A stretch of 57,028 bases of DNA, filler included, from Bipalium vagum (Eukaryota): assembly GCA_037834085.1 (NCBI GenBank). It is 3 parts of 3 records of this genome, joined end to end, with 100 filler letters (N's around TTAATTAATTAA, not from the genome) between each part and the next. Parts side by side here need not be neighbours in the genome. Positions count along the whole stretch, not along the records: positions 1 to 19,763 come from JBBMKC010268308.1; 2 more parts are not named here. One strand, 5' to 3'. The position numbers were made by a program, and so were the translations under genes. Positions within the stretch are counted from its first letter, which is position 1. The number at the start of each line of letters is the position of its first letter. The notes beneath the pieces were generated by a model, which saw nothing but the letters and a program-made list of their open reading frames with translations, was not told the DNA's origin and searched no databases. Of this stretch, positions 1 through 57,028 are shown piece by piece.

Positions 1-59
1 AAATATTTATTATTTAAACTAATTAATTAATTTGTTTGAATAATTGTTATATTAAAATA

Positions 60-523
60 TATAATTTCGAAATGACTTTTGATAACTTATCAACTGATAT
101 AAATGTAACTAAAAATTTGCTTATGAGGTTTAGAGATGGAGATGAGAGTTTGTAGGATTCAAAACATGGACATCGACCTTTGTCTATGAGTTTGGACTAG
201 TTTAAAGAAAGCATTGAGTCAGATCCTCAACAATTCAGACGAGAACCTGCCTATAAAATCGATTGTTTCCTGAAGATCAATTTTGACAACTTGCATCGCC
301 TTGGAAAAACATTAAGCATGGAAAATGGATTCCTCTTGATTTGTCAGAGAGCAGCAATAATAGTAGTATTCTCATCTATTCTTCATTGCTCTTGTGGTCT
401 AAAAATAGGGTATTCTTAGATTCAATTTTAACATCAGATGAAAAGTGTGTTCAATTCGACAATCCACATAAAAAATTGCAATGGTTACGTAAATGTGATG
501 GTGATACCAACCCCAAAATTTAA
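60..523 (+). mobile_element. Decayed mariner, 5' part
   Basis: Frameshifted transposase remnants: FRDGDESL, GKWIP, LTSDEKCVQFDNP. Confidence 0.75.
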
Positions 524-1325
524 TCAATCAGGTTCTTTTTAGATAAACTAATTTCATCACTGGTAAGCATTTGAATTTCAAGAATTGATGAGTTTCTTGT
601 CATGCAAGGAATTGGTCTGTGTGGACTTGAGTAAAACAAATCCCTGTATAATCAGATGATTCTCTGCCGCTGCATTAAGCATATTTATTATCACTATATT
701 TTCCTACCTAAATGAGATGGATTCTGCTTGATTATAAGTTTGAATCAGTCTCAACTGGCCTACAGGAGCATGTGGAATCATTTTATCAGTATCCCTGTAT
801 CAAAACTAAGTAAGCCTTTTTCGGAATAAATTTTTTTCTCACTTCTATCTTAAGTATCATTTTCTCTGATTTTGAGATCCCTCCCTATTATGTAAGATAT
901 GGTTGTACAAACTAGAATTCTGCAATGTAAAGAAAAATAGGAAATATGAAATGTCCAATTATCCAAAAAAATATTAAAAAGTCCAATAAAAAATTATTTA
1001 ATTAATATATTCCCCATTGGATTCTACAGATTTTTATATAATTCGATATAAAATTTTCACTCTGTTTATTAAAGAGTAAAACACGTTTATGTTTAGGTGT
1101 TAAAATAAAATATTCTAAATTTCGTGATTTCCAAGACTGAATTTAATAATATAATTAAATTAATTAATGTTAATTAATTAAAATTATTTGCTCGTTTAAA
1201 ACTGATGTTCTCAAATTATTAACCACTAGTTACATTGTGATATTTTTATTTCTGGATAATTAACTGTCACATGGACACTAATAGGTTTCATTAAATGTAT
1301 TTGACAGATTTTCCTTTTCATCCTT

Positions 1326-4300
1326 TCAGTTCAATACCATAATAAATGGTATATCAATGTCATAGGCATTTGGTTGCTAAAGATAAAAATTTTATTATTA
1401 TTTTAAAATTTAAAATTCAACTTTATTAAAACATCAAAAATTTGAGAAATGTAACTCAAAATAAAACGCATAATTATTTTTAACCTTTTAAAAGTTTATT
1501 TATCAACCACAAATAAAAATAAATAAATATTTAATTTATAAATGATATTTAATCATTTTTATTTTAAAGTTCTTAAAGATTTTCCTTATAAAACAGTGAA
1601 AGTTCTCTTACTAAAATATTAAATACATAAAGTTAATAAATAAATAATTTTTAAATGAATAAATATAAAAATAAACAGTTGAAATTAAATAAAAATTTTT
1701 AATTAAAGAATGGTTACGTTCTCTGACTAGGAAATATGTGACAAAATATAAATTCGAGGAAAATGGATCCTTGATAATATGATCCATGGCATATTCCCAT
1801 CAATTTATCCCAACAGAATCTTTACGGAAACTAAGAATGTTTAAATAAATTAGACATCAAATTATTCGACTCGCAGTTCTAAAGACAATTATTACGGTCT
1901 GTTTTCGTCCAATCAAATCAATGTAAGGTAATATAAAAAGCCTTCATTTAACATCTTTTCAGTAGTGTATTTTCTTATTACTTATCATGTGTAAATTTGG
2001 GTTTGTCGCACTTTTAATATTGATAATTGGTAAGTTTATCTCTTAGAAATTTACGATCAATTTTTTGTTATAGGAGTCTCCATAGGTATGGCAGATGGTG
2101 ATTCTAAGAATTTCGACGAGGAGTTCGATCAATATGATGATCGAGATATTGATAATAGAGAACGTCAATTTATGAAAATGAGTAAAAGAGCACTCCGATT
2201 AATGAGAATGGGAAAGAAAGCTGTGAGGCTCATGAGACTTGGAAAAAGAAAAGATAAATTTTAAGAATTTTTACAATTTTAAGTAATTTATATTTTATGA
2301 ACATATTTGAAATGTTAGATTAAAAATTGCCTGTTGACTTTCTTGGTTTTTATAAAAATTATTCTTAAAATTCATAAGACGAATTGAATGAGAAAGAATT
2401 ATCAATCATCAATATTATTATTATTATCATTATTTTAAATTATGCACGAAAAATAATCAGTTCTACCAATATTACTTAGAGAATTAAGTTTATGTCGGTG
2501 TTAGACATTTTCCATCTAAAATTGAACATTTTTATTTTAATGAAATAAATAAATCACATAATATTTAAATAATAAGAATAATTTAAATAATTATAATGAA
2601 ATTAATTAACATTTCTGTGACATGGAGATCAGAAAATTGAATATAAAGCGAATTTTGGCAAAATATACAATATATAAAATTAAAACGAAAATTTATATTA
2701 TAATTTAAAATATAAATAAACGATAATAAAATGAAAAGACATCTCCAAAGATTTATGAATTATTCACAATTGAATTATTTCTTAATTTTATTAAAGGAAA
2801 AAACTATTTTTAATTATTCATATAGTCTTTCTGTATTCTTATACTTCTTACATTTCTTGGACATATAATATTATGAATATTGCTCTCCTATTCATAGACC
2901 TATTTCATAGATTTTTATTATTTATATTATACAATATAATTTGCGAATTATTCATTGGTGTGGTATTATTTATAAACTAAATATGAAAAATCCGAATTTT
3001 CAACATTAAGAATTAAATGTACATAAAAATAATAAGTGTCACAAGTACATCTTTGGTACAGAGGTTTTAGCTTATAAAGATATTACCCAAAAATATTTTA
3101 TATTATATTTACACGGGAAAACTAGTGTGAACATATTGAAGCTAGTACCATAGGATCATCATTTAATTAAAAATATATTTACCATTATTCTCCATGCTCA
3201 GAATCTTAAATTGGTGAATATATTGGCTATAAAAATATTTATTTCTGTTGATGTTCTATTTCATTTTTATATTTTTTTATACATATAATTTACATATTAA
3301 TTATTTTCATTTTCCAAAATAAATAATTAAGAAAGTTGCTTCTTTTTCACTTATAATGTTACAATATATATATTTGTAATATTAATTATAGTTATTAATA
3401 ATTAATAATTAATGCATTCATAATTTTAATTATTTTTCTCTACTCAAACAATTATTATTAGAAGAATATTTCTTTCTATGCAATTTCAGTGGGTTTTTTA
3501 GATGAACATGATTATTATAGTCCAGTTTCATAATTCTTCTTTTCATTACATACAATATAAATATTCCTAAGAAATATTTATCATAGAAAAAATAATTATT
3601 GAACTGTAATAAGATGTGGTATGAAACTGATTTCATTAAATATAATGTGTATTTTTAATTAATTATTGATTAAATTTTTGTTGGATAGTCGTCTTTTAAT
3701 AAAAAAAACTATATCTATATCTAATCCTATTTTAAATAATTTTAATTATAATATAAAAGTTTTTATAATAACAAAATCTACAAAAATTAAAAAAGGTAAA
3801 ATAAATATTTTAAATTTAATTAATATTAATAATTCTTTAATTTTAAATGATATACATATACTCCGATAATTATCCGTACGATGATATGTAAATATTTTCA
3901 AAATAATTTTTGTATGGAAAATCAACACTTATGAAATAAATTTAATATAATAAAATAAATAAACGGATAATTATTGGAGTATCTGTATATGATTAATAAA
4001 AACATAATAAACATATTAGTAAGATATTGTTGTAAAATATATATTTAAAACTCTTTGGGTTTAAAAATTTAAATACAGTCGTCGCTCAGTTATTTGAATG
4101 CTTAGTTATTTGAACTTTCAGTTATTTGAATAATTTTTTGACATGTCTATTCAAACAAAGCTGGAAGATCATGGATTTGTTTTAAAATAAATTTTATTTG
4201 TAATTTAGTTATTTCAATAATTGAGTTATTTGAACTTTTTTGAAATCCCCACGAGTTCAAATAACTGAGCGCCGACTGTAATTAAATTTATTAGTACAAT

Positions 4301-7300
4301 AACTAAACAACTAAAAAGTGTAAAAATTGAATTTTCTTTATTCTCAAGTCCATCTAAACATAAAAAATAAATAACTAATAAAAGTTAATTAAATAACCAC
4401 TAGGAAAATAATAATATAACATTCTTTCAAATCTACCTTCACCATGTTCATAGGTAGTATACCTAAACTTTATTGTTGTCAATAGACAAAAACCCGAGTT
4501 GGATCTTTTTAGAAGACATAGTCATATTGGTAACCACAAGTCCATGAATATCTGTAGTCTTTTGTTATATGGAAACAATTCTTGAAGTTTAATAAAAATG
4601 CTTGTAATAACTAGCATTATTAAGCTCTCAGATCTGTCTGGATTTAATGATTTAAAAAGCACCTTGTGTAGTTTGACTTTCTCTTAACCCGACCAAAATG
4701 GAAACTTTTTCGGAAAATTGTTTGTATTAATTTAATATTTTTCAAAATTCCCGCAATATTCAATCTTTTGATAGATTGATTTATTATAGATATTGTCTGG
4801 TTATTACCAAAAATAATAACTTATAAGAAAAGCCCGAAATTTCGGACATTAAATCTGGCAATCGTTTTAACAACGTATTATCATAATTATCAAATATTTA
4901 TAATTCTTAATTAATATTTGTACTCTANNNNNNNNNNNNNNNNNNNNNNNNNNNNNNNNNNNNNNNNNNNNNNNNNNNNNNNNNNNNNNNNNNNNNNNNN
5001 NNNNNNNNNNNNNNNNNNNNNNNNNNNNNNNNNNNNNNNNNNNNNNNNNNNNNNNNCATAAAAGGGAAGATTATTACTCTATATTGACTACAATTTTTTT
5101 ATTAAATCCATCTTTGTGGGCTTTCCAATTCTAATACAGACTGACTGAATTTTGATCTAATTAGTCCGGTTAAGGACAACTAGCTTACGTATTAAACTGA
5201 ATTATGATACTTCTCTAATATATAATGATTAGCTTATCGAAGTTGTGGATTGGAAGTGGTCGATTGCCAAAATATAATATGATACACCAGGATTACTTTA
5301 CAAGATTTACAATATTCATTTATATTAATTTAAAATTAATTAAATGAAATTTTTTAAACATCATTGTTAAAAGATATTAATGAAAATTATTAAAAAGTAA
5401 CAGATCAAAGAAAGAAAGAAAATTAGAAATCTGGAATATTTTTATTTTTCAGAAATTAATTTTTTTCTATTCTTAAATTATAATTTAATTTTTGATTTAG
5501 TAAAACAAAAAATTAATAATTAAAAATGTCTGTCAAAACTGAACATGTTGGAGTTATACAAAACTACAAATATTTACTTATATGTTACAGGCAAAGTTAT
5601 GAAACCATCAATAACTTTATTACTGTTTAGCACATACTTGAACTTGGTTTGTCATTTATTATTTTAGTATGGAAAATCTTTCTTACTGCGTAAGCATCAA
5701 ATATTTTTCTATCATTAAACTGGCTTTGAATTTAAATGGGGTCGAACAACCATCGAAGATAATGCACCCAGTGGACTTCTTAAAAGATCTATAACATCGG
5801 AATTCATGAAGCATGTTCATAAAATTGTACTCTTAAAATTACTGAAGGTCATCTCAAACGAAAGATTTTTCATATAAAAACAGATCTACAAATGAAGAAG
5901 TATTGGAATATTCTTTAACCATTCAACAAAAACTCTTTAGGAAATAAATTTTTGAACACCATTTGGATCTTTTTAATAAAAAATAAAAGACTGTATTTGT
6001 TGTTTCATAACTATGTACGAAACTCGGATTTACCAACATGATCCTAAATTAAAACGAAGACATTTAGATTGAATTGAAGCAGGATTTTTACTTCCAAAGC
6101 AGCTGAGGGGAGAAAAAGATTTTTAAAATGTGATGACAATATTTTTTACCTTGAGAAACCTAAGCTATAATAGCAACTCTGAATACTGTCTAAGCCTATT
6201 AGATCAGTTACTATTAGGTTGTTCGGAAATAAATTAGCGTTTTATGTAAGGCAACTTTCGATGATTTTATTGTATATAAAATATGTATGAATGGCATCAT
6301 ATGATATTCCAAATTGATGCTTAGATGATAAGGATTCATAATCTATATCAATTTGTTTTACTGCTTTAAATTAAAGCATATTTTGGCACAGTTTTAAAAA
6401 TGTTAACAAACCAGTAAATTAGAGCAATACATCTCTAGGAATTTAAACTTGGAAATTCTGTGGCAGATGCAACCAAAAATATAAACAGAGCTTTCAGAGA
6501 TGGTAATGTAGCAGAATCATCTACCCGTTGGTGGTTTGCAAAATTCCGTCTTGGAAAATTTGATCTCTGTAATGCAGAGGGTAGTGGGCGAAAAACTTCA
6601 GTGAACAATGATGATTTGGGGATTTACCCGTTTTAGATTTATGAAAACAGAAAAATCATGGAACGAATAGACATGGAATATTTAATTTAATTGAAGTGGT
6701 ACTTATGCGTTTATTACAAAATGAAACACTTTTATTATCGTCATATGACGATTAAAAATAGTTCAACTTGTAATTGATTCACATTTTTATACATTCCTCG
6801 CAGTGCCGCTCACATATTTCCTTTTGATATTAAAAATCATTTATACATTCATTAGGACCCGGATCTTTATTTTATATTTAAGTTAAGATTCCACAATTTA
6901 TTTTCAAATATTTTTGTGATATTATATCCCGGGTTTTTAAAAACATTGTGAAATAAAAAACAATTTTATCATGTGAAAAATCTGTTTGTTCTCTTTGTTA
7001 TTCTACGTCCATTTTCATACCATTTATTAGATACTCGATATATTGTTTATATTCTGAAACGAAAGTGGTTCAAGTCAACAGGATGTAGTTTTATGACAAA
7101 GTAAGGATATTAATATTGATAATAGATTTTAATAAAAGCCTTATATATAAGTGTAAGGTTTCGAGGTTATAATTATTAATATAGAATTTTTTTATACTAA
7201 ATGGGTTCAATTTCGTCGAGCAGTGGGTCTGGTTCTTGGATGGGTTCTTGGTCAGGTACATTATATTTTGTAGAAGATCCTTACAGTTATAGAAGCGTTA

Positions 7301-10300
7301 AAATGGAGGACATGGAGGACCAACTTGACATGTCAGAAACAATTACAGAAATGTGGCTTTATGAAGAATTGATGAGTTATAGTATTTTTTTGATTGGTGT
7401 AGCTTGTCATACTTTTATAATTTTTGAAACTGAAAATTGGTATTGGTCAATAGAAAAAGTTTCAGATGGAATTTACATTCATAGGTCCAAAAATTTCTGG
7501 GATTTGATTAAAAAATTTAATGGAAAATCACGAAAACTTTCAATCAAACAGTCAAATTGTAGAACAATATATGTCACATTGAACGATCTTGTAAATTACA
7601 TTTCAAGAAAAGAACTCTGCATCAAATACGACCTATTGTATCATAACAATTGTCAAGGTTTTGCACACAGACTTTTTCAATATCTGAAGTGAGTATAATA
7701 AAAAATTAGACTGAATATTCGCAGTGATTTGGAAATGAGACTTTTTCAGATTTTTTATTTTTATATCTTTGTCATAATAAATAAATATTATTAAATATAT
7801 AATTATTACCATTGAATGCGTCTCCAGCAGTTCAATTCATCTCTATCTGTATCTTGGTCAATATATATATTCTCTAAAGGACATGAAGCTTGGCTGATTT
7901 GTGGCATTGTTTTAGTAATGTAGTCATTCGGGAAGGAAGTCTTGGTTTACAAAAAAAAAAGAAAAAAAACAAAATATTGTACCTATTCACACAATTGTTA
8001 TATTAATAGCACAAATCAAAAAGTTAAATTACTTTTGGCTTGAAAAACCCCTTTATTTATCAGATTTTGCTTCAAGTGATTTTTATCGATTCAGAATCCT
8101 AAAACAATTTCCTAAAGTTTTTCATCAAGCGTTTTTCATTGAATGAAGAACCAATGATAGCCGTAGACCAGTAAACAATTTTATGAAAAAGCTATTAGGA
8201 AACCTTCCGAAATTTTAACCATGACATAAAATATTTGAAGAACTCGACTGTTTTGTATCAAACATTGTATCAAATAAGTACCGGGAATTAAACTAGGAAA
8301 ACTGAAATAATTAATTAATTATTCAAAATGATGTGGTCATCACCAAAGTATTCTCTACTTATTTCAACACATAAATACTGGTTCACTAATCAAAAAATGT
8401 TTGGTGTGCTTTTTGTGGTGTGACCTTCAGATCCTTCTGCACATTTTGTTTGATATCTTTAAACTATTCAAATCGCCTTCCATGGAGTGGTAATTTTTGT
8501 ACATACATACTCATAAGTGGTGATATTTCTCAAAATCAAAAAGAAATTTTATCCTTTATCCATCTTAATTATTAATTAATATATTATTTTATTAAGTTTC
8601 AAATAATAGTTTTTATTAGTAGTATCTAATTAAAGAAAGAATACAAAGGACAACTTAACCATACTCTTCAGGAGTTTCTTGCTCATAATTTATTATTTTT
8701 CAACCAGCATAGTCTGATATAAAGGAATTCTTATTATGATCTTTTATACTCTCGCTTAACGTAAAAATATTTTTCCGAGAGATAAGATTAAAGAAAACTC
8801 AAAATACCTAGAAATTTAATATTCTTATCTTGAAATCCCAAGCATATCAAGTTGTAAATTTTTCTCCTTTCTAATAAATATAAAATATCCGTTTTATAGA
8901 TTTGGTAAATGTTTCAGACATTAGAGAGCTCTATTAATCCCAATCTGAAGAAATTCAACATTTTCATTACATTTTCTTTTTGTAAGGATAATAATACAAA
9001 ATTAAAACAGCAGGTGAACCTAGCATTTGTGGACCAATGATTTAAGTTTGGTTAAAGAATGACCATTTGGGATTTAAGGATTCTTCTCATAATATTCTGT
9101 ATTTCTACAGATTTTGTTGTGACCAAAACTTTATCAACTTCAATAAATGTTATTACCAATTTACTTATAATCAATTCTTTCATGAATTACTGATTAAATC
9201 AATGTGTGACAATTATCACCTAAATATAATATTGACTCTTTGTAAAAGTTCGTGCCTGATTTTTAAATACTTTATTACCAGAATCAGAACGTTATAACTA
9301 ATGTTTTATATTAAAATGAATCGTACTCTTTAGGTTAAATATTATAAGGTATTATTTTAAGTTAAATGCTCCTTTAAAAATTATATATATATACCTTGTA
9401 GTATTATTTAAAATATGAATATAGATAGAATAGATTTACGTCATGTAATGTTATATGAATTTTATAAAAGTGTAAGTGTTGGAATTGCTTAATAAAACGT
9501 TCATGGACTATTAAGAAATGATTCGACTATTTCGTGATGGGCATTTTTACTTGGAAGATAAATCTCGTTCTTCTTCAGCAATTAAAGACAACATGATAGA
9601 AAAAAATTCAAGGATTTCAATACAGAGATTTCTACTAGCCTTAGTTTCATTATTTTGACCGCCTTTCGTTATTTAAAAAGTCAGGAATACGTTTCTCCAT
9701 TCATACATTGACTAAAAGACAAAACTGCAGCATATGGATATATCCATATCTCTCCTTGTACGAAATAAAAATGAACCTTTTTGGAAATATTAGTAACCTG
9801 GATGAAAGTGAATCCTGTACAATAACATGCATTGTAAAAGAATCGAGAAGAAAGCCAATGAAAGCTCAGAACAACTGTCAAAGGCTGATCAACACCAAAT
9901 GAGAGTAATTCTGTGTATTTGATGAGATTTCAGAGGCCTTATTTATTATGAACTGCTCCAACGTAGTGAAACAAAAACCGCAAATAAATACCGTAATCAA
10001 CTCTAAAGAAACGATGATAAGATCGGTTAAATGCGTCCAGCTTTAATAAATAGGAAAGGAATAATTTTTCATCATGATAAAGTCAGACCCCACATTGCAT
10101 ATAAAACCTTAGGAAAACTACGAGAGTTTGAATATGAAATTTTACAACATCCTACTCACTCCCCAGACATAGCACCAATAGATTTTTATCTATTCAGGTC
10201 ATTAAACAACAGTTTGAGTGAAAAGAAGCTTTTTCTAAAGAGGTTTTTTTAAAAATCATCTCAGCAACTTTATCCTAGAACACCCAGGTGAATTTTTAAA

Positions 10301-13300
10301 TCTGAGATAGAAAAAATTGTAGACTTTTGGAAAATAATTTTAGAGAGAAATGATGACTATGTTAATGAATCATTTTATTAAAATTTTGACTTTTACCAGT
10401 TTTTAATAAAATCGGACTCGAACTTTTGCAATGACTTAATATAATATTTATTTTTATACTATTTTTATTGTAAACTTGTTAATTACCAAAATAATAATTA
10501 AATGTGAATTGAAATCAAATTAGATGACCATATGACAGAAACCTGGATTTTAAGAGTCCCCATGAGACTATTACTATTTCCATTCTCTGTCACCTACCAT
10601 AATACGAAAATAAAAGGTTGGGGTTAATTATTTTCAGAGTCAACTTTAAATTATAAATAATCTAATTAAGCTTGATGACAGGGTTGTAGAAATGAGTGGT
10701 GAATTAATATGACTACGAGATTCATGATTTAAAAGTAAAAGTTTGTGACCTTGAGAGAAATAATAAACATGAAAAAGAAAACAAAATCAAAACATTTTTA
10801 TATAAAAAATAAAATTAATCTGATTCTCCTGCAACGAACAAACAATTAAATTATGAATTAAATGATTAGTGATCCGTCATAGAGACCTTTTCAAAAATTA
10901 TCGACCTTGTTAATACAGGGAATTTTGCTTTTTTCACTTGGTTTATTTATTCAATATTTCAGTAAAACAAAAAAAAGGCCAAAACGTCTGCAAACGTGTC
11001 CAAAATCAATTAGATAATTAAGATATATATTAGAAGAAAAATAAGTTTGGTATTTGTGTATCGATTTAACAGTTTTATACTTAGGCTGATAGGAAAGCTT
11101 GTAAATCCGTTACTTTAAAAAAACAGAATCAAAAATGCTTTATGTCATTATCTGTTACATGAGATCGACCCAATTTCTGAAGCATTTTTTCCATTGTGAA
11201 ATTGGTACCTCAAAGTCCAATACCGACTTCAGACAACAAAAATTACATTTTTCGTTACATTTGTCGTTACTCCCTGTTTCAGAAAAATTTTGGAAGCATG
11301 TTTGTTATTGTAAGGATTAAATTTAACTAACAGTTATAAAGAGTCATTTTGTCATAGTTGTAAATATTAAAATCATTGTATTCATCCTGCTTGTTACTAA
11401 GAACCTTAATAACTTGCTTGGTTGCTCCATAATCAGCAGACTTTATCACCAGATAAAATTTTAAAAAGGACATCACAACGATACAATGAAAGTGGTGTCC
11501 ATAATAGCAAAAACCGATCTGGACGACTTAAAAAACTAATAAATTACCAGATAGAGAAATAGAAAAATATTTTTTATCAAATAGAAGGTACACTGTCGAA
11601 AAAATTAGATCTGTGTACAATCAATTCAACGAAATTAAAATTAGCACTTCGACTATGAAAAGTAGACTGAAGCAAGTTGGCTTATATGGACGTGTAGATG
11701 CTCGTAAACTGTTATTAAGACCAGTTAACAAGATAAAAAGGCTAAACTGGGCTAGAAAACCTGACCAATGTTATTAAGCAAGTTGGCTTATATGGACGTG
11801 TAGATGCTCGTAAACTGTTATTAAGACCAGTTAACAAGATTAAAAGGCTAAACTGGGCTAGAAAACCTGACCAATGGAAAAATGTGCTTTGGACAGAAGA
11901 ATCCAAATTCAAACTTTATGGTTCAAAACGACGTGTTTTTGTTCGAAGATATTCAGACGAATGTTTCGTGCAAACTATAAAGCATGAACGTTGCTCTTTC
12001 ATTGTTTGGGATTGCTTTGGTGAAGAAAATTTTGAGTTTATAAACAGAATTGAAACAATAATGACGAAAGAAATTTATAGGGACATTTTGGAATGACAAG
12101 TATTCTCCGGCGAAAGATTATTAGAAGATCTTCAAAGTCAGCAAATATTAGAAATAATTGAATGGACACCACAGTCACCAGATCTCAATCCGACCGAGTT
12201 GCTTTGGGAAGAACTTGACAGAAATGTGCGAGAAGAGCAACCATTTTGTTTTGAAAACCTTTGGCACATAATGCAATACACCTCAAAACATAGCATAAAT
12301 TAATCATCGTATACCAAAGATCTGTGCTGCTGTAATAAAGAAAAAATTCAAAAATTTAAATATAAGCCTGTTGTGATTAAGAATTTTAAATAAAAAATGT
12401 TTAATATTTATTAGTTTCTGTGTTTAGCACAAATCACATTTGAAAAAGCTTATTTATTCCGCAATTTAAAACCAACCTCAAACTTTCTGTCAGTAGTGTG
12501 TATCTTTTTCATAATTTCTTTGGAAACGGGTTTGAGTTGATTTTAAAAATTAAGCTTATAATTTTTTTAAACAAAACTTTTTATTTATAGTGTCCAAATA
12601 AGTTCTTGCCGATTTTATTAAATTGACGTTTCATGAAATATTTTATTATTATTACTCAGAAAATCAATTTGTTTTATTAGATTAAATTCAATCAAACATG
12701 TAATTCGATTTTTCAAATATCTTTAAGTAATATTTAAATTTTTTCAGCAGTCAAAATGGCGAACAATAATTCAATCATTCGTTCCCGCTTACTCTATGAG
12801 TTTAAGCTTGGTTCCAATCCCTCAGAAGCTAGTGGAAACTTTTGTACGGCATTTGGAAAAGGTGCATTAAAGGATAGAAATGCTTATTATTGGTTTGAGA
12901 AGTCATGAACAATGACGATTTGAGAAAGGCAATCGAGTCCGATTCAAGTCAAACATGTAATGAACTTGGTTTCATATTTAATGTCAGCGAAGAAACAATC
13001 AGACTGCATATGCATCAGATTGGAAAGAGATGGAAATTAAGCAAATGGGTTCCACGTGATCTAACACCAGAGAATAGATTTCAGCGACTGACAATATGCT
13101 CTTCTCATCTCAGTCTGTTAAAGGTAAAGCCATTTTTCAGTAGAATACTGACATGCATTGAAAAGTGGGTTATGTATTCTAAACAAAAGAGAACACGTCA
13201 TTGGTTATCTCCTACGGATTCCTTGCCACAAGTTCCAAAGGATGAACTATTTCAGAAAAAGCTTTTACTGTGCGTTTGGTGGACTTGTGAAGGAATTATT

Positions 13301-14353
13301 TATCAAGAGTTCCTAAAACCGAAAGAAACAATAACCTTTGAAATCTATTGTTCTCAATTAGAAAAATTTTTACCAAAACTGTTAGAAAAACACCTGGCAT
13401 TAGTGAATAGAAAAAGGTTCTATTTCTTCAAGACAATGCTCGGTCACATGTAGTAAGAAAAAATCTTGACAAAATAACGCAACTTGGGTGGGAGATCATG
13501 TGCCATCCACCATATTCCCCTGATCTCTCGCCTACAGATTTCAACTTATTTCTTAATCTTGATAATCATTTGGAAGGAAAGAAGTTCACAAATGAAATGG
13601 ATTTAAAAATGGAAGTGTCCAATTTCTTCATCAGTAAGAAAAAAGATTTTTATGAAAATGGCATTATCAAGTTGTAAGACCGTTGGGACAAAGTCATACA
13701 ATGTCATGGATCATATTTTGATTAATAAATATATCTAAAATTAAAAATGTTGACTTTTACTCTTTTTTAAAAATCCGCAAGAACTTATTTGGACACCTAA
13801 TATATAATAAAACTATTTTTAATCAAATTTTCTTAATAGTACATCTTTATTTTTTAGTTTTTTCTATTGCTTTTTTTATTTTTATTATTGAAATTTGGTT
13901 ACTAATATCAAATATTTGTGTTCCTTTCAATACTTTTCTGTAGTTAAATTGATGCAAAAATTAATATATTAAAAATAAATATCAAACTTATAACCTTGAG
14001 GATTTAATTTTTCAAAGTTCACAAAGAGCTTTGGTAAATAAACTGTTAGATTTCAATGATAATAATATTTATCAAACCACTTGAACCTGTAAAACTGAAC
14101 AAGTTCTTAAAATTCTCTCTGGATCTGTGTAAGATATTTATTGATAATTCCGATACCCTGTCATATTTATCATAACAAGCTTCAGATTTCAAATGTATTC
14201 CTTCCCAGGTTAGAATTACTTTTCCTTTAAATGTAGCTCGAAAGCAAAACTAAGACAATAAAGTGTCATGAGCTTATCCTCAGAGAGGATGAGTGTTTAA
14301 TAAATTACCCAATTAGAGAGAAGATTTATTTCAGACAATTCCTTAATCCTCAT
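1326..14353 (-). CDS. Predicted divergent Roadblock/LC7-fold (dynein light chain roadblock-like) protein, 97 aa; exons 14353-14309, 14249-14078, 4462-4437, 1376-1326
   Basis: GT-AG exons with consistent phases (0,1,0) give MRIKELSEINLLSNW/FCFRATFKGKVILTWEGIHLKSEACYDKYDRVSELSINILHRSRENFKNLFSFTGSS/GILPMNMVK/QPNAYDIDIPFIMVLN*. By eye it aligns with DYNLRB: GKVILTWEGIHLKS vs GTMVVNAEGIPIRT, and AYDIDIPFIMVLN vs APDKEYLLIVIQN, with similar total length. Minus-strand AATAAA at 1250-1245. The 26-nt exon is the least certain part. Confidence 0.55.
1932..1963 (+). promoter_or_regulatory. TATA box and initiator of the neuropeptide gene
   Basis: TATAAAA at 1932-1938 lies 29 nt upstream of the A in an Inr-like TCAGT (1959-1963). 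The ATG is at 1987, and a candidate ATTAAA poly(A) signal is at 2319-2324. Confidence 0.6.
1987..2264 (+). CDS. Myomodulin-like (MPL / NPP-6-type, AVRLMRLamide) neuropeptide precursor, 77 aa; exons 1987-2029 and 2074-2264
   Basis: Spliced translation MCKFGFVALLILIIG/VSIGMADGDSKNFDEEFDQYDDRDIDNRERQFMKMSKR-ALRLMRMG-KK-AVRLMRLG-KR-KDKF*. Shows a signal peptide, an acidic spacer, dibasic cleavage sites and amidation glycines. The intron is 44 nt (gtaag...tag). AVRLMRLamide is a known flatworm peptide (schistosome NPP-6, planarian MPL family). Confidence 0.93.
4076..4278. mobile_element. pogo/Tigger-type MITE (~203 bp)
   Basis: 23-bp TIRs CAGTCG(T/G)CGCTCAGTTATTTGAA with 1 mismatch, TA on both flanks, and internal repeats of AGTTATTTGAA. 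Confidence 0.88.
4928..5076. other. Assembly gap
   Basis: Run of Ns. Confidence 0.99.
5526..6210 (+). mobile_element. Decayed mariner (Himar/irritans-like), 5' half; continues at 7916
   Basis: MSVKTEHVGVIQ, EFKWGRTTIEDNAPSG, TMYETRIYQHDP; ends at NSEYCLSLLDQL. Confidence 0.75.
6213..6618 (+). mobile_element. Mariner 5' fragment (left TIR plus HTH region), nested
   Basis: TIR TTAGGTTGTTCGGAAATAAATTAGCG; EFKLGNSVADATKNINRAFRDGNVAESSTRWWFAKFRLGKFDL; truncated at VNNDDL. Confidence 0.85.
7201..7692 (+). CDS. Intronless permuted papain-fold (PPPDE/LRAT-like NlpC/P60) cysteine peptidase or acyltransferase, 163 aa
   Basis: Intact ORF with the catalytic His in HTFIIFET preceding the Cys in YDLLYHNNCQGFA (permuted His-then-Cys order). 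The N-terminus MGSISS fits N-myristoylation. TATATAA at about 7144-7150 and AATAAA signals downstream (about 7697 and 7776). Confidence 0.8.
   Translation: MGSISSSSGSGSWMGSWSGTLYFVEDPYSYRSVKMEDMEDQLDMSETITEMWLYEELMSYSIFLIGVACHTFIIFETENWYWSIEKVSDGIYIHRSKNFWDLIKKFNGKSRKLSIKQSNCRTIYVTLNDLVNYISRKELCIKYDLLYHNNCQGFAHRLFQYLK
7916..8250 (+). mobile_element. 3' half of the mariner starting at 5526
   Basis: Resumes with NVVIREGSLGLQKKK, then AQIKKLNY...SDFASSDFYRFRILKQF (YSPDLAPSDF region). Confidence 0.7.
8265..8500 (-). mobile_element. Mariner 3' fragment
   Basis: Minus strand LHGRRFE*FKDIKQNVQKDLK...CVEISREYFGDD; TIR-like TCAAATAAGTACCGGGAATT. Confidence 0.65.
9415..10440 (+). mobile_element. Decayed mariner
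   Basis: MNIDRIDLRHVMLYEF, IFHHDKVRPH, HPTHSPDIAPIDFYLFRSL; right TIR-like CGGACTCGAACTTTTGCAATGACTTAA. Confidence 0.9.
11420..12500 (+). mobile_element. Decayed Tc1-like (DD34E) element with an internal tandem duplication
   Basis: VLWTEESKF, VQTIKH..SFIVWDCF, EWTPQSPDLNPTELLWEELDRNVR; right end ...CTGTCAGTAGTG. Confidence 0.85.
12586..13800 (+). mobile_element. Near full-length mariner with both TIRs; best preserved copy but non-functional
   Basis: TIRs GTGTCCAAATAAGTTCTTGC(C/G)GATTTT; ATG at 12756; WVPRDL, CVWWT, LQDNARSH, HPPYSPDLSPTDF. Has a deletion after WFEK and a frameshift near 13415. Confidence 0.95.
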
Positions 14354-14939
14354 AGATCGAATCGTTTCAGAAAAGCAATTTTTAGATTTTTCGGGAAAAT
14401 TTTACTGATATTTGCATATTTTTAATTTGACTTGCTTCATCATTTTTTTTTGTTTAAATTATAATTTAAATAATTTCAAAGGGAAATTATAAACATTTTA
14501 ATCGGCTGAAAAATCAGCTCATTTTATTACGGAACACAATTTTTGATTTTCATTAAATATGTTTAATATTAATAAACTTTCTTGTCGAATATATTTCTTT
14601 GATTTTAAGATTTGTATAATGAATTTTATATTTTCGTGAATTTGCAATTTATTATTTCATGCTCAATTATAAACATTACTACTTCTTATTACTTAATTGT
14701 AAATAATGATTTAATTAGTGACAGGGTTAGTGCGGATAATATAAAAAATAAAACTGCAATTATAGTATTAAAACTCTTACTAGAGGCAAAAATGTTTTCT
14801 AATTCTTTTATTTTATTTATATTTAGTATAAAAGCTTAATAAGCTGAAAAATGAATTATTTATTTATCATTTTTTTATTATTTTTTTTTATTTTTTCTAT
14901 TATTTTTATTTTTACTATTTTTATCATTAATAATATTTC

Positions 14940-14953
14940 TTATTATTTTTTTA

Positions 14954-14989
<36 letters not shown>

Positions 14990-15090
14990 TATTAATTTAT
15001 TTTTTGTATTTTATTATTATTATTATTATTAACTGTGGTAGTACTGGTAGTTATTATAATAATTATAATTATTATTATCGTTATAACTAA
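14940..15090. repeat. (TAT)n microsatellite and low-complexity tract
   Basis: Visible TAT reiteration. Confidence 0.85.
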
Positions 15091-15467
15091 ATAAGTTATG
15101 GTATTATTTTTTTCTTTTCATTATTATATTTTTGTTATTATTTTGAATAACGCTTTTTCAATCGTATTTCGTTCTAAGATAGGAAAACGAGAAAGCTTTA
15201 AATAGGTTTACAGTGAATATAAATAAAGCAAATTTTATTTTAAAAATATATTTTATCATTAAATGGAGAAAAAACAAGTTTCTTAATTTAAATATTTATT
15301 TTATTATTTTTGAAAATATTTTTCAAATTTTCTAATTTGCTAAAAAATTTTCGCTGTTGTGTGAAGATTTTTTTTTTAATTGAAATGAAAAATAGATAAA
15401 ATTACATTTCTGGTCATATTTTTGATTCAGATATTGTTACATTTAATGTTTTAATTTATCTTTTTTC

Positions 15468-18400
15468 ATGAAAATAATAATGTCATTTTGTCATTTTAGT
15501 TTATCTCTTGTGTATTCTGCTGTTTTTGGCCCACAGTGACAGCCAGTGTAAGTTCAATGCTTGTATTTCTGATGAATTATTTTTTAGTGGATTATGAATC
15601 CCAAGCCGACCCTAATAAGGGTACAAATGTAGATTCGTTCAAAGTAAATGAATGGCAGAGATATTTAAATTTCCATAAAAAGAACATGAAGAACATTCTA
15701 AAAGATTTAAAGAAAAATAGGAAAAAGAAGATCTCCAGATCATCTAAAGGTATGATTAAAATAAATTATATAATAAAATATTGTACGGATGTTACATGAA
15801 GATCAAAGATTTTTGTTTTGAATCTTGATCCTACCATGATGAACATAAAAAGATAAACATAATTTATTTTTCTCTTAAATCTTTTTTCATAATATTTTTT
15901 AAACATTTCACTAAGATAAAATACCAAAGACCTAATTTCATAACGTCTTTTTATGGAAATTATATATACGTATTAATGGACGAAATCAATATCTCTCATG
16001 AAGAGCAACGTATATCGTTGATGTATGATTTCAAATCGAGCCTAACTGCTGGTCAGTCACAACGACGCATCAATGAAGTCTTTGGATACTACGTTTTCGC
16101 TGGACCTTATATAATTGCTTTAGAAAGCTCAGTAGTGAAATTTATATCTAAAATCATCCAAAAGATGGTCGACCGCCAGTTATTGGCAAAGAGTTGTATC
16201 GAAGTAGATCCACATATAATATGACTTGCGCTTTCTAAAACTTTTAGTGTCAATTACCCCGCTTGCTTATGTCATTTGAAGTAGGTCAAAAAAATTGATT
16301 TCAAGCGGACTGACAGACTTCGACCGTATGGATGCATGCATAACATTATTGTCTAAAAAATTTCGTTATGATTAGCTTAGCAAAGTAGTCACCACAGATG
16401 AAGAATGATGTATTTTCTAAGATGGCAGAAGCAGCTGGCTAAACAATTCAAAGAAAAATAATGGTTTGTGTTTACTGTTATATAAAAGATATAATTCACT
16501 GAGAAATGCTGGGACACAATCAAACTGCCAATACTGGATGATATTACCAACTATTGCAGGGAGTAGCATATGGAATTTCAAAAAAACGATCAGAATTAAA
16601 TAATCCATTGTAAAAAAATCAACACTTTATTTATGAAACTCTTTTCTGTCATCTTATTTCTAATTTTTGACTTGCATCATTTATTTATTTTCTTCTTAAC
16701 TACCATCAACATTTTTATTGCTTTTGGATTGATTTTGATCTTGTTTTTCGACAGTCATTGGCTTGTTTCATTGGCGTTGGTAATCTTCGCCATTCAACAG
16801 CAGAAGAGAGTTGCGCTTAACAGTAAAAACTTAACCCTTCTTCGGCTGCGCAAATCTTCGGCATAGGAAACTTACCCAACTTGCCAAACAAACAGACAAA
16901 ATCCAAAAAGACAGCATAAAAATATCTTATCTGAGTCTAGAAAGTGCAATTCCCAACTCGCCTCACACATCACTCATTCGACTATACCGAGAAAGAAAAC
17001 CCATGTCCTACGTCAAAAATATATCACAGATTTTAGAAAAAAAAAGAAAGAACCTTATTAATTGCTTCTCGGAATAATCGGTGGGTATTTGAGTATGTAT
17101 ATGGTTTTCAGGAATTGCCCTTTCAGAAAAATCATTTATACATTACCCAACACCATAAAAATACATACAAAAACCCTGCCTCTTCATTATCTTTTCAACC
17201 TAATACTAGTGAGCATTAGTATATCAGGTTAATTTGAAGATAAGGAGCAGGGATAAATATTCCAACCAACAAGTATATCGTTCAATATGACGTGAGCAGC
17301 GGATATTGGATTGTATCCTTGTTGTTGGTTGTAGAGAAATTATATTTATCATTTTTGTTCTTGTCCCACTATATATAAAATACAATAACAATTAATTCTA
17401 CTAATAATTTATTATTAATAACAAAACATTTATTCAATCACCAAATCTTAATTAGATTGCTGATATTGTAATTCATTGACTAGCTTTAAAATACGTGGTT
17501 GTGTTTGTGTTAATGCCAACATCATTTCTGCATTAACATTAAGTCGGTTTCTTGCTTTGCTTTTCAATTACAGAAGTGTTGAAAATCCACTTTCACATAG
17601 ATTTGTTGAAGCAAAGGGAATAAAATTCTAAACGCAATCATTGTGACTTTTTGATATGAGTGATACATAGCACACCAGAACTGAGTTAGCAGATTTTCGT
17701 CATATAAGTGGCGAGCCGTAGAATCGTTCCGAAAGTTCAGGAATATTGGATATATCAATGGAATCAGAAAATGAATATCGTACTAGTAAAGCTTCTTCCT
17801 TAGTCAACTCAGGGAAATAATACACAAGATCATTTTCAAGAGATTGAAGGTGTTTTGTGATTTCTTTTTTTAAATGGACATTGGTTTCGCATTTAAATTC
17901 TTCTATTAAACTGGATATTTTTTCAATCATTACCATGTTTCCTGTATCCATTTTACTTTGCCAGTTTTGCAGTTTGACTATGAAGGCGACTCAGCTTGGG
18001 AAACCCTGGTTTATACTAATATTTATATTGTACAAAAATTTCAATTTGTTTATTTATATAAATTTTATGCGGCGCATTCCTCAAAATGCAAAATCAAAAT
18101 GAACAATTTAGACATTGCAATTTATTAATTTTAAAAAAAGCCAAGCAGCTGCAGACACACAGCGAAAACTATGAAGAGTCTACAGCAAACATGAAAAACA
18201 GAAAGAAGATTTGATTTATCAAATTTCGTTCTGGAAATTTCTCGATTTGATACATCACGTTTTGGTACGCAGTTCAACGTAAAAAGACCAATTAAAGAAT
18301 ATTATCAAGAATGAAAGGCATATTACCGTTCGTGAGATCGCCAAGAAATTTGGTTTCTCGAAAACAGCTATTGATGATCATTTAGAAAATCTTGTACATT

Positions 18401-20096
18401 TTAAATGCTTGATATTTTGGTCCCACAAAACTGGATGAAATTCAGATAACTCCTCATATCAATATTTGTGACATGCTCCTCTAGTGAAATTAAAGCAATC
18501 CAGTTTCGAAAAACTTGATAACGGGTGGCGAAAAATGGATTGTATACAATAATTCCCAACGCAAAAGATAATTAGCAAATGACAGTCTGGATTTCACATA
18601 GTTACTTCACAATTATTACTATCTGTTTCTCTCGTTACAAAATTCTTTGGATGGGAAAACATTTGCCTCCGATGACATCATAAAATCTTACCTGGACGAT
18701 TTCTTTGCTGGAAATGATAAAAAATTTTGTAGAGATAGAATAATGAAACTCATTATTGAACAAAATGGTTAATATTAAATATAATAAAATTGTGGCTTCG
18801 TACATATTTTTTACTTTTTATGTTATAATAATAACCGAAAAGACTTCCGGACAACCTAATATTTACAATTCCTGTTGAATGGAACACAGTATACATTATT
18901 TTCTTCACGTAAATATCAACTTTTGACTCTTATTAAATCACCTTCAAGAACCTATACTTTGACCTCACGTAATGACAAATTCTCAAAAAAATATACCTAA
19001 GTCTTATCATCCGACACCCAATTATTCATGTAAAAGATTTAGGATTTGCTCTCCAGAGATTTTTAGCACTTCTGCCATTTGATTTATAGTGATCCGGGGA
19101 TCTTTATTGATCGGATTTTGAATAACATCCATATTTTCATCATCAATCATATCTGATTCGAGAGTGAAAGGTCGTCAAAGTATGTTTTGAACTTCGAAAC
19201 TTAAGGTACCAACTAGTAACGTTTCAGTTGTCCACAGGATTTCGTCCCAAAACATAATTAATTTTATTAGCGATGTATGTTGCAGACATTTCATTTTTAA
19301 AAAATTATGCAATCAATACTCGGAATTCTTCAAAATTAAATACAATATTTTTTTCAGTCATTATTGTTAGTAACGTTGATATTATTAGACAAGTCTTCAA
19401 CATCCATTTTCAAATATATATATTTGTGTATCACAAAACTATTTAAACTTTTAAAGTATTTCTTCATCTTTTCGATGTTTCTGATTATTTTCTTTCGATT
19501 CGAGTCTGTCATCTCGTAGCATCTGTCGTGGATCATCTTTTTGATTTCGTAAGGTCCCTCGTATCGATCTTGATCTTTGGTTCGACCTTCTTTCCTAACC
19601 ATGACCCTTTCTCCGATCGTAAACTCCCTTCTGGTTTTCGGGCTACTCACCTCTTTTGATTCTTGTCTGATTTTCTCAATGGCCTCCTCTCTAGCTATTT
19701 GATTCCCACTGAACCATCTTTCTCGATTTATTTTCCGACCTAAAATTAATTCCGCTGGACTCANNNNNNNNNNNNNNNNNNNNNNNNNNNNNNNNNNNNN
19801 NNNNNNNTTAATTAATTAANNNNNNNNNNNNNNNNNNNNNNNNNNNNNNNNNNNNNNNNNNNNTTATACACTGATAAAAATAATGGTTTTTCTCTTTTCC
19901 AATTTCTTATTTCTAATTATCTTGTGATATTTTGATAAAAATAAATTGAATGTCTTAAAAGAAATTTGACTCTTAGATAATAATCTTTTAAATAAAATAT
20001 TCAATTGAGAAATTTATCAGACATTAAGTTTCTTTTTCTATCTTAGAAGGAGAAATTATGAAGAACTCGTCTCTTCTTGATTTTTTTCAAACATAA
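15468..20096 (+). CDS. Predicted orphan secreted protein (~96 aa); exons 15468-15547, 15588-15749, 20047-20096
   Basis: Phase-1 GT-AG introns (40 nt and 4.3 kb) join ...FVILVYLLCILLFLAHSDSQ/LDYESQADPNKGTNVDSFKVNEWQRYLNFHKKNMKNILKDLKKNRKKKISRSSK/EGEIMKNSSLLDFFQT*. Strong pyrimidine acceptor at 20046 and AATAAA at 20111. ATG 15468 is in frame only if one T is removed from the run at 15486-15489; otherwise an unseen upstream exon splices to the AG at 15498-15499. Confidence 0.5.
15976..16600 (+). mobile_element. Heavily decayed mariner
   Basis: QRISLMYDFKSSLTAGQSQRRINEVFG; VVTTDEE. Confidence 0.7.
17450..17990 (-). mobile_element. hAT (Charlie/Buster, ZBED-like) transposase C-terminal fragment
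   Basis: EITKHLQSLENDLVYYFP, FWCAMYHSY, NLCESGFSTLL, KARNRLNVNAEMMLAL (hATC dimerisation domain). Confidence 0.85.
18085..18859 (+). mobile_element. Internally deleted mariner
   Basis: MQNQNEQFRH, LITGGEKWIVYNN, YYLFLSLQNSLDGKTF; right TIR AAAGACTTCCGGACAACCTAA followed by TA. Confidence 0.85.
18870..19330 (-). mobile_element. Mariner 5' fragment (HTH region)
   Basis: IDDENMDVIQNPINKDPRITINQMAEVLKIS..ILNLLHE*LG. Confidence 0.6.
19450..19763 (-). mobile_element. Ty3/Gypsy LTR retrotransposon integrase C-terminus (GPY/F)
   Basis: Open frame SPAELILGRKI...FTIGERVMVRK...RYEGPYEIKK; runs into the assembly gap. Confidence 0.85.
19764..19863. other. Assembly gap with artificial six-frame-stop linker
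   Basis: 44 N + TTAATTAATTAA (19808-19819) + 44 N. Confidence 0.97.
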
Positions 20097-20329
20097 ATAT
20101 TCTCTTTTTCAATAAAACTCACCATTGAAAAATTAAAACTGAACCAATAAAATTACGAAATACTTTTAATCAAACGGTATGAAATAAATAAAATTATATA
20201 AATTATATTACAATATATTGTAGATATGTCAATAGCGAGTCATGTCATCAAGTCTTACAACACAATATTGGATTCTTCTTGGTATACCATTAATTAAAAT
20301 TTTTTTTCCTCTACATAGATCGTTTTATA

Positions 20330-21080
20330 TTTTTTTTAACCGATTTTTTAATTCATTTAATGTTTAAGGTGTACTAAAAGAAAACATAGCTGATGGGTTA
20401 GGGTTATGATATGCTGGCATGATATCCAATACATGTTCAATAGGAGATAAATTTGGTGAATATGCTGATCAAATTTTTTTTCCACTCCTGATTCTTTCAA
20501 GAACTTTAGTGTTATACTGACAATATACTGAAAAAACCACATCTAAGAATTATTCGTATAAATGGAAGTAATACTGTTGAAGACCATTAAATAAATAGCA
20601 TTCAAATTGTCTCTGATAAATACAGGGAATGACCGAAATCCAAAGCATATGGGACTCATACTATAATTCTAGGTATAAATTACTCTGGAAATTAAGCAAA
20701 AATTTTGTCCTTCGCCACAGTAACACCTCACACTCAAGCGTTCTTGATTTATCTCTAAACATGATGCAATTTCAGTCATTAATCCAATGTTATCTTTATT
20801 GACACCAGATAAACATTGCGACTTTATGCTGTGATATCAATAGTAAAATTCACTTTGTGCGGTATGAACGCAATCAAATACTACACAATCTTTGATATGT
20901 ATTGCGGAGGAGCACAATTGTTTTGAGATTCATTCTAAATTTTTTTCATTTTTTCGTTGGGAAACTGTCTTTAACAAGTAGAAGATGGTGTCTATCTTTA
21001 GATTAATTGGTACTTCGGTGTTGTTCACTACCACATTGATGATGCCATAAGCCTTTCTTACATCATGCATTCCATGTCCT
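20330..21080 (-). mobile_element. Very decayed Tc1-like element
   Basis: AYSPNLSPIEHVLDIM motif, with weaker remnants upstream. Confidence 0.55.
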
Positions 21081-22159
21081 TAAAATTATTTCTATTCAAA
21101 CGTCTATCAATTTTTATGAAAGTTATGCCACCTTCATGAAATCATTTTATTCATCTCTTTCAATATCCGATAGTTGAATGAAATATTGTATTTCTCTTAC
21201 TCTAGTCATATCGCTAAATGTAATATGGGCAATTTTTAATAATTCATGACTAATCTACTGATCAATTTAAATGATGCGTACACAAAAATACGGATATCCG
21301 ATGAAATTAGATTGATTAAACTTTGGATACGATAATGCCCATGTAATTCATTAAAATAATATAATTAATTTATAACATGTTTTCAATATAAAATATTTAT
21401 GAATCTTTTAAAGACAAAAGATATTTTTTGTTATTATTTTTATCAAAACCAAAGGAAAAAAGTTGAAATTAAAAATAAATAACTTTTTAACTTAAAAAAT
21501 CATTTAACGATTTTCCAAAGCAGAAATTTTTAATAAAATGAAGTTTATATGACTTAATTTAAATTAAAAATTATTTATAAACTATTTATGATTATACAGT
21601 TAATTTTATAATATTGCATAGAGAATTCTTTTCATAAACATTATATAGTAATAATTAATTCTGTTCCAGTTAACAAAAAATATCAGAAAGGAAATCGGAA
21701 ATTTGTAGTCTTTTTCTTCTTCGTGATTTTAAGTCGAACGGTAATTATTTTGGAAATAATTCTATGGAGAAACTCCTTTCTCATATTGTTCTAGATTCAA
21801 GCAAATTTCTTTCTGAGCAATATTTTCAAAATATAATAATGAAAAATTGAACAATCATTTTAACTTCAGTGATAATAATAAAATCGTTTTAACGAACATC
21901 CATCGGATCATTTTGATAACTTTCATTAGAATAACAACATTTTTGAGGGTGGAGACCCATTTGTATTATATTTATATCATATTTCTTGAGCATGAATTCA
22001 CTTTTGCAAGGAATAAATTTATGTGAATTTCTCTGCAAATTTGATTAAAGAAATTTGAATTGATAAATTTTCACTTTATTAACGTTCAACATCCGATCTA
22101 TGATTATATAGGACACTATTTGATATATTGTAATTATTATGTGGTCCTTTTTATTAATA

Positions 22160-22946
22160 CAGTTACGTATGACAACTAAAAATCCAAACAACATAAAAAA
22201 GTCAAAATTGTTGTATTTTACATTTAAAACAAGAGGAACATAATTATAGTAAATAGATGAAGGTTAGAGGTATTTGAATAATCAATTCTGATTTTCTATA
22301 AAGCCAAAGTCGGATAGAATTCAGTCTTCTCTTGGTACTGTCCACCATAACCAAATCAATCTTATTATTAGTGCAACGTGAAATCTTTGCCTTTAGCTGT
22401 AGTAATTATTTCGCCATCGTATACTTTGTCTTTTAAAATCTTCCAGAGATCTAAAATTAGGCGATATTCAGGAACTACAGGAGGATTATTGTTCTTTCCA
22501 ACAAAATTTAATTTATGTTCTCTCATGAAGGATACTGTAGCTCTTGCATAATGTGCCCTAGCAAGGTCTGGCCAGAATATGTAATCCTCATTTTTGTGTT
22601 GTTGATTAATGAAAGTAAACAATCGTCGGCGTAAACATTGATTTATATAGATTTCCGAGTTGATTGTGTTATTGGTAGTAACACCTTAAACATTTGACAT
22701 GGATATTCAAACAAACAGTTTTAGTTCAAATTTCATTTTTAAAAAAATATACTTTACACTAGGAGGTGTTTCGTTTAGATCATCTGAATAAAATACACAA
22801 TTTTTTTATTGGTTAAAGAAAAATATGACTCATCGTCGAGGATTCGATTCAAGTTATTGAAATTTCTATAAAAAATAATTGCACTCTAAAACTGACCTTA
22901 TAATTTATTTATAAATTTGTCCGCATTTTTAGTTGTCATACGTTAT
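22160..22946 (-). mobile_element. Internally deleted IS630-Tc1-mariner DD37E (TRT/ITmD37E-type) element
   Basis: TIRs ACGTATGACAACTAAAAAT (22165-22183 and 22925-22943). In FWPDLARAHYA...NPPVVPEYRLILDLW, 37 residues separate the D from the mutated E position. Confidence 0.8.
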
Positions 22947-23694
22947 ATTTATATCATTCATATTATTTATTATATTTTTTATTCATATTATTTATATTAT
23001 TTATTTATATTTATATTATATTAATAATTAAAATAATTATAATCAAGATTTTAAAAACAATATATTAGAGATGCACGACTCTAAAGTCGTACAATGGGGA
23101 AAAGCCTCGATACTCAAGCCTACGTAATATAATGAAATAAATTTATAGGTGAAAGTGAAATAGGGTAAAGAATAACAAAAAATACATTTCTCCAGATACA
23201 AATTCATTAAACATATTCTATTTCTACGCTTCTTTCTTTTCTGGCTATCTTAAAAACTAATTTTTCCATTTTCATTAGTATAATGTTAATATTCAAATAA
23301 TTAATATAATAATAATAATCATTTTCACCATTATTGTTGTACTCTAAAGTTAATTGGAGTATTTTTATTTTAAAAGTATGTTTCCTGAAATACGATATAT
23401 GTCCTTTTCCTATCCACCTAATTTTTCAACTTGGACTTTATTATTTTACTTATTAAAAGTTAAAATTATTATTTTATAACAATGTTATTATACAATTTAT
23501 AATTTTCTGTCTTTCAGAATTTTCATTAAATCCATGATTTGAAATGCTATAACAAGTTATAATCCCTAAAATAGTCTATTTAATTTTTTCAAATAATAAA
23601 TTTAATGTTAATATAATTATTTGTAAACTTAATAAGCTGAATTTGATACAAATAAATTATTAATAAAAATTATTTTAATTTTTCTAATTACATA

Positions 23695-24316
23695 CCGTAG
23701 ATACTCGAATATAAGTCGACCTCGTGTATAAGTCGAGGGAAAAAAATGGGAAATTCTGTGAAAAACCGTATGACTCTTATATAAGTCGAGGTAAAAATAT
23801 ATGTCTGGGTAGTTTCCTCTTTCAGACATTTGGAAAATAACATAAAATAACAAGGAACAAATGTCAATCTTTTGATTCTTTATTGCAAAATATTCGTTGT
23901 GAGATAAATTGAAAGTTAGTCGGGGTTTGTAGCTAATATTTATATTTCTTTATTTACAAACATGGCATCATTGGTAAAATTTATTCAAACCACAAAATTC
24001 GAAATCCGAGTCTGATTGAAGAAGTTGCAATGCCTGCTCATTAGTCAAATGGTCTGAATAGAAGTCGTCATCATGAACACGTGACACATTACATAAATAC
24101 AGCCATTACATTGGTTAAAACTGCTTAACTAACCGAATTATCGCCCATCATCTCTCGATCAATATCACGGGCGAACGGTGCACCAGCCTGGCTAAAATTC
24201 GTCGCTCGGCCCAGCAAAAATGTCCGTTTTTTGCTATGACTCTTATATAAGTCGACTACATTTTTTTCATTAAATTTTATAGAGAAAAACCTTGACTTAT
24301 ATTCGAGTATTTACGA
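23695..24316. mobile_element. Non-autonomous pogo/Tc2-type element (MITE, ~620 bp)
   Basis: TIRs CCGTAGATACTCGAATATAAGTC and GACTTATATTCGAGTATTTACGA, TA flanks, subterminal TATAAGTCGA repeats. Confidence 0.85.
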
Positions 24317-24779
24317 TAAATTATTTTAAAACTTATTAAGCTTATTTGTTTAATTTGCAGTGATGATAATAAATGTTTTTTAAAAAATATTTTGTTATTT
24401 TGAATAAAACCATATGTAATTAAACTTTAACAGAAGGGTTATGTAAATAATTGATGTAGTTTACAGTTAAGAATTTCATTTATGATTGCGAGTTATTGAC
24501 GAGGCTTAGTGGGGGGTGTAATATAAAAATATTGTTACTATTTCCCTTGACGTACCATGTATAAAAACTGACCAATCAAAATTGATTTTTTAGTTACAAG
24601 GTATGTTTCAAGTTACTAAACCTTTTAAACTAAATTAATTTTAAAAATCATAGTTGGAAATATGATTGAAGTGAAATAAATTTAGTCTTTCATTAATTTA
24701 GTTTAAAAATTTAACTAACTTGAAAATTACCATTGATATATATCCTTGTTAAATAACCAGTTAAGTAAAATAGTATCAA

Positions 24780-25060
24780 AATCTTAGCCATTAAATTGTC
24801 TTGCACTATGATACAACAGAACGGTGATCTGGGTACTTGAATTCATTTACAATCATTAGTTTTTATTATATTGTAATAATATCTTGAAAATGTATGGGGA
24901 CGCATGAAACACCAACTTCATCTTATGACCATAAAGCCTACCCCCTGTAACGATATGTCTAGCACCTGTCAGTAACTGTGAATTCTATGGAGCGAAGGAT
25001 ATCCGCAATAATCAAAACAGTTGTAGAATATACCAAATATTAAACATATTTTGTTTTTCT
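24780..25060 (+). mobile_element. Possible Tc1 3' remnant
   Basis: ENVWGRMKHQL motif only. Confidence 0.35.
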
Positions 25061-25764
25061 GTATTTACCGTTCTTTGTATATATGAATATACCTGAAATT
25101 ATATCTCTAAATTTATGTTACATATTGAATTTTTTTACTAGACAATTCAGTGTAACAGATTGTATATTCTGTTTAAATTAACAATTAACCTTACTTTATG
25201 TCCACATTAGTATATAAACACGGTATTATCTATAAGTTACTTTTAACTTATAGTAAATTTAAACAAATAATCATCACAATAGTAGAATAGATCAATATTA
25301 CAATTACAATTATTTGTGAATTAACAATTGTCATAAATCAATTGTTTTCAACCATTTTTTTATTTGACACAGCTAAATACAATATAGGAGGAATTGGTAA
25401 GCCGAGTCTGTTTCATCATAGCTGGATCAATTAGGGAAGTATGATGTTAGATGTATTCCGCAGTCATTTCACTTAATCCGATGAAGATTGTTAATTTGAT
25501 TTGGATTTGAAACTCTCGGAATGCTATAATAGCTCTGGCATTTTTATCAAACACTGTTAACTTTGAAAATCATATCGACAGAGTTTTAGTATTAGATAAA
25601 AAGTATACAACAGGATTCTGAAAGTAGTATTTAAGATCCAGTTTTCTTTTGTTGTCCTCAGTTATCTCTGAATTCTCTTTCAGTCCTATTAATTAGTATG
25701 ACAAATTAATGAATTTTAGTTTTTTCTTATTGGTATTGTTATAATCAATATATTATTATTAAGA

Positions 25765-26090
25765 AGGTCAGTCGAAAAGTAGCGGAAATGACACACAAAC
25801 AGCATATATTTATTATAATAATTAACATAATTGTTTTTCGAAGTATTCAGCGTCACAATCTATGCACTTTTTCATTCTGTAAAATCAGTCCTTGAAACAT
25901 TTATTCCAATCCGAAGTATGATTTGAATGCTTCTACAGCCTGTTCACGCTGCCCACGCAATTTTTTTATGGAACCAAATGTGAAGAAGTCATTTGGTACC
26001 GAATCAGAACTATGAGATGGATGGCTTAAAAAATCTGTTGTTTTATGGATTGTATGGGAAATGGCATTATCATGATGAAGTATTATAATG
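25765..26090 (-). mobile_element. Mariner 3' fragment
   Basis: HHDNAISH, SHPSHSSDSVPNDFF, KCIDCDAEYFEK. Confidence 0.75.
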
Positions 26091-26174
26091 GATCTTTATT
26101 ATAATTATTATTCCGCTTTGTATGCCATATTTAAATGTAAATATTTTTTATTATTATTAGATAAAAGTAATATA

Positions 26175-27162
26175 TTAGGAGTATCCATAAGTAATCAATT
26201 AAGTGGCAAAACAAAAAAGAATTTAAACACATTTATTTCTATTTTTAATCGATTATATAATTTCCATCGTTGTCTAGGACCTTTTGTCATTTTGTTGGTA
26301 GAGTTTCAATCCCCTGGCCATAAAATTCTGTATCCTTTGAAGAGAAATATGATTCTAGGTGAGTTCGAACATCATCGGCATTTTTGAAATTTTGATTCTT
26401 CAGGGAATATTCCATGGACTGGAATAAATAAAAATCCGATGGCGTAATGTCTGGAGAATATGGGGGATGTGGTAAAACATCCCGGTCTAGCTACCTTAAT
26501 TTTTTTTTGGGTTAATTTTGCTGCATGAGGTCTTGCATTATCATGTTGCAATATTACCCCTTTTCTGTTAACCAAACCTGATCGTTTTAACAATTGGTTT
26601 CGTAATCTATTCAATTGTTGGCAATACAATTATCCAACTGTTTCTCCTGATTTCAATAATTCAAAATGAATTATGCCACCACAATCTCACCAAACGGACA
26701 ATAACACCTTCTTCAAAGTGAGGAATGGTTTAGGAATGGGTACGGCTAGTTGATTCTTGAGAAAGCCATTGGTTGGTGCACTTGTTGTTGTAAAAGACAT
26801 ATTTCTCGTCACCAGTAACAATCCTTCTTAAAAATGGATCATTTCTTTATATGCAAAAAATATGCAAATTGTACGCCGTTGATCTTTATTCATCTCCGAC
26901 AATAGATGTGGGACCCATATACCCTGCCTGTAAATCTTCCAGATTTCTTTAAGATGTCTTTGAACAGTTGACCAAGTAGCTTAAAGAGTTGTATCTCCGA
27001 CATTTTATATCAGAATAATAAAAATGTTTGAATTTAATTATAATCAATATTCAAGGTCAACGATTGTAATTTAACGTAATAAAACACGTGTTTCAGGGTC
27101 TGAGTTAGAATGAAGCAAACACTGCATACTAGAAATAATTGATTACTCATGGGTACTCCTAA
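26175..27162 (-). mobile_element. Internally deleted mariner with both TIRs
   Basis: TIRs TTAGGAGTA(T/C)CCAT(A/G)AGTAATCAATTA with TA flanks; VTGDEK, ILQHDNARPH. Confidence 0.93.
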
Positions 27163-27879
27163 TAGTATTAAAATAACGTATTTTATGATTAAATCTTTTA
27201 TTTTTTACTAAACCTTTCTACCTTCTGCAATCTCAAAATTTTTCGACTGCCCCTCGAATTATTATTCTTATTTTTCATTTTATAATCTTTTCTTTCAAGA
27301 TTATTTTCAAGAACATTTTTCGATTTGTAGCTACATCTGTTCTCCTCGAATAAAAAAATGGAAATTAAAATAATATTTTTTTCCAGCAAAATAAAATTAA
27401 GTTATTTTAATTCCAAAACAGAAACAAAAGCAATAAAATTCAAGAGTCAGCTTTCATTCTTATCCATTAGATTGGATAGATTGAGTTTAGTGGTTTTTTC
27501 ACTTTTACAGTCGTATTTTAACTTGGGTCCTTATGAAAAGGAGAATTAATTTAATTTTACGACAGCTCTAATTTAAATATATTTTTATGAAAAATTGTAA
27601 TACATAATGACATTCAATTTGTTTATTATTTATGCATTATTCAAGACACATTTTGCAAGGTTATTTATTTAGACAGTAATAATTTTTAGATCGAGAATAC
27701 TATTGGAATTTTTTACTTCGTTTGTGAGCTAAGTCATTAATTTTTAAGTCATCATTGGTAGAAATTTTAAAAATATTTTGCGCCCCTAGAAATTAATTAA
27801 TTTCGATATTAAATATATTTGCTGTTATTTTTAAATTAGACCGCTTAAGTCTTCGCTTGAGATTCCGTGGTCGAAGTCT

Positions 27880-28223
27880 AGTTATAGTTTTGAATGACAA
27901 TGAAAAGCTGCAAAGTTCTTGAATGACAACTACAAATACTGATGAACTTGAGTTTGACCATATCGATTATTCAACATATTCTCTGGATTTAGCTCAAAGG
28001 GATTACCACCTGTTTCGTTGTTTGTAGCAGTTCTTGAAAATTAAGCGGTTTTAAAGCAATTATGAAATGCGTGTTTCTTTTCAAGAGTTCGTGTATTTGT
28101 ATTGTTATTTGGTTAATAGATCTATAAATATAACAAACAGAACATAAAAGACAATAAAAACATTAATACAAATGACATTTTATTAAACTTATGTAGTGGC
28201 GCAAAATTTTTTTCATAACCTAA
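27880..28223 (+). mobile_element. Mariner 3' fragment
   Basis: YSLDLAQRDYHLFR; TIR-like end TTTTTCATAACCTAA followed by TA. Confidence 0.7.
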
Positions 28224-28328
28224 TATAATGATTATAGGTAAGTCAAGATTACGTTAATTCAGAATCTAAAAAGTGAACAATGACTGAAATTTAAACAGCC
28301 GTCTTTTGATATTTATTTACATTTTTTA

Positions 28329-28441
28329 AAATTTATTTTTCGAATATACGCATTTTATTAAATAAATACAAAATTTATTCAATATATTTGAATAAATTTT
28401 GTATTTATTTAATAAAAGGCGTATATTCGAAAAATAAATTT
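28329..28441. repeat. 113-bp near-perfect palindrome
   Basis: 54-bp arms, 1 mismatch, 5-nt loop. Confidence 0.95.
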
Positions 28442-30907
28442 ATATTGTTCACAAGATTAAGATTTTTTAAAATATTATTAATATTTGCTAAAATTGTTTT
28501 TTGATATTTTGATCAATTGCAAAATTTTAACTGATGAGCTGATAAAAAAATTGTAAATTTGTTTATTAGCTCAAGATTTAAATGCGTTTTTGATACATTT
28601 TTTGCAGTCATTTAATTTTAAGCACAGAGTCAAATATGGAGTCTTTTTTCAATATTTGATTCTATCAAAAGTCGAAATTACTTATCACCATCGAAAAAAT
28701 GATAGTAAAAAATGGCCAGTAATAAAAAACCTCAGATTAACTCACATGATAGAGAAAGCAGAAATTAATATTTGAATTTTCTTAAAGAAAAAGTACATTA
28801 ATGTTATTTTTTTTTATTTATAATTATAGTTATATTTATAAATTTAAAAATTGAACAGAAAATTTTTCAATAATTTTTAATAAATATAACAAATATTTAT
28901 AATAATAATAATAATAATAATAATTAATATAATAACAACATAATATTTAATTTTGGAAATGATTACTGTAAAGTTTTTGAAAATTAAACGAATTGTTTTG
29001 AGCCAATAATAATACTTTTGAAAAAAAAATTATAAATATTGGTTTACGTAAAGGAGAATTAAGAAGATATTATGTCTGTTTACTAAAGATAATTTAAAAG
29101 AAAAATTTAAATATATCAAGTATTATTGTTTAGATAAACAAAAAACATTCCTTCCATCATTTAATATCTTTATTTTTTCGAAAAATGAATAATAATCATA
29201 AAATTGCTTTTTAATTTAAATAAAAAATTTTATTATTAAAGTTGAGTTAAGAAGAGTTAATTTGTCTTTTGACTATAATATTGCTAATTAATGAACGTCA
29301 ATCTGGGAAACGAAAATTTTTGCTTTGAAAAATATAAAATAATGCTGCTAAGCTGTTTTAAAGTCGTAATAATAAAATAAGGAAAAAATAAAATAAAATT
29401 TTAATAATACATCTTCACCAACTATACTATTTATCGAGAAACCGCAGAGTTAATAATATTTTTTTCCACTTTTCCATCATCAGTATTTTTATTTATTTAT
29501 ATTTTTCCATTCTTATCCATTATTGTATTAATTGAGCAATTGTTAAATAATTAATGAGTGCAAATATTTCTAATGATATAAAATTTATAGATTATCGATT
29601 GAGATATATTTTGGTAAAGCTGGCTTTCAAGAAAAATATTTTCCCATTTATATTAATTATTAAAATTTTATTTTAGTGGCATATATAATAATTCTATCAA
29701 TGTAAGTCATAACCAATTTCTGTCTAAGAAATTTTCGATAAAAAGAGAATTAATTTATATTTGCCTATTTAAATGATATGAATATAGATATTAGTATATT
29801 ATTCATGATTAGTTCGATTTTCTGTCTCTTCAAAATCAACAATCTTTTTGATTAAATGTAAATTAGTAAACTTCAATAATTAGCTTATCATCCCATATAT
29901 TTTCTGAATTTTTTAAAAAATATTTTTAAAAATTATTTATGTATTTCTTTTTAAAGATATTCCATCCTAATTATTTAGAAGAGGTTAATAAAAAAATTTT
30001 CATCAGCTCTTTTCTCATATTCATTTCGTTTTTAATGTATAAATTTTTTAATTGAAAAAATGAAATTAAAAAATATTAACTTTAGAACAATTTTTTTCTA
30101 ATTTTATTTTTATTTTAAAATTTTCTAAATTAAATTTTATTTTTAAATTAAATTTGTGTTAAAAAAATTACATAAAATATAATAAAATTAATAACGTAAC
30201 TTAATGATGCAAGATGATGAAAATATGAAAGATACATAATGAAAAAAAGATTTTAAATAAAAAATTACCCAATAATCAATCATGATAGGCTAATATTAAA
30301 ACAAAATAATCAGAGAAAAAGAATTATGGACAATTTATTATTGCTCATTAATAATAAAAGTAATATTAGGTAGAAATAAGGTAGAAATCAACATAGATTA
30401 ATATCCCATAGTTTAGAAAAAGGATTTATATAATAATAAGATAGAGAATCAGCATTCAATAGACCCTCAATATCTTGATAATTAATTAATTAATGTCTTC
30501 ATACACTATTGTTAATCATAATTACTATATCCTGACAATGACGTAAAATAATATTAACACACAGAATTAATAGATAGAAAATAAATAAGCAAAAAGCTGA
30601 ATATTCTAATGTAGGGTATTTTGATAAGAAATAATTTAACCGAATTAAAATTACGATTTCAGTGACAAAGAATAATTCAACCTATCAATGATAATGAAAA
30701 AATATCATTGTCAGATGAGTTGAAGATCCAGTAAAAGGATTTCCCGAGTCAATTCTGATATTATTATTGTTGAATATAATTTACTGAATTCTCCAATCTC
30801 GTTTTCCTAAACGGATCAAGATCAGTAGTTTCGAGGCATTGAGTCTGTCCTACAGATCTATGTAAATTCATAAATATTCTTCTAGGGCCCACCTTTTCTG
30901 TGGTAAA

Positions 30908-31032
30908 ATGGTCTAGTGCAAGACTTGAAATTATCTCAATTTAATTCTTATATATATTTGTATTATATAAATATATTATAAATTATTCATAAGAATTAAA
31001 TTGAGATAATTTCATGTCTTACACTAGGCCAT
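30908..31032. repeat. Inverted repeat (foldback)
   Basis: 44-bp arms (30908-30951 and 30989-31032), 3 mismatches, 37-nt AT-rich spacer. Confidence 0.9.
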
Positions 31033-31489
31033 ATTTGTAAATAAATAAATAAATAAATAAAATATCTGAATATATTTATATATAGCAATAATTTCAATTT
31101 TACACTGTATCCACATTAATCTTAAATTAATACAGATTTATTTCTTAAATTTCAAATAAATAATATTTAAATTTATTTTATTTTTAATCTGAAACTGCAT
31201 TTTATTAATTTAACAATTATACTATAAACGGAGCTTAAAATTCCGGAAAAAATATTTTAAAAATAAATTTAATTCTAAATTATATTCCTAATTTGAAAAA
31301 AAAATAGTCAGAAATTCTTCTTTGATTTTTAATACAATTTAATAAAGCAAATAAAATTTAATGTAATTCTCCTTTTGTTTTATATCTCGTTTTCGTCAAA
31401 GCAATAATTCCAGCGAATATGTTTACATGATAAACTTTTAAAAATATTTAAAAACAAGTACTCAAAAAATAAAAAAATCTTGTTTCAAT

Positions 31490-31930
31490 ACTTCATTCAG
31501 AAAGTTTCACCGAGGTTTAACGTGATCGATAATTTTGCAAGGGATATCCCCGGATCGTTGCTGATTAGGAGTTGGGTCTTTGGATAATGTTTTGGGTCCT
31601 TGTCTTCCTCTCTATGGCGTAAATATTCCTTGCTAAATTAGCAGAATTTTCTTCGGACATATCTAAAGCAGAATAATGTTTTGCAAATTCATATACAGTG
31701 TACCTTGAATACCCGAAAAAAATTAATTTCCATACTTGACCTTCTGGTTTGGAGCTATTCTATTACTGTCGCTCTTCGATTTAATTCGGATGTCATAATT
31801 TCTATTATTATGATTTTCAAATAATGCGGATTTTTAAAAGTTAAAACAAATATTTTCAATACAGATTAATTAATTTTTGTTTCTCCATATCACAACAAAC
31901 GTTTCCAGAATTTTGCTAGCGGACTCTGTA
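31490..31930 (-). mobile_element. DD37D/maT-like element, 5' part
   Basis: TA followed by terminus CAGAGTCCGCTAGC; NRRATVIE...GYSRYTVYE...SANLAR...LISNDPGISLAKLS resembles maT-type N-termini. Confidence 0.65.
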
Positions 31931-33989
31931 TATCAGTAGAAATGACCTAAGCTGATTTCTTTACAGAATATTAAGGTTTGGATAAAATTAATATTCTATG
32001 ATGATTGCAGAGACAAACATGGATTTTCAAAAGTTCTTTAAAGTTTTCTTCTTATCAAATGAGTTTATTAACTTCACTTTTGTAGATAACTTTCTTTAGG
32101 AACATATCAATATATCGAAAAATGATTTAAAATTAAAAATAAAAAGTTTGACTGTGCTCTTCTGAATATACTGCGTTTGAAGGACTAAGTCCTAACAGAT
32201 TTTCATTAGTTCAAACATGTGGATCAATTTACAAAAGGCTTATCAACTTAGGCTTAAGCGCTATTTTAAAGTGGTCATGTATTAAAGTTGATGAAAAATA
32301 TTTTTTAAAAATAAATTGTAAAAGGATAACATTAAATAATAAAAGACGACTGAAATATAATGAGGTAAAATTTATTGCCAAATATTTTTTACTGTGCAAA
32401 GTGACCCTATAAAAGAGGGTCAAGAAACTATAAGTTTCGCACATAAATATTATGAAAAATCAAAAATAATAATTAGGAAACCAATTTTCTTAAACAAACA
32501 GTTCGCGATTTACCGATTGAATAGTCAACCAAGTTGACAATTATATATATTATACTTATTTAAGACGAGATCATAATACAAAAGAAAATAGAAATCCATT
32601 AATAGCTGAAACCTTGAGAAAATTATTTAAATAACTATTCAAACCTAGAAATGGTATTCAGGTCTTTGAGTAAGTTTTGTTTAATTCACAATTAAATTGT
32701 TATACAAAACATGATAAATCGTTTAGATTTATTAGAGCTTTTATTTATTACATTTAACCAAATAGAAGGTAATCATACATAAGTTGTTAAACTTAAACTT
32801 AATAGGGATTACTTGATAATAATTTAACCTAATTATTAAGTAAATAATCAATGAGTCTCTGTTTATATTCGTTTGAGGTCTCTGTTGGTCTAAATCCAGA
32901 ATTTCAATACTATTAAGTTGAGATTCGTAGCTTATCTGAAGGCTGTTCCAGGATATCTATCATTTAATTAAAAAACTAAATAAAACCCGAGTTTGGAAGA
33001 TTTATAGAAGTGTATTATTCGATTTATTGTCATTAGATCTGCTATTTCAGATATACATTATCAATTTGCAACTCAGTTTTCTTAGTTAATTTAAATATTA
33101 ATTGGAGTCTGTGTTGAATTGGTGAAAAGTTAGTTGAACTACCCTAACTCATAATCATTAACCTAACAAACTGTTTAATTACTTAAACTACCAAACGTTG
33201 GTTTTACTATTTAAAACTCTCATGGTGACGACCGTATGAAAGTGATTAATCAAAAATATGAACAATATTTAATAATTTTTAATTAATAAATACGACATTT
33301 ATTATTTTCTGGTATGTTTTTTCACTGATAAATGTAAAATTTTAAAAAGGTTGACACACTAAACAGATATAACTGAACTGATAGAGAATGAAATCTGTCT
33401 GGGTGAAATATATTTACAGAATATTTTTCTGATATTTATAATTATATTTTTTTTAAATGAATAAATAATGAAATAAGTTTTAATTTAAAGAAAAAATAAC
33501 TCTCACGAATTAACATATTATGACCAGAATTTCTTTTTTTAAAAGTTTATTCTTAAATTCACAAAAATTATATTTTAATACATAAAATTATTAAGCTTTC
33601 TTTTATTTATTTTTTTGCTTTTCTAAGGATCCATTCGAAACCAAAAATTTTACTATTTCAAAAAGGAATTTTCATTCATTTCTTCTTTCAAGTATCGATT
33701 ATATATGTTTCTTATTTCAAAAATAATAATATTATTTTATCTAACAGATTTTTAATTATTATACTTATTTATATATATAATATAATATGATAATAATAAT
33801 AATATTATTATTATCTATCCAAATAAAATTTTTCGATGATGATTAAAGTGATTTTTATTATTAATGAAAATATTTTTTCAATTTTTTTTTATATTTTCAA
33901 AGTTGCTACCGAAAGAATTTGATTTTTTAGGAATTGATAAAATCATTGCCATAATTTTTTCTTCTCGTCTTAGTGATGTTTGCAGCTCG

Positions 33990-34930
33990 AAAAAAGTGTT
34001 CCACTGACCGAAATAATTGAAAATAGTTGAAATTAATCAACAGAGTAGTTACGATGGCGTTTTATGACCTTTCTCCACATGGCCATCAATTTTTCAATTC
34101 AAGTTTTTTAAAAAATGGGTCTCTAGAGCTAAAGTACTCAAGAAAGGTATGACTCTCAATATCACTTTAATATTTTTCCATTTAAGAATTTTGTAATGAT
34201 CTGAAGAAATGAACGAATGATCACCTCTCCAAGTTCCTTATTTTCTTCTCTAGTTATCCTTGCAACATGAGGTATGGCATTATCATGATATAGAAAAATA
34301 TTTTTTTCTATTCCGAAGGACTGAATGTGTTTCTGCAATATCTGCTTTCAATCTGCCCAGCTGAGCACAATAATATTGTTCATTAATGGCTTCCCCGACT
34401 TCAAGTATTTCTAAGTGATCCACACCACGAATGTTTCACTAAACACATAAGATATTTTTTGATCTATGAATATTTAGGTTAAAAATTATTCTTGTGTGTT
34501 CTCCAGTAGCAAACTATTGTTCTCTCATAACTGTGTAGCAATGCATTATTCATTTTCTCGACCAGCATTATAAAGTAGTCAAAAAATTGTTTCTTTTTAT
34601 GGAAGTTTAAGTGTATGATGCATTTCTGTAGTCTTTAGAGATTTGTTCGAATCACTAAGTTTTTAATACACCCCTTTTCCATAATTAAAAAACTTTGATT
34701 TTAAGTACCGTTGAACTACTGACCTTGAAGAATTTGTGAAATTTCCAGATGTGTTTGAGTAGAATCTTCTTCCACACCAATTCACAATTCATCTTCACCA
34801 AAATTTCCTCTCAGAAATCTGTTCGGCCATAGTTGACACTTACAAACATCTAAAGAATCTGATAGATTTCATTGATATTTGAGGTTGATGTCTGCATTAT
34901 GATCATAATTATAATTTTATACTATTAGTA
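33990..34930 (-). mobile_element. Heavily decayed mariner
   Basis: YHDNAIPHVA, EYFSSRDPFF..IEKL..WRK remnants. Confidence 0.7.
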
Positions 34931-37901
34931 ATACTTATATAAGGCCAATAAATCCTGATAATTTTGCAATGTGATAAAAACACATTACTTGTGGGTATGG
35001 ATGTCAGGTAAAAAGACAGGTAAATGTCAGGTAAAAGACATTTTCTATTTTTCAATCTATAATATATTGTGGTTTATCATTTTTTTCAATCACACTTGAT
35101 GTTTTCTGTAGATATATTCTATTTTTCGGTATAACAACTACTTGATCGAGTTCTAACTAATGTTCGACCAATTATTATCAAAATTCAATTTGTTATGATT
35201 TACTCTGGACAGTGAACAATATTATTTAAATTAAAAAAAAATTCATGATATTAATAATAATATTTCATAAATAATAATAATAATAATAATAAAAATAATA
35301 ATAATAAATTTTATATATGGGAATTTTCTACCAGTTATTAATTAAGTAATAAAATCAGCAATGGGAATATTTTCCTTTCGGCCTCCACGAGACTTAAGAA
35401 TTTGAGCGAAGACGACTAAGACTGTCTTTTAAAAAATGAATTGTTTTAATATCAAATATCATTAGCCGTCAGGCGGGATTGACGAATAAAAAAGTTTCAC
35501 GAGATCCAATTTTTGTTAATTTTTTAAAAAAAGGATAAAAATGTTTTTAAATCATCGAAGGTAATTGATAATCTTGTTTGATTTAAAATTGATAATTTTT
35601 TTTCTTCGAGTTACGTTAATAGAGAATTAATTTTTAGTAAAGTAATTTGCAATTTACTATTAATTCATAAATAATTAAATAATCTTTTAATTATTTATTT
35701 TTCTTTTGATTTGCATGAAAGACTCAATGGTTATGACAATAAGGTGTGATCATGAGTGGTAGATGGGAACGGCAATATTCCAGGGTGATTTCGTTAAGAA
35801 ACTTTATCTGATGTGTTGCACGAACCGAGCGGTTTTATTTCATTGTTGTTCACTTCACTCATTTGCATAGTATTGGTCTGAATTCCAAGTATCATCCAAC
35901 TATTTTCGAAGAAAAAAAATTATCCATTTTAAATCAAACAAGATTATCAATTACCTTCGATGATTTACAAAAATTTTTTTCATCATTTTTTTAATATTGG
36001 TCTGAATTCCATGTTCCATTCAACTATTTTCCAGTTATCACTGTATTTTGAAAATTTAAGAGTCAATAAGCAGACCGAGGTAATCATGGGATTATCGTGT
36101 TTTACGAAATTTTACACCCTGGGATTAGCCATGGGGTGAATATACATTTTTGTTGTTGTTGGTCTTCTGTTATTATGTTAGTGAAAAATTTGACCGAACC
36201 CTCTATTTAGTAAAGATATTGAAAATTGTTTATTTGGCTTCAGATCGATTAGATCAAAATCTCCATTTCCGCACATTTCAAACAATTTTTAGGGACTACC
36301 GCCCACTGAAGGGATTGGTAAGAACTTTTTATGTTACTTATTTTTTATTCATATATTAAGAATGCATTTTTGAATTTATTTTCTTTCCAGATGCTTTAAA
36401 CGTTGGTAAATAAATAATTAAATAAAGCTGGATGAAACATTTTCATAATTTTATAATTTCAATAATAATATTTTTAGATCGATAAAAATTAGAGAATTCA
36501 ATAAAGCATAAAACGGAGACACCGGAAATTAATTATTTAAAGATATAATAAAAGAATATTTAATAATGGTAATTATTTTATTATTATAATTATTATTTTC
36601 TAATAACATAAATATATTTTGATTATTCAATTATTGTCAAAAAAATATTTATCAAACTTTCACTTTATGACCAAACTGTGAATTTTCACCTGCAACATAA
36701 AGTACTAATAATAAATTATATAAAAAAGAATTTCATATCTTATAAAAACCACAGATGAAATCCAAAATATTTAATAAAAATTATGAAAAAAACTAAACAG
36801 TTTAAAATTTTTAATTAAAACTCAAATTATTAATTTTTAAATAATATTTATCAATTATTATAATTATATTGACAATTAAACGGACCAACGTACAATTTAT
36901 TCAATAAGTCACCCCAGAATTTCATTTGTCTTTCTTTACTATTAGATCATTATTTTTCGATTTGTTTTAATTGTCAACTTATATTAAAATTTGCGAATCA
37001 ACTTTTTATTTAAAAAATTTGTAAATAGAAAATTATTTGTTTTTGTCAATTTTTGTGCTTTTAAATGTTTGTTTTTAAGAAACTTATTTGCTTTTGTTAC
37101 TTTTTTGTGATTCGTCTCAAGTCTCTTTCTTGACCGGTCAACCATATCAAGTCTCTTTTTTGACCGATTCGGTCAAAAAAACATGATCCTAAAATTTTAT
37201 ACATATACTTCTAGAGAATACATATTTATATTATTTACTAATGCAGAACATTGACAACTGAAGAAAAAATGTTTGTGCTTCGAATATCATAGCATCCAAT
37301 CTGTAACGTTGATGTAACTGAGATGGAAATACAACAAAAATAGGTATAGTAAAAAATATTGAAAATTTAAAATATGGACAACTGTTAATTTATCAGATAA
37401 AGTTATTGAATATACTCTTTATTTTATGAACTTCCAAAATGCAATACTCAATACATTTAGACAACAACTTTATTTTCACTTGTTTTCTGTTTTAATCCTC
37501 TAGAATGTAGAGTCTAGATCAAAAAACAAAACAGTACTGAAAATTTTGGAAATATTTGAAAAAGAATTAACAAAGAAATGTTTGTAATGTTATTCATTTA
37601 GAATGAAATATTATTTTTTTTTGTTTTAATCGTTTGAGTAAAAAGTCTGTTTTTAATCAGCGAAGAGATTACTAAATGAGTAATTTGATTAGATTTTCAG
37701 AAAATCTTGGATTTCTTTTTGTGTAATATTGTAATCTTAATTCACATTTTAATTCATTTTTATTAAAATAAATTTTATATTTGCTTTGAAATGAAATTTT
37801 TTTATAAACCTATTAGGTAAATGTAAAAATAAAATTATATTTTACAATCTATAACAATAAAATAAAACACAATACGATAGAAATATCAATTTATTCTTAC
37901 A

Positions 37902-37902
<1 letters not shown>

Positions 37903-37974
<72 letters not shown>

Positions 37975-38326
37975 NNNNNNNNNNNNNNNNNNNNNNNNNN
38001 NNNNNNNNNNNNNNNNNNTTAATTAATTAANNNNNNNNNNNNNNNNNNNNNNNNNNNNNNNNNNNNNNNNNNNNGATAATAATAATTGATAATAATAATT
38101 GATAATAATAATTGATAATAATAATTGATAATAATAATTGATAATAATAATAATTGATAATAATAATTGATAATAATAATTGATAATAATAATTGATAAT
38201 AATTATTTAATTATAATAATTAAAATTAGAAGTAATAAAAATAATAACAATACAAGTAATGATAATCACCAAAGTCTTAATAAACATGATGATAATATTT
38301 ATAATACAAAAACATAAGTAATAATG

Positions 38327-38388
<62 letters not shown>
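37903..38388. repeat. (ATT)n, (GATAATAATAATT)n and (TAA)n simple repeats flanking a gap
   Basis: ATT at 37903-37974; 13-bp unit at about 38075-38205; TAA at about 38330-38388. Confidence 0.9.
37975..38074. other. Assembly gap with artificial six-frame-stop linker
   Basis: 44 N + TTAATTAATTAA (38019-38030) + 44 N. Confidence 0.97.
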
Positions 38389-38389
<1 letters not shown>

Positions 38390-38908
38390 TTCAATATTAC
38401 TTAATAAAATGCATAATATCTGAAAGATGTGAGAATCTTGTACAGATATTGCTGAAAGACTAAATGAAACCTGCCAAACCCCAAAGATTCTTGAATGAAG
38501 AAAAAATTGATTCTTTTGAAAAAGAATATAGAAAAATCGTCAATTGTTCATTGTTGCTATGTAACTATTGCAATTTATCACAATTGGTTTTGTACTTTGT
38601 TTAACTTCGGTTACCAAGCTTTATCACTACAGAGTATATCATTGGATATTGTTTTCTTCACTACAATATTTTAACGAAGCAGCAATCTTAAGAATTGTGG
38701 GACATTGTCAGACCTTGCCTTTATTCCCTTTCTGAGAAAGTATTGCAGATTTTTCATAGAAACATGTGCGCTTCCAATTCTCCTTCAATTGGAAAATTTA
38801 ATATACTTTATATATATATGTAATTTTATTGTATATATTATTGTGAAAATGACGTAAAAAGTTGAGAATGGGGTTGATTTTAAAAATCGAATTTATGGTC
38901 AATATATA

Positions 38909-39599
38909 TTTGGTGTCCAAATAAGTTTTTTACCGAATTTATTAAATTGATATTTCATTAAAAAGTTTATTATTTATTTTTCAGAAAATCAATTTGTTTT
39001 ATTAGATTACTTTAAATCAATCTTGTAATTTGATATTTTAAATATTATTAACTCATTTAAAAAATTCTAGTAGTTAAAATGGCGGATAGAAATTCAATCT
39101 TTCGTTCCTGCTTAGTGTATGAATTTAAGCTTGGGTCTCAGAAGCCAGCCAGGAATTTTTACGCATTTTGAAAAGGAGCGATAAAGGAAAATACTTCTTG
39201 TTTTTGGTCAGATAAGTTTTGCTCTGGTGATGAAAATCTGGAAGATACACCGAGATCTTGGAGACTCGTTAACATAAACAATGATGATTTGAGAAGAACA
39301 GATTTAAAGAACAGAACAGAGTCAGATTTAAAGAAACACTAGGGAACTTGGTTTGATATTTTATGTCAACGAAGATCTTAATCTTAATAATTATTTGAGA
39401 GAAAAGAAGTTGAAAATGAAATTATTTAATTTCTTCCTCAGTAAATAAAAAGATTTCTGTGAAAATGGCCTGACTAGTTGCAAAATTAATAAAGTATACA
39501 ATGTTATACATCATATTTAAATAAATAAATATATCTAGAATTAAAATGTTGTACTTTACTTTTTTTTAAAAATGGACAAGAACTTATTTGGACATTTAA
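38909..39599 (+). mobile_element. Internally deleted mariner, same family as 12586-13800
   Basis: Same TIRs (GGTGTCCAAATAAGTT...AACTTATTTGGACA) and 5' UTR; MADRNSIFRSCLVYEFKLGS; catalytic core deleted. Confidence 0.92.
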
Positions 39600-39949
39600 T
39601 ATAATGTTATCTTCGTGACATATCACACTTTGGCAAGAAAAAAATTACTGATTTTACATTTAACTTTATATTAACTATATTTTAATTAAAATAATCATTG
39701 TTTAAATAATACTAAAAGATTGACGATGGATTCAAATTTCAATGGGTAAGTTAATTTTATATATTGCTATGCTTCTTTTTTGTTTGTCAACTTCAGTATG
39801 AAAAATCAGTAAAAGCATTTGAAATATACTTTACTTTTCTTTTATCGAAAAGGAAAAATACATCACAATTTCTCAAAATGATGCGAAGTATGCGGTAAGA
39901 ATGTATTAAACAAAGGACAATGCTCTGAGTTGTTTTGTAAATTCTCATT

Positions 39950-40390
39950 TTTCACTTAAACATAAGCAACAAAATTTCGTCATGTAGGTAAAGGATTAAT
40001 TCTGATATTTACATAGATCAATTGACATGGAAATCCAACTAAAATGCCCAAGATTGTCAAACAATAAATGCATTGTTTTCATCATGACAATGTAAGACCA
40101 CATGATTCTTTGACCATTACTCCTGCTTATTATTTTCTTCGATCTAGGAAATCATCATTAGTAAAATGGTAAAAATTTTACTAATGATGAGGACGTCAAA
40201 TCCGACTTGTTGCTTTTCACTTGAAACTAAACCAAAAATGTTTTATGAACCATGAATTTTATTCTTCTGAGAAGATGGTCTTAGGTCCTTGATGACAGTG
40301 GACAATTCATAATTTAAAAAATATATCATTTCATATGGTTTTATGTCTTCTGTTTCTTCGAAAATAATTCGTTATTACTTTTTATCTCAC
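39950..40390 (+). mobile_element. Mariner 3' remnant
   Basis: FHHDNVRPH, RRWS*VLDDSGQFI. Confidence 0.65.
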
Positions 40391-40439
40391 GATGTTATAA
40401 AAATTATAATTAAAATAATAAATGAGCAAATATTGTTTA

Positions 40440-41260
40440 CCCTGTTTTAAAAATAACCGCTTGTCATAATTACGGCCTTTTCTTTAAAAATGCACATACA
40501 ACTTGAATTTCAAAGGGTTATTCGTTTTTGAATTTGAAGAGGACAAAAAGAAGGACATTAGTTTTTGGATACATTAAGTATATGGAAATGAAGCTCCATG
40601 AAAGACTATTTATAAATGGATGAAATTTTTTCTGGTAGAAAAAATGTATTTGATGAAAATAGAACGGAGGAAAAATTCAAAATATTAAAATATATTATGA
40701 AAGAAAAGAGACGGGTTACGCAAAGAGAGCTATTTACTTGAGTTAATTTAAGCGAGAAGAGTGTACAGAAAACGGTAGAGAATATTTGAATCAGAAAATG
40801 ATGTGATCGATTCGTCTCATGTTTTTGATAGTAGTATGTGAGGAAAGCAAATGCAAGCGTTCTAAAATAATTTGGTCATATTTCATAGTCTTAGACATTT
40901 TTGAAGAATATTATAAAGCAGGATGAGACGCTATTTGTGTTTACGTTTCGTACACCAAGTGTAAGTTCCGCGAATGGGTTTTCCCAGAGTAAAAGCTACC
41001 AGAAATGCTTCGTTCATAAATATTTAAAGGAAAATATCTAATGCTTAATGTAAAAAGCCGAAGATAGAGTCAAAAGAGACTCTCATAAGGCTAGTGCAAG
41101 ACTTTTTCAATATAAAGGATACATCTTTTTTCGAAATGGATATCTTTTTATTAGTAATGAAGTGCCTAGAAGCAGGTGATTATCAGAAAAATGATTCTGT
41201 GTGTTTAGGTATACATTAGATGAGTTTTTTTATAAAATGGTTCTTCACCAGGTCCACTTT
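40440..41260 (+). mobile_element. Very decayed mariner-like element
   Basis: FQRVIRF, RFVSCF, NIIKQDETL, KCLEAGDY remnants. Confidence 0.5.
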
Positions 41261-44200
41261 TTAACTTTAAAAAGATTAAATAATAATATTTTCTACTTAA
41301 AACTGCTTTTCCGTTTATTTCAACCGTTGCATCTTTATTTTATTAATTAATTTAAACAAATATAATTTGCACTTATATCAACAGTATTAACTTAAAAAGA
41401 ATTAATTATAACATGTAAAGGACTTCCCGGATGGCCTAATGGTTCATTTGTTTTAAATTAATAGTTTCATTTTAGTATCATTCATATTTCTGAACGAGTC
41501 TCAAGAATTCTTATAAACCCCAAGTATTTATGATTGTGAACAGTTCAAAATAATTCCAAAATTTTACTTAACATTACACAAGGTTACATAACCTTATATA
41601 AGATTTAGGTATTTATATAAGAACATTGTCAATCATAACTCATTTCAGTTTGAATGAAACAATCAAGGTCACAAAACAGGTTCCAATGTTCCACATTGTT
41701 CTTTTCATATTTTATTTTATTATTAATCTTTTATATTATAAAACAGGCCATATTGAACCATGTTATATGGTTCAATAAAACCGACAGAACACTCATTTAG
41801 AGACATTAGCGTGATGGCTTATCTGGTAAACATTTCGAAATACTTGAGTAGGACCTTTGTACCTGAAAAATCTGTTTGAAAATATGAGGATTTGTTGTTT
41901 GGATTAAGGTTTTATTCCATATAATAGGGGGGCACCAATTTCGATGAAGAAGACTGAAATAAATATACTAGCACCATATATGTCATATCTTTGCAACACG
42001 CAAAGGTTTCACCAGATTGCTAAATTCTTAAACAAACAAGGATATTATCATTACTATTTTATTAAATTCGTTACTGAAGAAAGATATTTTGAAATTTCTA
42101 TTTGTTCAGAGGTGGTATTGTTCTAGTTCCAAGAGCCTTCTTGGATATTTTTAGGTACTAAAAAATAAATGTCAAAATATATACTTCGTATATCATTTTG
42201 TTTTGATGCATTGTAAGGTAGAAGAAGCTCGGGGATAGCCAAAAAACTATCAAGATGGATGTTCTCAAAACCTAACAAAAACACATTTTAAAACAAAGAC
42301 TGAATGTCGGACAGTTCTAAATTTGGAGAAAAAGGCTGAAGACCATTCAAAGGTCAGAATAAAGTTCAAAAAGTCAACCATGTGAAACTTTAATTTGAGC
42401 ACGTAAATTAGTTGATTTTTCAATTTGATTATATAATAATCATCTATAGATTTGCCGAACTGATGAGATTTAGTCCCCTTAACAAATATTCTTCCTGTAA
42501 ACCCTCTATTTATTTATTCTAATTAACTTCGGAAATATGGAACGGGTTTATGATTGAAGGTAACCTCATTTTGTCAATTTGAAACTAATTTGCGACTAGA
42601 CAAATCAATCAATTGAATTGTGAAGTAAACTTTCAAACAGGAGAGAATGGTCAACATGTTAAAAAAGATAAAACCATCCAAAATTGCTACTCCATGCAAC
42701 TGTAAGAGTATCACAGATCGATAAAAACCCCCGAAAAAAACCAGTAGTTAATTAAAATTAAAGATTAAAAACTATTATAAATAAATACCGGAAACCGATT
42801 AAGACCATAACAAAACGAAGGTCAGAGTGAATACTATTTATCAGAAGGTCGGAAGTAATAAATAGAGGCAAGGTCACATGGGTGACCTCAGCACGTTTTA
42901 TAATATACATATTTTATTAATTTAAAATATTTTACAATATTGTGGGATTGAGATAAAAGGAAAGGTTTTTTCTAATTGAAAGATTTGTGAGGTGAATGGA
43001 CCAAAAATTACACAATGAAAAACCAAGGACTATTTATTATTCATTTAGATCGTTTTTCACCGTTGCCATTGTTATAAGACTTCTATTACAAAAAGCTATG
43101 ATCTTAACATTTAAAATAAAACTGAAATGAAAACATAAAATAATAATATCAGTATGATCTTGTATGATCATTGAAAATTGATATTTTCAGAGGTCAAGTG
43201 ATAATGAAGCAATGTCTGAAGGGTAGTAAGGTTATGAAGACGTTGTTTGTTTTAAATGATTACATTTAGTGACTGGGGGGGTTTATTAATGAATACTGAA
43301 TTAGAGGTGAGATTATTCTTTCGAGAAATCCCTTTGAGTTGTAATTTCCGCAGGAAATGGGGCAAGGTTAAGGAGAAAGAAACAAAACAGAAATAAAGTT
43401 CTTGGTCAAAAGAAAATTGGTTTTTAAAAAATTTTTTGAATTATTTGAAAAACTTATTACATTTTTGTTAAATTATTTTTCAACAAAATATCTTCAAAAC
43501 CATTTCTTATAAATTCTAAAAATAACTTTCGGAAACTTTCGTGATTACAAAATGATTACCTAAATGATTACAAAATTATTTTTTTATTTACCAAAATCGA
43601 TCAACAAAAAGGTTAAAATTACTAGGATCATACGGGTTGTCAATTAAGTAGCTTTACAACATTAAAGTGTAATAAATCTTTGAATATTTAGTTTTGTTTA
43701 GCTCAAATATTGCCTTGTGAAGGTTGATGTATAATATTTAAAATTGTAATATAATTATTTTAATTTTAAATTATGCTTCGATTGCGGACAGTAACACAAT
43801 TCGCGTTGAAGAATGAGTCAAAGTCGGTGAATTGAAATATAAATTTAACTTATCTATAATAATTTAACAAAAATATGGAAACCGGTAATGAATACTGACC
43901 AACCCAATAGACCAATAATCAATTCAATATTGAACAAATTCATCACCAAAATGTGGGCGTCAATAAAACAAGAGTTTGAAAATCTTCGATGAAAAGTCGA
44001 ACACGTCACTTAGACAACTGTCCAATGAATGTAATTCAACATATGAAGCAATCCACATATGTTATTTTAATATTTCATCTAATATTTATGTCAAATGAAA
44101 TCATCTATCATTTTTACAGTTTACTTAAGTTAACATAAACATTGTACTACCATATTGGAATTTATGAACCATGTCTAGATATTATTATTATTTATAATAT

Positions 44201-44844
44201 TAAGTAAAATGAGTGATATTATTCAAAGGTTAGGTTATCATTAATTTTTGGCACGTATAATGTTAAAAATTTACGCTTCTTATGTCTTTGACATTTTTTT
44301 TATACCAAGGAACCCTGATTAAATTAAACACATGATTTGTTTAAATCATTGTCGAAATTTTATAATTCCAGTGATAAAACCTCAATAATTTTTTCATGTG
44401 ATTATAACTTGTTCCGACTGATACCTACAATAGCACAATAAAAAAGATAATGATTAATTAATTAAAAATAAAGAATAATTAAATTTTAATTAATAATTTT
44501 GAGAATTTAATTGAAAATGTTTTTTAAGGTATTATTTAAATTTTTTTTTTGTTCTTAAAATCCATGGTAACCTTTATTAAAGAAACTAATTAATGATTTT
44601 TGTTACTTTTATATTTGTTAATGCTACCAGTGATAATTATTTTACACTTATCAAAATCTTATTCCTGAAACGTAATATAATTAGAATTTTTGAAATCATT
44701 GATAAGGATGTAACCTTTGGGTTTGGTTGGAGACTCGATAATTTACATAGATTAATAGGACAGGAAAGCTTAATTTTGACATTCTTGTTACTGGTTCCAG
44801 AATATATAAATAAAGGATTTGTCTGAAAATTATTTTATTTATTT

Positions 44845-45560
44845 TAGGTTGATTGGAATGTTTCTGTCGACTTTTTTTATAATTAAAAAATCAAAATTAA
44901 AAATCTATTTTTAAGCTTATTCAATAGAATAATTTCCATCAATATTAATGATCTTCTCGTATCATTGTGGTAAACACTCAATGCTACTCTGAAGAACTTT
45001 TCATTTCTCGTTACAAACAAATCGTCCAATGCCTTTTCGATAATACAATTATCTTTAAATCCTCGATATTTCAGGAAGTTTTGCATCGATCTAAATAAAT
45101 GAAGTCTGATGTAGCAATGTCAGAACTGCATGGTGGGTATGGAAGGAGTTCCGAGCCAAACTCCGTAATATTCTCATGAGTGATTTTGCACATATGCGGT
45201 CTGACTCGGACTTCATGAAATATGATTTATTTTCTATTTACCTGCGCTGCACGCTTCTTAATCAATGTAAGTCTCAAATGATCTTATTGGTTTTAATATA
45301 TTTTGAGAATAACTGTTTGGCCAATAATTAACAATTAATGGTAAATGGCCCTATTGATGTCCCACCAGATACACAACATTACTCTCTTCGGTTATAAGCT
45401 TTGTTTAAGTATAGCTAACGGAATTTTGATTTTTGCATATCCATTGACCTCTGTGATTTGTATTGATTTAGAAAATTCATTTCTTCTCTCCAATCGACAC
45501 ACAAACCAAAAGTGGACAAAATTTTTGTCTAGCAAGTAATGAAGACAAAATGGTAATTTT
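44845..45560 (-). mobile_element. Mariner, 3' two-thirds
   Basis: TIR TTAGGTTGATTGGAATG; VWWDINR, PYPPCSSDIATSD..LFRSMQNFL. Confidence 0.85.
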
Positions 45561-45718
45561 ATGCAAAACTTTATTTTGAGTTTGTTTTGAAACCGAACAG
45601 TATGCCAAAAAATCCCAATAAACTTCAAATGAGTTAAAACTGGTATATCATCAAGATCAAAATTATTCCCTTTGAGACGAAAACAAAAACTTCTCGAACT
45701 GTCCTTTCTGATACAGTA

Positions 45719-46930
45719 CAGTGGAACCTCTATATAACGAAACTTATTTTTAAAAATATTACGTAACGTGTTTTAATATTCAGCTTTAATATTTTAAAAA
45801 CTTCATAATGCGAAATTTAAAATCTAAAAAACTTAAACTAAGTTTGAGTGAAAAACTTGAAATTATTGAAGTCTCCAAAACAATTACCAACAACAGCGAA
45901 TTAGCTAAGTAATTTGTATGTTCCCAGAACAACAATAATTGGAATTTTAAAATCAAAAATGAAATTAAAAAATGCTATCCTATATGGCTCTGAATCCAAG
46001 TGCAAAAAAGGCCTTGTCGTTTGAAGATCTCAAAAATATGATGTTAACATGGTTCAGCAAGAAGGAGCACAAAATATTCTAATTAATGGCCAAATTCTTC
46101 AACAAAAAACATGCAAAATGGCAACTATGATGAAAATAGATTTATTCGGTGGCAGTAATCGATGGCTTGAAAAGTGTTTTAAAAGACATAGCATCGTATT
46201 TAATTCAAATCAAGGACAGTCAGAAGACATTAACATGGAGGAACTTCCTGTTTGGCGACAACATGATCTAAAAGATGAAATATCACAATATTCTGCAAAT
46301 GATGTTTTTAATGTTGATGAAACAGCTCTCTTTTTGAAAATATTACCGAACAAAGCATTGGCATATAAAGATGAACAATGTACAAATGATAAAGTAAGTA
46401 AAGAACGAATTACTGTTTTAATAGGTGTTAATATGACTGGCACTGAAAAGTTGCCTCTTGTCTATTTGGAAGATATAGAAATCCTCGTTGTTTCAAAAAT
46501 TCATTACTGCCCATTCAATATAGAGACAATAGTAAAGATAGGATGACTAAGAGTCTGTTTGAAGAATGGCTCACAAATTGGGACAAGAAACTTCAAAGAA
46601 AGGAAAGAAATATTTTATTATTTATCGACAATTGCTCAGCAAATAATTCAAATATTCAATTAAAATGTGTAAAATTTAAATATTTTTTTGCTAAATACAG
46701 CTAGTGAAGCATAGCCGAGGGACCAAGAAATAATCAAAAGTTTAAAGTGGATTATAAACGTCAAACAAATAAGTTGAAATATGGTGTTATTTTTCTGATT
46801 ATTTTAATTTTAAAATATAATAATTTTAAATTTTTATTCACTGGGTGATTATATAATCACCATTGGTAAACATATATATAACGACAGTTTGGCCGTTCCC
46901 GAGGGGTGTCGTTATTAAGAGGTTTAACTG
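45719..46930 (+). mobile_element. Tigger/pogo (CENP-B HTH plus DDE_1) element, deleted and frameshifted
   Basis: TIRs CAGTGGAACCTCT..ATAACGA and TCGTTAT..AGAGGTTTAACTG with TA flanks; LSLSEKLEII, SNRWLEKCFKRH, VFNVDETALF, KERITVLIGVNMTGTEKLPL, LFIDNCSA. Confidence 0.93.
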
Positions 46931-48059
46931 TATTTTGATTTATTGCACATATATTTCGGGCGGTTTTTGAAGTATTTGATCCTCGACAAACCTCTTAGAG
47001 CATCATATTTTTTCATGTTCTTAAAATCTATCTTTTAGTTGAAATATTTTTTAATGGTTTAAAAAATACCATACCCTTATTTATTGATTAATTATCAAAT
47101 AATTAAAAGTATTTTGTGAATGATATAATAACTAAATTGTTTTATTAATGAAATAAGTTAGCGAAAACATTCTCACCAACATAATAAATAAAATGTTTAT
47201 TCGTACTTCGTCTGGAATTAGAATAACATTAATTAACCAAATATTACATTTTCTGAAACTTAAAATTAATCAATAATAAACTTTTGGGAAAAACTGTTAC
47301 CAAAATTTAAAGGCAATTTATGGTTTTTAATACTACATTTTATACAAAATTCTTCTCATAAAATATTTGTTAGTTTATTGTTTCAGAATTTTTATGGTTT
47401 TATGCGTAAACTGTACATTTTCTCAATCTTTGTTATGTTACCTTATATTATTACATATATAGAAAAATATGTTTTATACGTGAAGTTGACACATTATAAA
47501 ATAAATGCAAAAAAAATTTACTAAATTCATTTACCAAGATTTAATATAAATGTCACTTTGCACTCCGAGAATGATTCAAGTGATCTAGAAAATATCATCA
47601 AACAGAGTTCACCCCACATGATAAGAGAAGTGAGAGCAATACCAAACATCTCTCTCGTACAACATAGAAACCCATCTGAGTACACAGGAGTTGATTCTTT
47701 GACTCAATATTACATAACCTCATAATATTTGTGATTCTAATATGCAACTCGAAATTTCAAATTTTTAATAAAATTTTCTTTTATTCTTTTTCTTTTTATA
47801 CTCTTTTCAACTACACGTATTTATTCATAATGATTGTTGTTTTAATTTTCATATTTGTTGCATTGTGATATTAGGTTGCAAATAAAAATTGACAACATTA
47901 AGTGGGATCAAAAAAACTTCAAAGAATATTTCATAAGTTAAAAAATTGTAATGCGTTTATAAAAATATATTAAAATATCATAAATTAATAAGAGAACCTT
48001 AAAAATACAATATATAAACAAAAATGAACATTTGAAGAAAACAGCTCCAAAAAAATTGA

Positions 48060-48313
48060 AGAGTTAAATAAGTTTGAAATTTTAATTTCTGCTCAATACA
48101 ACACTTTTCTTAACGGTCGTTTTTGGAATCAATTGATAAAATCGTAGAAGCATGCCAAGAGTTTTTTGATTTAAAGGATTGAGAATGATATTTTGATCAG
48201 TTTCGGAAGCTTGCTGACCGGTGGTAGAAAGTGATAGACAAGGATGAATTGTTTTTTTAATTGTTTTTAAATAAATTTTTCTTAACGGTTGTAGAACTTT
48301 TGGGCAAACCTAA
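48060..48313 (+). mobile_element. Mariner 3' remnant (TIR-like sequence also at about 47871)
   Basis: QFRKLADRW*KVIDKD; end GAACTTTTGGGCAAACCTAA. Confidence 0.6.
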
Positions 48314-49442
48314 AAAATAAATTTATCAAATTCTTTCTATTATATTCAAATATTAAAATAAAAATATTATTTATATTTGTAGTAATTCTCAATTTTTTAA
48401 ACTATTACATGGGTAAAATTTTTCTTTTTAGATCTTAATTTAGAATTAACAAATTAAGCAAACTATTATCGAAAGATTATATAAATTTATCAGAAAAGAT
48501 TCATGGGACTATCAAATTAACTAAACATGTACATATTCATCAATATACCCTTTTGCCAAACCTTAAGGCCATATATAATAACAACTTTATATTGCAACTA
48601 GAAAATGAAAGTCCACATAAGTCAAAACTAACAATATTTTTAAAAGAAATGCAGATAAATGTTTATACTGGTTTTCTCGCAGTTCTGATGTCTTTATTAA
48701 AGGATATATTCAAGTCTCTCAAAGATTTTGTATATAGAAAGAAAGATTTCAAAAATAAAGCGAACTTATAGTTAAAGATAACAAAAGTTGTTGAACAAAT
48801 AAATAACAATACACTTAAATGATTTGAAAGTTCGAAATGCTTTATATTAATAATTTTTAATCAAATTTTGTTGTACGTAAATTGATGAAAAACGTTTACT
48901 TGGCTAATTCACGTAAAATAGGAGATAAGGACCTTTAAATAAATCTTTATTTAATCATTATTATCAATATTTTTGTTTTAATTTCTTAATACATGTTGGT
49001 ATATTCACGCATAATTTAAATAACTGTTTTAATTTTAGACTTGGAAAAAAATGGAAAAATCAATTATTCATGAATCAGTAATATAATATTTTTATTTTAC
49101 TGCTTTGTTTTTTCTTACTAACCTACTGTACCTCAGTTGACATTACAAAACCCTATCAATTTGTCATTCTCAGTTGTTCATTGTTTCAATAATTCACCAG
49201 TTCTGCTTCTTGCCAATAGCAAATTGTATATTGTCATGATTTATGATGAATTTTATTGAGCTTGTTAAGAATTATGGACAAGGTTAAGGTTTTTATGGAT
49301 AACATTTCTTTTAAATGTTTTTCAATCTCTGAGATGTCAAATGTTGTATTTTTGGCTTTTGAGGACCCATAGAGTTTTAATCTGTCAAAAAAGATCCTGA
49401 GTGAACACTGAGAATATCAATTTGTATAATAATTACCTTTTA

Positions 49443-50632
49443 TTAGGTTGGTGCATAAATTCGTCCTGTTTTTCTAGACAAAAATTGAACTAAATTTTTA
49501 TGAATTATTTTCCGCTCTATTGTATGACCTTTTTCCATCTCTCCTACAGCTACATAATTCCGTGGTAATAGAAATCCTCATATTTCTGGCCGATGAAGTG
49601 ACCAGGTGATTTTTCAACTCTCCCAAGGAAAGAAACCTCTTATCACCTAATCTTTTTTGAAGTAATCTAAATAGGTAGGAATCAGTTAGTGCAAGGTCGA
49701 GAGAGTAATAACATCAAATTAGAGTTCCCATAACTTGTTTCGGGTAGCCAGAGACACTTGTGATCTAGCATTGTCTTGCTCTAAAACAATATCCTTTCTA
49801 TTTGCAAATTCATGACACTTATGATCGATGACTTGCTTCAGTTTAATTAGTTGTGAATATTATTTATCTGAATTAACGGTCTCCTTATCAGATAAGAGAT
49901 CCTACAAAATTATTCCCTTGTAGTCCAAAACAAACACAATTATTTTCTTCGGGTGTAAGTTGCCTTTGACACTACTTGACGGAGGTTCTGCGATCTTATA
50001 CAACTATCTCTTGGGGTTAAAATTATCATACAAAATAGATTTTTCATCCACTGTAACCAAGCACCTTAAAGATGGACCTATGTTTTTTCTCTTAAATAGA
50101 GTTTCAATATATATTGTAACGATAAACGACACATACTTTTGTAAGTCTGTGTGATAATTCATTTTATGAAAGAGTAATAAATGGTGAGAAATTCTTTTCT
50201 CCTTTTTTTAGTTACTTAAAAATGTTTCTCTCAATTTCTTGGCATGATTAATAATGATAATAAAATTTTTTAAAAACAAAGTTGATTTTTTTTAATATTT
50301 TACTTAATCAAGATCATTGATAGGTTAACGTGAACTGTAGTTGAAGGATATGTTTGTAGTTGTAATCAAGTCAAAAATCTCGTTCATATTGCAAGATGTC
50401 CTTGATACTTTCAGACTTTCTTTTTTACACAAAGGTAAATTGCCCGGATCCTTTTACTTTTCATCATTGGTTAAGTACGTGAAATAATATAACAGTTATT
50501 TTCAAATTACAGAACTGGATGCAATGTTTAAATTGATATACAATATGGCGTTAAATATTGAACCATTTAAACAAATTATACACGTTAAAATCCAACTATA
50601 CAGAAAACAATGCTCCTTAGTTTCTAACCTAA
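49443..50632 (-). mobile_element. Decayed mariner with both TIRs
   Basis: TTAGGTTGGTGCATAAATT ... TTTCTAACCTAA with TA flanks; LVTVDEK, EQDNARSQ, YSLDLALTDSYLFR. Confidence 0.88.
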
Positions 50633-51964
50633 TAGAATAATATTTTAAAATAATAATTAAAAATGTTCTCTAATTTTTTTTACTAAAAACAATTTTTCTG
50701 GTTTCAAAATTGGAAAATGTTAGCTTCATTAATCATTGAGATTTAATTTTCATTCCTTGTTTTAACCCGTGTAAACAGTAATAATTTGAATCGTCTGTTG
50801 ACAAGAAATTTAGTCCTAATTAAGAGAAATAGAACCACTGGAAATTTACTGTTTTTTCAGTAATAAACATTTTTTTCGAAAATTTAAAAATTAAATTTGT
50901 TTAAAGTGAACTAATTAAAATAATAGTACTTTTAAACCATTAATTTGACTTAACATCATAAGGTCAGCTGATCTTCATTGTCCAGTAATCACGAGTTCTA
51001 AAGAACTTTGAAAATAACAGCAAAGAGTAAAGGGTTCAGATGACATTTAAAAATAATATTTGTAAATCTTTAATATTGGAGTGAGACCGATGAAAAATTT
51101 GTCAGATTTTTTCATAATATTTCAGACAAAATTGGGTTTTTGATAAAACAAAATGATAATTGGTTATGTTAAGTGTTTCAATTGCAGTATCTAATGTATT
51201 GATATTGTTAGGCTTTGAAGATAAGTTGGTTAAAGTGATTTCAGACCCTTTCAGTGCTGCTGCTTAAGTAAAGTGACTTTTTAAGTTGACCGGAAGTAGT
51301 AGTTGCGTTTGAATTAAAAGGTTCGTATTGATCTAGTACATTCATAAATAGAACTCATAGAGCTGCCTAATAATAAAAGGAGAATTGATCGTTTTTGATT
51401 TTAAAACACGTCGTGAATATTTTTAAAGAAGACGAACTCTTACTGGTAATGTGGATTTCTCTTTTTTATGTCCTTCTTTTGTGGAGTTCAACCGAAAGCG
51501 AGCGACCCGGTAAGGTACTCAACTTTGGTCCATGAAGCCTGGAGGATTTTCTTGGTCAGTGAAAGTTATATTTCTTTATTTTATTATTAACTAATTTTAC
51601 TTTATTTTCTTTATTATTTTTTATCGATAACAGAATTTAAGAATAATTGTTTTATTTTGGTAATCGGTGATTATTTGGTCATTATATTTAGTGGTTTTCT
51701 TCAGTAGATTAGTGCGGGGTAATTGGGCCTGTAGATGGAGAGTAGTGGACATAATACTACTGTGTATATTGTGAAGTACCGATATCAAGTGGGCGCGATT
51801 AAGATTAAGATTACGAAGCAGAATACCATCTAGCGTTCTCACACACAAGAGTCCCACGTTCTGCAATTTACTGAATCCAATTTTCACAACATTCTGGAGA
51901 TTTAGAGTGAATTTTGACAGACTCTCTTACAGGTCTCCCGTGTTCTCAAAGCGCAGGATGTGTT

Positions 51965-52610
51965 ATGAGATTTTTTGTGAATTATTCATAAAGTCAACTT
52001 TTCATCAATAGCGACAATTCTTTTATTTTTGCATAATTGGTTATCCAACAACTTTTTACAAATTTGAAAGCTTAATCAATTTACAAATCTGTCTGTTGAT
52101 GTGGGTCTATTCAAGGATCTCTGTATCTTTTGTCAGGACATCGAAGTTATTAGCGAATTGTATATTTTGAATAACCTATTCGACCTGATAATTCACGAGT
52201 TGATAGAGATGTATTTGAATCTACACAATCCAATAGATCTTTGTCTTTAACGACCAAATGTCTTCCATAGCTAAGTGCACGTCAATGACAAGTATTACCG
52301 GAATTGAATTTCTAAAACCATCGCCTTGTTGTCGTCAAATTGAGAGCTTTTGGACCTTCAACTTCTATTATAAATCCGTGAATTCAGCGCCTGACATCTT
52401 TTTTAATAATGTAGAAAAACTATACGAATTTCATAGATTTTATTCGTTTTAATTGAGCGCTAAAATGAATATTAACACATATCTGTAAAGTTAATCTCAA
52501 TACTGTATTTTATTAATCAGGCTATGTAAATTTTCATACAATAAATTATTACCAGTTATTTAGCTTTAGAGTGGAAAATCAAAAATGGTCATTTTTATGG
52601 GACACCATAT
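51965..52610 (-). mobile_element. Mariner 5' half
   Basis: IIEVEGPKALNLTTTRRWF*KFNSG, LSTRELSGRIG, IVAIDEK. Confidence 0.75.
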
Positions 52611-52680
52611 TATTTAAATATGTGAAAAAATTAGTTAAAATAAAATTAAACCTAATTTATAATTAAATTTTTATGAACTA

Positions 52681-53923
52681 TCAGGTTGTGTAAAAAGTAA
52701 TGTCCGCTTTTTGGGATCATATTTTAGTTGAATATTAATCTTCACAACCCTTAAGTTAATGAAATATGTTTTTGTATTTAATTGAGATAAATGAAAATTA
52801 TTGGTAAGTTTTGTTTTACCACTCTAAATTAATTATTGATTATTATAGAAAAATTTGAAATGACCATGAATTCTGAGAAAATAAGAATATCTATGTATTA
52901 TGAGTTCAAACCGAACTATTCCGCAGCCCAGGCAACCCTGCGGAAACATCATGCAAACATTTGGTGAGGACAGTATTACAGAACGTATGGTTCAGTTGGT
53001 ATGTACGTTTGCGTTCCGGAAATTTTGGATTTGAAGATAAACCTAGTGAAGAACCTACACCAGCTCTTCACGATGAAGTTTTGAAAGAGCAGATTGAATC
53101 TGATCCCTTCCAAACAGTACGTGAATTTGTCAAAAATTTTAATGTTCAACCTCAGACCATTGCAAACCATCTTTATCATATTAGCAAAGTGTGGCAGCAT
53201 GATCGGTATTTTCCACAAAAATTGAGTGAAAAGAACAAATCTCAGCATCTGAGTATCTGCACTTCTTTCGTACTGGGCAAAAACAATGACCCTTTTTAAC
53301 AGAATTATCACTAGTGATGAGAAGCAGATCACTTATCACAATTCTCGTCGCTCTGAACAATGGGTTGGTACGAGTGAGCCAGCAATGAAACTGGCAAAAA
53401 GAGACATTCATTTCAAAAAGACAATGGTAAATGTCTATTGATTTATTTCTGGTGCAGTCTACTTTGAGTTTCTCAAACGAGGCCAAACCATGGAATCTGG
53501 TGTCTACTGATATATGGTTGATAAAGTTTATGGAAACTTAAAAATTCAGCAACCATCTTTGGTAAGCAAAAAAATTTCAATTCTCCTGCACGTCAAAATT
53601 AATTATACAAAGATTGAAACTCATCCTCATCCTACTTATTCACCAGACATCGCCCCTAGAGATTTTTATTTATTCAGGTCTTTGTCAAACTTTCTTACAA
53701 GCAAGTCTTTTAAAAGCCAATAAAGGTAGAAAATGCCTTTCGCGAATTCATTAATTCCAAAAATCAGTAAATTTACAAACCAGGAATCGAAATGCTAGTG
53801 GAACGTTGGATTAAGGTTATACAATCAGATGGTGATTATTCCAATGAGTAAATTTTATTGGGATTTTGTTATTTTTTTCAAATTTGGGATATAAAACCGA
53901 TATTATTTTTTATACAACCTGGA
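52681..53923 (+). mobile_element. Near full-length decayed mariner
   Basis: TIRs TCAGGTTGTGTAAAAAGTAAT and ATTATTTTTTATACAACCTG; IITSDEK, HPTYSPDIAPRDFYLFRSL. Confidence 0.93.
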
Positions 53924-54291
53924 TAATTTTCAATATAAAACCTTGTGAGTCTAATAAATATTTTTAATAAATATTTATAGCTATTAATTAACCACTCTTT
54001 ATCACCTTATCATATTTAAATGAGTTTATTCTTGTTCATTTTGCCAAATCTTATACCACGTATTTATTTATTCATACATTGAAGACGTAGGTTGAATTTT
54101 GGAATTCTTTTGAGATAAAAATGAATTTTATGAAATTAAAATGCAAAAGTTCAATTATTTTTGTCCCAATTTTTGAATTATTCTAAATTAAAATTTAATT
54201 AAATTTATATTAATTTTTATTAATGAACTTAAAATATCAAATAAAATTATTGGATGAAAATGGTGATTTTTATGAGGTTTATTATGAAATA

Positions 54292-55468
54292 TTAGGTGTA
54301 TTATGTATTATTCCGGCTTTTTTTCACAAAAAAGACATTTTTAAAAAGTTTTATTTAATAACATTAATCAAAATATTTTTTACAAAATTTACGAAATGTT
54401 ATTGGACCATCTTTTAGGGCGAAAAAAATTCTGGTTTCTTTGAAGAAATCCAGCTATCAATATCTTCATCGGAACTGATCCGCTTCCCAGAAAGCGCGGA
54501 TTGCATCGAGCGGAACACTTAGAAAGCCGAAGGACCAATATGTGGCGAATATGGCCGGTGATATCAGACATCACAGCTTGGTCGTCTAAGTAATTTTCTT
54601 ATGGTGTCTGTCCACCCATTCTGACCTCTTCTTTTTCACAGCTCGTATCAAAGCAATTAATTTGAATCGATAACGTTCATCATTCATCGTTTCTGAAAGT
54701 TTCAGCAGTTCATACAAAAATCACATCTTTTTGATCCCACCAAATACACACCATCATTTTAGACCTATGGATATTCTGTTTGGGCGTTGATGTGCTTACT
54801 TCACCAGGCTTCAACCAAGATGCTTTTTGTTCTGGGTTGTCACATCGAATCAATGTCTCGTCTCCTGCCACAGCCATATGCAAGAAAATTTCTCTTTGTT
54901 GTCTGTGAAGACAAATTGTAATCACAAATTGTAATTAACCATTCAATATCACTTTCCGTCAACATATGTGGGACTCAATTCCATAATTTTCCAATCATTC
55001 CTATACTTCTCAGAAATTGGGAAATGCGTCCTTGGCTCACATTTAACACAATGGACAGTTCGCTTTGCATTTGACATGGATCTTCGAGTAGTAATTGTGC
55101 CAATTCTTCATCTTCAAACAATTTTTATGGGAACACATACCTTTTGTCCATAATGTAATAATCTTCATTCCTGAATCGCAAAACCATTACATGTCGTAGC
55201 AGAAGGAGCACATTTGTCGTAAACTTCTATCTTTGCAAAAAGGTAATGCAACATTACTTTCCGCAAATGACGTTTATTTAGAACGATATTGGCTATTTTG
55301 ATTTTCTGTATTATTTAAACAAAATCTATTTAAATAAAGTTACTGAATGTTTTTATTGAATTATTGATACATGATCTTACAAATAATATATGATACCAAT
55401 TTAATTTATTCATTGAATCACAAAGTTTTACTCATTTTTGTAAAAGCCGGAATCATACTAACACCTAA
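54292..55468 (-). mobile_element. Decayed mariner (mauritiana-like) with both TIRs
   Basis: TIRs TTAGGTGT..TATG..ATTCCGGCTTTT; VAGDET, MVCIWWDQKDVI, HRPYSPHIGPS. Confidence 0.92.
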
Positions 55469-56052
55469 TTTATTTTTGTTTTAAATACTTGTAATTATCA
55501 ATAAATTTGAGATCTATAAATGATAACAAAACCATTTCGCATTTAAACAGAGTAATGACTATATGTTTAAATAATCTGATTAAAACGACATTTTAAAATC
55601 AACAAGCTTAAGAAACAGTTAATTGAAAACTATTCTGTAATTTTCAAATGACTTTATTAGAACATCCAACTAGCCTAAAAATTGTATCAATAAAAATGAC
55701 ATTTTCAAAAAAAGAGAAAGTTTTTTGAGATGAATTAATAAATAACAAAATCTGACTATTTCTAAATTCATATAAGGAAAAATGCCTTTCCTCTAAGCAT
55801 TCTCTTCTAACGTTCAACAGAGGAATATTCTTAAATAAACTCCACTTAAGTCCTTTCTCCAACTGGAAAGAAATCATTTATTTTATTTCCTAAATTATGG
55901 TTTGTCAATTATTAATAATTATATTAACCGAAATCCTTAATGATTGAGTACTAAAGCCTAATACTCTAAATAAATTAATAACACATAAGCCTAAAACTTA
56001 TTCGATCGAATCACACACGTATTAAAATCACAATGTATTAATAGTATTAGTA

Positions 56053-56346
56053 GGATTTTTATCTCTTTCGATCGCTTTCCAATGCTTTGCGTGGCGTATC
56101 ATTCAATAATGGCGTGGAATTGAGCGTTTGGTTGTGCGAACTCTTTGAGTCCAGACCGAAGGAATTTATCTTCGAGGCATTGACAAACTCTTTGAACAAT
56201 GGGAGAACGTTATCAGCAGCAACGGAGACTTCATTTTTGGCTAATTGATTGTAATTTCGCTAATAATAAATTATCTACTATTCCTTTATTTTGTATTCAA
56301 ATAAAGTTATTTCAAAACCGCTCATGAAATATTCCTCAACCTGAAA
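56053..56346 (+). mobile_element. Mariner 3' fragment
   Basis: DFYLFRSLSNALRGVSFNN...GIDKLFEQWENVISSNGDF; TIR-like CCGCTCATGAAATATTCCTCAACCTGA. Confidence 0.85.
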
Positions 56347-57028
56347 TTCATAATAAATTTATAAATAAAATTTTAATTGAAAAAAAATCGTACAATTTTT
56401 TTTAAAAATTAACATTGAATTTATAAAAATAACAAAAAAAAATCTTTCAAGAGGTTTCTTTTTAATTTTCTCAATATTTATTTTCAATGAACAAATTTTT
56501 CAATGTTAACAAATGGATTTAAATTGACATTGATTTTTGCCTGAAATATTTTTCATTATAGTTCTGTCTCGTCTTTAGAGAGTTTAATTTTTTATGAAAT
56601 CCTTGAAACCGGGATAAGGGAACAAATAAAGAATTAATTTTTTGAGAGTAATTGAAAAGACTTTTACCATAACTACAAATAATCCCCGTATTTAAACAAA
56701 TGCAATGGATCTCAACGATTAAATTTCATTTTCTCGTTTTTTCAAAAGGTTTTCTTTAATACACTTTTTTTGAAAATTTTCAATATTAATATATCACAAG
56801 ACGATAGAAAAGATAGATAACTTATATTGATATTAAAAATAATTATTTATTTATTAAACCCATTTATTTAATTTTAATTTAATATCCGATTTGATTAAAA
56901 CAAAAAAGTTAACAACACTTCAACTTATTATTAAAAAAAAACTTAAAACAGTACAGAAAAAAACAATTTAAATTCCAAAGAATAAAGAATCACGCAATAT
57001 TGATTTTAACTAAATTGAATTTAATTAT

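Follow-up and report, generated by a model that had tools for sequence, protein, structure and literature searches.

A single-copy duplicate of a small predicted PPPDE-like gene within nested mariner remnants of Bipalium vagum, a probable by-product of transposon-induced break repair

The window analysed here is a stretch of 57,028 nucleotides from the genome of Bipalium vagum (assembly GCA_037834085.1), composed of three parts joined end to end. In the first part (positions 1 to 19,763, from JBBMKC010268308.1) an old, decayed mariner is split by an insert that begins with the left end of a younger mariner and continues into an intact small gene. The features of the locus are as follows:

5607–6211, plus strand: outer mariner, left part; old and decayed, last codons ...SLLDQL; start approximate
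6212–6213: left TA of the inner mariner; a TA stands directly before TTAGGTTG in all aligned copies
6214–6618, plus strand: left 405 bp of the inner mariner; terminal inverted repeat (TIR) and HTH_48 coding region, truncated at 6618
6619–6622: left junction bases GGGA, between the mariner end and the paralog start as placed by alignments
6623–7913, plus strand: captured gene segment of 1.29 kb; CDS with 578 bp before it and 221 bp after it
7144–7151, plus strand: TATA box TATATAAG, ~55 bp before the ATG and identical in all three paralogs
7201–7692, plus strand: intact single-exon ORF of 163 aa for a predicted PPPDE/DeSI-like Cys-His protein, with His70 and Asn150-Cys151
7776–7785, plus strand: poly(A) signals, a pair of overlapping AATAAA kept by all three paralogs
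7914–7915: AG dinucleotide, past the last base matching the paralogs and just before the right TA
7916–7917: right TA of the insert; the outer mariner resumes directly after it
7918–8175, plus strand: outer mariner, right part; ...IREGSLGLQKKK... to the SDFYRFR region; end approximate

The two outer parts are halves of one element. The left part shows 70–77% DNA identity to many genomic copies and the right part 67–69% to the same relatives; three contigs (C201878, C216934 and C205774) match both halves in order, and the halves are contiguous in all three. In tblastn searches the left part retrieves fragments of related mariner transposases, such as ...DETWIYHHDPKLKRE...YYRSLLDQL, and the right part the C-terminal half of the relatives' transposase. 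A related transposase runs uninterrupted across the site (...YYRSLLDQL-DLQ-IRQKRPGLQKKK, tblastn), the related ORF across it being SLLDQLDLQIRQKRPGLQKKK; in the window, SLLDQL is encoded at 6193–6210 and NVV-IREGSLGLQKKK from 7917. As the relatives read through this point unbroken, the window sequence between SLLDQL and NVV is an insertion. The initial annotation had proposed precisely this interruption, which is borne out, and the possibility it had raised that the halves come from different families is answered by the same three relatives matching both. Its insert of 6211–7915 stands as an insertion with TA on both sides, with a left boundary that has to be moved by 1–3 bp. Judged against decayed relatives, the TA-to-TA geometry is likewise off by 1–3 bp from a textbook insertion; given the decay of the outer mariner, the empty site is not fixable to the base.

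The insert begins, as had been claimed, with a mariner left TIR and HTH region. The TIR, TTAGGTTGTTCGGAAATAAATTAGCG, spans 26 bp (6214–6239) with 0 mismatches, and its position is set by a full-length copy of ~1274 bp on contig C31902, which has TA at both ends (ta/ttagg...cctaa/ta). Translated 6439–6555 matches the Pfam domain HTH_48 with an E-value of 1.9e-10 (41.2 bits, against a cut-off of 24.1); the family TIR next to a TA and the Mos1-type N-terminal HTH place the fragment in Tc1/mariner. At least 40 genomic copies match 6214–6618 at 91–94% identity, and none of them stays similar past 6618, a point midway through the HTH region. The truncated fragment contains neither a second TIR nor the catalytic DDD domain; the DDD region, identified by reading rather than by a domain scan, is present only in other genomic copies. 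A pattern search allowing up to 3 mismatches found the TIR once in the whole window, this being the left TIR itself, and an inverted-repeat scan found no inverted partner for it, nor any in the 19.7-kb piece, so that the reported absence of a right TIR is confirmed. Summed contig depth over the fragment is ~16,000, compared to ~23 for unique DNA, and drops along the fragment from ~16,000 to ~700; this drop indicates many internally deleted derivatives, and thus frequent abortive repair in this family.

The switch from mariner to gene falls at 6619–6623, as mariner copies stop at 6618 and gene paralogs begin at 6623. It is uncertain whether the intervening GGGA is filler or mariner AAGA with two changes; similarly, the AG at the other end may be filler or, with one change, what is left of the vanished right TIR's final bases (...CTAA). 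Three contigs align with the segment: C202253 (84% identity over 6623–7808), C202210 (90% over 6868–7913) and C15551 (79% over 6623–6936). These make up two other copies of the locus (84–90% identical) which run past both segment ends into non-mariner DNA. On the left, C202253 and C15551 have at least 40 bp in common upstream of the window's left breakpoint, and C220326 and C202253 share a further ~0.8 kb beyond; on the right, C202210 extends past 7913 into non-mariner DNA, so that the segment's right end is ordinary continuous sequence there. There, other contigs match only at L036 1–217 and 1130–1308, in addition to internal simple repeats at ~2488–2763. Since the paralogous loci (C202253, C15551+C202210 and C220326) are homologous to one another beyond both segment ends, the window copy is the derived one. 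The best donor candidate has an identity of at most 90%, and the distal upstream part just 79–87% to the paralogs; perhaps this fragmented assembly lacks the actual template, or later conversion between paralogs blurs the picture.

The proximal upstream region around the TATA box is 91–92% conserved among the paralogs. The TATA box, intact 163-aa ORF and poly(A) signals of the initial annotation are thus all present, with the TATA box and the AATAAA signals kept in the paralogs. The reported switch to ~580 bp of non-transposon upstream DNA is real as a switch, but ~6644–6775 within it resembles a short dispersed repeat. The promoter of the window copy may be silent.

The 163-aa protein is predicted to be a divergent member of the Cys-His hydrolases with a permuted papain fold (PPPDE/DeSI-like). 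Its score for Pfam Peptidase_C97 (PF05903) is 19.6 bits, under the gathering cut-off of 29.2; among 71 family members, 42 match PF05903 at E<0.01, with a best value of 3.7e-9. An AF2 model reached a pLDDT of 88, and in a structure comparison (VIA) it matched DeSI-1 (2wp7) with a Z of 8.8 and an rmsd of 3.5 over 102 residues, followed by TseH, CLN5, Aichivirus 2A and PLAAT4. The best Foldseek match was PPPDE1 (3ebq) at a probability of 0.97, with an E-value of only 0.13. With 5 sequences as input, AF2 had reached a pLDDT of just 66, and searching folds with that model was uninformative. Against PDB sequences, a profile search turned up no significant solved chain, only chance TRPC4 matches.

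H70, N150, C151 and F154 are nearly invariant in the family; H70 and N150-C151 are kept in at least 90% of the 71 members and are present in the window copy. The protein thus has the same fold as the deSUMOylating isopeptidases DeSI-1 and DeSI-2 (PF05903), with His and Asn-Cys at matching places, and H70 and C151 would be the counterparts of the DeSI-1 catalytic dyad, as the aligned ranges suggest. It differs from DeSI-1/DeSI-2 in its Pfam score below threshold and in a strongly conserved motif specific to its family, WWWSIEK...GITIQRSK, along with an N-terminal MGS... start. The fold is also common to the wider permuted papain group, namely CLN5, TseH, PLAAT/LRAT and the picornavirus 2A H-box/NC proteins. 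An isopeptidase or thioesterase activity is putative, as is any present-day function of the window gene copy. The family is large (674 cluster representatives in a full profile search), unnamed and found mainly in animals, with named members in nematodes, arthropods and molluscs. A word-based protein search had returned one distant match, and the family surfaced only with the full profile search. Public assemblies contained no exact match to the window protein, and the gene contexts of two distant family members revealed no virus or transposon link. The ORF was also considered as a first exon, with a splice donor GAA/GTGAGT at the stop; this reading was rejected because family members, typically 165–200 aa long, end 0–20 residues past the Cys motif.

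Private divergence is nearly the same across the insert: 4.2% for the mariner fragment (relative to the family majority), 4.3% for the gene upstream region and 4.8% for the CDS. The inner mariner fragment and the gene copy are therefore of the same age, and this equality favours a single event. On the window branch, the CDS has changed by 4.8%, compared to 4.3–7.5% for the flanks, and dN/dS is ~0.83; neither dN/dS nor branch-specific rates give a clear signal of purifying selection on this branch. These values are compatible with a neutral, still unbroken copy: the probability of the ORF remaining open after 23 neutral substitutions is ~0.18, and the lack of indels is the sole hint of constraint. 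The earlier suggestion that the ORF was kept intact while the transposons around it decayed was thus overstated, as the outer mariner is far older and the inner fragment has the same age as the gene; nor did the dN/dS check proposed with it bring out such constraint, with the CDS evolving as fast as its flanks.

The chimeric unit occurs once. Genome searches with the whole insert and with the gene segment alone found no second chimeric or mariner-linked copy, and a 121-bp probe across the mariner/gene junction (6560–6680) retrieved the window only, a result that is not absolute in an assembly so fragmented. The multiple copies with the same ends and different flanks that a mobile unit had been expected to leave were not found in these searches, which returned a single copy.

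Based on these observations, we suggest that the insert is probably a small host gene duplicated at the DNA level, present in a single copy and generated as a by-product of transposon-induced break repair. The course of repair, reconstructed from its end product, would have been the following. With the old mariner in place and already decayed, a young mariner of ~1.27 kb inserted at a TA within it. Transposase would then have excised the young copy, or cut at least its right end, and repair synthesis would have re-copied the young mariner from its left end for 405 bp only. At this point the growing strand would have moved on to an ectopic template, namely a paralogous locus of the PPPDE-like gene, from which it copied 1.29 kb containing the promoter with its TATA box, the 163-codon single-exon ORF and the poly(A) signals, before being joined to the right-hand broken end beside the TA. 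The product, with one TIR, should not be mobile. The deletion amounts to 68% of the young mariner, and the right breakpoint lies 0–3 bp from the element terminus and TA. Animal single-copy Pack-TIRs arise mostly by gap filling, and excision-initiated abortive gap repair predicts large deletions with breakpoints near transposon termini (Tan et al. 2021, Nat Commun 12:4280, PMC8277862). Among the three mechanisms listed in the initial annotation, abortive gap repair fits best because of the single TIR, the 68% deletion, the right breakpoint at the terminus and TA, and the single-copy unit; a mobile Pack-type element is disfavoured by the lack of a second TIR or junction, and a Helitron by the termini. 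The view that the gene arrived after the outer mariner, at the DNA level and bringing a conserved promoter and poly(A) region of its own, is supported, as is its arrival together with a piece of a younger mariner.

Two or more unrelated events could have produced the same arrangement, in either of two versions which, taken jointly, we consider unlikely. In the first, the gene was pasted by end joining into a break in the outer mariner, a young mariner then landed next to it, and most of that mariner was afterwards deleted along with adjoining DNA. This requires two coincidences, namely that the mariner's left terminus lies at the old element's breakpoint and that the gene's right end lies at the matching TA. 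In the second, the mariner came first and a random internal break was later filled independently of transposition. Most single-copy Pack-TIRs do come from breaks within transposons rather than from excision (Tan et al., PMC8277862), but such internal breaks lose a median of 4.6% of the transposon size (PMC8277862), and a right breakpoint at the very terminus is atypical of them. The junction bases GGGA and AG, assignable to neither neighbour, do look like end-joining scars. The equal private divergence of both parts speaks against unrelated events in general.

It is improbable, in our view, that the chimera was formed elsewhere and moved to this site as a unit, by Pack-type or one-ended mariner transduction with a cryptic right end, whether it is mobile now or was once. 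The TA on both sides and the perfect TIR at the start would fit such a move, and the FoSTeST model describes multicopy Pack-TIRs in animals (PMC8277862). The missing second junction is not decisive here, as cut-and-paste transposition would erase the donor junction. Yet the right end has no TIR similarity and is continuous sequence in paralog C202210, and the unit is single-copy with no second junction found in the genome. Mariner transposases require two bound ends, which also argues against it. The boldest form of this idea, in which a one-ended mariner chimera, now or recently mobile, carries a complete and expressed PPPDE-like gene and mariner-linked transduplication spreads this fast-evolving family within the genome, is very improbable; if true, it would amount to a whole-gene 'Pack-mariner' in an animal.

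An assembly artefact, that is, a false join via the high-copy mariner repeat, we regard as barely credible. The assembly is very fragmented (272,664 contigs) and the mariner fragment is present in hundreds of copies, but beyond the right junction the sequence resumes exactly in the second half of the split old mariner, and unitig-like contigs of a public sequencing run cross 6212, 6618 and 7915 at a single-copy depth of ~20–25 with no differing bases. The contig bridging 6618 reaches just 30 bases into the mariner, and the run (non-RNA, stored as contigs) may itself be the source of the assembly. Finally, the termini effectively refute capture by a Helitron or other rolling-circle element, for which only the initial suggestion of gene and promoter transduction speaks: the insert starts with a mariner TIR and closes with ...GTTTTAG rather than CTRR. 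At the insert ends we found no Helitron hallmark (5' TC, 3' CTRR or subterminal hairpin), the inverted-repeat scan showing no terminal hairpin, and the unit occurs once.

Plants offer well-documented cases of host DNA duplicated through transposons, and animal cases have been catalogued, almost all of them, to our knowledge, gene fragments. Duplication of genes by transposons via break repair is thus a known kind of event, and the present case leaves our knowledge of how mariners work unchanged. What it offers is a clean, datable example of a small gene lying complete, promoter and poly(A) signals included, inside a mariner remnant; both breakpoints are mapped to a few bases, and paralogs that extend past them give the direction of copying. 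It would illustrate excision-initiated gap filling, and it is a natural experiment on whether a copy of this kind turns into a working gene or decays; the PPPDE-like family also merits a description of its own.

Pack-MULEs and the Drosophila Ssk-FB4 family are likewise transposon-associated, DNA-level duplications of host coding sequence; these keep a TIR at each end, are often mobile and present in multiple copies, and carry mostly gene fragments, none of which applies to the window unit. Closer are the internally deleted mariner/Tc1 derivatives and MITEs attributed to abortive gap repair (PMC3814204, PMC4678618): the breakpoint lies inside the element here too, and many copies of the inner mariner family, according to its depth profile, keep their ends and lose their interior, whereas in our case the gap is filled with 1.29 kb of foreign gene DNA and the element has lost a terminus. 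The closest resemblance is to the animal single-copy Pack-TIRs (Tan et al. 2021, PMC8277862), in which host DNA was likewise template-switched into a TIR transposon and which are likewise single-copy, with a parental copy elsewhere and no sign of later transposition; here, C202253 and C15551+C202210 represent such parental copies. Pack-TIRs have two same-family TIRs flanking the captured sequence, whereas the window has one, with a 68% deletion up to the right terminus that fits the excision-initiated variant, a minority according to Tan et al. (PMC8277862). Compared to those Pack-TIRs, the carrier here is a mariner nested in an older mariner, and its cargo is a small gene in full, promoter and poly(A) signals included, rather than an exon fragment.

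The source assembly is eukaryotic, AT-rich and 440 Mb in size, in 272,664 contigs; the locus lies on contig C268308, where the region from ~5600 to 8200 consists of transposons nested in one another. An old mariner (the outer mariner) is split by an insert made up of a fragment of a younger, inner mariner and a gene segment:

~5607-6211, outer mariner, left part (matches to many genomic copies)
6212-6213, left TA (full young-element copies)
6214-6239, inner mariner TIR (full young-element copies)
6214-6618, inner mariner fragment (at least 40 copies, 91-94% identity)
6623-7913, gene segment, including 578 bp upstream (paralog homology)
7144-7151, TATA box TATATAAG (conserved in paralogs)
7201-7692, intact ORF of 163 codons
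7776-7785, two AATAAA signals (conserved in paralogs)
7916-7917, right TA (sequence)
7918-~8175, outer mariner, right part (matches to many genomic copies)

The outer mariner is far older than the insert, its parts showing only 67-77% identity to their many genomic copies. Three contigs (C201878, C216934 and C205774) each match both parts in the correct order and orientation, and in the alignments the parts directly abut. One relative of the outer mariner keeps an open transposase stretch (...KGKTINSEYYRSLLDQLDLQIRQKRPGLQKKK...); in the window, the protein reads SLLDQL up to 6210 and then NVV-IREGSLGLQKKK from 7917, with zero residues missing. Since the halves are contiguous in the relatives, without a lost residue, all that lies between them is an insertion, with an empty site resolved to 1-3 bp at best because decay of the outer element limits precision. 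The same results, contigs that match both halves and a transposase that reads through, place the halves in one family, a point on which the initial annotation had made its reading depend. Directly to the right, 8262-8496 is a moderately repeated sequence (71-83% identity to several contigs) unrelated to either outer half. The remainder of C268308 is likewise a transposon graveyard, with pieces at 10031-10252, 12905-13453, 15976-16224 and 19354-19650: a Transposase_1 fragment of a mariner (E 3e-21), a further mariner piece from the C-terminal part, a weak HTH_48 piece and a possibly integrase-like ORF whose Tf2-type SH3 match is very weak (E 0.069, far below cut-off). No ordinary host gene was seen among the ORFs and domain matches elsewhere on the contig.

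The true terminus of the inner mariner was set by comparison with full copies such as that on C31902 (~1274 bp, with TTAGGTTGTTCGGAAATAAATTAGCG directly after one ta and CGCTAATTTATTTCCGAACAACCTAA directly before the other). The insert is bounded by TA on both sides, as proposed initially, with the left TA moved from 6209-6210 to 6212-6213. The inner fragment codes for a Mos1-type HTH (HTH_48, E 1.9e-10), and all copies of the young mariner stop resembling the window at 6618, i.e. in mid-element. The right TIR is absent, in agreement with the first reading of the locus: on the 19.7-kb piece the pattern occurs once with three mismatches allowed, so that no second TIR was found, and an inverted-repeat scan detected no inverted partner. 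Summed contig depth falls steeply along the fragment, from ~16,600 at 6258-6351 to ~2,700 at 6446-6539 and ~700 at 6540-6633, compared with ~23 in unique DNA, which points to a young family of hundreds of copies. Many of these retain an end and have lost the interior (MITE-like), as abortive gap repair usually leaves them; C93681 carries an end-only example of 644 bp.

The genome has two close paralogs of the gene, and in these the TATA box is conserved together with the proximal promoter and the poly(A) region. The copy on C202253 (ORF of 159 aa) is 84% identical across window 6623-7808, and that on C202210 (163 aa) is 90% identical across 6868-7913. C202210 stops at the equivalent of 6868, where C15551 (386 bp) overlaps its end and supplies the upstream part; the overlap is identical at 69/69 bases, and the same 69 bases are identical in C202253 too, which is probably why the contigs break there. 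Across the upstream 386 bp the two paralog loci (C15551 vs C202253) share 97% identity, against 88% for the rest; taken with the shared 69-bp stretch, this points to gene conversion between paralogs or else to a haplotype contig. Homology between C15551 and C202253 extends 40 bp or more upstream of the position equivalent to 6623, C220326 and C202253 share ~0.8 kb further upstream (88-91% identity), and C202210 runs beyond the 7913 equivalent into non-mariner DNA. As the paralogs extend beyond both breakpoints, the window segment is part of a longer ancestral locus, and its ends coincide exactly with the mariner junction (left) and the TA (right). The transposon nest was the recipient of the copy and a paralog-type locus its source, rather than the reverse.

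C202210 (L036) matches other contigs at L036 positions 1-217 and 1130-1308 only, and has internal simple repeats at ~2488-2763 near the junction. Compared with the homologous upstream region of C202253, C220326 (L050) carries a 1.2-kb insertion (390-1612 of L050) whose flanks overlap by 5 bp, possibly the target-site duplication of another transposon type. Within the upstream region of the gene, 6644-6775 resembles a short dispersed repeat: ~180 bp common to C241842 and C188516 show 69-87% identity to it, which suggests an old small repeat already present in the upstream DNA of the gene family.

The Pfam PPPDE match of the window protein reaches 19.6 bits against a threshold of 29.2, and by Pfam's own threshold the protein is outside PF05903. 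A word-based protein search returned one distant relative, while a profile built from five sequences and searched against 1.84 billion representatives returned 674 proteins with E<=0.001, of which 341 reach <=1e-10, mostly of 165-200 aa, some with 2-4 tandem domains in 350-750 aa. The named members come from the clam Mactra antiquata (P0003, P0005) and the nematode Caenorhabditis bovis (P0006) and are annotated as hypothetical proteins, and the sources checked hold no name for the whole family of 674 representatives. Atlas neighbours are unnamed eukaryotic clusters, chiefly of Nematoda and Arthropoda, the nearest named ones being PPPDE, TseH and CLN5. In a 71-sequence alignment, H70, W82, S83, E85, K86, R95, R111, Y143, N150, C151 and F154 are (near-)invariant, and 42 members match PF05903 at E<0.01. 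An AF2 model built with this alignment (pLDDT 88) best matches DeSI-1 (2wp7; Z 8.8, 102 residues, 21% identity), followed by TseH (Z 7.2), CLN5 (Z 5.8), Aichivirus 2A (Z 5.3) and PLAAT4 (Z 4.7); the best Foldseek match is human PPPDE1. Since every one of these structures is a member of the permuted papain-like Cys-His group, the model suggests a putative PPPDE-type thiol hydrolase or acyl-transferase. In a distant paralog on C270217 (6912-7418; 168 aa; 26% identity within the alignment of the family, 34% over a local match of residues 67-159), Asp replaces the conserved His and Leu the Cys; this relative is likely catalytically dead. The predicted protein start encoded by 7201-7221, MGSISSS, resembles an N-myristoylation signal; similar starts occur in paralog B (MGSSSST) and at an internal start of family member P0001 (MGSSGSK), and paralog C begins MAS.

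The captured ORF is open and keeps its predicted catalytic residues and promoter. Pairwise dN/dS is 0.7-0.8, and the window branch carries 18 nonsynonymous vs 5 synonymous changes (ratio 0.83). Over the three paralogs dN/dS runs from 0.4 to 0.8, high values that may stem from relaxed or from diversifying selection. Five non-synonymous changes fall in codons 64-69 (7390-7407), immediately before His70, turning FWVDEARH into FLIGVACH; those in codons 64, 65, 67 and 69 are private to the window when polarised with both paralogs, and codon 66 was read against paralog B. The window CDS changes no slower than its flanks. For paralogs B and C, change in the CDS likewise outpaces that in flanking DNA (4.2-7.3% vs 2.8-4.7%). 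In a neutral simulation of 23 substitutions, the frame stays open 18% of the time. Private indels on the window branch number 4 in 430 non-coding columns and 0 in 480 coding columns, the sole hint of constraint, AT-rich non-coding DNA being more indel-prone anyway. Given the ratio, the rate relative to the flanks and the frequency with which chance leaves the frame open, preservation of the ORF, claimed initially, is not demonstrated, and selection on the captured copy is weakly supported.

We believe that excision-initiated gap repair is the probable account of this anatomy. Transposase would have excised the young element, or cleaved it at the right end at least; DNA synthesis during repair would have proceeded from the left end on an element on the sister chromatid or homologue; after 405 bp the growing strand would have jumped to an ectopic template, and would last have been joined to the right end. 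Such repair predicts what is seen: the left terminus is intact and keeps its TA; positions 406-1274, or 68% of the element, are gone, and the deletion ends only 0-3 bp from the right terminus; the gap is filled by 1.29 kb of ectopic sequence; a few bases at each joint (GGGA left, AG right) are unassigned; and the unit is single-copy. Mariner excision leaves 2-3 terminal bases on the flank, and the AG that precedes the right TA may represent the final bases of ...CTAA with one change.

In 4.2% of columns the inner fragment departs from the base shared by the majority of 17 other copies; in the gene segment, polarised with two paralogs, window-specific changes amount to 4.3% upstream, 4.8% in the CDS and 7.5% downstream (106 bp). 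This similar private divergence indicates that both parts are of the same age, which fits a single event, and variants with several steps or an internal break have a distinctly smaller chance of being correct. A once-mobile chimera is unlikely: the mobile gene-carrying unit suggested in the initial annotation has one TIR only, and the 6618/6623 junction was found nowhere else in the assembly. In one public run stored as assembled contigs, which may be the assembly's own source, difference-free pieces span 6212 (5953-6238), 6618 (6589-6993; just 30 bases lie within the repeat, as k=31 unitigs would give) and 7915 (7819-8400), at a depth (~18-25) equal to that of the unique flanks. An assembly artefact or Helitron capture is very improbable. 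A false join cannot account for the sequence coming back to the matching half of one and the same old mariner.

The observation itself is confirmed, and DNA-level capture of the gene, later than the outer mariner, stands; the earlier interpretation as a whole is partly supported. The locus is a fresh example of a known process, in an event unusually well delimited and unusually complete, a whole gene having been copied with its regulatory regions. Tan et al. catalogued 370 animal Pack-TIRs, attribute the single-copy ones mostly to gap filling, and expect post-excision abortive gap repair to delete more of the element, with breakpoints that lie close to TE termini (PMC8277862); a large deletion and a terminus-near breakpoint are also seen in the window.
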